Source of the DNA: Calditrichia bacterium
GTDB taxonomy: Bacteria > Calditrichota > Calditrichia > RBG-13-44-9 > J075
Assembly: GCA_050633245.1 (NCBI GenBank)
Contig: JBOEGD010000008.1
Coordinates: forward strand, 1-64,000
DNA: 64,000 nucleotides
Reading direction: 5' to 3'
Position numbers and translations under genes: made by a program. Positions 1-64,000 of the stretch are shown piece after piece (the first letter of the stretch is position 1; every line of letters begins with the position of its first letter). Under the pieces are notes generated by a model. That model did not search any database. It had not been told where the DNA came from and was given only the letters and a program-made list of their open reading frames with translations.

Positions 1-47
1 CTTCGTTTATTCTCCCAAGACTATTCTTAGTCTAAAACATTTCTTTC

Positions 48-86
48 AGCGTCCTGTTTACCTTGGTAGACAGGACGCTTTTTTTT
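48..86 (+). terminator. Intrinsic terminator of an upstream gene outside the window
   Basis: Stem AGCGTCCTGT...ACAGGACGCT followed by a T8 run. Confidence 0.75.
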
Positions 87-260
87 GCACAAGTCCACAC
101 AGTGTGTTATCTTTATTACATTAATTTTGTAATGTGGATTACGCTAGTCGCGATATAAATGTGAATGCTTTTTTGACCAAGTTGTATACCTTCAACCCTT
201 TTTTACATGCCTTCTTATGATATACAGGCCTTTTCAACTACACAGAATTTAGGATTACAA

Positions 261-2033
261 ATGATATTCAGAACAATTCTTCTGCTGCATATTGTTTTTT
301 CTTCATCTTGTTTATTGGCTCAACAGGAAATCGTATTTGAAAATCGTGCACTGGCCTTGGGAATAGATCTCACCTATAACAATCAGTCCTTCGGTGGTGG
401 TGTTAGCTTTTGCGATTTTGATGGCGATGGCTGGGATGATCTGACTTTTGCCAGTTCAAATGGACAAACCCTGTTTATTCTGAAAAACTATGCGGGAGGA
501 TACTTTAGCACAGTTGGACAAATAGGAATAAGTGTGGCAGCACCATCGAAAACTATTTTATGGTTGGATTACGATAACGATGGAGATAAAGATCTTTTTG
601 TTGCTAATGTCGACCACAGTAATAAGCTCTATCGTAACGATGGCAATAACTTCTTCGATATAACCGCATTGTCGGGAATTTCCACGACTGCCCAAAAGAC
701 TATTGCCGCTTGTGCCGGTGATTATAATAACGATGGATATCTGGATCTTTATATCACCAATCGAAGCGGTATGATGCCCAATTATCTATATCGCAACAAT
801 GGCAACGGTACATTTACCGATGTTACGCCGCTGGCGGGAGTGGCCGATGCGAGCCGCTTACCGCTGGCTGCAGCTTTTTTAGATGTGAATCGGGATGGCT
901 GGCAGGATATTTATATTGCAAATGACCGAATGGCCGGCAATACTCTTTTCATGAATAATGGTGATGGAACATTTGCAGACGTTAGTGCAAACTCTGATGC
1001 CGGTTTAACCATGGATGCGATGGGGATTGCCATTGGAGATTATGATAATGATTTCGATCTGGATATGTATATATCAAACACAGAAGTCGGAAATGCACTT
1101 ATGCAAAATGACGGCAATGGAAATTTTACCAATATTGCTGCTACTGCAGGAGTTGAAGTGAATAAAGTGTGTTGGGGGGTGAACTTTCTGGACTACGATA
1201 ATGACACCGACCTGGACTTGTATGTTTCTGTGAACCATCCAAGTCCTGAAGTTACCGATATTAGTAACGGTTTTTTTGAGAATAGTAGCGGAAACTTTAA
1301 CTGGCGATCCAATGTTGGTTTCGAAAGCGATAGTTCATTTAGCTGGGGCAATGCTATAGGGGACCTGAATAACGATGGCTACTACGATATTGCGGACATC
1401 AATTCGCTACCAGACCGTGCCAGCGTGTGGCAAAATAGCGGTGCTGAAAACAAATGGATAAAACTTATGCTGACAGGAACTGTGAGTAACCGGGATGCAG
1501 TTGGAAGTATTATCGAGGTTCATGTCGCCGGGCAAAAGTTTATTCGCAGTATACATTGTGGCCTAAGCTACCTGTCGCAGAACAGTTCTACTGAAATTAT
1601 TGGTCTTGGAAGTGCAGGCCATGCCGACTCGGTGATTGTCTATTGGCCATCTGGCGATACCGATACTTATCAAAACCTGGCTGCTGGAAGTACATATCTT
1701 CTTGAAGAAGGAACAAATATTGTTTCTGGATTAGAAGATGCGGATCGGCTGAATAGCACGTTTACTCTCTATGGAAATTATCCGAATCCATTTAATCCTG
1801 GTACCACGATAAGCTATGAGCTCGCCAAACCAGCCAATGTTGATCTGACAATATACAATGCTCTGGGGATGCGGGTTAAAACGGTTCGAAGTGGACTGCA
1901 GCTAAGCGGACAACATAAATTGTTCTGGAATGGCCGTAATGATGCCGGCGAGTCAGTGGCAAGCGGTGTGTATTACTATCATCTTCAGGCTGGAAAAAAC
2001 GTGCGTTCGGCTAAAATGATCCTGATGAAGTAA
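261..2033 (+). CDS. Secreted FG-GAP/VCBS-repeat (CRTAC1-like) protein with ASPIC/UnbV domain and C-terminal FlgD-Ig/T9SS-like sorting domain
   Basis: Repeated DxDxDGxxD motifs; ASPIC-like SNRDAVGS...GLG...VYWPSG; NYPNPFNP tail. Start moved to ATG 261 (AGGA at 251, signal peptide follows); ORF track starts at 207. Confidence 0.85.
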   Translation: MIFRTILLLHIVFSSSCLLAQQEIVFENRALALGIDLTYNNQSFGGGVSFCDFDGDGWDDLTFASSNGQTLFILKNYAGGYFSTVGQIGISVAAPSKTILWLDYDNDGDKDLFVANVDHSNKLYRNDGNNFFDITALSGISTTAQKTIAACAGDYNNDGYLDLYITNRSGMMPNYLYRNNGNGTFTDVTPLAGVADASRLPLAAAFLDVNRDGWQDIYIANDRMAGNTLFMNNGDGTFADVSANSDAGLTMDAMGIAIGDYDNDFDLDMYISNTEVGNALMQNDGNGNFTNIAATAGVEVNKVCWGVNFLDYDNDTDLDLYVSVNHPSPEVTDISNGFFENSSGNFNWRSNVGFESDSSFSWGNAIGDLNNDGYYDIADINSLPDRASVWQNSGAENKWIKLMLTGTVSNRDAVGSIIEVHVAGQKFIRSIHCGLSYLSQNSSTEIIGLGSAGHADSVIVYWPSGDTDTYQNLAAGSTYLLEEGTNIVSGLEDADRLNSTFTLYGNYPNPFNPGTTISYELAKPANVDLTIYNALGMRVKTVRSGLQLSGQHKLFWNGRNDAGESVASGVYYYHLQAGKNVRSAKMILMK

Positions 2034-2035
2034 AA

Positions 2036-2088
2036 TAAACTGGAGCAGTTTTTAAAACTGCTCCAGTTTAAGTAAAACTGTCCCAGTT
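2036..2088 (+). repeat. Palindromic intergenic element, copy 1 (17-bp arms plus a third degenerate arm)
   Basis: TAAACTGGAGCAGTTTT-T-AAAACTGCTCCAGTTTA then AAAACTGTCCCAGTT; related copies at 5465 and 34466. Confidence 0.85.
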
Positions 2089-2282
2089 CTTTAATGCTAC
2101 TACCAGATTCCCCACCTTGATCTCCTGACATTTCTCTCCGATATTGTAACAATACGAATATGAAGCCTTCCTGCCCTGATAATTGTTTGAAAACCATTGC
2201 AGAACTGTGAAAATAGTTCATACAATTACGTTTGAGTGGGATTGGTGCAAAATAATCGTGAGTTAGGGAAGAGGGAAGGGCC

Positions 2283-5200
2283 ATGCGGACTCTCAGTTTA
2301 TTGTTAATGCTAACAATTCCGATGCTGTCACAAACGCATTACAAGCTGTATCTGGAAAAAGATGGTTTGTATCAGGTAACTGGAGAAGAGCTGGCCAATG
2401 CTGGCGTAGATATTGGTCAAATTAATCCGGCAACGCTTCAGCTGTTCTCGGATGGTCAGCGAATATTGCCTTACTCAACGTTGGATGCCGTTCCGGAATT
2501 ACAGGAAATGGCGATTCGCGTTGTTGATGGCGGCGATGGTCAGTTTAATAGCGACGACTACATTCTGTTTTATGGCGAAGCGCAAAACCGTTTCGTATGG
2601 GATGCTTCTTCTTCCTCATTTATGTATATCACCAATCCGTATGATAACCGTTCTTGTTATTGGTTGTTGATTAACGGACAGGCTGGAAAGCGCATACCTA
2701 TAATTGATGCCACGCCAATCTCCGGCACCTTGCGCGAGACGTATACCGATTATCTCCATCTGGAGGAAGACCATTTTAATCCGATGAAAAGCGGCCTGGA
2801 GTGGAGTTGGAATCTGTTTCGTGGACCACAGGATCAGTTCGACGTAAGCTTCGATCTGCCATTGGCTCCGAATGCACAATCGTCTATTTTGACGCTGGGA
2901 TCAAATCGTTTTGAGCTTTTTTATTATCCTCCAATTGGTGCTGCCTACGCAGATGCGGTTTTGAATGGACAGGTATTACCGGAAATCTGGTATATCTATA
3001 GTGCATTATATTCTGAATCCGTTTCGCTGGATACAGCGAACACTCTCATACTTAATTATTTTGCAAATGATAGTTTGCCGAGAATCGGCTTTAATTATCT
3101 GGAAGTAGAATACCTTCGGGAAACTGGGCTATCTGAAGTGTCCAAGAAGTTGTTCTTCGAACCCGCCACTGGTAGCTATATAACCCGCTATCGGGGTACC
3201 TTAAGTGGAGATATTCTCCTGCTGGACGTTACTGATCCGATAAATGTACGAGAGTTTAGAAGTAACAACAGCTTGCTTTTTGAAGAGACGATAGCCTCTG
3301 AAGCGCGAACATACTGGTTTAACCAGGAGGGTGCCTATTCAGCTGTTCAAAGTATTGAACCCGCACAGCGAGGCTGGATATTGTCTAATAGTGCCGAATA
3401 CATCGCAATTGTCGCAGAGGAAATGGAAGCTGAGATTCAGCCGTTGTTATCCCATCGGCAAAGCCTGAATGGCTTTGTAACGACTGCAATAACAATGGAA
3501 GAAATCTACAATGAGTTCGGTTTCGGCAAGAAAGATCCTACCGCTCTGCGAAACGCAATTAAGTGGATGACGGACAACTGGACACCCGGTCCGCGCTTTA
3601 TCCTGTTGGCGGGTGGCGGCTACTACGATTATCGAAATGTTTCCGGCGAGTTGCCAAACAATTGGGTGCCGACCTTTCAGGTCTCCGCTCCTAATGATAT
3701 TACTGCAAGAGAGGTCGATGACTATTTTGTCGATTTAACCTATAATGGAAGTGAAAATAATATAGAACCGGAAATTGCAATGGGGCGTTTACCTGCCGCT
3801 ACGCCTGCAGAATTAGCGATTATGGTGCAAAAGACGATTGATGCGGAAATTAATTTTGAACCGGGGCTTTGGAGGCTGAATACACTTTTAGTCGTGGATG
3901 ATGAATTTACTTCACGTCCCGGTACTGAAGTCTATTTTATGGAACAATCGGAATATATCGTGCAGGATCGAATACCGTACGGCACTCGCTTATTTAAGCT
4001 TTACGAGACTGAATATCTCCTGGTCGGTTCTGAAAAACCAGACGCTACGCGTCAACTGATTAGCTGGATGAATCAGGGAAATCGCATTCTTTCATATAAT
4101 GGACACTCTGCAGATTCGCAGTGGACGCACGAAAATTTGCTGAATGTGAATCGTGATGTGAAATCGATTAATAATACAAACAAAACAGGTCTGCTACTGA
4201 GTTATTCCCATATCTATTCCTTTGATAAGAATCAACCTGGAATTGCCAGGGAACTACATCGGTCTGAAGATGTCGGTATTTGGGGAGCAATGATACCAAC
4301 CGGACCGATCTTTAGATTTCGAAGCGAGCAAATGCACTATCGTTTTTGGCAAAAGTTATCGTCTGATTATTTGGGTGAAGCATTTATGTTTGCAAAAAAT
4401 GGTTCAGTTAGTAGTCAAAAATACCGTCTGCTGGCCGACCCTGCCATGCGGGTGCATTTGCCTGGGGAAACCATTGAAATTACATCGATTTCTCCGGATA
4501 CGCTGAAAGGTCGTGCTTTTGCTACAATCACCGGCGTAGTAAATAGCACGAATCCCACCGGTATGCTTTGGTTGGAGGTGCGGGAGCCGGGTGAGTTTAT
4601 TACGCGTGAAAACCTGACCTATGAAAGCACTGGCGCGGCGATCTTTCGCGGTAAGGTTCCGATTGTCAATGGAACATTCTTAGCGCAGTTTGTGGTGCCG
4701 GAAGATGTAAATAGTGGTGAAGTAGCCGCACGTGGAAAAATTCACGCCTATAGCTGGAACGGTAGCGAAGAAGGCATGGGCTTTGCCGATTCAATTGTTG
4801 TTGGCGGATTGGCACCCGGCATCAATGACAACACGTCTCCACAGCTGAGCCTGGTATTTGAAGGTGACAGTGCCGGTAATGAGGCCTATTTGGTAGCAGA
4901 TCTCTCTGACGATAGCGGAATTAATTTATCTGAACTGGGCAGTCGACACCCGGCATTGTTTATCGATGGCAATCGTCAGGATAGCTTGTTTGTAGGAGAT
5001 TTTTTCACATACAACGAGGGAAGTTACACTTCCGGAACGCTGCGTTACCCGCTGCCATATTTATCTAATGGCAGCCATAGTGTGACACTTGAAGTGTATG
5101 ATAATTATAATAACTTCGCCACAGACTCCCTCAGCTTTACCATTACCGGAATTGAGCCGCAGGATCAACTTCCAACGCGTATTTCACTTGGGGCTAATTA

Positions 5201-5459
5201 TCCAAACCCATTTAATCCCGCAACGACGATTCCTTTTACCCTATCTGGTGGAAAAAACTTCCTCGTGCGACTGGATGTCTACAATATTCTTGGTCAACGC
5301 GTTGCTACTCTACTTAATAAGGTTATGCCGCCGGGAGAGTATCTGACACAATGGAATGGCCGTAATGATGCCGGAGAGGCAGTGGCAAGCGGCTTGTATT
5401 ACTATCGTCTTCAGGCTGGAAACCATATACGGTCGGCCAAAATGATATTGCTGAAATAA
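2283..5459 (+). CDS. Peptidase C25 (gingipain/PorU-like) family protein with C-terminal FlgD/T9SS-like domain
   Basis: PorU-like N-terminus (DGLYQVTGEEL, DYILFYGE), EIYNEFGFG, IAMGRLP, YNGHS, LLADPA, DDSGIN; NYPNPFNP tail. Confidence 0.85.
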   Translation: MRTLSLLLMLTIPMLSQTHYKLYLEKDGLYQVTGEELANAGVDIGQINPATLQLFSDGQRILPYSTLDAVPELQEMAIRVVDGGDGQFNSDDYILFYGEAQNRFVWDASSSSFMYITNPYDNRSCYWLLINGQAGKRIPIIDATPISGTLRETYTDYLHLEEDHFNPMKSGLEWSWNLFRGPQDQFDVSFDLPLAPNAQSSILTLGSNRFELFYYPPIGAAYADAVLNGQVLPEIWYIYSALYSESVSLDTANTLILNYFANDSLPRIGFNYLEVEYLRETGLSEVSKKLFFEPATGSYITRYRGTLSGDILLLDVTDPINVREFRSNNSLLFEETIASEARTYWFNQEGAYSAVQSIEPAQRGWILSNSAEYIAIVAEEMEAEIQPLLSHRQSLNGFVTTAITMEEIYNEFGFGKKDPTALRNAIKWMTDNWTPGPRFILLAGGGYYDYRNVSGELPNNWVPTFQVSAPNDITAREVDDYFVDLTYNGSENNIEPEIAMGRLPAATPAELAIMVQKTIDAEINFEPGLWRLNTLLVVDDEFTSRPGTEVYFMEQSEYIVQDRIPYGTRLFKLYETEYLLVGSEKPDATRQLISWMNQGNRILSYNGHSADSQWTHENLLNVNRDVKSINNTNKTGLLLSYSHIYSFDKNQPGIARELHRSEDVGIWGAMIPTGPIFRFRSEQMHYRFWQKLSSDYLGEAFMFAKNGSVSSQKYRLLADPAMRVHLPGETIEITSISPDTLKGRAFATITGVVNSTNPTGMLWLEVREPGEFITRENLTYESTGAAIFRGKVPIVNGTFLAQFVVPEDVNSGEVAARGKIHAYSWNGSEEGMGFADSIVVGGLAPGINDNTSPQLSLVFEGDSAGNEAYLVADLSDDSGINLSELGSRHPALFIDGNRQDSLFVGDFFTYNEGSYTSGTLRYPLPYLSNGSHSVTLEVYDNYNNFATDSLSFTITGIEPQDQLPTRISLGANYPNPFNPATTIPFTLSGGKNFLVRLDVYNILGQRVATLLNKVMPPGEYLTQWNGRNDAGEAVASGLYYYRLQAGNHIRSAKMILLK

Positions 5460-5464
5460 GGAAA

Positions 5465-5518
5465 TAAACTGGAGCAGTTTTAAAAACTGCTCCAGTTTAA
5501 TTAAGACTGCTCCAGTTT
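5465..5518 (+). repeat. Palindromic intergenic element, copy 2
   Basis: TAAACTGGAGCAGTTTT-A-AAAACTGCTCCAGTTTA plus third arm AAGACTGCTCCAGTTT. Confidence 0.85.
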
Positions 5519-5628
5519 TTATACGTCCCTACTACATATTGCCTTTTCGCTTAAAGTATGTTACATTACTGCACTTGGGAGAGTGGAGTCATTGACATAG
5601 GACGAACATGACTAGAATATGGTGAATC

Positions 5629-7401
5629 ATGGATAAGATGCGATATCAGACTCTCATTCCCCGCAGTATAATCTTTCTCTGCTTTCTAACCCTTTTTAAC
5701 CTTCCTGTAAATGGCCAGGCAAGCTTTTCCGGTAAATGGTTCAGCAGCCTCGGTAATCTCGAATTAGCTACTCGCGGTAGTACCGTTAGCGGGAATTATT
5801 TGAGAGGCAGTTCTTCTAATGGTCTTGTTAGGGGAACGCTTTCATATGGAGGCGAGATTCTTTCCGGGAGATGGTCTGTTGACGATGCCGGTGGTCGTTA
5901 TATGATGCGAACACTAAAAAACAATGCCGGATTCTATGGACGCTGGTGGCGTCCAAACGGCAGCCTTGGCGGCACCTGGATTGGCGTAAAACAGGCCAAA
6001 AACATGTTGTTGTCCAGCGTTAACCCCGATAATCTTGCCGGAGTTTGGCATACCAATTATGGACGAATGACGCTCAATTTATCCGAGGGTGTGCTGCAAG
6101 GCGACTATAATGGGAAAAGCAATAGCGGAACGGTTAAGGGCACGGTTGATCGCCGGACAAACAAGTTTGTTGCTACCTGGAAAGACAGAAAATACTCTGG
6201 CAAGGTCATCATCCGTATGATGAAGGGTGGCGAAGCATTTACCGGCCAGTGGTGGTATGCTGATGGCGAATACGGTGGTCGTTGGTATGGCGTACGCTAT
6301 AAGGCGCTTAGTGGTTGTATACAAGGTGACTGTGCCGACGGACGAGGCGTTTACATTTGGGGAGACGGCAGTCGGTATCACGGTGGCTGGCGAAATAATA
6401 TCTATCATGGAAGTGGACAAAAATATTCTCCCAATGGAAACCTCGAGAACTCCGGTATCTGGAAGGACGGACTTTTTCAGGGAAAACGTGTAAGTGGCGA
6501 GGTGATGGACGGAAAGGGAAAGCTACGCTATACCAATGGCAATGAATTCAGCGGCTTCCTTTCAGACGGTGAGCCCGATAGCACCGGAACCTTTCGCTTT
6601 GCCAACGGAAATACATATTCCGGAAGTTTGAAAAAAGGTCAGCTGCACGGTGCCGGAAAGTACGTATGGGCAAATGGTGATTCTTACGAGGGCGAATTTA
6701 AGTTGAATCGCATCGAAGGCATCGGCACATATACCTTTTTAAATGGAGATGTGTATACCGGAAAGTTTCGACGTGGACAGCGCTATGGAGCCGGGGATAT
6801 GACCTTTGCATCCGGCGATGTGTATAGTGGACGATGGCGTGCCGATAATATCTCCGGTCGTGGACTTTTCAAGTTTGTTGGTGGAGATAGTTATAAGGGC
6901 CAATTTCGCAAAGGCCAATTTCACGGACGTGGAACCTATACTTTTCGAGACAGCAGCTCTTTTAGTGCGCGCTGGCGAGACGGTGCTGCCGAGGCTATCC
7001 TTTCTTCTAAAAATATAGTTGACCCCACAGTAGATGGCGTTACCAATGCTGTGTTAATGCAGGGCACAAAGCCATTGCCGACAAAGGAACTGGTCTCCAG
7101 TGCAGCAACAACAGCCTATGTTGTTTACCGGCAGGTGCAGAGCAATGTAGATGATGGTGAGGGCAGTGTAAGCGAAGTTCTTTTTGATTACTATGTGATT
7201 GCAGTAGAAGGTGAATTTGATGAGGCTGCGGTTCGTGAATTCTTTGAAAAAAAGAGTGGAAAAAATAGTGCAGAATATCAAATAGAACAATCTGAAGATC
7301 CGCAACAGTTTATCCGCCAGTTTGCAAATCGTTTCCAATTTTCTATCCTCCCGACGCGCCTGAACAGTAGCGGTGAGCGCCATTTTACTTTAAAGGAATA
7401 G
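5629..7401 (+). CDS. Secreted MORN-repeat protein with two N-terminal Trp/Gly-rich beta domains
   Basis: Signal peptide; GCIQGDC motif then many YxGxF/W...G.G.Y.(F/W).NG MORN repeats; paralogue of the next gene. Confidence 0.8.
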   Translation: MDKMRYQTLIPRSIIFLCFLTLFNLPVNGQASFSGKWFSSLGNLELATRGSTVSGNYLRGSSSNGLVRGTLSYGGEILSGRWSVDDAGGRYMMRTLKNNAGFYGRWWRPNGSLGGTWIGVKQAKNMLLSSVNPDNLAGVWHTNYGRMTLNLSEGVLQGDYNGKSNSGTVKGTVDRRTNKFVATWKDRKYSGKVIIRMMKGGEAFTGQWWYADGEYGGRWYGVRYKALSGCIQGDCADGRGVYIWGDGSRYHGGWRNNIYHGSGQKYSPNGNLENSGIWKDGLFQGKRVSGEVMDGKGKLRYTNGNEFSGFLSDGEPDSTGTFRFANGNTYSGSLKKGQLHGAGKYVWANGDSYEGEFKLNRIEGIGTYTFLNGDVYTGKFRRGQRYGAGDMTFASGDVYSGRWRADNISGRGLFKFVGGDSYKGQFRKGQFHGRGTYTFRDSSSFSARWRDGAAEAILSSKNIVDPTVDGVTNAVLMQGTKPLPTKELVSSAATTAYVVYRQVQSNVDDGEGSVSEVLFDYYVIAVEGEFDEAAVREFFEKKSGKNSAEYQIEQSEDPQQFIRQFANRFQFSILPTRLNSSGERHFTLKE

Positions 7402-7769
7402 CGGTAAGTGTATAATAATGCTACAGTTTAACCGCAGATCAATTTAGATTGGTACTCTTTATCCCCTCGATATGAATTGCTCAAAAAATTGAACCGAGTG
7501 TCTGTTTAGTTGAACAAATTGCTAAATAGACACTGCTGCGAACGAGCAATGCAAAAGCTGACTACATTTTATTTTCTTTGAAAGCCTTGTCACAATTTTA
7601 GAGTTAAGTGTTTGTTCTTATTGATCTTGATTTCTTGTTTTTCTCATTCTCTCTTTGTCTATAGTTCCTGCCGATGTATTTTTCCTCTCCAATTAACTGC
7701 TTTAATTATGTCTGTTGTTTATTGATCATTGCATATCATTTACTCGTTACCACTATCCCTAGTCTTTTT

Positions 7770-7784
7770 TGGCATATACTTTGC
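7770..7784 (+). promoter_or_regulatory. Putative sigma54 (-24/-12) promoter of the second MORN gene
   Basis: TGGCATATACTTTGC matches TGGCA-N6-TTGC with exact spacing, ~50 bp upstream of ATG 7833. Confidence 0.65.
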
Positions 7785-7832
7785 CTTTCCCTGAGGAAAG
7801 GATTCAGTTCATTCAATGGAAGGATTATCGCA

Positions 7833-9620
7833 ATGATTACCAACGTGGTGAGGCACACTGTATTACATGCATTAATTCTGCTGACAATATCCGGATCGTT
7901 TGTTTTGGCAGGGTCAAAGGGATTTAAAGGAAATTGGCGCTCGACCTTTGGGCTTATTCAGCTTGATCAAAAAGGCTCGACGATACAAGGGAAATACAAT
8001 GATGCAGACGGAAGTGGCTATCTAAAAGGACACATCTCCCGCGATGGTAGGTTGTTGATCGGACGATGGAATGAAGGCGATATAAGCGGAAAATTTATAT
8101 TTCAAATGCAGAGTGGCAAAAATTCCTTTGTCGGTCGCTGGCAAAAAAACGGTGTAGCAAGATCAGGCAAATGGATGGCCGTTCGAGAAGCAGAAAACGT
8201 TGAAAGTCAGCAGAAAGAGCCTGAGGCATTTACCGGAAGTTGGGAAACCAATTTCGGACGTATGTCATTACGCTTCGATGGTAAAGTTCTTAGCGGTGAG
8301 TATAAAGGCAGACTAAACCGCGGGCGTCTTCAGGGAAGCCTTAACCCGAAAACCGGTAAATTCGTTGCTAATTGGCGAGACAATAAATATCGCGGAACTG
8401 TTGAATTTAGTATGCTGAAAGGCAATCAGGCAATTGCCGGAGAGTGGCGCTACAGCGATAATGAATATGGTGGCAAGTGGTATGGGATTCGTAAAACAGA
8501 AATTGGCGGAGCGATTTCCGGTGACTGTGAGAATGGCAGAGGAACCTATCTTTTTGCTGATGGTAGTCGCTATGAAGGCCGCTGGAAAGAAAATATGTCT
8601 CATGGAGCCGGGCGCCTGTATGATGAAAATGGCAAGCTGATTAAGAGCGGTATTTGGTCTGAAGGTGTTTATATGGGCAAGCTGGAGTCAGGCGATATAG
8701 ACAGCGGTAAAGCTAAAATAAAGTTGGCAAGTGGCGTTATATATGATGGGCAGTTCAAGGATGGGAAAATTTCCGGCAAAGGGACGCTCTCTTATGTAAA
8801 TGGAGATCGCTACGAGGGTGAAGTATCCAATGGACTCGCTCATGGAAAAGGAGTCTTAACCTGGAAAAAGACTCAGAACGCGTTTAGTGGATCGTTTCGG
8901 AACAATGCAATGCATGGTCGCGGCGTTTTTACCTTTAAAAACGGCAATGTATATGAAGGCCAGTTTCTCAACGGCAAGCGACATGGCAAGGGGCGCTTTA
9001 CCTGGACAACCGGTGATAGCTATGATGGGCAATGGAAAAAAGATCAACCCAATGGCCGTGGCATTTACACCTATACAAACGGTGATGTATATCGCGGTTA
9101 TTTGATAAATGGTTTAAAGGCCGATAAAGGAACTTACACCTTTAAGGATGGAAAAAAGATTGAAGCTGACTGGCAGAACGATCGCCTGAATTACCTGATT
9201 TCAGATAAAGCGAAGGGGACGCATTTCTCTCGCCCGGATGATATCGTTGTTAAATACAACAAGCTAATCTCCGATACCGATGATCAAGCCACTCCTGATG
9301 ATGACCTCTATCTTGCCTATACTATTAACCGTCAAACAGTGCGCTCGAACGGTAAGGGAAGCCGCCGCCAGGAAGTTGCGGTAAGCTACCTCGTGGTGTC
9401 TGTACCTAAAGAGATGGAGCGTGATCAGATCGAAGATTATATACGGCAACTTGGTGTGGTGCTAAACTCAGACTCCCGTTTAGAGCGAGTGCCAAATCCG
9501 GTAGCAAAAATTCAAAATGTCGTTAATCGCTATCGTTTCGATTTGTCCGAAACCCGTTTGAAAACAATTGACAATGGTTGGCACGCGTATTCGGATAACT
9601 TGCGGGCATCCTCGAAATAA
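7833..9620 (+). CDS. Secreted MORN-repeat protein, paralogue of 5629..7401
   Basis: Same architecture; start moved to ATG 7833 (GGAAGG upstream, signal peptide follows, promoter at 7770). Confidence 0.8.
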   Translation: MITNVVRHTVLHALILLTISGSFVLAGSKGFKGNWRSTFGLIQLDQKGSTIQGKYNDADGSGYLKGHISRDGRLLIGRWNEGDISGKFIFQMQSGKNSFVGRWQKNGVARSGKWMAVREAENVESQQKEPEAFTGSWETNFGRMSLRFDGKVLSGEYKGRLNRGRLQGSLNPKTGKFVANWRDNKYRGTVEFSMLKGNQAIAGEWRYSDNEYGGKWYGIRKTEIGGAISGDCENGRGTYLFADGSRYEGRWKENMSHGAGRLYDENGKLIKSGIWSEGVYMGKLESGDIDSGKAKIKLASGVIYDGQFKDGKISGKGTLSYVNGDRYEGEVSNGLAHGKGVLTWKKTQNAFSGSFRNNAMHGRGVFTFKNGNVYEGQFLNGKRHGKGRFTWTTGDSYDGQWKKDQPNGRGIYTYTNGDVYRGYLINGLKADKGTYTFKDGKKIEADWQNDRLNYLISDKAKGTHFSRPDDIVVKYNKLISDTDDQATPDDDLYLAYTINRQTVRSNGKGSRRQEVAVSYLVVSVPKEMERDQIEDYIRQLGVVLNSDSRLERVPNPVAKIQNVVNRYRFDLSETRLKTIDNGWHAYSDNLRASSK

Positions 9621-9621
9621 A

Positions 9622-9653
9622 TTAAAAGCCTCGCAAGCTTTCGCTTGCGAGGC
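9622..9653 (-). terminator. Intrinsic terminator oriented for the minus strand
   Basis: Minus strand GCCTCGCAAGC-GAAA-GCTTGCGAGGC-TTTT. Confidence 0.75.
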
Positions 9654-9696
9654 CCTGCGCTGTAATAAGTTAACCTCCCAGTATAACTTATTTCAC
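9622..9696 (-). ncRNA. Candidate sigma54-dependent small RNA (~75 nt)
   Basis: Bounded by a minus-strand -24/-12 promoter and a minus-oriented terminator; internal 9-bp stem with UACUGGGAGGU loop; no ORF. Confidence 0.45.
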
Positions 9697-9707
9697 TTTC
9701 CTATAAT

Positions 9708-9722
9708 ACAATCTGTATGCCA
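9708..9722 (-). promoter_or_regulatory. Putative sigma54 promoter
   Basis: Minus strand TGGCATACAGATTGT: correct spacing, -12 element TTGT rather than TTGC. Confidence 0.5.
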
Positions 9723-9788
9723 TAAAACTGGTTTTTACTTAAGTCCTTAATTTGCTGTGGTTAGGTGAGTTTTTCTGACTTAGATGAT

Positions 9789-9845
9789 TGTCACTATGTT
9801 GACACTTGATGAGTTTTAGGCACATGTGGTGTCATCATATTGACG
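9789..9845. promoter_or_regulatory. Pair of palindromic TGTCA-N6-TGACR sites (putative enhancer)
   Basis: TGTCACTATGTTGACA at 9789-9804 and TGTCATCATATTGACG at 9830-9845, 41 bp apart. Confidence 0.55.
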
Positions 9846-11391
9846 AGTCGGACGATATTTTCAATTTTTTCATTCTAGCAAGTAGTGTTGTTCGCTTTAC
9901 TCCCAGGATTTCCGCCGCCTTCGTTTTATTCTTATTTACCTGTTGCAGTACTCTGAGGATATGCGATCTTTCGACTTCATCCAGCGTGGCTGCTGAACGC
10001 GTGCCTAAACCTTGTTCTGTAACGGGATTTAGGATTTCCTCGTCAGTGCTGAGCTGTGTTCCGCGCGTTAGCACCATTAAGCGATAAATGTGATTTCTCA
10101 ACTGTCTGATATTGCCTTTCCAGTTGCGTTGAGTCAGCTCATGGAGAGCAGAACTGGAAATCGAGCTGACGTCTTTTTTGAGTTCCTCATTAAACTCTTT
10201 AATAAAGAATTGAACGAGTGCAGTAATATCTTCTCTGCGTTCTCTCAGGGGAGGTAGCGTAATGGGAAACACATTCAGGCGATAGTACAAGTCTTCTCTG
10301 AAGTTACCTGCTTCAACTTGTTCCAGCAGATCCCGGTTACTTGCCGCAAGGACGCGGATATTAACCTTGCGATCTTTTGTATCTCCTACTCGCCTGATCA
10401 TTCCATCTTCAAGTACGCGCAGCAAACGAAGCTGCAGAGCGGATGACGTTTCACTAATTTCATCAAGGAAGATTGTGCCATCATTTGCTGCCTCGAAAAG
10501 GCCTATTTTATCTTCAACGGCTCCGGTAAATGCACCCTTCTTATGGCCAAAAAGTTCACTTTCCAGCAAATTGTCTGATAGGGCTCCACAATTTTGCGCA
10601 ACGAAACGTTTCTCTTTTCGCAGACAATTGAAGTGGATTGTACGGGCGATAACTTCTTTTCCCGTCCCGGTTTCGCCCTGGATTAATACGGTTATGTCAT
10701 TGTCTAGCACTCTGGATATATTCTGGGCAACCCTCTGCATAGCCGGACTCTTATAAATCAAACCGTCGAACTGGTAGAGGCCGCGGACTTCCTGTTGCAG
10801 AATTAGATGTTCTTTTTTGAGTTCTTCAAACAAGCGAGCGTTTTCTAAAGCAACGGCTGCCTGCGATGCAAATGCTTCAAACAATTCCAGATCGCTACTC
10901 GAAAAACGGTGTTTATCTCTATCGCTATCCACATAAAGAATTCCAAGGCATTCATCGCGAACCATTAGTGGCACACACATAATAGCTTTTAGCTGGAGTT
11001 CGACAACGCTTTTACGGTTTCGAAAATCAGTGTCGTGTGCGATATCTTCAATTAACTGCCCCTTGCCAGATCGTGCTACCTGCTCGGAAATGCTCTGACA
11101 GATAGCAAAATCTGCTGTGTTTTGCAATGGCTCGGCCGGTGGGTTGGAAACTTTTATTTCCAACTTGTTGTCCTTATCCAAAAGCATTAGGAAGCCTCGC
11201 TGTGCCTGAGTGATCTCAACAATATTGTCGATGATCAACTGTAGTGATTGCATCAAGTCGAGAGTAGAAAGTTGGCGACTCACCAGTAGAAGTTTTTTCA
11301 GATAACCATTTTCCCTACGAAGCTGTTCAATCCCAGATTGCTGAACGGCCTGTAGTGTTTTCAAAATGTCAGTAGAGTTTTGTTCGGGCAT
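9835..11391 (-). CDS. Sigma54-dependent enhancer-binding protein (GAF + AAA + Fis-type HTH)
   Basis: GAF domain, GETGTGKE, ESELFGHKKGAFTGA, FLDEI, REDLYYRLNV, C-terminal HTH. Confidence 0.95.
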   Translation of the reverse strand: MPEQNSTDILKTLQAVQQSGIEQLRRENGYLKKLLLVSRQLSTLDLMQSLQLIIDNIVEITQAQRGFLMLLDKDNKLEIKVSNPPAEPLQNTADFAICQSISEQVARSGKGQLIEDIAHDTDFRNRKSVVELQLKAIMCVPLMVRDECLGILYVDSDRDKHRFSSSDLELFEAFASQAAVALENARLFEELKKEHLILQQEVRGLYQFDGLIYKSPAMQRVAQNISRVLDNDITVLIQGETGTGKEVIARTIHFNCLRKEKRFVAQNCGALSDNLLESELFGHKKGAFTGAVEDKIGLFEAANDGTIFLDEISETSSALQLRLLRVLEDGMIRRVGDTKDRKVNIRVLAASNRDLLEQVEAGNFREDLYYRLNVFPITLPPLRERREDITALVQFFIKEFNEELKKDVSSISSSALHELTQRNWKGNIRQLRNHIYRLMVLTRGTQLSTDEEILNPVTEQGLGTRSAATLDEVERSHILRVLQQVNKNKTKAAEILGVKRTTLLARMKKLKISSDSSI

Positions 11392-11442
11392 TACGAGACC
11401 TTAAGCTGAATTGATGGGTGAAGCTGTATTGATTCTATATAA

Positions 11443-11548
11443 ACAAACTTAGTGCCAAAAAAATGACAGTTCCCTAAGTATCTGTTTATTATCGCTTTTG
11501 CTAGAAAAATGTTCTGGTGGGTACAATATAACTGTCAAAATATTGACA
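11443..11548 (-). promoter_or_regulatory. Putative sigma54 promoter and TGTCA-N6-TGACA sites upstream of the activator gene
   Basis: Minus strand TGGCACTAAGTTTGT (11443-11457); TGCCA-AAAAAA-TGACA (11453-11468); TGTCA-AAATAT-TGACA (11533-11548). Confidence 0.5.
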
Positions 11549-11569
11549 GTCAATAGGGGGGTGTGCTTT

Positions 11570-14500
11570 CTAGAGGTCAAATTTTTTCATAAAGCTGAGG
11601 GCTTCGGCGACTCGATATTCATTAATATATGTTTCTTTATCCGCTTCAGTATCAAATAGCATGAAAACTTGTGTAAGGATGCCTGCACATTCAAGAATGG
11701 TGTTTCTGGCGTCTCCGTATTGCTTGGCTTCATTAAGTTCAATTGCTCGTTGATAAAGAGTGGTCCAGCGTTCGGTTTCATAACGAATAATTATCTCTCT
11801 GTCTGTTGGATCAGGAGGAAGACTGATAGATTGATTCTGCGAGTGAGAGATTTTTTTTATTACTACACTTTGATGAGCTTTTCGTAAATAATCTTTTGCT
11901 TTCTGAGTCTGACCAGTTGCTTCCAGAATTTCGGAGTGGTTTAAATAGATCTGGCCAGAGTTTGCTTCAAACTTTCCGCCATTATCTAGCTTTTTAATAG
12001 CGATATTACTTAAAGTTGTTGCCTGGTCAAAATCACCACTCTTGAGAAAATTGATACTCTTCTGACTTAATTGTCCCGCAGTCTGATTGTCCAAATGACT
12101 AGATTTATAGGACGTTGCGGCTTCGAGTGATATGGGGATGGCTTTGAGAGCATCCTGAAGGTCTTTTGCCGATTGAAAGCGATCTGCCGGATTATACCGG
12201 AGCATTCGCATAATTATTTGTTCTAGCTCAGGAAGAATATCCTGGCGTAACTCATTGATTGGCTTTAGTTGTTTATTTGCAATAATACTTTGAAGCATGG
12301 CAACTTCGTGTTCGCCAGAAAAGGGAAACTTCCCGGTTAGAGCTTCATACATAACGACACCAAGGCTGTAGATATCCGATCTTTGATCAATTACACTACC
12401 AATGGCCTGTTCGGGAGACATATAGGCTAGAGTTCCGACAATTGCCTCCATCTTTGTTAGTGTCATCATTTGCATTGAGCGTGCAAGGCCAAAGTCCATT
12501 AGCTTCACTTTTATTAGATTGCTGTCGCCAGAGCTTCCGCGAAATGAACGGGTAAGCCTTGATGACAGATTTGTTTGTGCTGTGATTAGGAAAATATTAT
12601 CACTTTTTATATCGCGATGAATGATTTCTTGGGAATGAATATATTCCAGAGCGTCGCAAATTTGCAGTACGATTGGCACGAGGATGCTTGTAGATAGCTG
12701 TTCAGACTGTTTAACAAACTCCCCAAGGGTAACACCCTCCAGCAGCTCCATATTGATATAACCACGTCCTGCAATCTCACCCGTTTCAAAGATCCGAACA
12801 ATGTTTTGATGCTGTAATGCTTCCATGATTTTTGCTTCACGTAAAAAACGCATGCGATTTTTTTCACTGTATAACATCGAAGGGTGCAAAACTTTCAGAG
12901 CGCTGGTTTGCCTTCTATTCACGTTGTAAGCTTTATGAACGATGCCCATTCCTCCTTCACCAAGACGTGATATTAGTCTATAGTGCCCCAGATAATTTGC
13001 ATCTTTCCAAAAGCTATAGTAGCTGTCGCCATAGGCTAAACCAATAATGGCAAGAAATGAAAACCCTAAAATCGCAGTATCTAGAAGTAGGCTTGTATTC
13101 AGTACGTAAAAGCTGTTTAAAAAGAGATAGGTGAATATCAGTAGCAACCAAAAGGGCCACTTCAAAAGAAATGATAGTGACTTTTCACGTTTTTTGAAAT
13201 AAAAGCAAACCAGTGTAAAGAATGCCAGGAAAAGCAGAAGTTTTATAGATTCTTTAATTGGGTTCGAGCGCGAAAAAGCTAACAAGCCCGCCCGCCAAAA
13301 AAGATAGCCATGCCGAATTACAGGTGGAAACTCATGTACGTCGAGAGTCTGGCCGGTTGTAACGTTATGTTTTGTAACGGTTCTACCACCGGGGAAGCGT
13401 ATTTGCACATCATATTGTTTTTTTGCCGAGAGCCCGAAATGGCTATGTGTTATTTGATTAACCATTCGCGGGTTTCCACCGAGTCCATGCTGCCTGTAAC
13501 CTCTTAAATGTGTTGGGTTGCCTAACTGGCCTGCATCATAAATACTTATCTCACTACCGATTCCCATGCGATTTGCGCGAGTGCCGAAAGGCCGGATAAG
13601 TAAGTAATTCCTGTCGTTTTGTTGGTTTTCGAGATAGGCATTGTCTCCTGCTCTCTCGCGAAAAAAGTAGATGTCCAGATCTCCATCACTGTCTCGATCT
13701 TCCAATAAAATAGAGTTTCCGCCGATAAATTGTAAACCTACTGCCTTACTAATATCCTGATAGGTGCCTTTAGAATCGCTAAGAAAGAACTGATATTCGG
13801 CCCCCTTGGGACTTTCCAGTTCGAAGATGAAGTCAAGATATCCATCATGATTTATATCCCCACTCACGAGAGTTTTTGTATGGGAGATAGGTGTGTTACT
13901 TAATGGAGGCAGGATAGTTTCAGTTTTGGTAAACTTTGCCTCTCCATCATTCAGCCACACATAGACCTGGGTACCAATCGAAATAAAATCCAGATCGGCA
14001 TCTAAATCCAGGTCTACTAAAAGAGCCATACTCATTTGGCCTTTCATAGTGTCCAGCAAACCGCTTTCTTTTGAATAATCGATTAGATTCCCCTTGCCGT
14101 CATTTAGATAGCAAAGTAACGCCGAATAAGATTCCGGTAGAATTAAATCGGGATACATATCACCATTCAAGTCCCCCCAAAGCGCTGTTCTCTCGCAGCC
14201 TTTGCTACCACTGGAATCATCTGAAAGCGTAAATGCTCCAAACCCATTATTAAGAAGAAGCCAGTTTGCCTGGTGTTTTTCGAGTGTACCTACGGAATAA
14301 GCATGATACAGATCCATATCTCCATCAAGGTCAACGTCAATCAGGTAAGACGTGTCGTCGTAAGTACTACTACCCGTCAGGTCGCGAAATAGAAATTTGC
14401 CACTGCCGTTGTTTTGCAGTATCACATTCGAATTTTTTACATTGCGAGTGAATATAATTTCGGGTTGACGGTCATGGTCTATATCTCCTATGCTATAGGA

Positions 14501-15763
14501 ACTCACAGAGTGCAAGTTTGCACCCTCTGAGAGTCCGGCAGCCTCAGAAATATTTGTAAATGTGCCTAGCCCATCGTTTTGAAATATCGTAATGCCTTTT
14601 CGCGATATTGCTAAAATGTCGTTGTCACCATCTCCATCAATATCAAATATTGCGGAATTACGGGCTTTGTGGCTGTCTATTGCGGACTTTTCTTTTAGCA
14701 GTGCTTGTTTGAAGGGATGGCTTTTCGCGGTTGTGGCTCTTAAAATTGAAACATCTCCAACAATCCATCCCTGATTTTTTTTGTCGATAAATATGGTGCG
14801 ATAGTAATCGTCGTTGGGGGAAGGCTGCAGAACCCACTCACTTCCGTTAAATCGCAAAATAGTTCCGTGGGTACCAACAGCCCAACCATCAGTATTGGAA
14901 GTCATGTGTATTGCCTGCAGGTTTTTATCGACAGGCGACTCAAAGTTATGCCAATTACCATTTTTATTTGACAGGATAATGCCCCCCCAACCGATAATCC
15001 AGGCGGTTCCGTCGGGGGTGAGATCCACCCCAGTGAAATTTGTTGTTTCAAATCCCTCGGGCGGGGCGATAATTTTCCATTTATCTTCAGTGTATTTAGC
15101 TAAAATACCATCTTTACCCACCGTCCAACCATATCCCCGGTTCAGCATCTTAATTGCCATCAGGTTTTTTTTTAGTAGGCTATCTTCTTTGGCGGGGAGC
15201 GGCCTTAGCGTCCATTTGCCATTGATGTAGTGCAATATGTTGCCATGGTTTCCCACAACCCAGGCTTCCTCTTTTGATACAATTGCTGAGGCTTGCGGAA
15301 AAATGCCCGGCTTGGCGAACTCCACTGTCCAGGTTTTTCCGTCATAGCGATTAATTTGGAGAGAGTCGTAGGTAGGAGGAGTAGACATTACCAGGGCAAG
15401 GTTGTCCCCGCATGCAGACATTTCAAAGGTTCTGTCGGTTATTGCAGGAAAATCCGTAACGCGATGCCACTGATTCTCGTAAAATCGAAAAAGAGGGGTT
15501 TGTAGCTTTTCTTCACGCATACCATCAGGTTTTACATGGCCCCCAAGCCAGGCATCACCAGATGACGAAACGTGTATTTTCTTCTTGCTGAAGCTTCCGA
15601 TTATTGAATTGTCGTGCACATACCAGGTTACCGGCGTTTGCTTGTCCTGCACCGGGACTTGGGCTTTTAATAGTGAGGGAAGAGTCAGGGATAAAAACAG
15701 GAGAATACTGGAAGCTGTAAATCTGAGCTTCAAAAATAATTGATTAGCGATGAACATAAACAA
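11570..15763 (-). CDS. Receptor-like Hanks-type Ser/Thr kinase: beta-propeller + FG-GAP + ASPIC/UnbV ectodomain, ~3 TM helices, kinase, TPR-like tail
   Basis: Signal peptide; GW.VG..G.I repeats; DxDGDxD repeats; LGEGGMG, ALKVL, HRDIKSDN, DFGLAR, YMSPEQ. Confidence 0.9.
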   Translation of the reverse strand: MFMFIANQLFLKLRFTASSILLFLSLTLPSLLKAQVPVQDKQTPVTWYVHDNSIIGSFSKKKIHVSSSGDAWLGGHVKPDGMREEKLQTPLFRFYENQWHRVTDFPAITDRTFEMSACGDNLALVMSTPPTYDSLQINRYDGKTWTVEFAKPGIFPQASAIVSKEEAWVVGNHGNILHYINGKWTLRPLPAKEDSLLKKNLMAIKMLNRGYGWTVGKDGILAKYTEDKWKIIAPPEGFETTNFTGVDLTPDGTAWIIGWGGIILSNKNGNWHNFESPVDKNLQAIHMTSNTDGWAVGTHGTILRFNGSEWVLQPSPNDDYYRTIFIDKKNQGWIVGDVSILRATTAKSHPFKQALLKEKSAIDSHKARNSAIFDIDGDGDNDILAISRKGITIFQNDGLGTFTNISEAAGLSEGANLHSVSSYSIGDIDHDRQPEIIFTRNVKNSNVILQNNGSGKFLFRDLTGSSTYDDTSYLIDVDLDGDMDLYHAYSVGTLEKHQANWLLLNNGFGAFTLSDDSSGSKGCERTALWGDLNGDMYPDLILPESYSALLCYLNDGKGNLIDYSKESGLLDTMKGQMSMALLVDLDLDADLDFISIGTQVYVWLNDGEAKFTKTETILPPLSNTPISHTKTLVSGDINHDGYLDFIFELESPKGAEYQFFLSDSKGTYQDISKAVGLQFIGGNSILLEDRDSDGDLDIYFFRERAGDNAYLENQQNDRNYLLIRPFGTRANRMGIGSEISIYDAGQLGNPTHLRGYRQHGLGGNPRMVNQITHSHFGLSAKKQYDVQIRFPGGRTVTKHNVTTGQTLDVHEFPPVIRHGYLFWRAGLLAFSRSNPIKESIKLLLFLAFFTLVCFYFKKREKSLSFLLKWPFWLLLIFTYLFLNSFYVLNTSLLLDTAILGFSFLAIIGLAYGDSYYSFWKDANYLGHYRLISRLGEGGMGIVHKAYNVNRRQTSALKVLHPSMLYSEKNRMRFLREAKIMEALQHQNIVRIFETGEIAGRGYINMELLEGVTLGEFVKQSEQLSTSILVPIVLQICDALEYIHSQEIIHRDIKSDNIFLITAQTNLSSRLTRSFRGSSGDSNLIKVKLMDFGLARSMQMMTLTKMEAIVGTLAYMSPEQAIGSVIDQRSDIYSLGVVMYEALTGKFPFSGEHEVAMLQSIIANKQLKPINELRQDILPELEQIIMRMLRYNPADRFQSAKDLQDALKAIPISLEAATSYKSSHLDNQTAGQLSQKSINFLKSGDFDQATTLSNIAIKKLDNGGKFEANSGQIYLNHSEILEATGQTQKAKDYLRKAHQSVVIKKISHSQNQSISLPPDPTDREIIIRYETERWTTLYQRAIELNEAKQYGDARNTILECAGILTQVFMLFDTEADKETYINEYRVAEALSFMKKFDL

Positions 15764-16004
15764 TTATCCAGTTCAAGTGAGGTTCTACGGGCTATTTGTA
15801 CAATAATTGAAAAGTCTGAAAGAAATTAAAGAAAAACCAAGTTGGATGTGCTCTTTGGAGCACAGACTTAATAGCATCAAGCAGCAACAGGCATGGTGTT
15901 CTTGATGCGTGGTATGTTGATATCCGTCTATTGTTTGAAGATTTTGTTATCTATCAAAAGATAGAGATTTTTAAGTTGAACTCCTATTATAATCTCCCGG
16001 GAAT

Positions 16005-16235
16005 TTAGCTTTGTGGCGGATCCCAGAGCTCTTCTTCAAGACCATCATCTTTTTTAGAGAGCTTGGAAATTGTTTTTTCAGCTTCGTTAAGACGACTGTT
16101 GCATGTCTCTACCAGCCTCATACCTTCCTCAAAGAGTTTCAAAGCCTCATCGAGAGGAACGGATTCGCCTTCGAGTAATCTGGCAATTTCTTCAAGACGT
16201 CCAAAGGACTTTTCAAAGGACGGTGCTTTACTCAT
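16005..16235 (-). CDS. xseB: Exodeoxyribonuclease VII small subunit
   Basis: SFEKSFGRLEEIARLLE...LDEALKLFEEG; overlaps xseA end; start set at MSK. Confidence 0.93.
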   Translation of the reverse strand: MSKAPSFEKSFGRLEEIARLLEGESVPLDEALKLFEEGMRLVETCNSRLNEAEKTISKLSKKDDGLEEELWDPPQS

Positions 16236-17430
16236 TTTTATCTCCAATTGTTTTCACTTCTGCGGTGAATTCGCCTTTTGAGAGCCTGACGTGTACAGTT
16301 TCTTTTGGTTTCAGGCCTTTGGTGTTCAACATTGCCTTCTTTTTTCTGCTCACAATGCTATAACCGCGGCTAAGAATAGCCTCCGGGTTGGCGGCCTGTA
16401 GTCTCTTCTGTAGATTTAGCGTCTCCCGCTGAAAATACTGGTGTTTATAGCGCATGGTAAATGTTAGCTGGCGTTCCAGTTCATCGAGGTGTTGAATACG
16501 CTGATATAGGATATCTGTAATGCGTCGCAGGGCATGGCTATTGCGTAAATTGTTGACGCGATGTCTACGTTCGGCTATAGAGCGATTTAACAGTGAAAAA
16601 TATTTTTCCTGATAATACGCCAACTGTCCGCGTATCTCTCGCTGGTCTTTTACCGCCAGTTCGGCTGCAGCTGAGGGCGTTGGCGCGCGCAGATCGGCGA
16701 CAAAGTCTGCTATTGAATAATCGACTTCATGTCCAACCGCGGAAATAATGGGAAGGTGGGAATTGAAGATTGCTCTGGCAACAACCTCTTCATTGAATGC
16801 CCAAAGGTCTTCAAGGGAGCCACCGCCACGTCCAACAATGAGCAAGTCTACTTTGTTGTGTTCGTTGAAATTTTCTATAGCGGCAGCAATTTCCTCGGCG
16901 CTACCTGGTCCCTGAACACGCGCCGGACACAAAACGATATCCACTCCCGGGGCACGTCGGTCGAGCACATTAAGCATATCGCGGACGGCAGCTCCGGTTG
17001 GTGATGTAATAATTCCGATTCGATTGGGGTAGGGGGGAAGCTCTTTTTTGTGCAGTGCATCGAAGAGGCCTTCAGCATGTAGCCGTTTTTTTAGCTCTTC
17101 GAAGGCCAACTGAAGCGATCCCGCCCCAGCTGGTTGCATTTGCTGCAGGATGAGTTGATAATTGCCTGAGCGTTCATAGACCTGAACATCGCCTTCAATC
17201 AGCACTTTCATGCCATTCGATGGTTGAAAGGCAAGTTTGCCAACGCGAGAGCGCCACATGGCGCACTTTATCTGACAGTTCTCATCTTTGAGGGTAAGGT
17301 ACATGTGTCCGGAGGAGTGATGAGTAAAATTTGAAATTTCACCCTCCATCCACAAGCGTGGAAAGCTGTTCTCCAGCACCTCCTTGATATCTCTAGTGAG
17401 GCGCGTTACCGAATAAATGGTTTGTTCCAT
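16228..17430 (-). CDS. xseA: Exodeoxyribonuclease VII large subunit
   Basis: GEISNF...SGHMYLTLKD, TSPTGAA, GRGGGSLEDLWAFNEE, VGHEVD, RAPTPSAAAE. Confidence 0.96.
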   Translation of the reverse strand: MEQTIYSVTRLTRDIKEVLENSFPRLWMEGEISNFTHHSSGHMYLTLKDENCQIKCAMWRSRVGKLAFQPSNGMKVLIEGDVQVYERSGNYQLILQQMQPAGAGSLQLAFEELKKRLHAEGLFDALHKKELPPYPNRIGIITSPTGAAVRDMLNVLDRRAPGVDIVLCPARVQGPGSAEEIAAAIENFNEHNKVDLLIVGRGGGSLEDLWAFNEEVVARAIFNSHLPIISAVGHEVDYSIADFVADLRAPTPSAAAELAVKDQREIRGQLAYYQEKYFSLLNRSIAERRHRVNNLRNSHALRRITDILYQRIQHLDELERQLTFTMRYKHQYFQRETLNLQKRLQAANPEAILSRGYSIVSRKKKAMLNTKGLKPKETVHVRLSKGEFTAEVKTIGDKNE

Positions 17431-17465
17431 ACGGTTTACGGATGCTGGTGCGAACGATACATTCT

Positions 17466-17491
17466 GCAGCGGGTTCAGTGAATCCCGCTGC
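17466..17491. terminator. Stem-loop downstream of bS22
   Basis: GCAGCGGG...CCCGCTGC; no strong U-tract. Confidence 0.4.
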
Positions 17492-17506
17492 CCATTAACA
17501 TATTAT

Positions 17507-17602
17507 CTAGCGAATCTTCTTTTTGTGGCGATTCTTGCGCAAGCGCTTCTTTCGCTTGTGCGTTGCCATCTTATGGCGTTTTCTTTTGCGACCACACGGC
17601 AT
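17507..17602 (-). CDS. 30S ribosomal protein bS22 (AURKAIP1/COX24-domain small basic protein), 31 aa, absent from ORF track
   Basis: Manual translation MPCGRKRKRHKMATHKRKKRLRKNRHKKKIR*, AAGGAG RBS upstream. Confidence 0.88.
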   Translation of the reverse strand: MPCGRKRKRHKMATHKRKKRLRKNRHKKKIR

Positions 17603-17665
17603 ACGATACTCCTTGTTAACAGTCCGGTTGAAGTTTTATTTGCGCATCATTAAGCGCGTCAATAA

Positions 17666-18445
17666 TTATGATTCAGTATTTTGTTGATCTTGCGGAAACT
17701 GCTCGATTTCCTGATGTAGTTCCTCAAGATATTTTTTTGCCTGCTGAGCCTGTCCTGATTCGGGAGCCAACTCAATAAGCTTACCCCAGTAGCTGATCAG
17801 CTTATTTACTTCGCCCAGCTTCAGGGAAACTATTCCCATGTTGTAAAGCCCGTTAAGATGTTTCGGCTGTAGCTTTAGAGCCAGTTGAAACTGCTCTTCG
17901 GCGGCTTTAAAATCCTGCAGGTTAAAATGACTTACACCCAGATCAACACGAACATCCGCATTATTGGTGTTTTTCGCCAGCACAGTTGTATAGTAACCTA
18001 TTGCTTCGCGATAACGCTGGCTGTCGAACAGCATATTTCCCAGTTGAAGCTCTAGCTCAGCATTTCCGGGATCATTCTCCAGCGCTTGCTGCACGCGTTG
18101 AATTTCTGCTGCCGATGGCACGGGCATCTGTTCCTGCTGCGCCGTAGTATTCTGCTGCTCGACCGGGTGGTTGTGACCATCATCGGCAGAGTGCTGAATC
18201 GTTTTAGCGTCTAATGTAGAAACAAAACCGACATAGTAATAGGCGCCCGCCACGAGTATTGCCAACAATACGGCACTGGATAACAACCTCTTTTGAGAGC
18301 TTGTAAGCGCATCGTTGCTTGAATGTGCCTGGACTATCGGGCTTTCCGTACCCGATACCGCTACTGAATTAACAGCAACGCCACACTGTGGGCAAAACTT
18401 CGCTTTTGGTGGCAGCTTAAAGCCGCATGAACTACAGTAATTCAT
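17666..18445 (-). CDS. Zinc-ribbon, TM, TPR-repeat protein
   Basis: CxxC...FCPQCG, hydrophobic segment, TPR repeats. Confidence 0.8.
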   Translation of the reverse strand: MNYCSSCGFKLPPKAKFCPQCGVAVNSVAVSGTESPIVQAHSSNDALTSSQKRLLSSAVLLAILVAGAYYYVGFVSTLDAKTIQHSADDGHNHPVEQQNTTAQQEQMPVPSAAEIQRVQQALENDPGNAELELQLGNMLFDSQRYREAIGYYTTVLAKNTNNADVRVDLGVSHFNLQDFKAAEEQFQLALKLQPKHLNGLYNMGIVSLKLGEVNKLISYWGKLIELAPESGQAQQAKKYLEELHQEIEQFPQDQQNTES

Positions 18446-18758
18446 CTCTTTCCATCTGTTCTTTTTTCGCCAGAAGGCCTTTGTTTACGTTTTCCCGAAA
18501 CTGTTTTGCAGGACGAAAAACCGGAACAAAACGATGCTCAACTGAAATTACCTTCTTTGTTCTGGGATTCTTGACCAGTCTTGCTTCCCGCTCTTTGGCG
18601 TAAAAACTTCCAAAGCCGCGAATCTCAACTCGATCACCATTTTCAAGTGATTCGATAACGTTGTAGAGGAAGCCATTAACTACCGCTTCAACGTCAGACT
18701 TGGTTAATCCCGTGGAGTCCGCCAGAATGCTTACGAGTTCAGCTTTAGTTACATTCAT
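18432..18758 (-). CDS. HU/IHF family DNA-binding protein
   Basis: TKAELV, VEIRGFGSF, KNPRT, PVFRPAK; start at MNVTK behind GGAG. Confidence 0.92.
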   Translation of the reverse strand: MNVTKAELVSILADSTGLTKSDVEAVVNGFLYNVIESLENGDRVEIRGFGSFYAKEREARLVKNPRTKKVISVEHRFVPVFRPAKQFRENVNKGLLAKKEQMERDELL

Positions 18759-18934
18759 TTCATTCTCCAAAAGATTTAAAAGTTACAAAATTATCCTGCT
18801 GAAAACAAGACGAGAGTAAGATGCTTTTCTTTTATTAAGAAACATATAACCCAGCGCCTTGTTAAAAACATCAGCTGAATTCCAAATAAGGTTGAGCAGC
18901 AGGGAACTATGAGCAATTATTGCACTCTTCTGAA

Positions 18935-21301
18935 CTATCGTTGTCCATTAAAGCGGTTACCCAACTCCTCTTTAAAAGCCAGACCCGGAACTGGTTGAAG
19001 CGTTACCTGACCAACATCTATATACTTTTGCAGCGTGTTTTTAACCTCATCTTTCGCCGTAAAGTAGAGTACTTGCCAGCCTTGCTGCGATAAATCAAGT
19101 AATAATTCCATTTGTCTGCGCAGACGTTCTGTGTCTGACTTAAGGAAAGGATCGTCAAAAATGAAAAATCCTTTCTCTTCATCAAGCAATTTTTCTGCCA
19201 AAGATATGCGAATTGTTAAATAAAGCTGATCGAAGGCGCCACCGGAAAGCACATTCGGAGACAACATTTTGCCGTCTCTTCGTCTCACCTGAATTCCGGT
19301 ATTGTCAACCGATTCATAAAAGACGCCGGTATACAAACCTTCGGTAATGGTGTCGTAATAATCTGAGATGCTGCTTTCTTCACCAAACAGACTGCTAACC
19401 TTTTGCTCTTCTGTTGCACCAATCTCTTCGACAACATCCAGGGCGAGCTTGGCAATCCGCTGTTTGTATTCCACTTGCTCTATAAAGTTTCTCAGATGGC
19501 GGCGCAATTGTTTCAAATCTGCCAGTGTGCGACAAACCGGTTGACTGTCTTCTGGTGCCAGCGTCTCATTAGCCCGTCTGCCAACATCTGAGAGCTTTTC
19601 GCGAAAGTCGCGCAGCTGACGCTGCAAATGAGCGATTTCTTCTTCCGCGTTTTTCTGTTCGGTTCGGCGCTTTTCGAGCTTTTTTTCGTCAAAGTCTACG
19701 CTTTCTTCCATTGGCTCATTGCCTTCGAGTTCGGCAAGTTCTTCTTCCCAGCGAGCGACATTGACCGTAAGCGGATCGTCTGTCTTGCCAAATAGGTTGC
19801 CCAGCACGGCGGTCGCGGCATTCACTTCTTCTTCATATTTCTTGCGTTCGTCCAGGCGATCTCTCAGATTTTGCAGCGACTCTGTTTCATGCCTGGTCCT
19901 GAAATCAGTAATCGTTTTCTTTGCATCCTGTAATCGCGTCTCAATTTCGGGTATTCGCTCTTCTTCGAGTCCGCGAGAGGCATTTTGAAGATACGAAATA
20001 CGACTTTCGCTGCTGGCAAGATTTTGTTGTTGTCGCTGAACCATCTCCTCGAAACGCTGCACTTGTTCGACAATTTGCTTTGCCGAATCTCCGGCGATGG
20101 CCAATTTATTGGCGCTTTCTTTAATCGCGACCTCTACTTCTTCTTTATCCCCGTGCGGCTTCAGGTATTGCCAATAATAGAGGAGAGCGAGTAAGCAGGT
20201 AATCAGACCAACAAGGCTTGAGAGACCGAGCATGAAGAAATCTGTGCGATAGGCATAGCCTGCCAGTGAGACAACTGAGGCGATAAACATAAAGAATATC
20301 AGAATTTGATGGAAAGTTTGGTTGGACGTTGCCTCACCGGACTTGCCTCGCGAATGACCAAGCTTGGCAAGAAGCGGCTTGAGCGCACTATCAATCTGCT
20401 TTTTGCGATTGAGGTTCAGATCCATACTCTGGCTGACTTCACGTACGTATTGCTCTTCTTCCAGCATCTCGTGTTGATGTTCTTTTAACTGCCGGGAGGC
20501 CTTTTCTTTTTCCTGCTCTTTTTCTGTAATCAGCGTTTCAGCTTGTTTCCAGGTAAGCAGGTCATCTTCTGTAATGCCTTGAAGCGCATCCAATTTTAAT
20601 AACGTACTACGAACGCTCTGTAAATGGGTTTTGCCAGTCGTATATTTGGCCTGTAAGCGCGCGCGTTCCATGCCATCTGTTTTGCGTTCCAGTTCTCGGG
20701 CGTGCTGCTGGAGGTCTACCAGATCTTCTTCTAATGTATCATAGCCTTTGAACTTCGCATCTTCGGTAATCTGTCGGCAGTGTTCCAGCAGTTCACGCGC
20801 TTGTTCGTAGCGACGTTTAACGTGCTGACTGTCTTTGGTATTCACCATATCCATCTTTTCGGTAAAAAAGCCATCAGACCGCAACCGCTGTTTCAGCTGT
20901 TTTATATGATTTGTGCGAAGTCCGGTTAGGCGCTCGGTTACGCTGCCATAGAATTCGGTTTCACGGGCAATTGTCAGGTCGCTATTGCAGATAATAAACA
21001 GATTGCGCGATTCTTCGGCAGATAGTGGATAGAAGTTGGATAACTGGCCGGCTTCAGGCAGTTTTAACTCATCACCGTCCTGCCGTTCCAATACAACATA
21101 ACCCTCGGGAGATTCGTCCAGACGGATCATATCTCCGATTGCTTTACGGCTCTTGCCGAAAAGGAGGCGCACCAAAGACTCGAGGGTAAGCGTCTTGCCA
21201 TCCTCATTATCGCCGTAAAACAGATTGAAGTTGCTGAGGCGAAGTGGCTCCGGGGTAGAAACAGGGCCATAGCGCTGAATAAGAAATTCTTTTATCTTCA
21301 C
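18935..21301 (-). CDS. Rad50/SbcC-like (YhaN-type) coiled-coil ATPase with central TM pair
   Basis: GDNEDGKT Walker A, long coiled coil, LSGGAFDQLYL, FIFDDPF. Confidence 0.8.
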   Translation of the reverse strand: MKIKEFLIQRYGPVSTPEPLRLSNFNLFYGDNEDGKTLTLESLVRLLFGKSRKAIGDMIRLDESPEGYVVLERQDGDELKLPEAGQLSNFYPLSAEESRNLFIICNSDLTIARETEFYGSVTERLTGLRTNHIKQLKQRLRSDGFFTEKMDMVNTKDSQHVKRRYEQARELLEHCRQITEDAKFKGYDTLEEDLVDLQQHARELERKTDGMERARLQAKYTTGKTHLQSVRSTLLKLDALQGITEDDLLTWKQAETLITEKEQEKEKASRQLKEHQHEMLEEEQYVREVSQSMDLNLNRKKQIDSALKPLLAKLGHSRGKSGEATSNQTFHQILIFFMFIASVVSLAGYAYRTDFFMLGLSSLVGLITCLLALLYYWQYLKPHGDKEEVEVAIKESANKLAIAGDSAKQIVEQVQRFEEMVQRQQQNLASSESRISYLQNASRGLEEERIPEIETRLQDAKKTITDFRTRHETESLQNLRDRLDERKKYEEEVNAATAVLGNLFGKTDDPLTVNVARWEEELAELEGNEPMEESVDFDEKKLEKRRTEQKNAEEEIAHLQRQLRDFREKLSDVGRRANETLAPEDSQPVCRTLADLKQLRRHLRNFIEQVEYKQRIAKLALDVVEEIGATEEQKVSSLFGEESSISDYYDTITEGLYTGVFYESVDNTGIQVRRRDGKMLSPNVLSGGAFDQLYLTIRISLAEKLLDEEKGFFIFDDPFLKSDTERLRRQMELLLDLSQQGWQVLYFTAKDEVKNTLQKYIDVGQVTLQPVPGLAFKEELGNRFNGQR

Positions 21302-22362
21302 GACGTTAACTCCATCATTGCTTTTAGCGTCATGTTCAGCACCGCGCGCTCATCTTCTTCATCCAGCTGACGAGCTTTTAATTTACGATAAAACTCGCGG
21401 AACAATTCATCTTCTACCACGTCACGAATATCGTGAAATTCCATACGGGTAATCTCTACTTGCTTACCGGATACCTTTTGCAGCGCTCGCTGTAGTTCCT
21501 GTTCCGTCATTTCCAGCTTGGCGCCATTGAAAAATCCATCGATATCAATCAGAAGCTTGGCGTTCTCCGGAAGGCCTTCCAGTCTGGTTTTAATAGCAGC
21601 GAGTGGATTGGATTGATGTGAAATGTCTAAATGAATTCGCAGCTTCTCAAAATAAGGAGTTGAAAGCTCTACCGGTTCGGGAATATTTCCAAAGGTAAAG
21701 AGATTCGCTTTTCGCGGGCCGCTTTCGCGACGCGTAATGGCAATAGGAGAGCCGCAATAGACAAAATATGCATCTTCTTTAAACTCATGAACATCGAATG
21801 TGCTATGAAAATGACCTGCCAAGACGTATTGAAATGGAAGATTGCGAAAGTAAGATAGCTTTACCGGCAGATAGCGTTGATTGCCTTCGTCGCCATAGTG
21901 AACCCATCCATCTATGATGTCGAGGAGCTCCCCATGAAACAGAAGCAGATGCTTCCCTTCAATCTGACGTGTCTTTTGACCGGCCATGTGCAGGTACTCA
22001 AGAATCTCTTCTTCCTGTAAATCGCGATACGGGAATCCCCAGAAATGATAGCCATTGTGAATAAACGGCTGAAGCAGATCTTCGATGACGGTTACACCTT
22101 CACCAAGGAAGGCACCGTTGGGGTAGGCATCTGCATCGTGATTGCCGCTGATGATTAATACCGGAAAGGTCAGGTCGCTGAAAATCTCCCGAACTTTAGG
22201 GCGCAGTTTGTGCGCCGCCGCATCGCTGTCGAAGAGATCTCCGGCGATCACCAAAACATCAATATCATTTTCTCTGCCAACATGTACAACTTGCTTGAGC
22301 GCTTGCCAGCGTTCGTCATTATATTCGCGGATGTGTACATCGGCAGTGTGAAGAATTTTCAT
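21298..22362 (-). CDS. Mre11/SbcD-like metallophosphoesterase nuclease
   Basis: HTADVH, AGDLFD, GNHD, LAGHFH; overlaps the ATPase gene. Confidence 0.88.
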   Translation of the reverse strand: MKILHTADVHIREYNDERWQALKQVVHVGRENDIDVLVIAGDLFDSDAAAHKLRPKVREIFSDLTFPVLIISGNHDADAYPNGAFLGEGVTVIEDLLQPFIHNGYHFWGFPYRDLQEEEILEYLHMAGQKTRQIEGKHLLLFHGELLDIIDGWVHYGDEGNQRYLPVKLSYFRNLPFQYVLAGHFHSTFDVHEFKEDAYFVYCGSPIAITRRESGPRKANLFTFGNIPEPVELSTPYFEKLRIHLDISHQSNPLAAIKTRLEGLPENAKLLIDIDGFFNGAKLEMTEQELQRALQKVSGKQVEITRMEFHDIRDVVEDELFREFYRKLKARQLDEEDERAVLNMTLKAMMELTS

Positions 22363-22575
22363 AAATGCCTGCGATTAACCGGTTAGGGGATCGACTTTTT
22401 GTAGTTTTGGGGGCGCCTGGCAACCTAGCCAGCTTCAATTTAGAAATATTCTTTACAAAAAGTAAACCAAGTTTTCTATAAATGATAGCAAAAACATGCT
22501 ATATCCTACCATAATGGATAATTTGGGAGAAAATTGACTCACTTTTGTCGTTGATTAGGGACAAAATCCTAAAAT

Positions 22576-22590
22576 AGGCACGTAACTTGC
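22576..22590 (+). promoter_or_regulatory. Putative sigma54 promoter
   Basis: AGGCACGTAACTTGC, exact -24/-12 spacing. Confidence 0.5.
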
Positions 22591-22755
22591 CATAATAGCA
22601 GTAACCACAATGTAAGATTTTTTCGCTTTTTGATGATTTTAATAGACTTACACGCTCATAAAAATATTTTTGAAGTGAATTTGGCCGCCAGTTGGCTGCC
22701 GTTTCGTGTAAAAACTATACAGCTTTACATCCTTACCAGAATTACGGAGGCAATT

Positions 22756-23298
22756 ATGTTGTCAGTTAAATGGATTTTTCGCAGCGGTTTCTTTCTATTA
22801 CTTATTTTGCTTGTCGGCGCATCGTCATGTGCACGTCAAAGTATATCATCTCTGCCTGCTGAAAGTGGTAAAACGGTATTCTTTAATTCATTTGAGGTGC
22901 CGGGAGACACGAAAAGCTGGTACTGGGCGGGTTCCTATCGTTTTACCAAAGACGTGCCGCCGGGTGGTGGAGACAGCGCACTGCGTATTCGAGGCATTCA
23001 AACCTTACCAGCCGCGAGCTTTATTAGCAAGCCTTTACGTGGTGGTGGATATTTTACACTAGAGTGCTGGGGAAAAAACCTGGATATTGGTGGCACGGTT
23101 CAGCTTGCAACCATTTCCAATTATGAGATTACAGAAACCATTCAACTCGGAATATTTGAAGAAGAATGGGAGCACCTTGAATCTACTGATACCCTGTATG
23201 TTCCACCCAATACCAGCTTGATGCTTACCATGCAGGCCGGTGGGCCGGTTGACGGAACGATCTTTGTCGATAACCTGGCTATCAGAAAAGTAAGATAA
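22756..23298 (+). CDS. Putative lipoprotein with jelly-roll/CBM-like domain
   Basis: GGAGG RBS before ATG 22756; lipobox-like GASSC; SFE...W...GG.SALRI pattern. Confidence 0.6.
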   Translation: MLSVKWIFRSGFFLLLILLVGASSCARQSISSLPAESGKTVFFNSFEVPGDTKSWYWAGSYRFTKDVPPGGGDSALRIRGIQTLPAASFISKPLRGGGYFTLECWGKNLDIGGTVQLATISNYEITETIQLGIFEEEWEHLESTDTLYVPPNTSLMLTMQAGGPVDGTIFVDNLAIRKVR

Positions 23299-23315
23299 TA
23301 AAAATCGCACAAATG

Positions 23316-23343
23316 TTCGGTTCAGCAAAATAGCTGAACCGAA
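23316..23343. terminator. Hairpin between convergent genes
   Basis: TTCGGTTCAGC-N6-GCTGAACCGAA. Confidence 0.6.
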
Positions 23344-23353
23344 TTAGTCATTC

Positions 23354-24368
23354 CTATAATTCTATCCCTACCTTTACCAAAATTTGCCTTGGTGTGTCGT
23401 ATAGTTCCTTGCCCGTTGCGACACGAAACGATTCTCCGTTGCTTGTGTTTAGTGCATTAAACAGTTCCGGCTCTCCACCTTCAAGAAGGGTTGATAGCTC
23501 CCGAAAGGATTGATTGTTCTCGATACCAAGACTCTTGGCATTGCCAGTTAGCGGATACACATTAATTGTATTTTTGCGATTTAATATGTTGATGAAGTCA
23601 AGCCCGATCGATACCGATCGCTTCCCATGGAAACGAAACGTCTTTGACAACGCCGCATTCAGCTGCCAGGTGACAGGTGTGCGGAATTCATTGTAATCGA
23701 CGCGATCTGGAAATATAGATCCGAGGCCGTCAAGGCCGGCAAAGAAATAGTCTCTAATGCTTCCTACCGAAGATACAGGCGTATAGGAAACGCCGGAGGT
23801 GATTTCAGGCTGTAGAGTTGCCTGAAGGCCATCTAGCCAAGGCGATTTGGATTGTGAGGAGTATTGAAAAATTATATCTACCTCATGTTTTGGGTTAAAG
23901 AATGAGGTCGAATAAAAAGACGTGTTGATACCGGTAAAAATGAAGTAATAGTCAATTAACGGATTAAATTGCTGGTTTAGACTTTCATACACAAGGTCGC
24001 CGGTTTGCAGTGTATAGCTTGCCTGCAAGAAAAGACTCTTTGAAAGAGGAGCATTGTATTGAACCAACATGTGTTCATCGGCTGTTTGAGTGTCACTGAT
24101 ATTAGGAACAACCCTCGTTAGAGATCTCTTGATAAATTGAATGTCTACATTGCCGAAGGGCATTTTGAAAGACAGCACCGGGTAGAACATCTATCTTAGA
24201 TTCAATGCTGCGTTTTGGAAGTCTGTTCAGTTGCTCCGAATTCAATTGGTTGAGAGCTGCTGAGCGATGTTCGGATAAATGTAGTGAGTCGGACTTCATT
24301 GATATTTTCTGAGCGAATAGAATGCTCGAAGAAAGGAATAGTGTTAAGCATAATACACGCAAATGCAT
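23354..24368 (-). pseudogene. Internally deleted, frameshifted TonB-dependent receptor remnant
   Basis: ORF 24102-24368 has a signal peptide and plug-like EQLNRLPKRSIE...LPGAV; overlapping ORF 23354-24190 has barrel C-terminus (ASYTLQ, NILNRKN, PRQILVKVGIEL). Confidence 0.55.
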
Positions 24369-24462
24369 AGAAGATACTCCGTGAATAGATTGTTCATAGA
24401 TGGTAGGGGAGGTGAATCAACTTACGAAATGCGGTTCAGGTTTTGAAGGGAAAAGTGACATC

Positions 24463-24510
24463 AAAAAGAAATCGCACACGTGCAGAGGGTGCATGTATGC
24501 GAATTCTTTT
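24463..24510 (-). terminator. Likely rpsT terminator
   Basis: Imperfect hairpin flanked by AAAAAGAA and TTCTTTTT. Confidence 0.45.
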
Positions 24511-24538
24511 GGGTTGAGGAAAGTATCTCTAGAACAGA

Positions 24539-24793
24539 CTAGGCAATACGACTAACAAAACGGCTGAGACGAGACTTCTTATTTGCAGCGCGATTTGCCG
24601 GAATAATGCCTTTAATAGCCAACTTGTCGATAACCGAGTGCGCATTTACCAAAGCGGTAGCGCCTTCTTCTTTGTCCTTAGCTTCTTCAACGCGACGAAT
24701 AGCTGTTTTCAGCATTGTACGATATGCAATGTTACGCTGACGTTGCTTTTCAGATAACTTAATACGCTTAATTGTTGACTTATGATGTGCCAT
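24539..24793 (-). CDS. rpsT: 30S ribosomal protein S20
   Basis: MAHHKSTIKRI...IDKLAIKGII..NRAANKKSRL. Confidence 0.96.
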   Translation of the reverse strand: MAHHKSTIKRIKLSEKQRQRNIAYRTMLKTAIRRVEEAKDKEEGATALVNAHSVIDKLAIKGIIPANRAANKKSRLSRFVSRIA

Positions 24794-24904
24794 TAAATAC
24801 GTCCTTACTCAAAAGAATCCATATGTTATGCTTAACTTATAATAGACAACAAAGATAAAGACCGAATTGTCCTTTGTCAATAGTCTATGTTAAAAAAAAT
24901 TAAG

Positions 24905-24944
24905 GACAGATTGCTTCGCTGACAGATTGCTTCGCTGAGAGATT
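24905..24944. repeat. 16-bp tandem repeat
   Basis: GACAGATTGCTTCGCT x2 plus partial GAGAGATT. Confidence 0.7.
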
Positions 24945-25007
24945 ACGCAAGGGTAATGGTTCTTATGTTGCCTGACCCCGGACAACGAGTGCTACGAGCG
25001 ATCTGTT

Positions 25008-26288
25008 TTAAACAAGATCCATCAGGCTGCCAAAGTCCGGGTCGAACAAGCGCTTGTAAGTTCGAATGGCAAAATCATCGGTCATACCGGAAATATGATC
25101 ACAAATTGCACGCATCTTTTTGCGCTTATTCGGCAAGCTAATTACCCGGCGATGAATAACGTTTGGCAGAAGCTGGCCTCGGGCATCCGGACCGTCTACA
25201 TAGGTCTCCATAAAGGCGGTGAAGAGGCGTTCCAGAACCATATTCCATTTATAGCGAAGCTGCTGGAGCTGAGGGGAATCGAAAACAATGTCCGAAGCAA
25301 TTCGCTTGTAAAGTGCTGCTTCTCGCGCCGCTTCATTTTGTATAGCCAGTTCGTAATGATAACGATTGGTAAGATCACTCATAAAGTTCTCGCGCTCTAC
25401 CAGCTTACAGGCAGCAATGAAGTCACCAATTTTGCGTGAAAAATAGCGCTCATAATCCCCGTCTTTAATTACTGTAATGGCCCTTTTTAACAGCTTGCTC
25501 TCGGCAGATGTCAAAGATTGATGTGAGCCCCAGTCTTCCAGGCTTTGGGCGGTTAGGAAGCGAGCACGAGCACCATCAATCATATCGTTGAGTGAATAGG
25601 CAGTATCGTCTGCCCAGTCCATAATCTGGCATTCGATACTGCGGAAACTGTTCAATTGGTCTCCAGGGGTATAGTCCGCCGGAATAGTGCGCTTATTGAA
25701 TACAAAGTTCAAATAGCGTTTCTGTTCATCGTATAAAAAATGATTAGGTGGATTGTCCAATTGCTTGCGCAGTGTTTTGTATTTCAATACGCCATCTAAC
25801 AAGGCGCGACTGGGCGTCATACCCTTGCGCTTCGGCCCTTGGCGATAAATAATCTTGGTAAGGATGCGAAGCGTTTGAGCATTCCCCTCAAAGCCGCCAT
25901 AGTCTTTCATTATCTCATTTAACATGCTCTCACCGGAATGGCCAAACGGCGGATGACCGAGATCATGTGCCAGGCAGATGGCTTCGACCAGACTGGGATC
26001 GATAAAAAAGTCTTCTGCAAGCAACGGGCTCTCTTCATGAAGATAGTGGCAAATAGAACGACCGATTTGAACGACCTCAATCGAATGTGTGAGGCGGGTT
26101 CGGTAAAAGTCGTATTCTCCGCTCAGAAAAACCTGAGTTTTAGCCTGCAGGCGTCTTAGTGCCGAACTGTAAATAATACGGTCGCGGTCTCGTTGAAACG
26201 TACTGCGATAGTCCGAGCCGGTTCTTGAACCGGTTAACTGCGTATCAAAGTCACTATAAAATTTGTTTTTGCTGCGCTTCCTGCTCAT
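25008..26288 (-). CDS. dgt: dGTP triphosphohydrolase (HD family)
   Basis: RDRDRI, LRRLQAKTQV, RTRLTHSIEV, HDLGHPPFGHSGE, FEGNAQ. Confidence 0.93.
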   Translation of the reverse strand: MSRKRSKNKFYSDFDTQLTGSRTGSDYRSTFQRDRDRIIYSSALRRLQAKTQVFLSGEYDFYRTRLTHSIEVVQIGRSICHYLHEESPLLAEDFFIDPSLVEAICLAHDLGHPPFGHSGESMLNEIMKDYGGFEGNAQTLRILTKIIYRQGPKRKGMTPSRALLDGVLKYKTLRKQLDNPPNHFLYDEQKRYLNFVFNKRTIPADYTPGDQLNSFRSIECQIMDWADDTAYSLNDMIDGARARFLTAQSLEDWGSHQSLTSAESKLLKRAITVIKDGDYERYFSRKIGDFIAACKLVERENFMSDLTNRYHYELAIQNEAAREAALYKRIASDIVFDSPQLQQLRYKWNMVLERLFTAFMETYVDGPDARGQLLPNVIHRRVISLPNKRKKMRAICDHISGMTDDFAIRTYKRLFDPDFGSLMDLV

Positions 26289-28066
26289 CAGTTTCCCTCT
26301 GTTGTCGGCTCGAGTGGCAGGCGCCTGGCGTCCATTAATCGGCCTACGGGGTAGACGTTGATATCCTTTTCAAAAAAAGGCGAGCGCGCATAGAAAAAAT
26401 AGAGTTTGGCCCAGTGATTTGGGAATTGCTCCGGGTTTGCTGCCACGGCCTCTTCGAACTCCGTTTTGAGCTCTGGGTCTTCAGCGATCATGCGTCTTGC
26501 CATTTTCTCAAGAAAATAATCCTCAGCATACTCGCGCCGTTCAAAAATTCTGTTCCATTTACCCCATTTTGAAAAAGAATCAGGTGCGTGAGGCTCCAGT
26601 AGGCCGGCAATGACGCGATTGCTGCGCTGATTCGTTATAATAACGACCGTTCCGGCAGGATAATAAACGGTCTCTTCGAATGGCTCCAGGCCAAAATTTG
26701 TCATGATGCTGCCTTCGAAGGAACGTTGTTGAAAAGAAATCTCGTTGAAAAGGTAGCGGGAGACGGTCAACTCAGCGGGTTTGCTAAGTGCGGACATCTT
26801 AATGCCATGACGTTTTAACAAACTAATATGTTCCTGCCATTCTTGCGGAACAAGATAGGCGTAGGGCATGATAGCCGAATCAGTGACAGTTGTTTGCTCG
26901 AAATGCGGCAGGCGCATAGTTTTCTTTTTATCACTGTAATAGCTTACCCATTGTCCACCGGAAAGATCGCTGGTTTGTACATCAAAATCGACGCCTAAAA
27001 AGTCGATCATAGTGCTGTCCTGCATATCTACAGTAACGTTTAACGCAATACTTTCTCCTATTGCGACTTCAGCACTTTCGACGTCTGCTGCTTCGTTTGC
27101 AGCCAGCAACGCGTCTTTTTCACGATTAATAAGCTCGATCATGTGAGTCATTAGCTTATAATTTGCGGTGACGCGTGTTTGATAGTTTTTTAGGGCATGA
27201 CATTCTACAAGAAAGAAAATACGGTTTTGAGCTGCGCCATATCCAGTTGAAAATCGCGGGCTAAACGGATAGTGAATAACGCCTTTGGTAATATCGGATC
27301 GATTTTTCAAGCGAAAGTACGGGTGAATTGGATAACCGTCAGCTGCCATCTTCTCATTAAGATAAGGCTCCAGAACACTGTCTGTCCAATCGGCGAGTGG
27401 TGTTGCCATCGTCTGTTTCTTGGCCACGCCATAGGTCAGGGCATACTGCCAGTCTGCGCCGTCTGTCACGTGATTATCCACCAGAAAATCCGGTAGCCAA
27501 TTATTAAACATGGCAAGCCACGCCTTCATCTCAGGCGATTCTGCCTTTAGAAAATCGCGATTCAGGTTTAACAATTGCGCAGTGCTGCGATACCCCATCT
27601 CTTTCGGGCCATTTTGATTGATGCGATTGTGCGGACCAAAGCGTTCGTGTCCATCCACATTGAAAATCGGTATAAATAACAGCATGGTATTATCGAGCAG
27701 GCTTGCATAATCTTTTGTAATTGCGATATCGCGCATTAGCATGAGACTGGCATCTTTGCCATCACTTTCACCGGCATGAATTGCACTTTGGAACAATAAG
27801 ATGGCCTTGCCGGCAGCTCTTGCCTGCTCGGCTGTTTTGAATCCATCTTTATCGAGAATTAGCAGTGGAATATCACGCTGTTGAGGGCTTTTTCCGATGC
27901 TGCTGTAGTGAACCCACGGGGATGCATTTGCAAGGCGCTTGCAATACTTTATTGTTTCTCCATAGCGCGACGTCTCGCTATAGCCGGAGCGCTCGTAGTG
28001 GGTTGTCCAATCAGTGGCGAGTAGAAAGACAGGCAGGGTGAGTATTGCAAGAATAAAATGTCTCAT
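26288..28066 (-). CDS. Secreted M14 zinc carboxypeptidase
   Basis: IHAGESDG, FNVDGHE, NLNRDF, DNHVTDG. Confidence 0.88.
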   Translation of the reverse strand: MRHFILAILTLPVFLLATDWTTHYERSGYSETSRYGETIKYCKRLANASPWVHYSSIGKSPQQRDIPLLILDKDGFKTAEQARAAGKAILLFQSAIHAGESDGKDASLMLMRDIAITKDYASLLDNTMLLFIPIFNVDGHERFGPHNRINQNGPKEMGYRSTAQLLNLNRDFLKAESPEMKAWLAMFNNWLPDFLVDNHVTDGADWQYALTYGVAKKQTMATPLADWTDSVLEPYLNEKMAADGYPIHPYFRLKNRSDITKGVIHYPFSPRFSTGYGAAQNRIFFLVECHALKNYQTRVTANYKLMTHMIELINREKDALLAANEAADVESAEVAIGESIALNVTVDMQDSTMIDFLGVDFDVQTSDLSGGQWVSYYSDKKKTMRLPHFEQTTVTDSAIMPYAYLVPQEWQEHISLLKRHGIKMSALSKPAELTVSRYLFNEISFQQRSFEGSIMTNFGLEPFEETVYYPAGTVVIITNQRSNRVIAGLLEPHAPDSFSKWGKWNRIFERREYAEDYFLEKMARRMIAEDPELKTEFEEAVAANPEQFPNHWAKLYFFYARSPFFEKDINVYPVGRLMDARRLPLEPTTEGN

Positions 28067-28098
28067 GTGATATCCTGGTTCTCTTGAAGGTGCACCAA

Positions 28099-30927
28099 TT
28101 AACGTGTTGCTTGCAGCAAGCTAATTGTTTGCGATACGGCTTCATTTAAAACGGAATCGTGATGGTTTTTCAGCTTCTCGATGTCGGATAAATGACTTTC
28201 GTATCCCAATTGGCCGATAAGGTAAACGGCACAGGCCTGTAGCCAGGTGTCGTTGTGGTGCAATAAGTCTCGCAGGCATTCTGCCTCATCTGCCAGCGTA
28301 ATCTTCAGCTGCATGCTGGCAACTTCAAGCAGTTTACTTAGCTCTGCATTCTCGACAATGGGGATTATATAGCGCTTCAGTGAGCTCTCGAGAATGTTGT
28401 CGAGAAACTCTACGGCGTTTGCGCGTAAATCTTGCTTGTCGCTGAGTATTCCCAGATAGGCATTTAGCATATCGCGTTGCTCGTATCGCAAGCCCAAAAG
28501 CCGAAAAACCCGCTCGAGGTTGTTGTCGAGTTTCTCTTCCAGTGCTTTGATAAGCAGTGCGCGTGCGTTATTTATTCTTTCCTGTTTGCCATTACTGCTC
28601 TTTACTTTTTCCATACCGGCATTGTGCTGAGCATTCAATACGTTCAGCATTTGGATGTACGACTGACATTCCTGAAGAATATATTTCTCAATGGCATTAT
28701 CATTAAACTTCAATAGCGGAAAGTTTTGACGCAGGCTGCTGAGACTTTTAATAATTCTATAGCGTAGAAACAAATCACTCTTGCCCAACTGCGCCGTTAA
28801 AACGTCTACGGATTTTTGCACACCAATTGAAGCAACAACACGCGGAATTACCAGCCGTACGCTGCGTCGGACATTCTGATCGTCCAAAACTGTTGCCAGC
28901 TTGTCAATAATTGGTTCCCCGTACGATGCGAGCGCTTCGCGTGCAAATTGCTTCACCTGTTTGCGATCGAGCAGCTCCAGTAGCTCAGAAATAAATTCCG
29001 GATCCCGCGTCTTACCAATGCTGCGTGCAGTTGCAGCCAAAACTTCGGAAGTATCGTCCTTCAGAAGTTGATGTAAATAGGGGTTTAGCTTTGTTTGTTT
29101 GGCGAGTCCTATTGCCATAGCGATGTGCGACTTTGTAAAAGCCTTTTCCCGAGAATTGAGTTTTAGCTCGGTCGATTTGTTCAGTAGAGAATGAATCATC
29201 TCTTCAATGTTGAACTTGTTGTGCAGTTCCGGGATATCGTTGTATGAACTGGCCAGACAGAGCAATGCGGAGGCGCGAAGGTGATAATCTGTATGGTCAA
29301 AATACTCTTGTAAAAATGCTGGCTTGTTGTCTGCCCGATGAAATAAATAGTCCAGGGCCAGCGTTCGCAGCTTTTGGTTCTCGCCCTTTAACAGTGGCGT
29401 AACCTCTTCCTGAAAGTCGTTACCACTATAGCCCATGATCAGATTTAAGGCATGTTCGCGAATCTCGGCATCTTCATGGCTCAGCAGTTTTCGCAGGTAG
29501 GGAACGAAACTTGGATGGGTTACGTTTTCCAGCAAGTCCAGAACATAAAGAATCTGGCGCTTATTGTCGCTGCCAAGAATCTCAAGCAGGTTTTCGAACA
29601 TCGACGCGTCATCCAGGTTTACGGCCTGCTCTGCAAGATTGATGGTGCGTTTTTCGATGGCAATGCGAAATGCCTGGGTATATTCGGAGCGAATGCGGAT
29701 TATCAGAAAAATCCAAACGCCGATAAGCGCAATGGTCAGAATGCTTAACTCGCCGACCTGAAAACCGAGAAAGGTGGTGCAGATAATAAGCAAGACGCCG
29801 CTAAACCCGGTGCTTAAGCTATCTACGAAAACATCAATAAAAGATTTGATCTGTGGCTTTATGTTCGAGGGCACCGGTAAATAGAGCAATTCCAGTCCAG
29901 CTTTATTAATGGACTGTTTCAAGCTGCCATCAGCTATTTTAACGGCAATTGCGGACCAGAGCACCGGATTAAAAAAAATGGCAACCGCGCCAACCAGAAT
30001 GCCAATTGGCAGGAAGAACAGCGTGGCTCCGACACCGAAGGTCTTTAGCACTCTGTTAGTTAGAAATAGCTGAATACCCAGGGAGATAAGGCTGAGGTTC
30101 GATAACCAGAGTCCCAGAAAAGCGGTGACTTCGTCCGGATTGCTGATGCTTTTATCAATGATGTCGTTGTACTGAAAATCGACCAGGTTTGCGACGGTAA
30201 CGCTGACAGCAACAATTGCTGCGAGATAGGCAGTATGTCGAGATCCCAAAAGCAACTTCAAGGCATTGCCACTGGCATTTGAACGGGTTTGGTGGCGTTG
30301 TCTTGTTGTTTCACTTTTACCACTGGTTGCTCGTTCTTTCCAAACACGTTGCAGGATGATCATGCAAACGATTAAAAATGCCATGCAGAGGAAGAGCAAG
30401 TTCTCAGTGCCGATAATCGGTGCCAGATAGCTGGTGAGATAACCGCCAAATATGCCTCCGGATATAGCCCCAGCACCAATAAAGCCAAACAGTCGTTTTG
30501 CTTCCCTGGCATCGAAAACATAATTGGCCAATATCCAAAATTGAGACGTGGTAATCGCTGCAAAAATAGCTGACCACGCATAGAATGCGTAAATAAACCA
30601 GCCACCTTCATAATCGATATAAAGAAGCCCCCAGAAGAAGGCCAAATTACTTAGGATAATTAATGTTGAGGCTTTCATGAGTAGATCGAGACGCACTCTG
30701 CTGGCGTAACGCGCGTAGATACTCGATACGATTCCGGCGATTCCTGCCACCAGGATAAAGGCATAGGGAAGTTGGGCTGCGCCAAAGCGAGCAAGAAAGA
30801 GTGAGTTCCGCACGGGTTTAATGATGAGCAAACAGCAGATGATCAGAAAGATGTAGCTGAACATGAGCAGCGCGCGCGATGTTTCCCCGTCGCGAACGTC
30901 AACGAATTTGGTGAGCAGCGTTCTCAT
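28099..30927 (-). CDS. Npt/TLC (ATP/ADP translocase-like) MFS transporter fused to HEAT repeats
   Basis: KPVRNSLFL, SQFW, REAKRLFG, ELLYLP, ~12 TMs then HEAT repeats; start set at MRTLL. Confidence 0.82.
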   Translation of the reverse strand: MRTLLTKFVDVRDGETSRALLMFSYIFLIICCLLIIKPVRNSLFLARFGAAQLPYAFILVAGIAGIVSSIYARYASRVRLDLLMKASTLIILSNLAFFWGLLYIDYEGGWFIYAFYAWSAIFAAITTSQFWILANYVFDAREAKRLFGFIGAGAISGGIFGGYLTSYLAPIIGTENLLFLCMAFLIVCMIILQRVWKERATSGKSETTRQRHQTRSNASGNALKLLLGSRHTAYLAAIVAVSVTVANLVDFQYNDIIDKSISNPDEVTAFLGLWLSNLSLISLGIQLFLTNRVLKTFGVGATLFFLPIGILVGAVAIFFNPVLWSAIAVKIADGSLKQSINKAGLELLYLPVPSNIKPQIKSFIDVFVDSLSTGFSGVLLIICTTFLGFQVGELSILTIALIGVWIFLIIRIRSEYTQAFRIAIEKRTINLAEQAVNLDDASMFENLLEILGSDNKRQILYVLDLLENVTHPSFVPYLRKLLSHEDAEIREHALNLIMGYSGNDFQEEVTPLLKGENQKLRTLALDYLFHRADNKPAFLQEYFDHTDYHLRASALLCLASSYNDIPELHNKFNIEEMIHSLLNKSTELKLNSREKAFTKSHIAMAIGLAKQTKLNPYLHQLLKDDTSEVLAATARSIGKTRDPEFISELLELLDRKQVKQFAREALASYGEPIIDKLATVLDDQNVRRSVRLVIPRVVASIGVQKSVDVLTAQLGKSDLFLRYRIIKSLSSLRQNFPLLKFNDNAIEKYILQECQSYIQMLNVLNAQHNAGMEKVKSSNGKQERINNARALLIKALEEKLDNNLERVFRLLGLRYEQRDMLNAYLGILSDKQDLRANAVEFLDNILESSLKRYIIPIVENAELSKLLEVASMQLKITLADEAECLRDLLHHNDTWLQACAVYLIGQLGYESHLSDIEKLKNHHDSVLNEAVSQTISLLQATR

Positions 30928-31098
30928 AAAAGTGTTTTGAGCGTTTTTTCCCGGCGCAATAAACATAACTGTCGCGCACATTGATTGCAATAGCTAATCA
31001 ATCCATAATATGCTGAAATACCGCCTAATTTTGAACCTTTTTTGAAGAATTTATTTTTTCTTTGAATAAAAGCCGTTGGAGCGGGTAATTCTTGTAGT

Positions 31099-31665
31099 AT
31101 GAGGAAATGGACAACACATAGTGATGCCGAGATTATCACGGCGGGTTCATCGGGAAATCGCGCGGCGCTGGAGGAACTGTCGAAACGCTATTATCGGCAA
31201 GCCTACTCTATGGCGTTACTGAATATGCGACAGCCAGATATTGCAATGGATATTGCGCAGGAAGCATTCATTCGCATTCTTCGCAACATTGATCGGTTCG
31301 ATGTGTCACGTTCTTTTTCGGCATGGCTGTATGTAATTGTTCGAAACCTTTGCAATAATTATCGCGAGCGTAAACAAAAGCGTTACACAGCTTTTAGTGA
31401 TATGGCGGACTCCAACGTGCTCGAAAGTCGTCTGCTTTCCAACGATGATTCTATCGAGCGTAGAGAGCGCAAGCAACTGCTTTGGAACGCGATTCATCGT
31501 TTATCGGAAAAGGAGCGCGAAATTGTTGTGTTAAAAGACATCGAAGGATTTAGCTATCGGGAATTGGCAGAGTGCCTGCAGATTCCCGAAGGAACAGTTA
31601 TGTCAAGGCTTTACAATGCCCGGCGAAAGCTGGCTGCAGAGTTGAACCCGGAAGATATGAGGTGA
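31099..31665 (+). CDS. ECF sigma-70 factor
   Basis: DIAQEAFI, FSAWLYVI.RN, SYRELAE.L.IPEGTVMSRLYNAR. Confidence 0.93.
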   Translation: MRKWTTHSDAEIITAGSSGNRAALEELSKRYYRQAYSMALLNMRQPDIAMDIAQEAFIRILRNIDRFDVSRSFSAWLYVIVRNLCNNYRERKQKRYTAFSDMADSNVLESRLLSNDDSIERRERKQLLWNAIHRLSEKEREIVVLKDIEGFSYRELAECLQIPEGTVMSRLYNARRKLAAELNPEDMR

Positions 31666-31669
31666 TAAT

Positions 31670-32131
31670 ATGATGGAGAATAAAACACCGAGTGAAGAGT
31701 ATATCAAACAGCTTCTGATGAAGCAGGTTGATGGTGAAATTACTCCGACTGAAAGCCACGAGTTGGAAGCCTATCTTGCGAAGCATCCTGAAGTACGCCG
31801 CGAGCTAACGCTTTTCAATACCATTAAAAAGGAGACGACTGAAATGAAAGAGTTTTTTATGCCTGAAATGGCTTGGGAGGATTTCTGGTTGAGCACCTAT
31901 AATCGCGTTGAACGAGGCCTTGGCTGGATATTCTTATCCCTCGGTTTACTACTTCTTTGGGGATTTGCCGGATATGAAATGGTGACGGAATTTATCAGTG
32001 CGGATATGCCGGCAGTCGTTCGATGGGGGATTGTTTCCCTGTGGACGGGCGGCGGTTTGTTGCTGCTCTCGGTGATACGTGAACGGTTGGCAGTTCGAAA
32101 ACACGACATCTACAGAAAGGTACAGCGATGA
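31670..32131 (+). CDS. Membrane-anchored anti-sigma factor
   Basis: DGEIT..E..ELEAYL anti-sigma-like domain (no HxxxCxxC) plus two TMs, directly after the ECF sigma gene. Confidence 0.7.
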   Translation: MMENKTPSEEYIKQLLMKQVDGEITPTESHELEAYLAKHPEVRRELTLFNTIKKETTEMKEFFMPEMAWEDFWLSTYNRVERGLGWIFLSLGLLLLWGFAGYEMVTEFISADMPAVVRWGIVSLWTGGGLLLLSVIRERLAVRKHDIYRKVQR

Positions 32132-32442
32132 TTTACACGACTTTAGACTCGATTGATGAACTTAAGATTTCAAAAACGTTAGGCGTTGCCAAGGGCAGCA
32201 CAGTTCGGGCACGTCATGTGGGAAAAGATATTCTGGCCGGGTTTAAAACACTGGTAGGCGGAGAAATTCAGGAATATACCAAGCTGATTGCGGAAGCACG
32301 CGAACAGGCCATTGATCGTATGTTGGAGGATGCGCGGAGTATGGGAGCTGATGCGGTTGTTTGCGTGCGTTTCGGAACGTCTTTTGTAATGGGGTCTGCT
32401 TCGGAGATTCTGGCTTATGGCACGGCGGTAAAGTTAGGCTGA
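32128..32442 (+). CDS. YbjQ family (UPF0145) protein
   Basis: GKDILAG.K..VGGEI.EYT...EAREQA..RM...GADAVV. Confidence 0.9.
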   Translation: MIYTTLDSIDELKISKTLGVAKGSTVRARHVGKDILAGFKTLVGGEIQEYTKLIAEAREQAIDRMLEDARSMGADAVVCVRFGTSFVMGSASEILAYGTAVKLG

Positions 32443-32449
32443 TACTATC

Positions 32450-32479
32450 ACCGTTCCAGTGTTAAAACGCTGGAACGGT
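32450..32479. terminator. Hairpin between convergent genes
   Basis: ACCGTTCCAG...CTGGAACGGT. Confidence 0.6.
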
Positions 32480-32496
32480 TCCTGGCACAAATCAAC

Positions 32497-34344
32497 TTAG
32501 TTCAGTTTTATGATCTGCCCCAGATTCAACTTTAACAGGGTCAGGTTACTGTTCACGCGAGGCGTTGTCGTAAACTGAATACTCTCCAAAATCCCCTGAT
32601 ACAAACCGCTGCGTTCCAGATTGTCACGAAGCTGATCGCGCGTCATTCCCTTGCGATAGTTGGTAATAATCCACTTCATGATATCATATCCCAGCAGATG
32701 AAACAGGTCTGGCGTTGTTTTCATTGATTCGCGGAAGCGGTTCATAAATCCTTTGTAGTTCCATGAGTTCGGATCGTAATAGCCGGCTGTGATGTAGGTT
32801 AACCCTTCCAACTGATTACGATACTTGCGCAGTTGTGCAGAATCATTCCAGCCTTCATTGCCGAGAAGTCTGGTTTTGATGTTGTTGTAGGGAATCTGAT
32901 TGGCGATGTACTGGATGAAGTCCGGACTGCGAACAATCATTAGAAGAGCGTCGATACCTGTCGATGCGAGATCTGTTGTGTCACGACGTGAGAACTCATT
33001 CAATCGGTCGTAGCGTTTGTCCATATGCTGACGGAAGTTTCGATTTAGCTGCTTGTCTGTCATGTCTGGATAGCGCTCGAGAATGGAATCTTTGTAGGTG
33101 GCAAAGAATCCTGCGCGTCGGATATTGCGAAACTGTCGGGTAAAGTCTTGCGTGGTTTCGTAATAGCGCTGATAGGTTACAACCTCTCCGCCTGCAGCCT
33201 GTACTTCTTCGATGAAGCTGTTGACGAAGCCTTCGCCGTATTCATTTACCGGAGCCAGAACAGCGATCCTTTTAGCCTTTAAGTCGCGGGTGGCGTAATT
33301 CGCCAGAAAGCGTCCTTTGGTTGCAACGTCCGGGTTGATTTGGAAGCTGTAAGAACTGAGTTTGGTGAGTCCGGCCTGAGAGCTGAGCGGAATGACGTAT
33401 GGCATTTTCTCGTAGCGAGACAGTAGTGACAGCCCGGCACACTGATCGGAATCGACCGGTCCGATTAGGCAAAGTGGATTAGAGTCAAGTATTTGCTGGT
33501 TGGTAACATTCAGCGCGCTGATGACCGTTTCTCCAACGGTCGCTGTTTGCAGAAGGATGCTTTTCCCGGGATTGCGCTGCTCGTATTCCAAAAGAGCATA
33601 ACGCATACCGAGTTCAATCTCATCTGCTATTTCACGGGTATCGCCCTGTTCCGGCTTTAGAAAAAGAAAACCGTCACCGCTGCTGCTTCCGCCGCCGCTG
33701 GTTACACTTTGTCCACCGAGTAGACGCTGTGCTCGACCAATGTAAGGGTGATTCGGCTGGCGGCTAACAAAGTCCTGCAGCATGCTTTGTGCGCGAGGTT
33801 TAGCGCCCTCCTGAATCAGCGTTTCTGCGAGTATTATCGTTGCCAGCCCACTGGTTGTGGGATTTGCATTACTGCGCTGTGCGCGTTCAAGCTGACTGCG
33901 ACCATAGTAGTTCTTCATAGTACTGAAGGTATAGTCGGTAGAAATTTTCTTCAGACGCGGGTCGCGCGTACTGTTAATTACCAGATTCCATTCGGACACT
34001 GCAGCGTCATATTGGCGCTGTTGAAAACGAGTATTGCCAAGCAGATGTCGCATGTCATCCATATACGTGCTGTTCGGATGCTTGGTGAAAAAATAATTGC
34101 AGATGATCTCGGTATTAGCGTAATCACCCAATTTATAATAGGATTTAGCCAGCATTAAACGGGTGGCAGTAGTGAAACGGCCTTCAGGGAAGTCCTGCAA
34201 AAGTTTGAAAAAACCACTTTGTGCTGTCTGGTAGTTTCCGTTTTTATATGCTGTTAAGCTATTGTCGAATGCTGATTTTTCTGATTGAGCAGAAAGCTGC
34301 AGTATGCTAAAGCAGAGAAAAAGTAAAATTAGCCGTCGTTTCAA
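32497..34344 (-). CDS. TPR (BamD-like) + periplasmic-binding-fold (LppC/LpoA-like) protein
   Basis: TTG start behind AGGAGG; signal peptide; TPRs; IGP, NEYGEG, LGYD motifs. Confidence 0.75.
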   Translation of the reverse strand: MKRRLILLFLCFSILQLSAQSEKSAFDNSLTAYKNGNYQTAQSGFFKLLQDFPEGRFTTATRLMLAKSYYKLGDYANTEIICNYFFTKHPNSTYMDDMRHLLGNTRFQQRQYDAAVSEWNLVINSTRDPRLKKISTDYTFSTMKNYYGRSQLERAQRSNANPTTSGLATIILAETLIQEGAKPRAQSMLQDFVSRQPNHPYIGRAQRLLGGQSVTSGGGSSSGDGFLFLKPEQGDTREIADEIELGMRYALLEYEQRNPGKSILLQTATVGETVISALNVTNQQILDSNPLCLIGPVDSDQCAGLSLLSRYEKMPYVIPLSSQAGLTKLSSYSFQINPDVATKGRFLANYATRDLKAKRIAVLAPVNEYGEGFVNSFIEEVQAAGGEVVTYQRYYETTQDFTRQFRNIRRAGFFATYKDSILERYPDMTDKQLNRNFRQHMDKRYDRLNEFSRRDTTDLASTGIDALLMIVRSPDFIQYIANQIPYNNIKTRLLGNEGWNDSAQLRKYRNQLEGLTYITAGYYDPNSWNYKGFMNRFRESMKTTPDLFHLLGYDIMKWIITNYRKGMTRDQLRDNLERSGLYQGILESIQFTTTPRVNSNLTLLKLNLGQIIKLN

Positions 34345-34465
34345 TTGGGCCTCCTGTAGCCGTACCAAAAAGCAGAACGAAAAATAATTTCTGCTCTGTA
34401 AGATTGTATTTTCAGACTTTACCGAAAAAATATACCGCATTGCCCAGTGAATGTCAACAGTGGAA

Positions 34466-34523
34466 AGACTGGAGCAATCTTGGTTTGAGAAAATTGGAGC
34501 AGTCTTCAAGACTGCTCCAATTT
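34466..34523 (-). repeat. Palindromic intergenic element, copy 3
   Basis: AAATTGGAGCAGTCTT-C-AAGACTGCTCCAATTT (34491-34523) plus third arm at 34466-34481. Confidence 0.8.
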
Positions 34524-34569
34524 CTTCGCTCTTAATCCAAAACGGCTCCAGCCTATCTGGAATTAAATT

Positions 34570-35769
34570 CTAGCGCGTGCTGCCCGGATAGGCATCCAGT
34601 GCTTTGGCAAGAATTTCCATCGAGCGCTTCATTGCCGGAACGTTAAGCATAAAAGCCAGACGTGCTTCATCTTCACCCAGGCCTTCAGTGGCATAAAATC
34701 CATTTGCCGGCGAGAGCATAATTGTTTCCCCGTCATCATTGAAATCACTCAACAGCCAGCGACAAAAAGATTCTGCATTGTCTACCGGCAACTTGATAAT
34801 GGTATAGAATGCGCCGGGAGGCTTAAGAGCAAATACACCCGCCATGGTTTCCAGCGCGGCAAAGACGGTATCGCGACGATCCAGGTATTCCTGCTTCACC
34901 TCAACAAAATACGACTCCGGGGTATCCAGTGCGGCAAGAGCTGCCATCTGCTCCAGAGTCGGCGGGCAGAGGCGTGCCTGACCAAAGCGCTGCGCTGTTT
35001 CCAGTATGTGCTCGTTGCGGGTTACCAAACAGCCAACGCGCGCGCCACAGGCACTGTAGCGCTTGGAAATACTGTCTAATAATATGGCGCGCTCGTCCAG
35101 GCCTTCCATGTGCATTACGGAGTAATGCTCTTTTCCATCGTAGACGAATTCGCGATACACTTCATCCGCCATGAAGTAAAGATCGTGATCGAGAACGATT
35201 TTACGAAGACGCTGCATTTCCTCTTTGCTGTAGACATAGCCGGTAGGATTGTTGGGATTACATATCATGATTGCTCGGGTTCGCGATGTAATCTTCGCCA
35301 GAATCTCCGAATTTGAGGGCAGGCGAAATCCGTCTTCTGCTTTACAGGTTAGCGGAACCACCTTAACACCGGCTTCAACCGCAAACCCATTATAGTTTGC
35401 ATAAAAAGGCTCCGGTATTAGAATTTCATCGCCGAAGTCCATTGTTGCCATCATGGCAAAAATAATTGCCTCACTTCCGGCAGTTGTTACCAGAATTTGA
35501 TTTGACGTCACATCTATCTTGTTGGATTGATAATATTTGGCCAGTCCTTCGCGATAAGCAGGAAGTCCTGCAGAAGGCCCATAGGGCAATACTTTAATGT
35601 CGGTGTTTCGAAACGCATCCATCATTACCGTTGGAGTATGAATGTCTGGCTGTCCGATATTCAAATGATAGATTTTAACGCCACGTTCTTTTGCGGCATC
35701 CGCATATGGCGCCAAGCGTCGGATGGGGGAAGAGGGCATGCGCCGTGCGCGCTCTGCAATCTTTGGCAT
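34570..35769 (-). CDS. PLP-dependent class I/II aminotransferase
   Basis: LNIGQPD, CNPNNPTG, DEVYREF, SISKRYSACGARVG. Confidence 0.93.
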   Translation of the reverse strand: MPKIAERARRMPSSPIRRLAPYADAAKERGVKIYHLNIGQPDIHTPTVMMDAFRNTDIKVLPYGPSAGLPAYREGLAKYYQSNKIDVTSNQILVTTAGSEAIIFAMMATMDFGDEILIPEPFYANYNGFAVEAGVKVVPLTCKAEDGFRLPSNSEILAKITSRTRAIMICNPNNPTGYVYSKEEMQRLRKIVLDHDLYFMADEVYREFVYDGKEHYSVMHMEGLDERAILLDSISKRYSACGARVGCLVTRNEHILETAQRFGQARLCPPTLEQMAALAALDTPESYFVEVKQEYLDRRDTVFAALETMAGVFALKPPGAFYTIIKLPVDNAESFCRWLLSDFNDDGETIMLSPANGFYATEGLGEDEARLAFMLNVPAMKRSMEILAKALDAYPGSTR

Positions 35770-35900
35770 GATGATTCCTTCTTTTTGCGGTTTAAGTCGG
35801 CAGCTGCTGCCGGTTTCGATTCTTGTCTCTATTAAAATCGGCGTCTATCCGGTGTTTTGGACAGACGCCGATAGGCTATAATATAGTGTATAAAAAATAT

Positions 35901-36932
35901 TTAAACAGATTCGAGTTTTGCTACCGATTCATTTACTCCGAATTGCGAAGACTGTTCTTCATTAACGAACGTCAACCAGTGATGATAGGTCTCGTGTTCA
36001 CCGCGAACAATTTCTCCATAGAGTTTTGCCAGTTGCTTGGTTATGGGGCCGGGCGTGCCGGTGCCAATTGCGTATTCTTGCCAGGTCGAAGGATCATTGT
36101 TTGCTTCACGACCATCGGTCATTTTTACCAGAGGGGTTACTTCGGCTGCGGTTCCGGTAAACATGGCCTCATCAGCGGAGATCAAATCTTCCAGTGTAAT
36201 CGGAGCGATGTCCGTTTGATAGCCCAGGTCTGCGGCAAGCTCCAGAATTGTCGTGCGGGTTATTCCTTCCAATACCGATTCAAGTCGATCGTTGGTCTTT
36301 ACGACGCCGTCTTTTACGATCAGCAGGTTCTCTCCGGGGCCTTCAGCAATTCTATTTTCCAGATTCATAAAAAGACCTTCGTCGAAACCATGAACCCGTG
36401 CGTGTTTGGCGTTGATGTTAGACTGCACATAAATGCCGCCGATTTTGGCTGACGGATTAATTTGGCTGTGATGCATTCTCTTGTTTGGAAGCAGCAAGAC
36501 ATGCACGCCTTTGGTAATGCCTTCTTCTCCGAGATAAGCGCCCCATTCCCAGCATCCTACCGTTGCTTCTGCAGGACAAGCACGAGGGGTGAGGCCTAGA
36601 TTACCATAACCAAAGAACAGATTGGGGCGAATATATGCGTTATTCAGATTGTTTTCACGGATAATGGTTTTACAAGCTTCAAAAATTTCGTCCTTGGTAA
36701 AAGGGACGTCCATATTAATTACAGATGCGGAATTGAAAAGTCTGTCTACGTGATCTTTCAGGCGAAAGATTGCCGGACCACGGTTGGTATTGTAGGCACG
36801 AATTCCTTCAAAAACGGAGCTTCCATAGTGTAGAGCATGTGACATGACGTGGATAAGTTGTGAATCCCAATCGTGAATTTGACCATTGTGCCAGTACTTC
36901 TGCGCACCCTTAAAGTGGGTCGTATCAATCAT
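35901..36932 (-). CDS. ilvE: Branched-chain amino acid aminotransferase
   Basis: HALHYGSSVFEG, YIRP, AEGPGEN, LEGITR, GTAAEV; start behind GGAGG. Confidence 0.93.
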   Translation of the reverse strand: MIDTTHFKGAQKYWHNGQIHDWDSQLIHVMSHALHYGSSVFEGIRAYNTNRGPAIFRLKDHVDRLFNSASVINMDVPFTKDEIFEACKTIIRENNLNNAYIRPNLFFGYGNLGLTPRACPAEATVGCWEWGAYLGEEGITKGVHVLLLPNKRMHHSQINPSAKIGGIYVQSNINAKHARVHGFDEGLFMNLENRIAEGPGENLLIVKDGVVKTNDRLESVLEGITRTTILELAADLGYQTDIAPITLEDLISADEAMFTGTAAEVTPLVKMTDGREANNDPSTWQEYAIGTGTPGPITKQLAKLYGEIVRGEHETYHHWLTFVNEEQSSQFGVNESVAKLESV

Positions 36933-37189
36933 GTCTGTTCCTCCTTGTGTTTTCATTATCAGTCTTCATTAATTATCGAGCCCGGAATCATCAAGAATAG
37001 GTATGATGATATTTATGAAAACAGGGCGTTTTTAGGCAGTCGTTTAAATGCAATAGAGCAGGAACTGCCAGAATTCAACGTATATAACGGAAATTGATAA
37101 GTCAAGAACTGTGAAATTTTCCTGATTTTGAGACCGCAAAACTGAGCAGGGTTTGCATTTAGAATTCTATTTGTTTATTTTGCCCAACT

Positions 37190-39778
37190 ATGAAAAAATC
37201 CCCGGTAATATCGACAGTTCCTTTGTTCCCAATATTTGTGTCTTTAATTCTGTTTTTATTGTGTTTGGGTGCTATCGCTTTTGCGGATTCTGTTTCTGTC
37301 CCTGCGGCGGATGCGGCAAAGAAATCCGAAGCAGCTCGCGCAGCTCTGATAAAGGAAGAAAACCCGGTCAGGCGAATTGTTTTCCTCAATAAAAATTGGA
37401 CGATTCTTAATCCTTCGAACGGAGAGAGGCGTGGAGAGCTTCGCGTACCGTTTTCCTTCAACGGGGAAAGCAAGTTGCTTTTGCAAACCGAATTCGATGT
37501 TACTTTCCAGCCTGGCGAAGAGGTGCGACTGCATCTTGGTAGTTTGAATGGTGCCTTTGCAATTCGATTAAACGATTCTACAATTGCACGTGATGCGCAA
37601 CGCTACCTCCCCTTTGATACGGTTCTGCCGCAGGGGATTTTGAAAAATGGTGCAAATTCGCTGCAAATCTTATTAGCCGACAACAGTAAAAGCGCAGCAG
37701 ATAAACCTCTCAGCAGCCTGATCAATTTACCGCGTTTAAATGTCGGAATTTTTACCAGCTCCTATTTGAGCATTGCCCCCCGCTACCGCATCCAAAATTT
37801 GATTGCCGGTATTAGAAGCGATTCTTCGAGCGTGCTTTTTGGCAGCCTTGCCCTCAATCATCCACTTCCTGATTCGCTGGGATTTCGCATCTCAATGCAA
37901 ATTTTGTCTGCCAATGGCAGCATCTTTCGACAAGAAGATATCGCGACTGCCGGCGAGAGCAAGTTTGAGTTACCCACCTGGAATCTGGATGCGCTACCCG
38001 TTTGGACACCCGAAAACCCAAATCTCTATACTCTGGAAATCCGCCTTGTAAATGCCGATGGTGATATCGATGTGATACGCAGACGTCTGGCCGTGCGCGA
38101 TACGCGTTTAAAGCGACAGTTATTAGAGAAAGATCTGTCGCTGAAGGGATTGAACTATGTTTATCAGACACCTGATGGCGCGGGATGGTTTGACGTCGAT
38201 CTGGTGCGCCGCGACCTGGAGGATATGAAGGCACGCGGTTATAACGCCGTGCGAGTCGTTTATCATACGCTGCCAGAGCAGTTCTATCGTATTTGTGATG
38301 AGCTTGGGTTGTATTGTCTGCAGGACTTACCAATTGTCTTCGCCGGAATTTCCAGCGATAGCCGCAATATTCCGCGCGAGTGGACGCGTGGTTACGCCCG
38401 AATGACCGACTTATCCAGACGCTATAGCAGCCTTTTGGCAGTCGGAGTTGCCTACAATATAAATGCGGAATCGAAGCTGCAGTGGAATCGTTTTGCACAG
38501 TTTTTAAAGCAGCTGAATGATTTACCGGTCATGCGCTATATCTCTACCTATAATCTTCCACCGGTTGCCGCTGCGAAAATTGATTTTCAACTTCTGGAGA
38601 TGGTCGATCGAAATAGCGTGCAGGAATCCCTCGCTCTGCTATCTGCACAGGGCAGCCTGCGCAAAAGCACAACCATAATGCCGTCCGGGTTTTCCCGCCC
38701 ACTCACGTATCGTATTGATTCAGAATTTCTGGTAGCAGACTCGCTGCAGATTGGTGAAATGGAACGTGAACTGAATACGTCCGCCGATGCTTTTGGATAC
38801 CCCGGGTATTTTGCTCGGACCTATAACGATTTTTATACGCAGCACCCATCCCTGCAAAACGGCATCCTTCCACGAGATCGGACGGAAAACACGACATTGG
38901 AGTCGTTCTTTCGCAGCCGGGTGGGGCTAGTCGATCTGACGCGCTCGGATAAGATGCAGAACGCTGAAGGCAGCTTTCGTCTGGACAATCCTACCCTGCG
39001 CGGTATGATTTCCGAAGGGAAGAGTGTGCATTCGTTCCTATACATCTTTGTGGGAATCCTGAACCTGTTTTTCTTTTTGATACTCTACAAACGCTTCAAG
39101 ATCTTTCGCCAGAACGTGCACTACAGTATTAAAAAGCCGCACGGATTTTTTGTGAATTTGCAAGAGCGCATTTCTGTGCCCTACAAACAATCATTCTTCC
39201 TGCTGGTGGTGATTGCGCTAAATGCAGCATTGGTTTATTCTGCGGTTGCCTTTTACTATCGCTACGACTTACGTCTCGATTATCTGCTGTCCTTTTTTGT
39301 CAGCAATCCGGGAATGAAAGCCACTCTGTCGGAACTGATTTGGAACCAACCTCAACTGCTCATTTTTGGGACGATTACCATTGCCGTTATTTTTATTCTT
39401 TTGGCACTGCCGATAAAGCTGCTGTCTTTGTTCAGCCAAAGTCGCGTACCTTTTAGTCAGGCCATTGCTGCAAGTATCTGGTCTGCAGCGCCATTTGCTA
39501 TTCTGCTGCCTCTCGGTATCTTCATGTACAATATCCTGATTGCAGTGAAATCCTATTGGATTCTCATCGGAGTGCTATTATATTTTCACGCTTGGTACTA
39601 TTTACGCTGGGTTAATGGAACTCGCGTATTAACCGATAAGCTGTATTCCCGCGTTTTTCTGCTCTTCTCTATTGTGGGACTGCTGCTGCTTGCCGGAATT
39701 GGCTACTACTATTACAGCTCCGGAAATATTCTTGAGCACCTGAACCTTCTTGAAAGTCTTAGTGAGGCTTTCAAATAA
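37190..39778 (+). CDS. GH2-like (beta-galactosidase-fold) ectodomain with C-terminal multi-pass membrane domain
   Basis: WTPENPNLY, LKGLNY, GYNAVR, CDELGLY; ~6 C-terminal TMs. Confidence 0.7.
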   Translation: MKKSPVISTVPLFPIFVSLILFLLCLGAIAFADSVSVPAADAAKKSEAARAALIKEENPVRRIVFLNKNWTILNPSNGERRGELRVPFSFNGESKLLLQTEFDVTFQPGEEVRLHLGSLNGAFAIRLNDSTIARDAQRYLPFDTVLPQGILKNGANSLQILLADNSKSAADKPLSSLINLPRLNVGIFTSSYLSIAPRYRIQNLIAGIRSDSSSVLFGSLALNHPLPDSLGFRISMQILSANGSIFRQEDIATAGESKFELPTWNLDALPVWTPENPNLYTLEIRLVNADGDIDVIRRRLAVRDTRLKRQLLEKDLSLKGLNYVYQTPDGAGWFDVDLVRRDLEDMKARGYNAVRVVYHTLPEQFYRICDELGLYCLQDLPIVFAGISSDSRNIPREWTRGYARMTDLSRRYSSLLAVGVAYNINAESKLQWNRFAQFLKQLNDLPVMRYISTYNLPPVAAAKIDFQLLEMVDRNSVQESLALLSAQGSLRKSTTIMPSGFSRPLTYRIDSEFLVADSLQIGEMERELNTSADAFGYPGYFARTYNDFYTQHPSLQNGILPRDRTENTTLESFFRSRVGLVDLTRSDKMQNAEGSFRLDNPTLRGMISEGKSVHSFLYIFVGILNLFFFLILYKRFKIFRQNVHYSIKKPHGFFVNLQERISVPYKQSFFLLVVIALNAALVYSAVAFYYRYDLRLDYLLSFFVSNPGMKATLSELIWNQPQLLIFGTITIAVIFILLALPIKLLSLFSQSRVPFSQAIAASIWSAAPFAILLPLGIFMYNILIAVKSYWILIGVLLYFHAWYYLRWVNGTRVLTDKLYSRVFLLFSIVGLLLLAGIGYYYYSSGNILEHLNLLESLSEAFK

Positions 39779-39812
39779 GTCAGGCTTTCAAATAAGTCAG
39801 GCTTTCGCATAA
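39765..39812 (+). repeat. 17-bp tandem repeat over the stop codon
   Basis: AGGCTTTCAAATAAGTC x2 plus AGGCTTTCGCATAA. Confidence 0.8.
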
Positions 39813-39834
39813 CCGACGCGGTATACGAGACAGC

Positions 39835-42800
39835 ATGTATCTATCCAAACTGGAAATTTTTGGTTTTAAGTCGTTTGCCAATAAGGCTGCTTTCAAATTT
39901 GATAGCGGCCTGACCGGTATTATTGGCCCAAATGGTTGCGGCAAGAGCAATATTGTCGATGCTATCAGATGGGTTCTCGGCGAGCAGCGTCCAAGAATCC
40001 TACGCTGTGATCGCATGGAAAACCTGATCTTCAACGGCACTGCAACCCGCAAACCGCTGAATCTTGCTGAAATTTCGATGACGATTGAAAACAATCGTAA
40101 TGTGCTGCCTTCCGAATATACTGAACTGAAAATTACCCGCCGTCTGCATCGTTCCGGAGACAGTGAATATTTGATTAATAATGAACAGGTGCGACTGATG
40201 GATATCGTTAACTTGTTCACTGATACCGGGATGGGCGCCGATGCCTATTCGGTTATCGAGCTTAAAATGGTCGAACAGATTCTCAGCGATAATGCCGAAG
40301 AGCGTCGCCGATTGTTTGAAGAAGCTGCCGGAATAAAGAAATATAAGGCTCGCCGTCGCTCTGCGTTCAACAAGTTGGATACCACGACGAAAGAACTGAC
40401 TCGTCTTGATGACTTGATTAGCGAAGTGCAGCGCAATGTGAACTCATTGTCTCGCCAGGTTGGCAAAGCCCGTCGCTATCATGAATACAAAAATGACTTG
40501 AAGGACAGCGAGTTACTGTTGTCTCATCTGCGCATAAATTCTTACCGCACCGAACTTGGCCCATTAAAGACCGAGCTTGAGCAGGTTGGAAACTCGCGCG
40601 ATACGCTTGGCAAAGAAGTTCATGTAGAGGAAGCTGCGCTTGAAAAAATGCAGGCTGAGTTCGTCGAGCTGGAGCAAAGCTATCGCCGTTTGTCTTCCGA
40701 TCTTTATCAAAAAGATGAAGGTATACGACAGCTGCAAAGCAACAAGCAGTTGAAGCAACAGCGTATCGATTCGCTAAAAGAAAGTATTTCCTCTTTTCAG
40801 CGTGAAGTAGAATTTCAGCGCGAAAAAATTGAACAGCTCGATGGGCAGCGAGATTCTCTGCAGGGACAGGGCGAGTCGAATACTCAGGAGATATCCGATG
40901 CGCAAAGCCGCTATCGCGAGTCTGCCAATAAGCAGCTGGAAGTCGAAAGCCGCTATGAAAAGGTTCGTAATGAGTATCAGCGATTTGTGCAGGAAAACTT
41001 GCAGGATTTACAGCAATCCGGTGATGTAAAAGAAAATTATCAGCGCTTACAGCTCGAAAAAGAAAGTATCGCCGCCCGTCTAAATCGTAGCCGCGAGACC
41101 ATGAAGCGTTATGATGACGAACTGAAGCGTGGCAATACTCGCCTTGAAGAACTGGAAACAGATCATTCCCGACTTAAAGAAGACCAGTCCATGTATACCA
41201 AGGAGCTGGAACATCTTGAGACAACGGTGAAATCTTTGCTGCAACGTCAGCAGCAGCTGCGGGAAGAAATTGCTCGGGGCGAAGGTGAGTTGGAAAAGGT
41301 GCGCAGCAAACGTGACTTTCTCGATAATCTTATCAACAGCTATGAAGGTTTTTCCGAAAGCGTTCAGTTTGTAATGTCTAATAAGGGCAAATACAATGGT
41401 ATTGTAGACACTTTGGCAAATCTGGTGGACTGTGATGTTGAATATCGCCCGGCATTGGAAAGCTTCCTGGCCGGCATTTCAAACTATCTGGTAGTAGAAG
41501 AAACGGACACTGCCCGCGAAATTTTTGGACGACTGCGCAGTGATGAAAAAGGCCGCATGACGGTAGTTCCAATGTCTATGCTGAAGAAGCTGACAGCTGC
41601 GGAAGGTCCGGCGTCAACTGCTTCGATGCAGCGCTTTCGCGAATTGGTAAACTGTCCGCAGAACTATCGCCCACTGTTCGATTATCTTTTTCAGTCCGTT
41701 TACCTCGTAGATGATCTGGAGAACGCGATCGCGATGCGTGAGAATCATCCAACATTGACATATGTAACTCGCGATGGTGAGATTCTGGGAGATTGGGGAC
41801 AAATTACCGGTGGAACCGTAAGTAAAAAAGTGAATCTGATTGGCCGTAAGGAACGCTACGAAAAGCTCTGTAAAGACTTCGAGACTTTGGAAGGCGATAT
41901 TGTCAACAAAAAGGCTGAACTGGAAAAGACCGGTCTTTCGCTTCAGGAAAAAGATGGAAAACGCGGTGAGTTTGAAGAACTGCTTCGCGGCGTAAATCGC
42001 GAGATGACCGAACTGGATAAGCAGGTGAATCAGCAGCGTTATGAAGTAGGGCGACTTACCGAAAATAGCAGCGAGATTTCATCGGAAATGAAGTTTGATG
42101 AAGACAAGTCTACTGCAATCGAGGCGGATGAGAAAAAACTGTTGCCGCAAATTCGCGAGCTGGAAGCGAAGGTTACTTCTTATCGCGAGCAGGAAGGCGC
42201 GCTGAAAATAAAGCAGCAGCAGGGCGAAGAAGGCGTTCGTGAAATTACCCGCATTACTCAGGAACTACAGATTACCTATCTGAATCTGATTTCTCAGGAA
42301 AAAGAGCTTTCTCAAAAAATCCAGTTTATGCAGCAGGGAATTACCGAAGCGCAAACCTTTATTATGAATCGGGAAGAAAAGATTGGCGAAAATAATAAAG
42401 AAACCGACGTGCTTTCAGAAGAAACGGTTGCCATAGATGCTAAACTGGAACTTGCCTTTAAAGATCGCGATGCTGCTGAAGAGCTGAAGAATAATGCGGA
42501 ACGCCAGTTTCAGGAACTGCGCGGGACCATTCATAGCTCGGAAGCTGAACTGAAAAAGAAGCAGCGCTTATGGAATCAGGCGCGTGAGCGCATGCAGGAA
42601 GTTGAGTTGCGCGTACGCGAGATTCAGGTGAAGCTGGCCGGACATGAAGAGCAGCTACAGGAAAACTACGGTAAAGAAGCACTTGAATTTGATATAAAAG
42701 AGATGGATCCGTCTACCTCTATTCATTCGCTGCAGGAAAAGATTGATACGACACGACGTAAGCTGGAAGCGCTTGGTGATGTAAATCCGCTGGCGATTAA

Positions 42801-43365
42801 AGAACATGAGAAAGAAAAGGAACGTCTCGATTTCAACAACGCCCAACGAGACGATCTGTTGTCTGCCCGGGATCAGCTTTTAGAAACGATCGATCAACTG
42901 AATACCACAGCGCGTAAGCAGTTCATCGAAACCCTTGAACAAATTCAGATAAACTTTCAGCGCGTTTTTTCCGAGTTCTTCCCTGGTGGCACAGCGGAGC
43001 TTGCACTTCTGGAAAGCCGTGATCCCCTGGAAGCGAATATTGATATCAGCGTGAATCATAAGGGTAAGAAACTGCAGACGCTGACTCTGATGTCTGCCGG
43101 TGAAAAAACGCTGACTGCGATATCACTGCTTTTTGCCATCTATTTGGTTAAACCAAGCCCCTTTTGTATCCTCGATGAGGTTGACGCACCATTGGATGAT
43201 GTAAATGTTTCCCGTCTTACCGGTGCGCTGAATATTTTTGCCAGCGAAACGCAATTTTTGCTGGTAACCCACAACAAGAAAACGATGGAAGCAACGGATG
43301 CTCTCTATGGAATTACAATGGAAGAGCAAGGTGTATCCAAAGTTGTATCCGTAAAATTTGATTAG
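39835..43365 (+). CDS. smc: Chromosome segregation protein SMC
   Basis: GFKSFA, GPNGCGKSN, hinge, MSAGEK, LDEVDAPLD. Confidence 0.97.
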   Translation: MYLSKLEIFGFKSFANKAAFKFDSGLTGIIGPNGCGKSNIVDAIRWVLGEQRPRILRCDRMENLIFNGTATRKPLNLAEISMTIENNRNVLPSEYTELKITRRLHRSGDSEYLINNEQVRLMDIVNLFTDTGMGADAYSVIELKMVEQILSDNAEERRRLFEEAAGIKKYKARRRSAFNKLDTTTKELTRLDDLISEVQRNVNSLSRQVGKARRYHEYKNDLKDSELLLSHLRINSYRTELGPLKTELEQVGNSRDTLGKEVHVEEAALEKMQAEFVELEQSYRRLSSDLYQKDEGIRQLQSNKQLKQQRIDSLKESISSFQREVEFQREKIEQLDGQRDSLQGQGESNTQEISDAQSRYRESANKQLEVESRYEKVRNEYQRFVQENLQDLQQSGDVKENYQRLQLEKESIAARLNRSRETMKRYDDELKRGNTRLEELETDHSRLKEDQSMYTKELEHLETTVKSLLQRQQQLREEIARGEGELEKVRSKRDFLDNLINSYEGFSESVQFVMSNKGKYNGIVDTLANLVDCDVEYRPALESFLAGISNYLVVEETDTAREIFGRLRSDEKGRMTVVPMSMLKKLTAAEGPASTASMQRFRELVNCPQNYRPLFDYLFQSVYLVDDLENAIAMRENHPTLTYVTRDGEILGDWGQITGGTVSKKVNLIGRKERYEKLCKDFETLEGDIVNKKAELEKTGLSLQEKDGKRGEFEELLRGVNREMTELDKQVNQQRYEVGRLTENSSEISSEMKFDEDKSTAIEADEKKLLPQIRELEAKVTSYREQEGALKIKQQQGEEGVREITRITQELQITYLNLISQEKELSQKIQFMQQGITEAQTFIMNREEKIGENNKETDVLSEETVAIDAKLELAFKDRDAAEELKNNAERQFQELRGTIHSSEAELKKKQRLWNQARERMQEVELRVREIQVKLAGHEEQLQENYGKEALEFDIKEMDPSTSIHSLQEKIDTTRRKLEALGDVNPLAIKEHEKEKERLDFNNAQRDDLLSARDQLLETIDQLNTTARKQFIETLEQIQINFQRVFSEFFPGGTAELALLESRDPLEANIDISVNHKGKKLQTLTLMSAGEKTLTAISLLFAIYLVKPSPFCILDEVDAPLDDVNVSRLTGALNIFASETQFLLVTHNKKTMEATDALYGITMEEQGVSKVVSVKFD

Positions 43366-43518
43366 CCCTTTCCTGTTAATTTGTCTCTTTTTATAATTGC
43401 TATGGGTTGAGGGAACTTATTTCACCCCCGCTCATTAGAACAGGCGGGAGAATGAGCGTTTTAGCGGTTAATTCCGTGATTCACCTGTGGTGAATAGAAA
43501 GACGACTGGAGATGTTTG

Positions 43519-44925
43519 ATGATGTTACGCTATGCGTTGCTGCTTGTTTTGCTTACCAATTTGGGTGCACAACCACGTGCCTTTTTACCACTTAGCGTTG
43601 ACTATGCGGTTTTTAATTCTGCCAGCACCGGTAGTTATGTGGAAATCTATGTTGCCTGTCTGCAAAATTCTCTGAAGTATGAAAAAGATGATGACGGTAT
43701 GGTTGCTCGCTTTAATGTGGAAGTTCAGATGAAGCAAGCTGAAGAGGAAACAAAGCACCACACTGAAAGCTTGTTAGCGCGAGTGGATTCTGAAGATGAT
43801 ATTCAAGATGGCAGTGAACTTCGCCACGTGATTCGTCTTTCTCCGGAGCCCGGTGAATATAGTCTGCGAGTGGCATTGACCGATGCAATTAGTGGAAAGG
43901 CCGGCGAGTTTCTAACCGATATTTCCATTCGTACACTCAGCGACAGCTCGTTTGAGATGAGCGACATTCAATTTTGTTCAAAGATTATCCGCGCGCAGGG
44001 AGAAGGGCAGTTTAATAAAAATGGACTGCGTGTTATCCCAAATTCATCTTCTGTTTACAGTATTACCATGCCGGTGCTTTACTATTATGCTGAGCTCTAC
44101 AATCTGTCATATGATGCAGAGAATAACGGCACCTATACCCTTGAGTCTATTATCACCACAAAGGAAGGCGATATTGTAAAGACCTTCCCGGTAAAGAAAA
44201 CAAGAAAACCCGGAACCACCGCAGTGCTTGCGGGTGGACATAATATTGTTACGCTGCCGTCGGATACCTATTTCCTAAAACTTCGCGTTACCGACGATGA
44301 AACGGGGACGAAGACTGAAAGCTCGAAGCGCTTCTTTTTGTTTAAACCGACTAAAGAGCAGCTGGCTGCAGCTCAGGAAGGCGCCGCAAATACCAATGAT
44401 TTAATGACGGCATATTACGTCAATCTTTCGGAAGAAGAGCTTGATGCTGAATTTAACAAAGCACGTTATATTGCCCGCCCGGAAGAGAAAAAGATTTATG
44501 AAAATCTGGACTCTTCAGCGAAAGTACAGTTCCTGGTTGAGTTTTGGAATCGTCGTGATGATGATAAAACGACCCGCAGCAACGAATTTAAGCGTACCTA
44601 TTTGCAGCTGGTAGATTATGCCTCGGAGAATTTTACTACCAAGTTTAGCAATGGCTGGAAAAGCGATCGGGGTCGGGTGCTACTCGTTTATGGCGCGCCG
44701 AGCGAAATTGAGCGTAGTCCAATGGAGCGTGGATCGAAGCCTTATGAAATCTGGTCTTATGATGAGCTGGAAGGGGGCAGTATTTTTGTATTCGCCGACC
44801 TGCGTGGCTTTGGAGACTATGAACTGATCCACTCGACATATAGTAAGGAACTGTATCAACCGGATTGGGAACGTCAAATTCTGCGCCGCCGTAGTGGAGA
44901 CCTGTTTGATCCGAATAACAATTAA
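43519..44925 (+). CDS. GWxTD domain-containing secreted protein
   Basis: FWNRRD, GWKSDRGRVLLVYGAP, PYEIWSY. Confidence 0.87.
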   Translation: MMLRYALLLVLLTNLGAQPRAFLPLSVDYAVFNSASTGSYVEIYVACLQNSLKYEKDDDGMVARFNVEVQMKQAEEETKHHTESLLARVDSEDDIQDGSELRHVIRLSPEPGEYSLRVALTDAISGKAGEFLTDISIRTLSDSSFEMSDIQFCSKIIRAQGEGQFNKNGLRVIPNSSSVYSITMPVLYYYAELYNLSYDAENNGTYTLESIITTKEGDIVKTFPVKKTRKPGTTAVLAGGHNIVTLPSDTYFLKLRVTDDETGTKTESSKRFFLFKPTKEQLAAAQEGAANTNDLMTAYYVNLSEEELDAEFNKARYIARPEEKKIYENLDSSAKVQFLVEFWNRRDDDKTTRSNEFKRTYLQLVDYASENFTTKFSNGWKSDRGRVLLVYGAPSEIERSPMERGSKPYEIWSYDELEGGSIFVFADLRGFGDYELIHSTYSKELYQPDWERQILRRRSGDLFDPNNN

Positions 44926-44927
44926 TT

Positions 44928-45017
44928 GATGAGTTATGATTGATTAATTATGAATTAAAAGACACTCGTAAACAGGTTCATAACTCATGATTCATAACTC
45001 ATGATTCATAACTCATC
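44928..45017. repeat. Inverted heptamer arrays between convergent genes
   Basis: Left GATGAGTTATGA...ATTATGAA; right (TTCATAACTCATGA)x~3; the arms are complementary. Confidence 0.75.
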
Positions 45018-45927
45018 ATTCCAATTCCATTCCCAAATCATCCTGCATATAGCGTTCGAAATTCTTTCGCGATACCAGATCGATAGCGCGCTTTGCGGCC
45101 AGTTGAACCTCGGTGTTCTCGTGTAAGCTGAATGCTTGTAGAACCTGTGGCAAGTCTACCGTTTGATTAATGCCGGCAAGTGAGTTGATTGTTGCAATCA
45201 GGATATCGTCATTCTCATGATTTAAGAGCGCTTCAAGCTGACTGGCCAGCTCGCTGGAATGTGTGTTCATAACACTGCGAATCGCTTCAAGTAGTAATGC
45301 ACTTTCAGTCTCGCTGCTAATAATCCTGGAAAGCTCATCCATCCAATACTCCGGGAATTTCCCCATGGCACGCACGGAAGCTTTTTGTAAGCCAAGAATT
45401 CCGCTCTCAAATAAATCCTGTACCTTGTAACGAATTGTTTCCTGAAATCCAAGCCAGGAGAGTGCATCCATTGCTGGTTCCTGAATAACCGGATCATCAT
45501 CGTATTCTAACAGATTCAGCAGCGCGTGTTTTACGCCGACATATTCATCCGTCAGGCTACCGGTTTGATATTCTTCCCATTCTTCGGCATCGTCGAGATA
45601 ATTGTTTGCTCCGGAAGCTTCCTCAAACCCTTGCTCAATTCCTTCACGAATAACTGTGCCAAGAGTTCGAATGGCAGCATAACGTACGGCATCACTATCG
45701 TCGTATTGAGATAATCCCATAACGACGCTAAGCACACCTTGCTCGAATATGCAGCCTTCAGCAGCAAGTGCCGCAGCTGCGCGAATTCGCTCATCTGAGG
45801 ACTGAAATTGCTCTTTCAGAAAGGCAATGTTCTGAGTGGTGTAATTCTGCTGATCGCGAATTGCAGCAACCTGATCGAGAATCATCTGCCAGTCGGGATT
45901 CTCTATATTGAAATCCATATTGTCCAT
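45016..45927 (-). CDS. Acidic HEAT-repeat protein
   Basis: ERIRAAAA, AVRYAAIRTLG, EVQLAAKRAI. Confidence 0.7.
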   Translation of the reverse strand: MDNMDFNIENPDWQMILDQVAAIRDQQNYTTQNIAFLKEQFQSSDERIRAAAALAAEGCIFEQGVLSVVMGLSQYDDSDAVRYAAIRTLGTVIREGIEQGFEEASGANNYLDDAEEWEEYQTGSLTDEYVGVKHALLNLLEYDDDPVIQEPAMDALSWLGFQETIRYKVQDLFESGILGLQKASVRAMGKFPEYWMDELSRIISSETESALLLEAIRSVMNTHSSELASQLEALLNHENDDILIATINSLAGINQTVDLPQVLQAFSLHENTEVQLAAKRAIDLVSRKNFERYMQDDLGMELE

Positions 45928-46024
45928 TCAAAGTTCAAGGTTCAAAATTCAAAATTCAAAATTCAAGGTTCACCGTTCAAAGTTCACCGTTCAAAGTTCA
46001 CCGTTCAAAGTTCACCGTTCAAAG
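45927..46024. repeat. Heptamer tandem array, 14 units of TTCA(AAG/AGG/AAA/CCG)
   Basis: Counted directly; the right half alternates TTCACCG and TTCAAAG. Confidence 0.92.
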
Positions 46025-46053
46025 TTAAGTGCGCTATGTGCGAAAGGGAAAGG

Positions 46054-47514
46054 TTAATTACTTTTTCTACCGAGGAAAAAGCCCAGCAGGCTACAGAGAA
46101 AACCATATAAAATATAGCCGACCTGGGTATCAGCAAGCCATTGCGGTGAGATGCCGGTGAGTTGCCCGCGCGATTCCAGGAAGTAGAAAATCAGCGTTCC
46201 AAGAAATCCGAAGATAACAGACAGCTGAACTTGACGGGCACTTGTTGATGGACGAAATGCTGCAATTACCGGAATAAAGATAGTTGTCGTCAGAATACCA
46301 GATGATAGATAGAAGATGTCCCAGAGCGAATCGGTAAACAATGCATAAATGAAAGCTGCTGCTACGGCTCCAACTGAAGATAGTCGGGCAAAGTGGCTCA
46401 GCCATTCGCGCGAGCGATTTTTTACCGCAGGTTCTACTAAATCATAGGAAAAGGAAAGTGCGACAATATTGCTACAGGTATCGACGGTAGACATTGCCGC
46501 GGCAACAAGCCCTGTTCCAAGCAATATGGCAAGCCAGGCCGGTGCATGATCGGCCATGAACACGCTGAAGATAACCGCGCCATCCTGTAGGCTTGGTGGT
46601 ACGATGCCATCAACCGGTGGATAGAGCATCAGTGCACACAGTCCGGTTAAGAGCGGCATGAGTCCAACGAAAAGCATTGAATTGCTTGCTGTAATAATAA
46701 TGGCTTTACGTGCTTCGGCATCGCTGCGGGCTGCCTGCAGACGCACCCAAATGTCGGTCTCAACAATCCAGCCGGGAAGATAAGCCAGGAATGTCATAGC
46801 AATGAGTGCGATACCCGGAGAAAGCAGCTGTGGCAGGTCAGGTGAGGCTTTTGGAGCCAATGCTCCGGCATCGATCAGACTGCCAATATCAGGGAAGTTT
46901 GCAGCGGTTAGTCCAATTCCTGCCATAATGGTAATAAACAGCGCTACCAGCGCGAATTGAATCTTATCGGTTGAAACGACCGCCTCGAAGCCGCCAGTGT
47001 AGCTATAAACCGCAACGACTAATGCGATTAAAAAAAGAGCGGTGGTTAGCGAAACGTTTAGAAAGGGTGCGATTAAAAGTCCGGCAGCATAGATCTCGGC
47101 ACCTGCCCAGACGATGAACACTGCGATAAGCGGTGGGGCGAGCAATTGGCGAGTCTTTGGGCCAAAGCGTTTGCCCAGAAGCTCCGGCTGCGAAAAGGCA
47201 TCCAGCTTGCGGAACATCGGAGCGAAAATGTAAAATCCACCCATCGTTAGCAGCCAGGGCAATAGCAACAGCCATATTGCGCCAATCCCATACCAGTAAA
47301 ACAGCTGCACGCCGTATACGCAAGACCAGCTAACAGACATCATACCTGCCGAAATTGACAGACCGCTGGACCAGCCGGAAAGATTGCGGTCTGCCGACCA
47401 GAAGGTTGCGGTTGTTTCTGCTGATTTGCGCTTTAGATAGATTGAAATGCCCAGTCCGATAACCAGAGCACTGTAGCCCAGAAAAGCGAGCCAATACAGT
47501 TGGGTGATGGTCAT
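46054..47514 (-). CDS. Sodium:solute symporter family protein
   Basis: GGFEAVVSTDKIQ, AAAMSTVD, ~13 TMs; start set at MTITQ. Confidence 0.88.
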   Translation of the reverse strand: MTITQLYWLAFLGYSALVIGLGISIYLKRKSAETTATFWSADRNLSGWSSGLSISAGMMSVSWSCVYGVQLFYWYGIGAIWLLLLPWLLTMGGFYIFAPMFRKLDAFSQPELLGKRFGPKTRQLLAPPLIAVFIVWAGAEIYAAGLLIAPFLNVSLTTALFLIALVVAVYSYTGGFEAVVSTDKIQFALVALFITIMAGIGLTAANFPDIGSLIDAGALAPKASPDLPQLLSPGIALIAMTFLAYLPGWIVETDIWVRLQAARSDAEARKAIIITASNSMLFVGLMPLLTGLCALMLYPPVDGIVPPSLQDGAVIFSVFMADHAPAWLAILLGTGLVAAAMSTVDTCSNIVALSFSYDLVEPAVKNRSREWLSHFARLSSVGAVAAAFIYALFTDSLWDIFYLSSGILTTTIFIPVIAAFRPSTSARQVQLSVIFGFLGTLIFYFLESRGQLTGISPQWLADTQVGYILYGFLCSLLGFFLGRKSN

Positions 47515-47524
47515 GCAAATTCCA

Positions 47525-48178
47525 TTATTCGTTAAGTGGGTGCTGTGGGCCTTCTTCAAGTAACTTATTTAGTTTGGGTTGCAATACCCATACCCCAATA
47601 TAAAAAAACCAGATCATAAAAAACTCACCAACAAAATCTCCGAACGTTACGTCGCGCTGAAGCTCAGCCAGTTTGATTGTTTTTGCTGCGAAATAGAAAC
47701 AAAAAATAATGCAGATAATCGAAATGATATGAAAGGTGGAGATAAACGTAAAAGCTATTTTGAGAAGAAAGAGTGTCATGTCTTCATTGAGAATAAATAC
47801 TTCTGTACCGTCTATCAGGAGTAGCAAGGGGCCTATAATCATTCCAAGCATTAGGAGAAGAACGTATGTGTAGGGAATGAAGAAGGCTATTTTAAACTGC
47901 AGCATGTTTTTCTTCAGATGATCCGGGATAAGATGTTGAAGCCCCATGTTAATCGACCAAATCCAACCGAAAAAGCCAACCGCTCCAAAAGCGACAAGCA
48001 CAACAAAAATGACAAATGTTCCTAGGACAGTAGACGTCTCAGGTGCAACACCATCCTGCACGGATGGCAAAAGCAATAGGATTGGTATCACTGCCAGTAG
48101 CATTGGAAATACTATAGTAAATAGAAAAATCTCCCAGTGCTTTGCTCGTAAAAGTCGATTAATCATATCTTTCACCAT
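47525..48178 (-). CDS. Hypothetical membrane protein
   Basis: About 5 TMs; KHWEIFL and FF.IWFF.IGVW.LQP motifs. Confidence 0.7.
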   Translation of the reverse strand: MVKDMINRLLRAKHWEIFLFTIVFPMLLAVIPILLLLPSVQDGVAPETSTVLGTFVIFVVLVAFGAVGFFGWIWSINMGLQHLIPDHLKKNMLQFKIAFFIPYTYVLLLMLGMIIGPLLLLIDGTEVFILNEDMTLFLLKIAFTFISTFHIISIICIIFCFYFAAKTIKLAELQRDVTFGDFVGEFFMIWFFYIGVWVLQPKLNKLLEEGPQHPLNE

Positions 48179-48306
48179 GTGTTAGTTCACTTATCTGACA
48201 GAACGACGAAAGTGTTCACAAGTTTATTGGATAAGTGTAGCCTTGATCTCGGATGGGGAATCGAAATAGTATAATGGCTGGCGGTTGATAAAGCAAACAG
48301 CAGAGG

Positions 48307-48819
48307 CTATTTTAAAGGCATTGGGTCAGACTGGATGATCACGTCAAGGTCGTCATTTAATTCAGGAAGAACAGTTTGCAATTGCATAAAAGGAATTTTG
48401 GCGACGCCGATGAATGACCAGCTTTCACCGGAATCATATGATATTCCAATCAGGGAGCCGTTTGTATAAACAGAATCTCCGGCTATAACCAACTCTTCAC
48501 GTTGATTCATAACGCACTGCACAATGTTGTCTTCAACGAAAATCTCTTCTGGCGGGCTCACCTTAATGTCCAAAAAAGTAATGTCTTCAAGGCCGCCGGC
48601 AAGCATATTTATTACTGCTTCCTGTCCACCGGATAGACTCAGTATTGTGGGATGTGTTAAATCGGTAAAGGTTTTATAATCACCTGCCATAAAGGAAGAT
48701 ACCAGCTTATCAGCCGAGCTATGAACAGACTCTTTTGCCTTGACCGAGTCTACCTGTGCGGAGAGGTTTATTGATGCTATTAATGCAATTAAAAAAACGT
48801 AAATTGTAATGTCTTTCAT
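48307..48819 (-). CDS. Hypothetical secreted protein (possibly NTF2-like)
   Basis: Signal peptide ending LSA-Q; S.D.G.SW.F motif. Confidence 0.6.
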   Translation of the reverse strand: MKDITIYVFLIALIASINLSAQVDSVKAKESVHSSADKLVSSFMAGDYKTFTDLTHPTILSLSGGQEAVINMLAGGLEDITFLDIKVSPPEEIFVEDNIVQCVMNQREELVIAGDSVYTNGSLIGISYDSGESWSFIGVAKIPFMQLQTVLPELNDDLDVIIQSDPMPLK

Positions 48820-48861
48820 CTTCTATTCTTTCTCTGAAAACATATTATTGCCTGACACCTG

Positions 48862-50211
48862 TCATTTGATTTCCAATTCCTTAATCAAGCGATTCAAATA
48901 GGTCCGCTGAATATCAAGTGTTCTGGCGGCTTCGGTTTGGTTGCCATTTGTTTGGCTGAGAAGCTCATTGATGTAGCGTTTCTTAAAATTGTTTATTGCG
49001 TCTTGCAAAGGTCGCGGGTCGAATAAGTCATCAATTGCCGAGGCAACTGGCATGCCCAGAAAAGGAAAATCTGAGTCACCCAGCATCGTAGCATTGCTTA
49101 ACACCACTGCACGTTCCATACTGTTTTGCAGCTCTCGGATATTGCCGGGCCAGCTATAGTTCTTCAGCTTTTGCAAGGTAGATTCGGACATCTTCATGGC
49201 TTTACGTCCCTGACTGCTCGTCAGCTTCTCACCGAAATAGCTGATGAGTGCCGGAATATCTTCGCGTCGTTCACGCAGTGGCGGAATATTGATTTGAATA
49301 ACGTTAATGCGATAGTAGAGATCTTCTCGAAAGTTACCCTCCTGAACTTCGGTTGCCAGATTGCGATTTGTTGCGCAGATAATGCGGGTATCGGCGCGCT
49401 TGGTAGCGGTGCCACCAACGCGCTGAAATTCTCCGTATTCAATAAAATGCAGAATCTTTGCCTGCAAATTGATCGGAATTTCGCCGATTTCATCCAGAAA
49501 CAGCGTGCCGCCGTGAGCGATTTCCACCCGACCGGCTTTCTGCTTTTGTGCGCCTGTAAAAGAGCCTTTCTCATGCCCAAAGAGATCAGATTCCAAAAGC
49601 GTCTCAGAGAGTGTTGCGCAATTTACATATACGAATGGGTATTCTTTTCTCTGGCTGTGTTCATGAACGAAGTGAGCCATCAAATGTTTGCCCGTTCCGG
49701 TCTCGGCAGTAATTAAGATGGTCGACTCGCTCTCAGCTGCTCGTTTTGCCGTACCCAGAACCTCGCGCATCTTATCGCTTTCGCTGATGATCTGCACCTG
49801 CTTTTCAGCGATTTCCAGCTCCATCACGCGAGCGTGATTTAGCAAGCGTCGCTGACCGATGAGCTTATTTACAACCAGCAGCAAATGTTCGGGGTCGGTT
49901 GGCTTTGGAAGAAAGTCTTCCGCGCCCTGCTTCATGGCTTCAACGGCATGTTGAATATTGGCGTGTCCGCTAAGCATAACCACCATCACTTCGGGAGAGT
50001 GGCTTTTTACGGTCTCCAGAAACTCGGTGCCTTCGCCATCGGGCAGACGTAGATCTAGCAGAATCAGCTCCGGATTAAACTCCAGCCATTCGTCACGGGC
50101 GTCGCCAATGGAATGCACCATTTCGATCTCAAATCCCTTTTTCTTCAAAAATGTGCTCACCTGATGACATAGATCCAGATCGTCATCAACCATAAAAATA
50201 CGTGTCTTCAT
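48862..50211 (-). CDS. Sigma54-dependent response regulator (NtrC/AtoC type)
   Basis: Receiver VDDD/LLDL/PKP, ETGTGK, GSFTGA, HTH; start at MKTRIF behind GGAG. Confidence 0.93.
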   Translation of the reverse strand: MKTRIFMVDDDLDLCHQVSTFLKKKGFEIEMVHSIGDARDEWLEFNPELILLDLRLPDGEGTEFLETVKSHSPEVMVVMLSGHANIQHAVEAMKQGAEDFLPKPTDPEHLLLVVNKLIGQRRLLNHARVMELEIAEKQVQIISESDKMREVLGTAKRAAESESTILITAETGTGKHLMAHFVHEHSQRKEYPFVYVNCATLSETLLESDLFGHEKGSFTGAQKQKAGRVEIAHGGTLFLDEIGEIPINLQAKILHFIEYGEFQRVGGTATKRADTRIICATNRNLATEVQEGNFREDLYYRINVIQINIPPLRERREDIPALISYFGEKLTSSQGRKAMKMSESTLQKLKNYSWPGNIRELQNSMERAVVLSNATMLGDSDFPFLGMPVASAIDDLFDPRPLQDAINNFKKRYINELLSQTNGNQTEAARTLDIQRTYLNRLIKELEIK

Positions 50212-50289
50212 CTTGTTGCATCTCCATTTGCAATATCGGTTCTGCACTGTATTGTTTGTTTTTGTTTGTTTGCTGAAAAGAATCTCGGA

Positions 50290-50775
50290 AATCGGGTGTC
50301 GAGAATCGACGAAATCAACAACTAATTAAAAAATTCAAAATACACGTTATTTTTTCTAAGTAAAGGTAAACAGTTAATTGGAGGAAGGCAATGTTAGAAG
50401 AGTTGTGGCATCGTTCACTGGAGGTTTGGGATATTAGTCGAGAATTGATAAAGGAATTATATGTTTTAACAAGTGATTTCCCAAAATCGGAAGCTTTTGG
50501 TCTTACTGCACATTCAAGAAGAACAGGTATTTCAATCATTTCAAATATTTCTGAAGGAGCAACGCGAAAATCTGCAAAAGAACGTAAACGTTTTTATGAA
50601 ATTGCACGATCCAGTTTAACTGAATTAGATGCTCAACTTCAGATTGCAATGGATTTGGGGTATTTTGAGAAGTCCAGTGTAAGTTCAATGGAAAAGAAAA
50701 TGCGGAGTATCTTTAAATTGTTAACGGTAATGATGCGTTAAGAGGTTTTTATTTCCCGACACCCGACACCCGATT
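50290..50775. mobile_element. AT-rich cassette bounded by 12-bp inverted repeats carrying a four-helix-bundle gene
   Basis: AATCGGGTGTCG (50290-50301) and CGACACCCGATT (50764-50775); right end made of CCCGACA heptamers; no transposase. Confidence 0.45.
50391..50741 (+). CDS. Four-helix-bundle protein (23S rRNA IVP / TIGR02436-like)
   Basis: LEVW, FPKSEAFGL, SIISNISEG, FYEIARSSLTE...Q...A.DLGY; GGAGG RBS. Confidence 0.92.
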   Translation: MLEELWHRSLEVWDISRELIKELYVLTSDFPKSEAFGLTAHSRRTGISIISNISEGATRKSAKERKRFYEIARSSLTELDAQLQIAMDLGYFEKSSVSSMEKKMRSIFKLLTVMMR

Positions 50776-53156
50776 CACGCCCTATCAAACCTCAACACAA
50801 CTGTCGTTCCCTTACCTTCACGAGATTCAACTTCCAGCTCGCCGTTCATCATTTGGGTAAACTCGCGGCAGATATACATACCGAGGTGAAAGCCCTTGGC
50901 TTTGTCCAGTGAATCGTCGCTAAAGGGCTCGAATAATGTTCGTAGAACTTTTTCGGAGATGCCACGCCCTTCATCTTCAATGGAGATGGTAACGCTGTTG
51001 TTGTCTCCGGGCTTGGTGCAGATATGAATCTTACCCTTTTTGCGCGAGAACTTTGCAGCGTTGTCTACGAGGTTTAGCAGCACTTCCTGTAGCATAACCG
51101 GATCGGCTAGAATGCGGGTATCCGGATCGCACTCCTGTAGAACTTCGAGTTTTTTACTGGCGACCAGCTTTTGCAGGTCGGATAGCACATTGTCCACCGT
51201 TTCGCTGACCATGCAGGGCACGGTATTTATCTTCAGTTCACCATGTTCTTTTTTGGATAGACGCAGCATGTTCTGAACGAAGGCCTGCAATCGTAGAATT
51301 TGCTGCTGTAGCTCATCCAATGATTCAGTGTTTGGTGTAGGATTTTCAACCAGCTCTGTTTGCAGGTTCTTTAGCTTCCACATCATGGTATTTAGCGGAG
51401 CGCGAAGGTCGTGTGCGACCTCTGCCACCAGCATGCTTTTCCAAAGGCTGAGTTTTTGAGCCTGCTCTTTTTCCAGAGTTTCACGAACAGCAAGCTGCAC
51501 ATAACTGAGCTTTTCCCACTGTAGATTTGCAGCGCGAGCCATCTGCTTTGCCAGCTCCAGATCTTCTTGATAAAAGCGTCGTCGAGATTGCTTTTCGCCC
51601 AATAGCCAGACCACATCATTGCGAATGGGCAGCATAACCACCCAATTTTCAGGCAGATCCGCTTTGTGAAGCTCAAGGCGTCGTTCAATTTTCTTTGTCT
51701 GCCGGCCACTAATAGTAATGGCGAGTTCTTCAATCTTGTCTTCCTGCTCGGTAAGGAACTCCCGCGTTCCGGTCAAATCAAAAGCGCCATCGGATATACC
51801 AGTCCACTGCTCTACTTCGCGAGCCATGAACAACTGTTGTTTTAATGGAATGGATCCATCGAAATTAGTTTGCAGCGTATTCAGAATCTGCTCCTGATCG
51901 GAACAGCTTTCGAGATCGGTCAGGAATTTTTGCATGCTGCGGAACTGGTGATAGCGGATGCGAAAGAATTTTTTGTCGATGAATGACTGCACTGCACGCT
52001 TCAGTGGATTGAAGAGCAGCGCAATAATCACCACACTCAGAATCGAGAAATAAGGCGATTCCAGAGAAAACTGTTGATAGATGAGAGCGGACATACCGCC
52101 TACGATTAATACGTAAACGCCAATGAGAATACTGATGACCGCGCCGTAGGCCAGACTGCGGGATAAGACAATTTCGATATCGAACAGGCGATATTTAAGA
52201 ATCGCGATAGCAATACAGATTGGCGCGATAACAAAAAAGAGATCGAACACCCATTCCGGAAGAACCGGATCGAGGCCGAGCATGTGTGGCAGGTTCCAGA
52301 AGAACATGAATGGAAAAATACCCCAAAGTACGCCGCCAATTACCCACTGCAGCTTGCGCTGGTTAACCGGATTCGATTTTCGAGCTTCGTTTTTGAACAT
52401 ATTGATGACGGCAAAGGCCATAGTGAAAATCACCAGCATCCGGAAATATCGATAGGCGTTGTGATAGGCGCGCATTGTTTCGGGAGTGGGGTCGTACACT
52501 TTGGCAAAATAGAGTACCATTAAAATAACTGACAGCGTAACGCCCATAAACTGCAGTGCGGTTTTTCGTTTGCGCAGCATATCCGGCAGCAGAATAGAAT
52601 CGGGAAAGCTATAGCTGAAGTAAAAGAAGGTGAATACAGCCTGTGGATAGGCCAGAAAATAGATGACGATAAACGGTACCGAGAACATCAGCGGCAGCTT
52701 CATGCCGGACCACCAGGCGATGATGGTAAACCCAAACAGGTAGCCCGAGATCGCAAAATACTGTTCCCCTTCGTCTTCTGCATTAATCCATACGATTGTG
52801 GCGACAGCGAAGAATATTAGTCCGACGAGACCTTTTAACAGCAGCGCCCAGAGTTCATAGCGCTTTTCCAGCGTGAATTGAATGACCGTTCCATTGCTGA
52901 TACGCAGGCTTAAAGTATTGCCGATGTCCATCAGATCGACGATGTCGTTAATCTCATAGCGATAGGTGACCGGCTTTTCCGCTGCGTATTCAATTTGCTG
53001 TAATCCGGAATCGGGCGTTGCCAGAAAGACGCCGTAAGGAGTTTCCTGAATTTCGGAGGGCAATGCAGGTCGCAGCGACAGATTGTAGAGCGCAACGCAG
53101 GAGACGCCGACCCAGGCGATCAGAAAAATGACGAGAGATAAATATTTAAATTTCAT
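50775..53156 (-). CDS. Multi-TM sensor histidine kinase
   Basis: Many TMs, GAF-like region, AHDLRAPL, NLVDNAAKF, DEGRG, G2 box. Confidence 0.92.
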   Translation of the reverse strand: MKFKYLSLVIFLIAWVGVSCVALYNLSLRPALPSEIQETPYGVFLATPDSGLQQIEYAAEKPVTYRYEINDIVDLMDIGNTLSLRISNGTVIQFTLEKRYELWALLLKGLVGLIFFAVATIVWINAEDEGEQYFAISGYLFGFTIIAWWSGMKLPLMFSVPFIVIYFLAYPQAVFTFFYFSYSFPDSILLPDMLRKRKTALQFMGVTLSVILMVLYFAKVYDPTPETMRAYHNAYRYFRMLVIFTMAFAVINMFKNEARKSNPVNQRKLQWVIGGVLWGIFPFMFFWNLPHMLGLDPVLPEWVFDLFFVIAPICIAIAILKYRLFDIEIVLSRSLAYGAVISILIGVYVLIVGGMSALIYQQFSLESPYFSILSVVIIALLFNPLKRAVQSFIDKKFFRIRYHQFRSMQKFLTDLESCSDQEQILNTLQTNFDGSIPLKQQLFMAREVEQWTGISDGAFDLTGTREFLTEQEDKIEELAITISGRQTKKIERRLELHKADLPENWVVMLPIRNDVVWLLGEKQSRRRFYQEDLELAKQMARAANLQWEKLSYVQLAVRETLEKEQAQKLSLWKSMLVAEVAHDLRAPLNTMMWKLKNLQTELVENPTPNTESLDELQQQILRLQAFVQNMLRLSKKEHGELKINTVPCMVSETVDNVLSDLQKLVASKKLEVLQECDPDTRILADPVMLQEVLLNLVDNAAKFSRKKGKIHICTKPGDNNSVTISIEDEGRGISEKVLRTLFEPFSDDSLDKAKGFHLGMYICREFTQMMNGELEVESREGKGTTVVLRFDRA

Positions 53157-53296
53157 TTAGGGCAGATTGTTTCGTTGTCGGATCATTTCATTAACGCACT
53201 ATCCAGACGGATCTGAATTGTCATGCGTCAAAAATTGCATGTTTTAATAACATATTGATAAAATCATCCCGAAACAATATATGATGTGGCTGAAGA

Positions 53297-53507
53297 ATGG
53301 CAATTGACCATTGGCAATTGGTCACTAAAAGAAAATCTGGGATAGGAGGTTGGTCGCTCACTGTGTGCGCTGGAAGTTTATAGGTCGCTTCAGCCTTCGG
53401 CTTTCGCTGATAGTTTTTAGGTCATTCCTACAGCGAGTGAAACGAGCGTCCAACGAGCAGCGAAGCTGCGACCTACCCCCCAACCGCCAGACATAGGAGG
53501 ACGACCT
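53297..53507. repeat. Degenerate REP-like / heptamer intergenic repeats
   Basis: AATGGCA-ATTGACC-ATTGGCA-ATTGGTC; TAGGTCGC (53381) vs GCGACCTA (53468) and further partial copies. Confidence 0.4.
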
Positions 53508-54423
53508 ATAGTTCTTCTATCGCCTCCGTCACCAACGGCACATTGTCTGTGGCGAGCACGTCCGCCCCATTTTTAATCACATTGGTATAAACCTGTTTGC
53601 CGCGAGCAGCGGCACTGCGATCCAGGTTGCCCAGCGTTCCGAGAATTGCGCAAATAGCGTTTTTGTGCAGCAGTTTATAAACCAGCGGTCTTGGTTCGCG
53701 GGTGCCGACGAATCCGATGATATTTTCGGGTTTCAGTCCGCGTCTGAAGAGCATGTTGATCGTATTGTAGTTCTGTGCCGGGCAAGAGATCAATAGCTTT
53801 TGGTTGGCGCGATAAAAGCGTTCGGCGGCATCTACGGTATAGGCAATTGGTATGACGAAGCTTTCGGCATCGTATTCACGAATGGCATCGACCATATCGT
53901 TTACTGAGATGCCCTTGCTGTCTAAGGACAATACCGCTTTGCCTCGTGCCCAATCCAGCGACTCTTCTAACGTTGGAATGCGAAATGTAGTGACAGCGCC
54001 GGTCTCGTCTTTCAAATACAGCTCCTTCAGTTCGGCCAGCGTGAAGTCTTCAATTGGGCCGCTGCCGGTTGTGGTGCGGTCGAGTGTCTTGTCGTGCATT
54101 AACACCATTACGCCATCCTTCGAGCGGGTTACGTCGATTTCAATAATGGCCTTTCCATGAGAAACCGTATTTACCATAGCTTCGATAGAATTCTCGGGAT
54201 AGCCGGGTAGTGGTCCGGCGCGGTGTGCGCTAACCATCGGCTTGCGACCTGGTGCCCATTTGAAGTAGCTGCGCAGCTCATCTGATGAACTGAAGGACAA
54301 ATAATTGGCATTGGTATTCGTTTGCGCATCAACTTTCGGCTGTGTTTCTGTCTCGGATTGTTGCTGCATGCAGCCAAAAAGCAGTAGCGTCGAAAGAATC
54401 GAAATGAGTAGTGTCTTGTGCAT
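53506..54423 (-). CDS. Glycerophosphodiester phosphodiesterase lipoprotein
   Basis: Lipobox LLFGC; SAHRA, PENS, EIDV, HDKTLDRTT. Confidence 0.9.
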   Translation of the reverse strand: MHKTLLISILSTLLLFGCMQQQSETETQPKVDAQTNTNANYLSFSSSDELRSYFKWAPGRKPMVSAHRAGPLPGYPENSIEAMVNTVSHGKAIIEIDVTRSKDGVMVLMHDKTLDRTTTGSGPIEDFTLAELKELYLKDETGAVTTFRIPTLEESLDWARGKAVLSLDSKGISVNDMVDAIREYDAESFVIPIAYTVDAAERFYRANQKLLISCPAQNYNTINMLFRRGLKPENIIGFVGTREPRPLVYKLLHKNAICAILGTLGNLDRSAAARGKQVYTNVIKNGADVLATDNVPLVTEAIEEL

Positions 54424-54572
54424 GATTATCTCCGGAATCAATGTAATTGACAGACAATACGGAGCATGGATGAAAAAAACAAGATGTTGAATAAATGTTC
54501 TGAAGAATCTTTTGAAAATGCTTGATTACCTTTAGTCACCTGACTATATTTGTCTCGCTAAAAAACACCTTT

Positions 54573-54656
54573 GCCGAGGTGGCGGAATTGGTAGACGCGC
54601 TAGGTTCAGGACCTAGTGGGCTTCGGCCCGTGGAGGTTCGAGTCCTCTTCTCGGCA
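54573..54656 (+). tRNA. tRNA-Leu (anticodon CAG), CCA not encoded
   Basis: Acceptor GCCGAGG/TCTCGGC-A, D-loop TTGGTAGAC, anticodon stem CTAGG-TTCAGGA-CCTAG, long variable arm, GGTTCGAGTCC. Confidence 0.96.
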
Positions 54657-54676
54657 CGACAGTATAAGCACTTTAT

Positions 54677-54711
54677 AAACAGGCCTTTGCAGATTCTGCA
54701 AAGGCCTGTTT
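54677..54711 (+). terminator. tRNA terminator
   Basis: AAACAGGCCTTTGCAG-ATT-CTGCAAAGGCCTGTTT. Confidence 0.75.
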
Positions 54712-54968
54712 GCGTTTGGGGTAATTCTGTTCGGGTTTTGCTGCTTGGAACATACTTGGAAGGTTTTGTTTTTAGACTGATAATTCGAGGGTTTTTAGCT
54801 TCTTAAGATTTGATTATCTTAATCCCGACTATCTAGCGTATTGAGATCAACTATCTTACCTTCATCTTTTCGCGAAATTCTCCACTTTCATACGTCCATT
54901 GAAAAACCTATATTTTCTCAATCTCCCCTTATATTTTTACATGTAAACATTATGCAACAGGACGGATT

Positions 54969-56369
54969 ATGCCTGAGAAAACCAAGATTCTTATTCTTGC
55001 TGCAAACCCAAAAGACACGACACCTCTGAGGTTGGATGAAGAAATACGCGAAATTGATACTGGCCTTCGCCGCTCTAAACACAGGGATGATTTTGAGTTA
55101 GTAAAGAAACATGCTTTGCGCAATGAAGATTTGCGCCAGGCACTGTTGGATGAAGAGCCTAATATCATTCATTTTTGTGGGCATGGTTATAACTCTGAGA
55201 CTGGCGGAAACGGCATTGTCCTGGTTGATGATGATGGTCTGAGCTATCCTATAGATAGCTCAGCAATAGCGGATCTTATAGGCATTTTGTCAGATGGAAT
55301 TCACTGCGTGGTACTCAATGCCTGCTACACTGTGAAGCAGGCCGCTGCAATTGGGGAACACATTCCCTACGTTGTAGGAATGCGTGAGGAAATTAATGAC
55401 GAGATCGGCATCGAGTTCTCAAAAGGGTTCTACGATGGCATTGGTGCTGGAAAAACAGTAGAAACCTCTTTTAAGTTGGGGTGCAATGCTATCGATATGA
55501 AAAATCTGTCTGATGAATTGTTACCGATTTTGAAGAAACAGCCCGGCGCATCAGATCATGTATTTGTCCCGCGACATCCCGAAGAACCTTCTACAGAAAC
55601 CAGCGAGCAGCAACCCTCTATTCATCAAGAAGCAGATGTAACCGACGGCAGTAGCTATCAGGCAGGTGGCGATATCAATATTCATCATGGAGAGAATGAC
55701 AAACCGGAGGGGACTCGTAACAAAATTGCAGTGTGGTTGGGAATTGTCGCGGCGATAGCAACGATAATAACCTTTGTTTTCGACATTCCTGGAAGAACTG
55801 GATTAATATCAATATCGAATCAAGCGAACACAGTAACTGTTTTGGTGCATGGAGAAAAAGGCAAAGATCAGCTGATATTGCCAAACCGGGGTAAGGTAAA
55901 ACTTATTTACGGAGACGCCATCGTCTCCGAGCAGATCAACGACAAAGGTGAGGCGACATTCAAGCAAGTGCCGGAAAACTTTTTTACGCAGGGTTCAAGG
56001 GTAGAAGTTTTATTTCATGATCCAAAGGGCGAGCCCTATCGAGCTATTTATCATGATTCACTCTATCAATTAACGAAGGGGGAATACGTCTCGTTAGTTG
56101 TTAAACTCTTCGGTTTGGGTGAAATCAGAGGTATTGTGAGAGATTTTGAAACAGGAGACCCAATTGAAGGTGTACGGCTTAGCATTCAAGATGTGGTTAC
56201 TTTTTCAAATGAGTTTGGAGAATATGCATTTACCCTTCCTCCTGATAAGCAAAGAAAACTTCAAACAATAAGAGCCACCAAAGCAGGGTATACTTTTTTT
56301 GAGCTTGATAGTATTCCACCACAAACCGGACGTGAAATCCCCATTCTGATGAAGCCAAAAGAGAATTAG
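54969..56369 (+). CDS. CHAT (caspase-like) protease + TM + extracytoplasmic beta-sandwich/carboxypeptidase-regulatory-like domains
   Basis: ILILAANP..T..LRLDEE, HFCGHG (His), VVLNAC (Cys), FSKGFY; TM IAVWLGIVAAIATIITFVF; G.VRD.ETG.PIEG ectodomain. Confidence 0.88.
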   Translation: MPEKTKILILAANPKDTTPLRLDEEIREIDTGLRRSKHRDDFELVKKHALRNEDLRQALLDEEPNIIHFCGHGYNSETGGNGIVLVDDDGLSYPIDSSAIADLIGILSDGIHCVVLNACYTVKQAAAIGEHIPYVVGMREEINDEIGIEFSKGFYDGIGAGKTVETSFKLGCNAIDMKNLSDELLPILKKQPGASDHVFVPRHPEEPSTETSEQQPSIHQEADVTDGSSYQAGGDINIHHGENDKPEGTRNKIAVWLGIVAAIATIITFVFDIPGRTGLISISNQANTVTVLVHGEKGKDQLILPNRGKVKLIYGDAIVSEQINDKGEATFKQVPENFFTQGSRVEVLFHDPKGEPYRAIYHDSLYQLTKGEYVSLVVKLFGLGEIRGIVRDFETGDPIEGVRLSIQDVVTFSNEFGEYAFTLPPDKQRKLQTIRATKAGYTFFELDSIPPQTGREIPILMKPKEN

Positions 56370-56371
56370 CA

Positions 56372-58633
56372 ATGAAGTGCCCCATAACAGCTCTTATACT
56401 ATTATTACTGACTATTTGCGCTTACTCTCAGCAGATTACGCTCAACGGACAAGTCTCGATTCATAATAGTCAATACCGGACTGGTAGCATTCAATATGTT
56501 ACAGATGCCTACGTCAGTGCTCCTTTCACAACACCGGATGCTACCGATGAGGAAGGGCGCTTCGGATTGGAGTTCGTGGGAATCGACGCCGGAAGCTCAG
56601 TTAAAGTGAATGTAGAAAGAGCTAACTTAGAAGTCGTTAATGCCTACGATTTGCTGAAAGTAATATTGGGCAGAAAACCTCTATTGCGGGTCTTTCTGGC
56701 TGAAAAGGGACGCCTGGAACAAGCTCAGACAGAACTGTATAAGATTAGCAGAGAAGCGCTTTTTGCCAGGAAAAATGCCTTGATTGCCCAACTGCAAGCC
56801 AGCGAATCGGAAAGCAGATCTGTCATTTCTATGCTTGAAGAACGTTTCGGGCAAAAGATCGCCAACCGCTTTGAAGCTGAAGAGATTTTAAACAGTAAAA
56901 TAGAATCATTGGAAAAACGTCTTCCTGAATTTGCCCAGGAATTGGCTTCAGTCAATCTGGACTTCGCATCTGAAATGTATCGGGAATCATATGAGCATTA
57001 CAAGAATGGCGATATTGAACAGGCCATTGCTGTGTTGGATGACGCAAAGTTAGACGAATCTTATCAGGATGCTTTGAGCACCATTCGTGAAGGTGAAAAA
57101 CTGGAGACTATCGGTAAGGAACTTCAGGAAAAGGGGCTCCTGCAAATTGAACAAATTGTTGATAGTTATAAACTGAAAGCAGAGTCCTTCCGTCTGCTCA
57201 TCCAGTATAGAAGTGCAGCGGAAGTATATGAGAAGATCATTCGAATGCTGAAAGAGAGCAAGCCGGAAGAGGATATAGAGCTCGCTGACGTCTATGAAAA
57301 TACAAGCATCTTGTATTTCTTTTTAGGGGCATATACCAAAGCTTATCTATATAGCCAAAGGAATGTGAGCGTTAAAGAAAACCTGTTTGATGCAGGTGAC
57401 GAAAGGCTTACTGTAGCATATAACGTCCAAGGGCTCGTGCTCCAGGCTCAGGGCAACTACAGTGAGGCTGAGCCCTTCTACCGACGCGCATTAAAGATAA
57501 GTGAGTCACAGCTTGGCCCTGAGCATCCGGAGGTTGCCGCCTCTTTGAACAACCTGGCAGCATTGCTACAGGCTCAAGGTCATTATAGCGAAGCCAAGCC
57601 CTTCTACCAACGGGCATTAAAGATAAGAGAGTCGCAGCTGGGCCCTGAGCATCCTTCTGTGGCCGCCTCACTGAACAACCTGGCGGGATTGCTCCAAGCT
57701 CAGGGCAATTATATCGAAGCCGAGCCCCTCTACCGACGCGCGCTTAAGATTATAGAAGTGCAGCTGGGCCTTGAGCATCCTGAGGTTGCCACCTCTTTGA
57801 ACAATTTGGCGCTTTTGCTAGAGTTGCAGCGCCGTTACATTGAAGCCGAGCCTCTCTATCAACGCGCCTTAAGGATTGTCGAGACACAGCTAGGTCGCGA
57901 GAATCCTAAAGTAGCCACTACTTTGAACAATTTGGCGCTTTTGCGAGAGGCTCAGGGCCGTTACATCGAAGCTGAGCCTCTCTATCAACGCGCCTTAAAG
58001 ATTTATAAGTCGCAGCTGGGCCCTGAACACCCCAATGTAGCTAGTGCATTAAACAATTTAGCGTTTTTACTAGAGGCTCAGGGCCGTTACATCGAAGCTG
58101 AGCCCCTCTACAAACGCGCACTAAATATCAAAGAGTCGCAGCTGGGCCGTGAGCATCCTTCTGTGGCTACCTCACTGAACAACCTGTCGGGGTTGTTACT
58201 GGCTCAAAGCAATTATATTGAGGCCGAGCCCCTCTTACAACGCTCGCTAAAGATTTTTGAGTTACAGCTTGGCCCCGAGCATCCGGATACGAAAGTTGTA
58301 AGGTATAAAATTGAAGAACTTAAACGACTAAAATCCGATAACGAATATAAAATGCGTCTAAGCATAATTGTCACAAAAACCGAAACGATGGCAGAACAGG
58401 TACTACAAAAGCTCAAAAATGGCATCAGCTTTGCGCAATTGGCGCGAGAATTTTCAATTGGACCAGGAAAAGAACAGGGTGGTGATATTGGCTTTATTGC
58501 ACCAGAGGATATGTCCGGGGATTTGAAAAAAGCTGTTACAGAGCTAGAGGTAGGGCAATATAGTGATATTATTAAGACAGAACACGGCTACTGTATAATT
58601 GCGAAAACTATAGGTGTTTCGATCTCTAATTAA
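56372..58633 (+). CDS. Secreted TPR protein 1: conserved N-terminal module, 7 kinesin-light-chain-type 42-aa TPRs, C-terminal parvulin PPIase domain
   Basis: Signal peptide; LNNLA...AEPLY.RAL.I.E.QLG.EHP repeats; FAQLAREFS...GGDIG...GQYSDIIKTEHGY. Confidence 0.88.
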   Translation: MKCPITALILLLLTICAYSQQITLNGQVSIHNSQYRTGSIQYVTDAYVSAPFTTPDATDEEGRFGLEFVGIDAGSSVKVNVERANLEVVNAYDLLKVILGRKPLLRVFLAEKGRLEQAQTELYKISREALFARKNALIAQLQASESESRSVISMLEERFGQKIANRFEAEEILNSKIESLEKRLPEFAQELASVNLDFASEMYRESYEHYKNGDIEQAIAVLDDAKLDESYQDALSTIREGEKLETIGKELQEKGLLQIEQIVDSYKLKAESFRLLIQYRSAAEVYEKIIRMLKESKPEEDIELADVYENTSILYFFLGAYTKAYLYSQRNVSVKENLFDAGDERLTVAYNVQGLVLQAQGNYSEAEPFYRRALKISESQLGPEHPEVAASLNNLAALLQAQGHYSEAKPFYQRALKIRESQLGPEHPSVAASLNNLAGLLQAQGNYIEAEPLYRRALKIIEVQLGLEHPEVATSLNNLALLLELQRRYIEAEPLYQRALRIVETQLGRENPKVATTLNNLALLREAQGRYIEAEPLYQRALKIYKSQLGPEHPNVASALNNLAFLLEAQGRYIEAEPLYKRALNIKESQLGREHPSVATSLNNLSGLLLAQSNYIEAEPLLQRSLKIFELQLGPEHPDTKVVRYKIEELKRLKSDNEYKMRLSIIVTKTETMAEQVLQKLKNGISFAQLAREFSIGPGKEQGGDIGFIAPEDMSGDLKKAVTELEVGQYSDIIKTEHGYCIIAKTIGVSISN

Positions 58634-58739
58634 TAAGAGTAATGGTTCTATTAGAAATAAATGTAGTGTAAAAGAGTATGGGGAGTTTGCATTCACAATG
58701 TTCCAATGGAAGCTTGATAAACTTTAAGGAAAAATAGGA

Positions 58740-60848
58740 ATGAAGTACCTCACACTTTTGATGACAATTGTGATATTGAGCTTATGTGCAAGTTCTCAGC
58801 AAATTACGCTCAATGGACAAGTCTCGATTCATAATAGTCAATACAACACTGGTAACATTCAATATGTCGCAGATGCCTATGTCAGCGCTCCTTTCACCAC
58901 ACCAGATAATACAGATAACGAAGGGCGTTTTGCATTAGAGTTCGTGGGAGTTAATTCAGGTACTGCTTTAAAAATATCCGTTGAAAAAGCTGGTTTAGAA
59001 GTCGTGAATGCCTATGATTTGCTGAAGGTGATCCTTGGTCGTAATCCTTTGTTACGTGTATACCTCGCAGAAAAAGGACGACTAGCAGAAGCGCAAACAG
59101 AACTTTATCAGATTAGCAAAGAAGCCCTCTTTTCCCGAAAGGATGAGCTGATAGCTGAACTTCGAGCCAGTGAAGCTGAAAGCAGAGCTGTCATCTCTAT
59201 GCTTGAAGAACATTTCGGCCAAAAGATTGCCAACCGATTTGAAGCTGAAGACTTATTGAACGACAAAATCAAATCTTTAGAAAAGCGCCTTCCCGAGTTC
59301 GCTCAAGAGCTAGCAACAGTGAATTTGGATTTTGCATCTGAACTTTACCTGCGAGCGTACGAGCATTACAAGAAAGGTGAGATCGAAGAAGCCATTGTCG
59401 TCTTAGATAACGCTAAGTTGGAAACATCTTATAAAACCGCATTAGATACTCGACAAGAGGCACTGAGATTAGACTCTATTGTGGTAGATCTCAAGGAGAA
59501 GAGTGAACTACAAATAACCCAAATTGTTGATGGTTATAAGTTGAAGGCAGAGTCATTCTACCTGCTTGTTCAATATCAAAATGCCGAAGTAACTTATAAA
59601 AGAATTATTGGGATACTGCAAGAAACCAGGCATAAGGAAGACCTGGAACTTGCTGATATTTATGAAAAGTTAGCGGAGCTCTATCTCGAATTAGGGGAAT
59701 ATGCGAGTGGAATTGCTTATGTAAAAAAAGCTGTAAACATTATAGAGCATCTTTTGGAATCAAATGATTCCAAGGCCGCTAATTCCTATAATTTATATGC
59801 GGAATTGCTTCGTGCTCAAGGCAAATATGATGAAGCTGAACCTCTCTATTATAGTGCAATCGAAATTGGTGAAATGGCATTAGGAAAAGATCACCTCCAA
59901 GTAGCAGATTATATCAATAATTTAGGTTCATTGATTCAGGCTAAGGGCAATTACAGTGAGGCTGAACCTCTTTATCTAAGAGCGATAGAGATTGGAGAAA
60001 AAAATCTAGGAGAAAATCATCGCCAATTAACAGAGTGGTTAAATAACTTGGCTCTTTTATTTAATCTTCAAGGCAAATACGCTGAAGCAGAACCTCTTTT
60101 CCTCAGAGTGATTGATATCGGGGAGATGTCTTATGGCGAAAATCACCCGGCAATAGCAACCTACGTTAATAACTTAGCCCTATTGTATAAAACTCTAGGT
60201 AGATACGCTGAGGCAGAACCTCTTTACCGCAGTGCGATAAAGATTACTGAGAGGGCTCTGGGCAAAAACCATCCAAGAGTAGCAACATGGGTAAGCAATC
60301 TCGGAGCATTGTTTTGGTCTCAAGGTAAGTATAGTGAAGCAGAACCCCTATTCCTCAGAGCAATAAAAATTGGGGAAATTACGTTAGGTGAAAATCACCC
60401 AGAAGTAGCAACTTGGATAAATAATTTAGGGGCAGTGTTTCACACTCAGGGCAAGTATGAAGAGGCAGAACCTCTCTATCGTCGAGCGATAGGAATTGGG
60501 GAAATGACATTAGGTAAGGAGCACCCCAAAGTAGCAACTTGGGTAAACAATTTAGGAAATGTCTTTGAGGCCCAGGGCAAGTATGGCGAGGCTGAATCCC
60601 ACTACCGCAGCGCAATCGAAATCGGCGAAGTTAGCTTAGGTGAAAATCACTCTAGAGTTGCATTATGGTTAACAAATTTAGCGGGATTATTTGGTAAACA
60701 GGGTGAGTATGGCGAGGCAGTGCCCCTTTGCCGCAGGGCGTTGAAAATTTTTGAATCATCGTTAGGAACGGAGCATTCTAAAACGATAAAAACGCGCGCA
60801 CTTCTTGAAAAGCTGGAAGTTGAAATGAAGCCCTCTAGTAAAAATTAA
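58740..60848 (+). CDS. Secreted TPR protein 2: same N-terminal module, 8 divergent TPRs
   Basis: Signal peptide; VATW.NNLG...AEPL..RAI.IGE..LGENHP repeats. Confidence 0.88.
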   Translation: MKYLTLLMTIVILSLCASSQQITLNGQVSIHNSQYNTGNIQYVADAYVSAPFTTPDNTDNEGRFALEFVGVNSGTALKISVEKAGLEVVNAYDLLKVILGRNPLLRVYLAEKGRLAEAQTELYQISKEALFSRKDELIAELRASEAESRAVISMLEEHFGQKIANRFEAEDLLNDKIKSLEKRLPEFAQELATVNLDFASELYLRAYEHYKKGEIEEAIVVLDNAKLETSYKTALDTRQEALRLDSIVVDLKEKSELQITQIVDGYKLKAESFYLLVQYQNAEVTYKRIIGILQETRHKEDLELADIYEKLAELYLELGEYASGIAYVKKAVNIIEHLLESNDSKAANSYNLYAELLRAQGKYDEAEPLYYSAIEIGEMALGKDHLQVADYINNLGSLIQAKGNYSEAEPLYLRAIEIGEKNLGENHRQLTEWLNNLALLFNLQGKYAEAEPLFLRVIDIGEMSYGENHPAIATYVNNLALLYKTLGRYAEAEPLYRSAIKITERALGKNHPRVATWVSNLGALFWSQGKYSEAEPLFLRAIKIGEITLGENHPEVATWINNLGAVFHTQGKYEEAEPLYRRAIGIGEMTLGKEHPKVATWVNNLGNVFEAQGKYGEAESHYRSAIEIGEVSLGENHSRVALWLTNLAGLFGKQGEYGEAVPLCRRALKIFESSLGTEHSKTIKTRALLEKLEVEMKPSSKN

Positions 60849-60951
60849 ATAGATAAATAGTATATAAAGTTTAGCTAATTATAAGAATACAAATTCGATT
60901 TTTTTGCATGATTACTGCTAAACTCTGAGAAGACTCTAAGGGCAAATAGGT

Positions 60952-63186
60952 ATGAAATATCTCATAACTTTTATGATTATGCTCATAATGAGCTTTTGTG
61001 CCCACTCTCAGCAAATCACACTCAATGGACAAGTCTTAATTCATAACAGTAAATATAAAACTGGTAAGATTGTATACGTTAAGGATGCCTATGTTAGCGC
61101 TCCTTTTACAACACCAGATAATACAGATGATACTGGGCGTTTTGCATTGGAGTTTGTGGGAGTTAATTCCGGAACCGCTTTAAAAATATCTGTTGAAAAA
61201 GCTGGTTTAGAGGTCGTGAATGCCTACGATTTGCTGAATGTGATTCTTGGTCGTAAACCGCTCATGCGCGTTTACCTCGCCGAAAAAGGACGGCTTGCAG
61301 AGGCACAGACAGAACTTTATCAAATTAGCAAAGAAGCACTGCTATCCCGTAAGGATGCTCTTATAGCTCAACTTCGAGCAAGTGAAGCGGAGAGCAAGTC
61401 AGTCGTCTCCATGCTCGAAGAACATTTTGGACAAAAGATTACCAACCGATATGAAGCCGAAGACTTGTTGAATAGTAAAATAGAGTCATTAGAAAAACGC
61501 CTCCCAGAATTCGCTCAGGAACTAGCGACAGTGAATTTGGACTTTGCATCCGAGCTTTACCGGGAAGCCTACGAGCACTACACGAATGGCGATATAGAAA
61601 AAGCCATTGCGGTATTGGACGACGCGAAGTTGGACGAGTCTTATCAAGATGCTTTGAGTACCAGTCGTGAAGGTGAAAAGCTGGAGACAATCGGTAAGGA
61701 ACTGCAGGAAAAGGGGCTCTTGCAGATTGAACAGATTGTAAATAGCTACAAGCTTAAAGCAGAGTCTTTCTATCTGCTTATTCAATACCGAAATGCTGCA
61801 GATGTTTATGAAAAGATCATTCGAATTCTGGAAGAGAGCAAAACAGAAGCCGATATTGAACTCGCTAACGCCTACGAAACCATAACAGGTATTTATTACG
61901 ATTTAGGGAAATATGTTGCCGCTCATTCCTACGCGCAAAAGAATGTGGCTATCAAAGATCGTCTTCTTGAAACAAATGACCCCGATCTCGCCACTGCTTT
62001 AAACAACCTGGCGCTCTTGCTAAAGACTCAGGGCAAATACGCGGAGGCTGAACCGCTCTTCCGCCGGGCGCTGCAGATAAGAGAGTCGCAGCTGGGTGCG
62101 GAGCATCCGTCTATGGCTACCTCACTGAACAACCTTGCAGGACTGCTACGTGAGCAGGGTAAGTATACGGAAGCCGAGCCTCTATACCGCCGGGTGCTGC
62201 AGATAAGAGAGTCGCAGCTGGGTGCGGAGCATCCGGATGTTGCGGGCAGTTTAAACAACCTGGCGGGATTGCTACAGGATCAGGGCAAGTATGCGCAAGC
62301 CGAACCGCTCTTCCGCCGGGCGCTGAAGATTTATGAGTCGCAACTGGGCGCGAAGCATCCGGATGTTGCGGGCAGTTTAAACAACCTGGCGGCATTGCTA
62401 CGGGCTCAGGGCAAATACGCGGAGGCTGAACCGCTCTTCCGCCGGGCGCTGCAGATAAGAGAGTCGCAGCTGGGTGCGGAGCATCCGTCTATGGCTACCT
62501 CACTGAACAACCTTGCAGGACTGCTACGTGAGCAGGGTAAGTATACGGAAGCCGAGCCTCTATACCGCCGGGCACTGCAAATTGATGAAGCTGCTTTGGG
62601 CAGGGATCATCCTGGTGTAGCGACGGACTTAAACAGCCTGGCGCTCTTACTAAGGGAACAGGGCGAGTACGTGCAAGCCGAGCCGCTACACCGCAGGGTA
62701 CTGCAGATATTAAGGAAGCAGTTGGGCTCGGAACATCCGAATGTTGCTGGCTCAATGATTAACCTGGCAGGACTGCTACATGAGCAGGGTAAGTATGCGG
62801 AAGCCGAGCCTCTATACCGCCAGGCACTCGAGATTTATGAGAGGCAGTTGGGCCCGGATCATCCGTCTGTGGCTACCTCACTGAACAACCTGGCGCTCTT
62901 GCTACAGGCTCAGGGCAAATATAGCGAAGCTGAGCCGCTCCACCGTCGGGCACTTAAGATCAAGGAGACGCAGTTGGGCCCGATGCATCCAGATGTGGCT
63001 ACCTCACTTAACAACTTGGCAGGCTTACTCCAGGATCAGAGCAGGTATGTGGAAGCCGAGCCGCTATTTCGAAGAGCTTTGCTTATACGAGAAACGAAGT
63101 TAGGAGCGGAACATCCAAGGACTAAAACGGCACGGGCCAACCTCGATAACTTTCTCATGAAAAAAAGATCTTCTCTCCGAGACTAA
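60952..63186 (+). CDS. Secreted TPR protein 3: same N-terminal module, 9 highly similar TPRs
   Basis: Signal peptide; near-identical 126-bp repeat units. Confidence 0.88.
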   Translation: MKYLITFMIMLIMSFCAHSQQITLNGQVLIHNSKYKTGKIVYVKDAYVSAPFTTPDNTDDTGRFALEFVGVNSGTALKISVEKAGLEVVNAYDLLNVILGRKPLMRVYLAEKGRLAEAQTELYQISKEALLSRKDALIAQLRASEAESKSVVSMLEEHFGQKITNRYEAEDLLNSKIESLEKRLPEFAQELATVNLDFASELYREAYEHYTNGDIEKAIAVLDDAKLDESYQDALSTSREGEKLETIGKELQEKGLLQIEQIVNSYKLKAESFYLLIQYRNAADVYEKIIRILEESKTEADIELANAYETITGIYYDLGKYVAAHSYAQKNVAIKDRLLETNDPDLATALNNLALLLKTQGKYAEAEPLFRRALQIRESQLGAEHPSMATSLNNLAGLLREQGKYTEAEPLYRRVLQIRESQLGAEHPDVAGSLNNLAGLLQDQGKYAQAEPLFRRALKIYESQLGAKHPDVAGSLNNLAALLRAQGKYAEAEPLFRRALQIRESQLGAEHPSMATSLNNLAGLLREQGKYTEAEPLYRRALQIDEAALGRDHPGVATDLNSLALLLREQGEYVQAEPLHRRVLQILRKQLGSEHPNVAGSMINLAGLLHEQGKYAEAEPLYRQALEIYERQLGPDHPSVATSLNNLALLLQAQGKYSEAEPLHRRALKIKETQLGPMHPDVATSLNNLAGLLQDQSRYVEAEPLFRRALLIRETKLGAEHPRTKTARANLDNFLMKKRSSLRD
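62027..62572 (+). repeat. Exact 168-bp direct repeat within the TPR array
   Basis: 62027-62194 identical by eye to 62405-62572; offset 378 = 3 x 126. Confidence 0.85.
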
Positions 63187-63373
63187 TAAATCAATATTTA
63201 CAATAAACAAAGCGAGTGTTGTCCTGTCTTTGTTTAACCCAAACCTACTTTAGTTTGCAATCCCGTTATTCTTTCCTATATTTTTAACATCCCATCTATA
63301 AATATGCAAAGCCACGTCTGAGAGTTGGTCTCTCTAGTAGTGCTCAAGCAGAAAAACCAGAAGGCAATTTGCA

Positions 63374-64000
63374 ATGATTGATATTCAAAATTGGTGGAAA
63401 TACGTAACAGGTATTGGTGTTGTCGTTAGTATCGTTGCTGGTCTTGCAGCAATAAGCGGCTACAGTCTTAAGGACCTATTCGCTTCGTCGCAAGTCGATT
63501 CTAATATTGTAACTGTTCTGGTACATAGTGAGGGCGGGAAAGATGAATTAATTCTTCCTAGCAGAGGAATTGTAAAACTCATCTATGGCGATGCAATTAT
63601 TCCAGAACAGATAAACAATGAGGGAGAAGCAACGTTTAAGCAAATACCCGATCACTTTTTTAATTCCAACGCAAAAGTAGAGATCCTTTTTGATGACCCG
63701 AAGGGTGAGCCGTATCGAGCAGTAAATCATGATTCAGCTTATCAACTTATAAAGGGACAATATATCTCGCTACCTGTTAAGCTCTATGGTTTAGAGGAAA
63801 TAAATGGTATTGTAAAAGATTTTGAAACAGGTGAACCTATAAAAGGGGCGCGTGTTAGTGTGCAACGTGAAGAAACGTATTCAGATGAATATGGAGAATA
63901 TACTTTATCGATTCCCCCAGAGAGACAAAAACAGTTTCAATCGATACGAGCCTCAGCGGTTGGTTATCATTTGTTTGAAAAGGACAGTATTCCTCCTCAG
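63374..64000 (+). CDS. TM + ectodomain paralogue of the CHAT protein lacking the protease domain (runs off the window end)
   Basis: Manual translation MIDIQNWWKYVTGIGVVVSIVAGLAAISG...VTVLVHSEGGKDELILPSRGIVKLIYGDAII.EQIN...DPKGEPYRA...DSIPPQ, colinear with the C-terminal half of 54969..56369. Confidence 0.85.
   Translation, partial: MIDIQNWWKYVTGIGVVVSIVAGLAAISGYSLKDLFASSQVDSNIVTVLVHSEGGKDELILPSRGIVKLIYGDAIIPEQINNEGEATFKQIPDHFFNSNAKVEILFDDPKGEPYRAVNHDSAYQLIKGQYISLPVKLYGLEEINGIVKDFETGEPIKGARVSVQREETYSDEYGEYTLSIPPERQKQFQSIRASAVGYHLFEKDSIPPQ

Follow-up and report, generated by a model that had tools for sequence, protein, structure and literature searches.

A candidate two-gene transmembrane conflict system with exported TPR partners in a Calditrichota genome

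What could connect a caspase-like protease head, predicted to lie in the cytoplasm, with a row of TPR proteins predicted to be exported, whose genes follow it directly behind a tRNA? The question is raised by the right-hand end of the window, the 64,000-nucleotide stretch of DNA analyzed here, whose host belongs to the Calditrichota according to its SMC relatives.

Gene order and predicted proteins

The gene for tRNA-Leu(CAG) identified by ARAGORN (positions 54573 to 54657; forward strand, as are all genes of the locus) forms the left edge of an inserted module, and the genes 5' of it are housekeeping genes for an SMC protein, a sigma-54 response regulator, a histidine kinase, and a GDPD. The first gene of the module (54969 to 56369) encodes a receptor of 466 amino acids with a predicted cytoplasmic CHAT head, a linker, one transmembrane (TM) helix, and a predicted periplasmic ectodomain. 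It is followed by tprA (56372 to 58633; 753 amino acids), tprB (58740 to 60848; 702 amino acids), and tprC (60952 to 63186; 744 amino acids, with a GC-rich array), which share a predicted signal peptide and a constant N-terminal module (N-module) and carry 7, 8, and 9 TPR units, respectively. A headless paralogue of the receptor comes next (63374 to 64000 in the window, to 64045 on the contig); its 223 residues comprise 8 amino acids, a TM helix, and an ectodomain 64% identical to the first. Just 2 nucleotides (nt) separate the receptor stop codon from the tprA ATG at 56372, and the same 2-nt junction recurs between the headless receptor and the start of a fourth signal-peptide N-module gene (contig positions 64048 to 64443). 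The gene order behind the tRNA, the 2-base gap, and the protease-less copy were all found where a preliminary description of this DNA had placed them. That description had overlooked the parvulin domain of tprA, the fourth TPR gene, the end of the contig at 64443 inside that gene, and the second β-sandwich of the ectodomain.

On the visible (upstream) side, no known defense genes flank the locus, and no cas-like domains were detected in the locus or its upstream genes. A Pfam scan revealed no NTPase domain in the five genes of the locus and no match to an anti-sigma or sigma-70 family, and PADLOC-DB 2.0 matched the locus only with the generic single-domain models "chat," "SAVED_CHAT" (E value, 1e-4), and "TPR," assigning it to no defined system. 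Promoter and terminator sites were no more numerous than in shuffled sequence.

The CHAT head (residues 1 to 195; 54969 to 55553) was recognized by both Pfam (CHAT, PF12770; 35.8 bits against a cutoff of 24, residues 25 to 164) and the PADLOC model "chat" (E value, 2.3e-15). It contains the motifs HFCGHG (residues 68 to 73) and LNAC (residues 116 to 119), which had been noted before as an intact His and Cys; in an alignment of 17 CHAT heads and paralogues, every sequence has H68 and C119, and at least 90% have G71 and H72. The head carries a putative catalytic Cys (C119) and a putative catalytic His, either H68 or H72. With 43 to 52% amino acid identity, it is closer to soluble CHAT paralogues encoded in its own genome and, with 39 to 40%, to EAD11-CHAT effectors than to the CHAT heads of other receptors, to which identity is mostly 19 to 22%, with one at 33%. 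No TPR match was found in the CHAT protein by the Pfam scan.

By Kyte-Doolittle (KD) hydropathy, the sole segment of the receptor above 1.8 starts at residues 251 to 257 and peaks at 2.58, and the TM helix was placed at residues 253 to 271 (55725 to 55781), just behind the stretch KPEGTRNK. The N terminus is not hydrophobic, in agreement with the single TM helix and missing signal peptide proposed earlier. Across the receptor family, a hydrophobic segment lies just upstream of the ectodomain in 126 of 130 members, and the positive-inside rule is obeyed, with 3.41 K/R residues before the TM segment versus 1.24 after it and more before than after in 106 of 121. These hydropathy and charge heuristics, on which our topology calls are based, suggest a single-pass inner-membrane protein with a cytoplasmic head and a periplasmic ectodomain.

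The ectodomain (55782 to 56366), the C-terminal 195 amino acids of the receptor, was defined from its homologues, an AlphaFold2 (AF2) model, and Foldseek. The preliminary description was right about the type of fold, a C-terminal β-sandwich region, but the AF2 model (pLDDT, 95.3) contains two sandwiches in tandem and not one, the second of the CarboxypepD_reg or transthyretin-like kind. CarboxypepD_reg (PF13620) scores 36.4 bits in the headless copy against a cutoff of 32.3 and 26.7 bits, below the cutoff, in the first copy. Foldseek matched Gram-positive pilin and CNA-B-type domains as well as 5aq0_B (TM score by target, 0.84; root mean square deviation [rmsd], 2.2). Homologues amounted to 646 representatives at an E value of ≤1e-3, and in proteins with a single match the ectodomain is C-terminal. 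Its conserved patch reads VTVLVHG..GKD..LPNRG.VKLIYGDA...IN..GEATFKQ; those of the N-module are QQI.L.GQVSIHNS.Y.TG at the mature N terminus and LPEFAQ.LA..NLDFAS.

The TPR proteins are most alike in the N-terminal region, at 71 to 81% amino acid identity among tprA, tprB, and tprC, and diverge in their TPR regions, at 47 to 60%; exact 42-amino-acid units number 7, 8, and 9, so that the shared module and variable arrays described before are borne out. In tprA, a predicted Sec/signal peptidase I signal peptide (56372 to 56428; MKCPITALILLLLTICAYS, followed by QQ after the cleavage site), assigned by heuristic and a family-wide pattern, precedes the N-module (56429 to 57271), in which homologues and an AF2 model (pLDDT, 92.9) indicate transthyretin-like β-sandwiches and a helical stalk. 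The array of KLC-type units (TPR_10/TPR_12; 57272 to 58306) is the presumed ligand-binding part, and residues 669 to 744 (58376 to 58603) form a C-terminal PPIC-type (parvulin) peptidyl-prolyl isomerase domain (Pfam Rotamase; E value, 3e-15). Appended parvulin or SH3_3 domains occur in some proteins of the N-module family. Residues 1 to 310, covering the N-module, gave no match in the Pfam scan. In fold searches its sandwich resembled carboxypeptidase D domain 5aq0_B and the SusC NTE domain 9hfj, and its helical part returned only generic helical matches with Z scores under 9. Comparison of the TPR arrays with other genes of the genome by blastn returned self-matches on contig C8 only.

Export of the TPR proteins, as claimed in the preliminary description, is favored by the N termini of the 43 N-module homologues found: all 42 full-length proteins start with a charged and hydrophobic stretch ending in small-Q-[QEHSD], as scored by a script heuristic. 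The Q at position +1 fits the Q-rule of Bacteroidetes, according to which signal peptidase I substrates have Gln at this position (PMC5837995, in the portion available), and the folds of both the ectodomain and the N-module are of the extracytoplasmic type. A lipoprotein reading was rejected, as members of the family do not share a conserved Cys close to the cleavage site.

Conserved pairing and exchanged heads in related loci

Nineteen related loci were retrieved with a 7-row ectodomain alignment; they represent close relatives only (49 to 67% identity), because only this narrow alignment gave a usable conserved stretch, and two of them (L018 and L019) are near-duplicates. An N-module-TPR gene adjoins the ectodomain gene in 18 of these 19 loci of other genomes, directly downstream on the same strand in 17 and convergent in 1, and of 16 pairs whose spacing was measured, 13 have −4 to +11 nt between stop and start. 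No third gene is common to the 19 loci, and the surrounding genes are unrelated. With such recurrence in other genomes (18 of 19 loci), the pairing is not a matter of chance, and the expectation that ectodomain and N-module would be found as neighbors elsewhere was borne out. Even in a distant paralogous pair (L051), in which the N-module is 27.6% identical, a 5-nt junction is kept. No N-module gene was found within 8 kb of a distant EAD11-TM-ectodomain-like gene (L052) or in the 1.1 kb left on the contig of another locus (L024). In a mirror-tree test, ectodomain and N-module distances are weakly correlated (Mantel r, 0.34; 39 of 2,000 permutations as high), a correlation that co-inheritance alone would explain and that we do not count as evidence of contact.

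The part of the receptor on the other side of the membrane varies. Among 110 family members, the head was labeled EAD11 in 66, CHAT in 11, and TIR in 9, with none recognized in 20 and with a patatin, a caspase C14, a HEPN, and a doubtful acyltransferase fragment in 1 each. The question posed earlier, whether other effectors replace CHAT, thus has a positive answer in these 110 proteins, in TIR, patatin, caspase, HEPN, and EAD11 heads. Head types are scattered over the ectodomain tree. On a careful tree, CHAT requires 11 changes for 11 rows, at least 5 of them forced by supported branches, and TIR requires 8 changes for 9 rows, at least 6 of them forced; a single origin of CHAT or of TIR heads appeared in no bootstrap tree. 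Judging from these sequences, the cytoplasmic heads have been swapped repeatedly. An enzymatic or adaptor head is absent in 9 of the 19 related loci and in the second copy here, and the cytoplasmic enzyme is therefore not required for the role of the core pair. A conserved 2-TM module is present in 6 of 8 such "headless" forms examined.

The most frequent head, EAD11, is part of larger sets. The five genomes with EAD11-headed receptors contain 27, 9, 17, 11, and 17 EAD11 matches, and 14 control genomes contain none. Among the best EAD11 loci scanned (19 of the top 20), EAD11 is fused to CHAT (3 loci), SIR2 (2 loci), TIR, caspase, and PNP phosphorylase. Our own HMM detected no EAD11 in the genome from which the window comes.

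The module is patchily distributed, being present in 1 of 16 genomes of the host family and 1 of 86 of the phylum. Its named relatives are from Bacteroidota and one Rhodothermaceae MAG; many related hosts are Lewinellaceae, Saprospiraceae, or Flavobacteriaceae, and cultured carriers among the related loci are Aequorivita capsosiphonis DSM 23843, Aquimarina longa SW024, and Lewinellaceae bacterium SD302. Sixty pattern matches in viral contigs included none encoding a relative. A query for sequencing runs with positions 54969 to 58633 listed no run and no RNA data.

Relation to known systems

Literature searches, which did not extend to subscription journals, recovered no published account in which a head-TM-ectodomain receptor is paired with an exported TPR protein, in keeping with the earlier impression of an undescribed architecture, and no relevant paper under the term "EAD11." The closest parallels in vocabulary are the EAD-coupled conflict systems (Kaur, Burroughs, Iyer, and Aravind; eLife 2020, PMC7159879; eLife 2021, PMC8195603), which, in the portions of these papers available, draw on the same effectors (CHAT/caspase, TIR, SIR2, patatin, HEPN, and PNP) and show the same patchy distribution and lineage-specific expansions. 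Relatives of the present module, although not the window's own genome, also follow the same adaptor logic, with EAD11 on the receptor and on soluble effectors in one genome. The cores described in those portions are cytoplasmic NTPases (MoxR-vWA, STAND, GAP1, and AP-GTPases), whereas the core here is a TM-ectodomain receptor with an exported TPR protein and no NTPase. At the EAD11 places covered in the supplements of PMC8195603 (32 of 41 in file 6 and 2 of 12 in file 4), the domain is always part of an LRR + AP-GTPase + COR protein, and neither EAD11 nor CarboxypepD is present in the two supplementary text files of PMC7159879.

The EACC1 and EACC2-caspase systems, as presented in parts of PMC7159879 and PMC8195603, are likewise two-gene, membrane-associated, and built on a protease of the caspase fold, and in some EACC2 versions the caspase protein also contains TM helices and a sensor outside the cell, for example, CHASE2. 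Unlike in these systems, sensing here would be split off into a separate exported TPR protein with multiple paralogues, paired with a dedicated ectodomain. The Pfam scan of the window's five proteins listed no EACC domain, with coverage of EACC2 by the library unconfirmed.

DdvA (PMC11506125) is also a single-pass membrane protein combining TPR and CHAT and acts as a dimer; in the proposal of its authors, it detects a periplasmic protein associated with phages and passes this signal to the inside. According to the available part of that report, however, DdvA has its TPR and CHAT in a single chain on the periplasmic side, and an ECF sigma factor is released as the output; in the present module CHAT is predicted to be cytoplasmic, the TPRs are separate and exported, and the output would be the effector itself. 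A DdvA-type transmembrane anti-sigma factor has an N-terminal zinc anti-sigma domain in the cytoplasm and a cognate ECF sigma gene. Here, CHAT is N-terminal to the TM helix, and there is neither a signal peptide on the receptor nor the anti-sigma or sigma-70 match of a DdvA-type locus. A caspase-like or TIR effector is likewise under TPR control in the cytoplasmic TPR-CHAT proteins (Csx29 of the type III-E craspase and separase) and in the TIR + TPR pairs BcTir/BcTpr (bioRxiv 10.1101/2023.05.26.542521, in part). Those systems, as far as the available portions go, are wholly cytoplasmic, with the TPR in the same chain or compartment, whereas the TPRs here belong to separate signal-peptide proteins and no Cas genes are present.

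Metazoan death receptors are single-pass proteins that bind ligands with an extracellular part, are activated by clustering, recruit adaptors by homotypic DD/DED interactions, and activate caspase-8. The present module would be similar to them in outline, with EAD11 in place of DD/DED, and the headless copies recall decoy receptors. The analogy is strengthened by the EAD11 adaptor heads; the receptor parts are without homology, and the likeness is one of design and not of family membership.

Proposed mechanism and alternatives

We lean, with a little more than even confidence, toward a transmembrane conflict system of two genes: TPR sensors in the periplasm would dock on the receptor, whose heads would be activated by clustering. 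Conflict is meant here as immunity or programmed cell death. The head would be the exchangeable output: CHAT in this locus and TIR, patatin, caspase, HEPN, the 2-TM module, or most often EAD11 in relatives. The heads belong to the standard repertoire of death or defense effectors. The partners would leave the cytoplasm via Sec and signal peptidase I, and one receptor would be served by several paralogues that differ in their arrays. The constant N-module would dock on the ectodomain, and the TPR array would bind a periplasmic protein signal, for example, a protein of an invader or damaged proteins of the envelope. Receptors would be clustered by the oligomer so formed, and their cytoplasmic heads would come together; proximity is known to activate caspase-like proteases, TIR domains, and death-like adaptors. 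Where relatives have an EAD11 head, the cluster would attract soluble effectors fused to EAD11 (CHAT, TIR, SIR2, caspase, and phosphorylase), a step that the window's receptor would short-circuit by direct fusion to CHAT. The preliminary description had arrived at much the same interpretation, which gains support from gene co-occurrence, head replacement, and the export patterns. More tentatively, and at somewhat less than even chances, these proteins might constitute a bacterial "death receptor" family, in which periplasmic recognition by exported, diversifying TPR proteins (possibly also LRR or Sel1 proteins) leads to clustering of caspase-like, TIR, or lipase/RNase heads and in which EAD11 engages a genomic pool of soluble effectors.

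With unchanged parts and topology, the pairing could also work in the opposite sense: permanently bound to the ectodomain, the TPR proteins would keep receptors apart or inactive until an invader binds, cleaves, or displaces them, whereupon the freed receptors would self-associate and fire. The tight translational coupling points to stoichiometric co-production, the several TPR paralogues that go with one receptor could be baits, and the parvulin domain of tprA could be a decoy target, and the sequence does not tell such a guard from ligand-induced clustering; headless receptors, however, would have nothing to release, and we consider the guard arrangement unlikely. We judge it comparably unlikely that the module is not antiviral and is instead a self/non-self, developmental cell-death, or envelope-stress module that senses peptides, toxins, or surface proteins of neighbors or damaged periplasmic proteins. 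According to PMC7159879 and PMC8195603, in the portions available, EAD networks show an enrichment in multicellular or social bacteria, many of the present hosts are Lewinellaceae, Saprospiraceae, or Flavobacteriaceae, the viral contigs gave no relatives, and the parvulin domain hints at protein-folding surveillance. Yet the repertoire of heads (TIR, patatin, HEPN, caspase, and CHAT, with SIR2 via EAD11) is that of abortive infection, and a patchy, transferable distribution is typical of defense genes.

Less probable still is a structural or chaperone device of the envelope, in which the receptor would be an inner-membrane anchor for a periplasmic TPR scaffold and prolyl isomerase and the heads would be secondary additions that matter little. 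Envelope biogenesis commonly involves periplasmic TPR scaffolds and parvulins, the β-sandwich resembles the periplasmic NTE domain of SusC transporters, and an enzymatic head is missing from 9 of the 19 related loci, although the 2-TM module of the "headless" forms may itself be an effector. A housekeeping factor would not be expected in only 1 of 86 genomes of the phylum, nor would the repeated gain of death effectors or TPRs diverging faster than the constant module. That the genes are neighbors by chance and have no joint function is very improbable, being contradicted by the recurrence of the pair amid unrelated surrounding genes, by the short junctions, and by the presence of the pair twice on this contig.

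To our knowledge, almost all characterized bacterial immune sensors work in the cytoplasm. Periplasmic detection of invaders by bacteria is a largely unsettled matter, both in whether and in how it occurs, and the authors of the DdvA study, in the part available, call periplasmic invader signals the "dark matter" of defense (PMC11506125). The module offers a compact, testable case, with two gene types, a clear division between inside and outside, naturally swapped outputs, and natural controls in the headless receptors and the several sensor paralogues. The constant module with variable repeats might also serve as a programmable scaffold for periplasmic binders. If the proposed clustering-driven activation is true, the module would be the nearest bacterial counterpart of death-receptor signaling, and EAD adaptor networks would be tied to the cell envelope. 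If the "death receptor" reading is true, the EAD effector networks of Bacteroidota would receive input from outside the cytoplasm in addition to that of the published cytoplasmic LRR-GTPase sensors, and the design of receptor, adaptor, and caspase would have been invented by bacteria independently of animals.

Gene content of the locus

Contig C8 of the Calditrichota genome G000 is 64,443 bases long, and the window covers the first 64,000 of these. Ordinary genes for an SMC protein, a sigma-54 response regulator, a histidine kinase, and a GDPD phosphodiesterase lie 5′ of tRNA-Leu(CAG) (54573-54657). The six genes 3′ of it, every one on the plus strand, are the CHAT receptor gene (54969-56369; 466 aa), tprA (56372-58633; 753 aa), tprB (58740-60848; 702 aa), tprC (60952-63186; 744 aa), a receptor gene without a recognized head (headless; 63374-64045; 223 aa), and, outside the window (C8 64048-64443), the first 132 codons of a fourth signal-peptide gene with the constant N-terminal region (N-module) of the TPR proteins, cut by the contig end. 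None of the genome's other contigs yielded the rest of this gene. The receptor-to-TPR gene junction is 2 nt at both places on C8. The preliminary description of a CHAT-TM-ectodomain gene, three signal-peptide TPR genes, and a protease-less copy was correct in these elements but missed the fourth TPR gene, a parvulin domain in tprA, and the double sandwich of the ectodomain.

The 466-aa protein matches Pfam CHAT over residues 25 to 164 (35.8 bits; cutoff, 24) and the PADLOC "chat" model (E value, 2.3e-15). All 17 of 17 aligned sequences have H68 and C119, and at least 90% conserve G71 and H72. Its sole strongly hydrophobic stretch begins at residues 251 to 257, and the ectodomain (the last 195 residues) has a predicted fold of two beta-sandwiches (pLDDT, 95.3) that a structure search found similar to Gram-positive pilin and CNA-B domains and to the transthyretin-like domain of carboxypeptidase D. 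In the 223-aa protein, 8 residues precede a TM helix, which is followed by an ectodomain sharing 64% identity with the first. The deposited call for the CHAT receptor (P0044, 445 aa) begins 21 codons 3′ of the ATG at 54969 (54969-55031) and is probably too short, because the longer start adds KILILAANPKD, which aligns with the first strand of CHAT domains in paralogues.

Each of the three TPR proteins has a signal-peptide-like N terminus, a constant region of ~280 aa (71 to 81% identity among them; zero Pfam family matches), and an array of 7 (tprA), 8 (tprB), or 9 (tprC) exact 42-aa KLC-type TPR units (47 to 60% identity between paralogues). The N-module model (pLDDT, 92.9) begins with a transthyretin-like sandwich for which a structure search found two similar folds, the carboxypeptidase D domain and the NTE domain, periplasmic, of a SusC transporter. 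A PPIC/parvulin prolyl-isomerase domain follows the array at the C terminus of tprA (58376-58603) and is absent from tprB and tprC; three N-module relatives have SH3_3 in its place (precomputed Pfam). Parvulin and SH3_3 domains are both common in extracytoplasmic proteins, and the tprA parvulin might serve as a chaperone or bait or make contact with the cell wall. The tprC array (62000-62999) has 57% G+C versus about 40 to 45% across the remaining locus, and no DNA match to it was found elsewhere in the genome; its G+C content may reflect the codons of Ala/Glu/Arg/Gly-rich repeats or a foreign array.

A search for N-module homologues returned 43 proteins, 42 of them full length. All 42 have a charged, hydrophobic N terminus, then a small residue and Q-[QEHSD] immediately preceding the conserved mature start QQI.L.GQVSIHNS; by these script-based heuristics, the TPR proteins are predicted to be exported, as had been proposed. 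The N termini fit cleavage by signal peptidase I that leaves Gln at +1, the "Q-rule" of Bacteroidetes (PMC5837995). A lipoprotein reading is unlikely because Cys near the cleavage site is not conserved. Among protein atlas clusters, N-module-like models (TM score by query, 0.65 to 0.72 over ~250 residues) also precede Bacteroidota LRR_5/Sel1 repeats, so this constant module may also accept other repeat types as sensors, a lead from model comparison only.

The receptor-TPR gene pair and its exchangeable heads

When one genome per species was scanned, 19 loci encoding a close ectodomain relative (49 to 67% identity) were found, under the record names Lewinellaceae, Saprospiraceae, Flavobacteriaceae, Aequorivita, Aquimarina, Crocinitomix, Ferruginibacter, Puia, and Rhodothermaceae; all are close relatives, and L018 and its near-copy L019 are not independent. 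The suggestion that ectodomain and N-module genes recur as neighbors across genomes was borne out, the pair being adjacent in 18 of these 19 other loci. In 17 the N-module gene is immediately 3′ of the receptor on the same strand, and in L022 two convergent N-module genes lie behind a second, broken ectodomain gene. No N-module gene is present in the 1.1 kb remaining on the short contig of L024. An 82-aa ectodomain fragment (L022:15950-16198, minus strand), 5′ of the two minus-strand N-module genes, is probably the broken second receptor gene and faces the intact EAD11-headed one. The stop-to-start spacing is −4 to +11 nt in 13 of 16 measured pairs and 60, 98, and 119 nt in the remaining three; judged from gene layout, the predicted exported partner, a constant module with variable TPRs, is translationally coupled to the receptor. 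There are several sensor paralogues per receptor, and 5 of the 19 loci have two N-module genes. Clustering of all open reading frames within 10 kb revealed no third common gene in more than three of the loci. A far more distant paralogous pair (L051), in one of the same genomes, keeps a 5-nt junction with an N-module 27.6% identical to that of the window; an EAD11-TM-ectodomain-like gene (L052) has no N-module neighbor within 8 kb.

In an exhaustive search with the 195-aa ectodomain, 646 representatives were found at E values of ≤1e-3, 216 at ≤1e-10, and 50 at ≤1e-30. Listed proteins of ≤600 aa have the match at the C terminus (median, 2 residues beyond it), and a hydrophobic segment lies immediately N-terminal to the ectodomain in 126 of 130 family members. 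The 15 residues before this segment contain a mean of 3.41 K/R versus 1.24 after it, with an excess before in 106 of 121, which points to an N-in, C-out topology. The receptor architecture combines a head (effector or adaptor) predicted to be cytoplasmic with a single TM helix and a conserved ectodomain.

That other effectors might replace CHAT on the same ectodomain was confirmed by a Pfam head scan of 109 of the 150 listed proteins (fragments of <250 aa and multirepeat proteins of >600 aa were excluded). With the window's own protein added (n = 110), the heads are EAD11 (PF19964; 66), CHAT (11), TIR (9), and one each of patatin, caspase C14, HEPN_STY4199, and a doubtful acyltransferase fragment; 20 belong to no recognized family. 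Database names are generic only ("carboxypeptidase regulatory-like domain-containing," "CHAT domain-containing," "TIR domain-containing," "hypothetical," and "Effector-associated domain 11"). In a careful maximum-likelihood tree built from 109 ectodomains, whose bootstrap fell short of full convergence, head types are dispersed: the 11 CHAT rows require 11 changes, of which well-supported branches force at least 5, and the 9 TIR rows require 8, at least 6 so forced. A single origin of the CHAT or of the TIR head occurs in zero bootstrap trees. The tree shows that heads have been exchanged repeatedly in the putative receptor family. Eight ectodomain proteins of ~500 to 530 aa (P0117, P0127, P0133, P0140, P0155, P0180, P0183, and P0192) have ~300-aa heads with a hydrophobic, glycine-rich N terminus and no Pfam match, which may be an unrecognized effector class.

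In the 19 loci the head is CHAT in two, TIR in three, EAD11 in five, and without a Pfam match in nine. Six of the eight headless proteins inspected, of these nine, have a conserved 2-TM N-terminal module. This module forms the first ~70 residues of ectodomain genes from different genera (L011, L017, L018, L020, L021, and L024), has a consensus near M.FI.EWG.IAG.AGLA.GVF.ILFRE.IRK.IF..L.KKQS, and stands in place of an enzymatic head.

EAD11 networks and the host genome

EAD11 belongs to the "effector-associated domains" that Kaur et al. describe (PMC7159879 and PMC8195603), small adaptors likened by those authors to death-fold domains, with one copy on a core sensor and more copies on effectors; among the entries consulted in the PMC8195603 supplements, EAD11 is listed only in Bacteroidetes LRR + AP-GTPase + COR proteins, including one of Lewinellaceae bacterium SD302. 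That organism is the carrier of L025. Five genomes with EAD11-headed receptors contain 27, 9, 17, 11, and 17 EAD11 matches, with zero matches in 14 control genomes and none found by a custom HMM in the window's own genome. Among 19 EAD11 proteins from the best 20 EAD11 loci, 6 are of the receptor type (EAD11 + TM + ectodomain); the others combine EAD11 with CHAT (3), SIR2 (2), TPR (2), TM only (2), TIR, caspase C14, or PNP phosphorylase (1 each), or with no other family (1). EAD11 occurs on receptors and on effectors of the same genomes; therefore, it is plausible that the majority, EAD11-headed form can recruit soluble death effectors from a pool, and the window's receptor is the direct-fusion version of this scheme. 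A single 811-aa chain (L050:2688-5123), encoded about 16 kb from L022 in that genome, comprises EAD11, a TM helix, an unknown domain of ~170 aa, and a KLC-type TPR array; it looks like a receptor-sensor fusion, with the TPRs again predicted across the membrane from EAD11.

The CHAT head in the window shares 19 to 22% identity with most of the other CHAT heads on receptors (33% with one), 39 to 40% with Bacteroidota EAD11-CHAT effectors, and 43 to 52% with soluble CHAT paralogues encoded in the same genome (EAD8-CHAT-TIR on C2 and HetE-N-CHAT on C16), which argues that it was recruited separately. This genome is rich in Aravind-type conflict genes (L001, L002, L004, L005, and L006; contigs C2, C16, C18, and C22), namely, EAD8-CHAT-TIR, EAD8-Lcl_C, TIR-Lcl_C, HetE-N-CHAT adjoining two NB-ARC-TPR genes, iSTAND, FGE-sulfatase (FGS) proteins, NACHT-FGS, and a caspase-DUF7379 protein.

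Of the 16 genomes of the host family, one yielded the ectodomain, as did one of the 86 of the host phylum; both times that genome was G000. Close relatives of the SMC protein are named Calditrichaceae, Calditrichia, or Calditrichaeota, except for one labeled only "bacterium," and all named relatives of the module are Bacteroidota or Rhodothermaceae. This disparity between host and relatives, together with the tRNA-adjacent site, points to acquisition of the module by horizontal transfer.

Proposed mechanism and relation to known systems

In the mechanism that we propose, the TPR array would bind a periplasmic protein signal and the N-module would dock onto the receptor ectodomain, and oligomerization would cluster receptors and activate their heads by proximity. 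Caspase-fold proteases, TIR domains, and death-like adaptors are known to be activated by proximity. Less likely alternatives are a guard or release variant of the receptor-TPR model, a nonviral trigger (kin, developmental, or envelope stress), and a structural role for the core pair. The chief observation that simple clustering leaves unexplained is the abundance of headless receptors; one speculation is that the conserved 2-TM module acts as a membrane effector in its own right, and another is that the window's 223-aa short form is a coreceptor or decoy.

The nearest described systems each differ from that of the window: EACC2-caspase proteins, sometimes with TM helices and CHASE2, and periplasmic lectin sensors, which are diversified by DGRs (PMC10907252). 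DdvA, an anti-sigma factor that has its TPR-CHAT domain in the periplasm (PMC11506125), also differs, and the design is not among the TIR systems in the portion covered of the survey bioRxiv 10.64898/2025.12.03.692087. A core of TM-ectodomain receptor and exported N-module-TPR protein without an NTPase was not found in the portions consulted of PMC7159879 and PMC8195603, nor was a published description of the receptor and exported TPR core found in the openly accessible papers and the supplements searched. Because the effectors and the EAD logic are already known but this core was not found described, we place the locus, with a new core, among the EAD and caspase/TIR conflict systems, a class already known.
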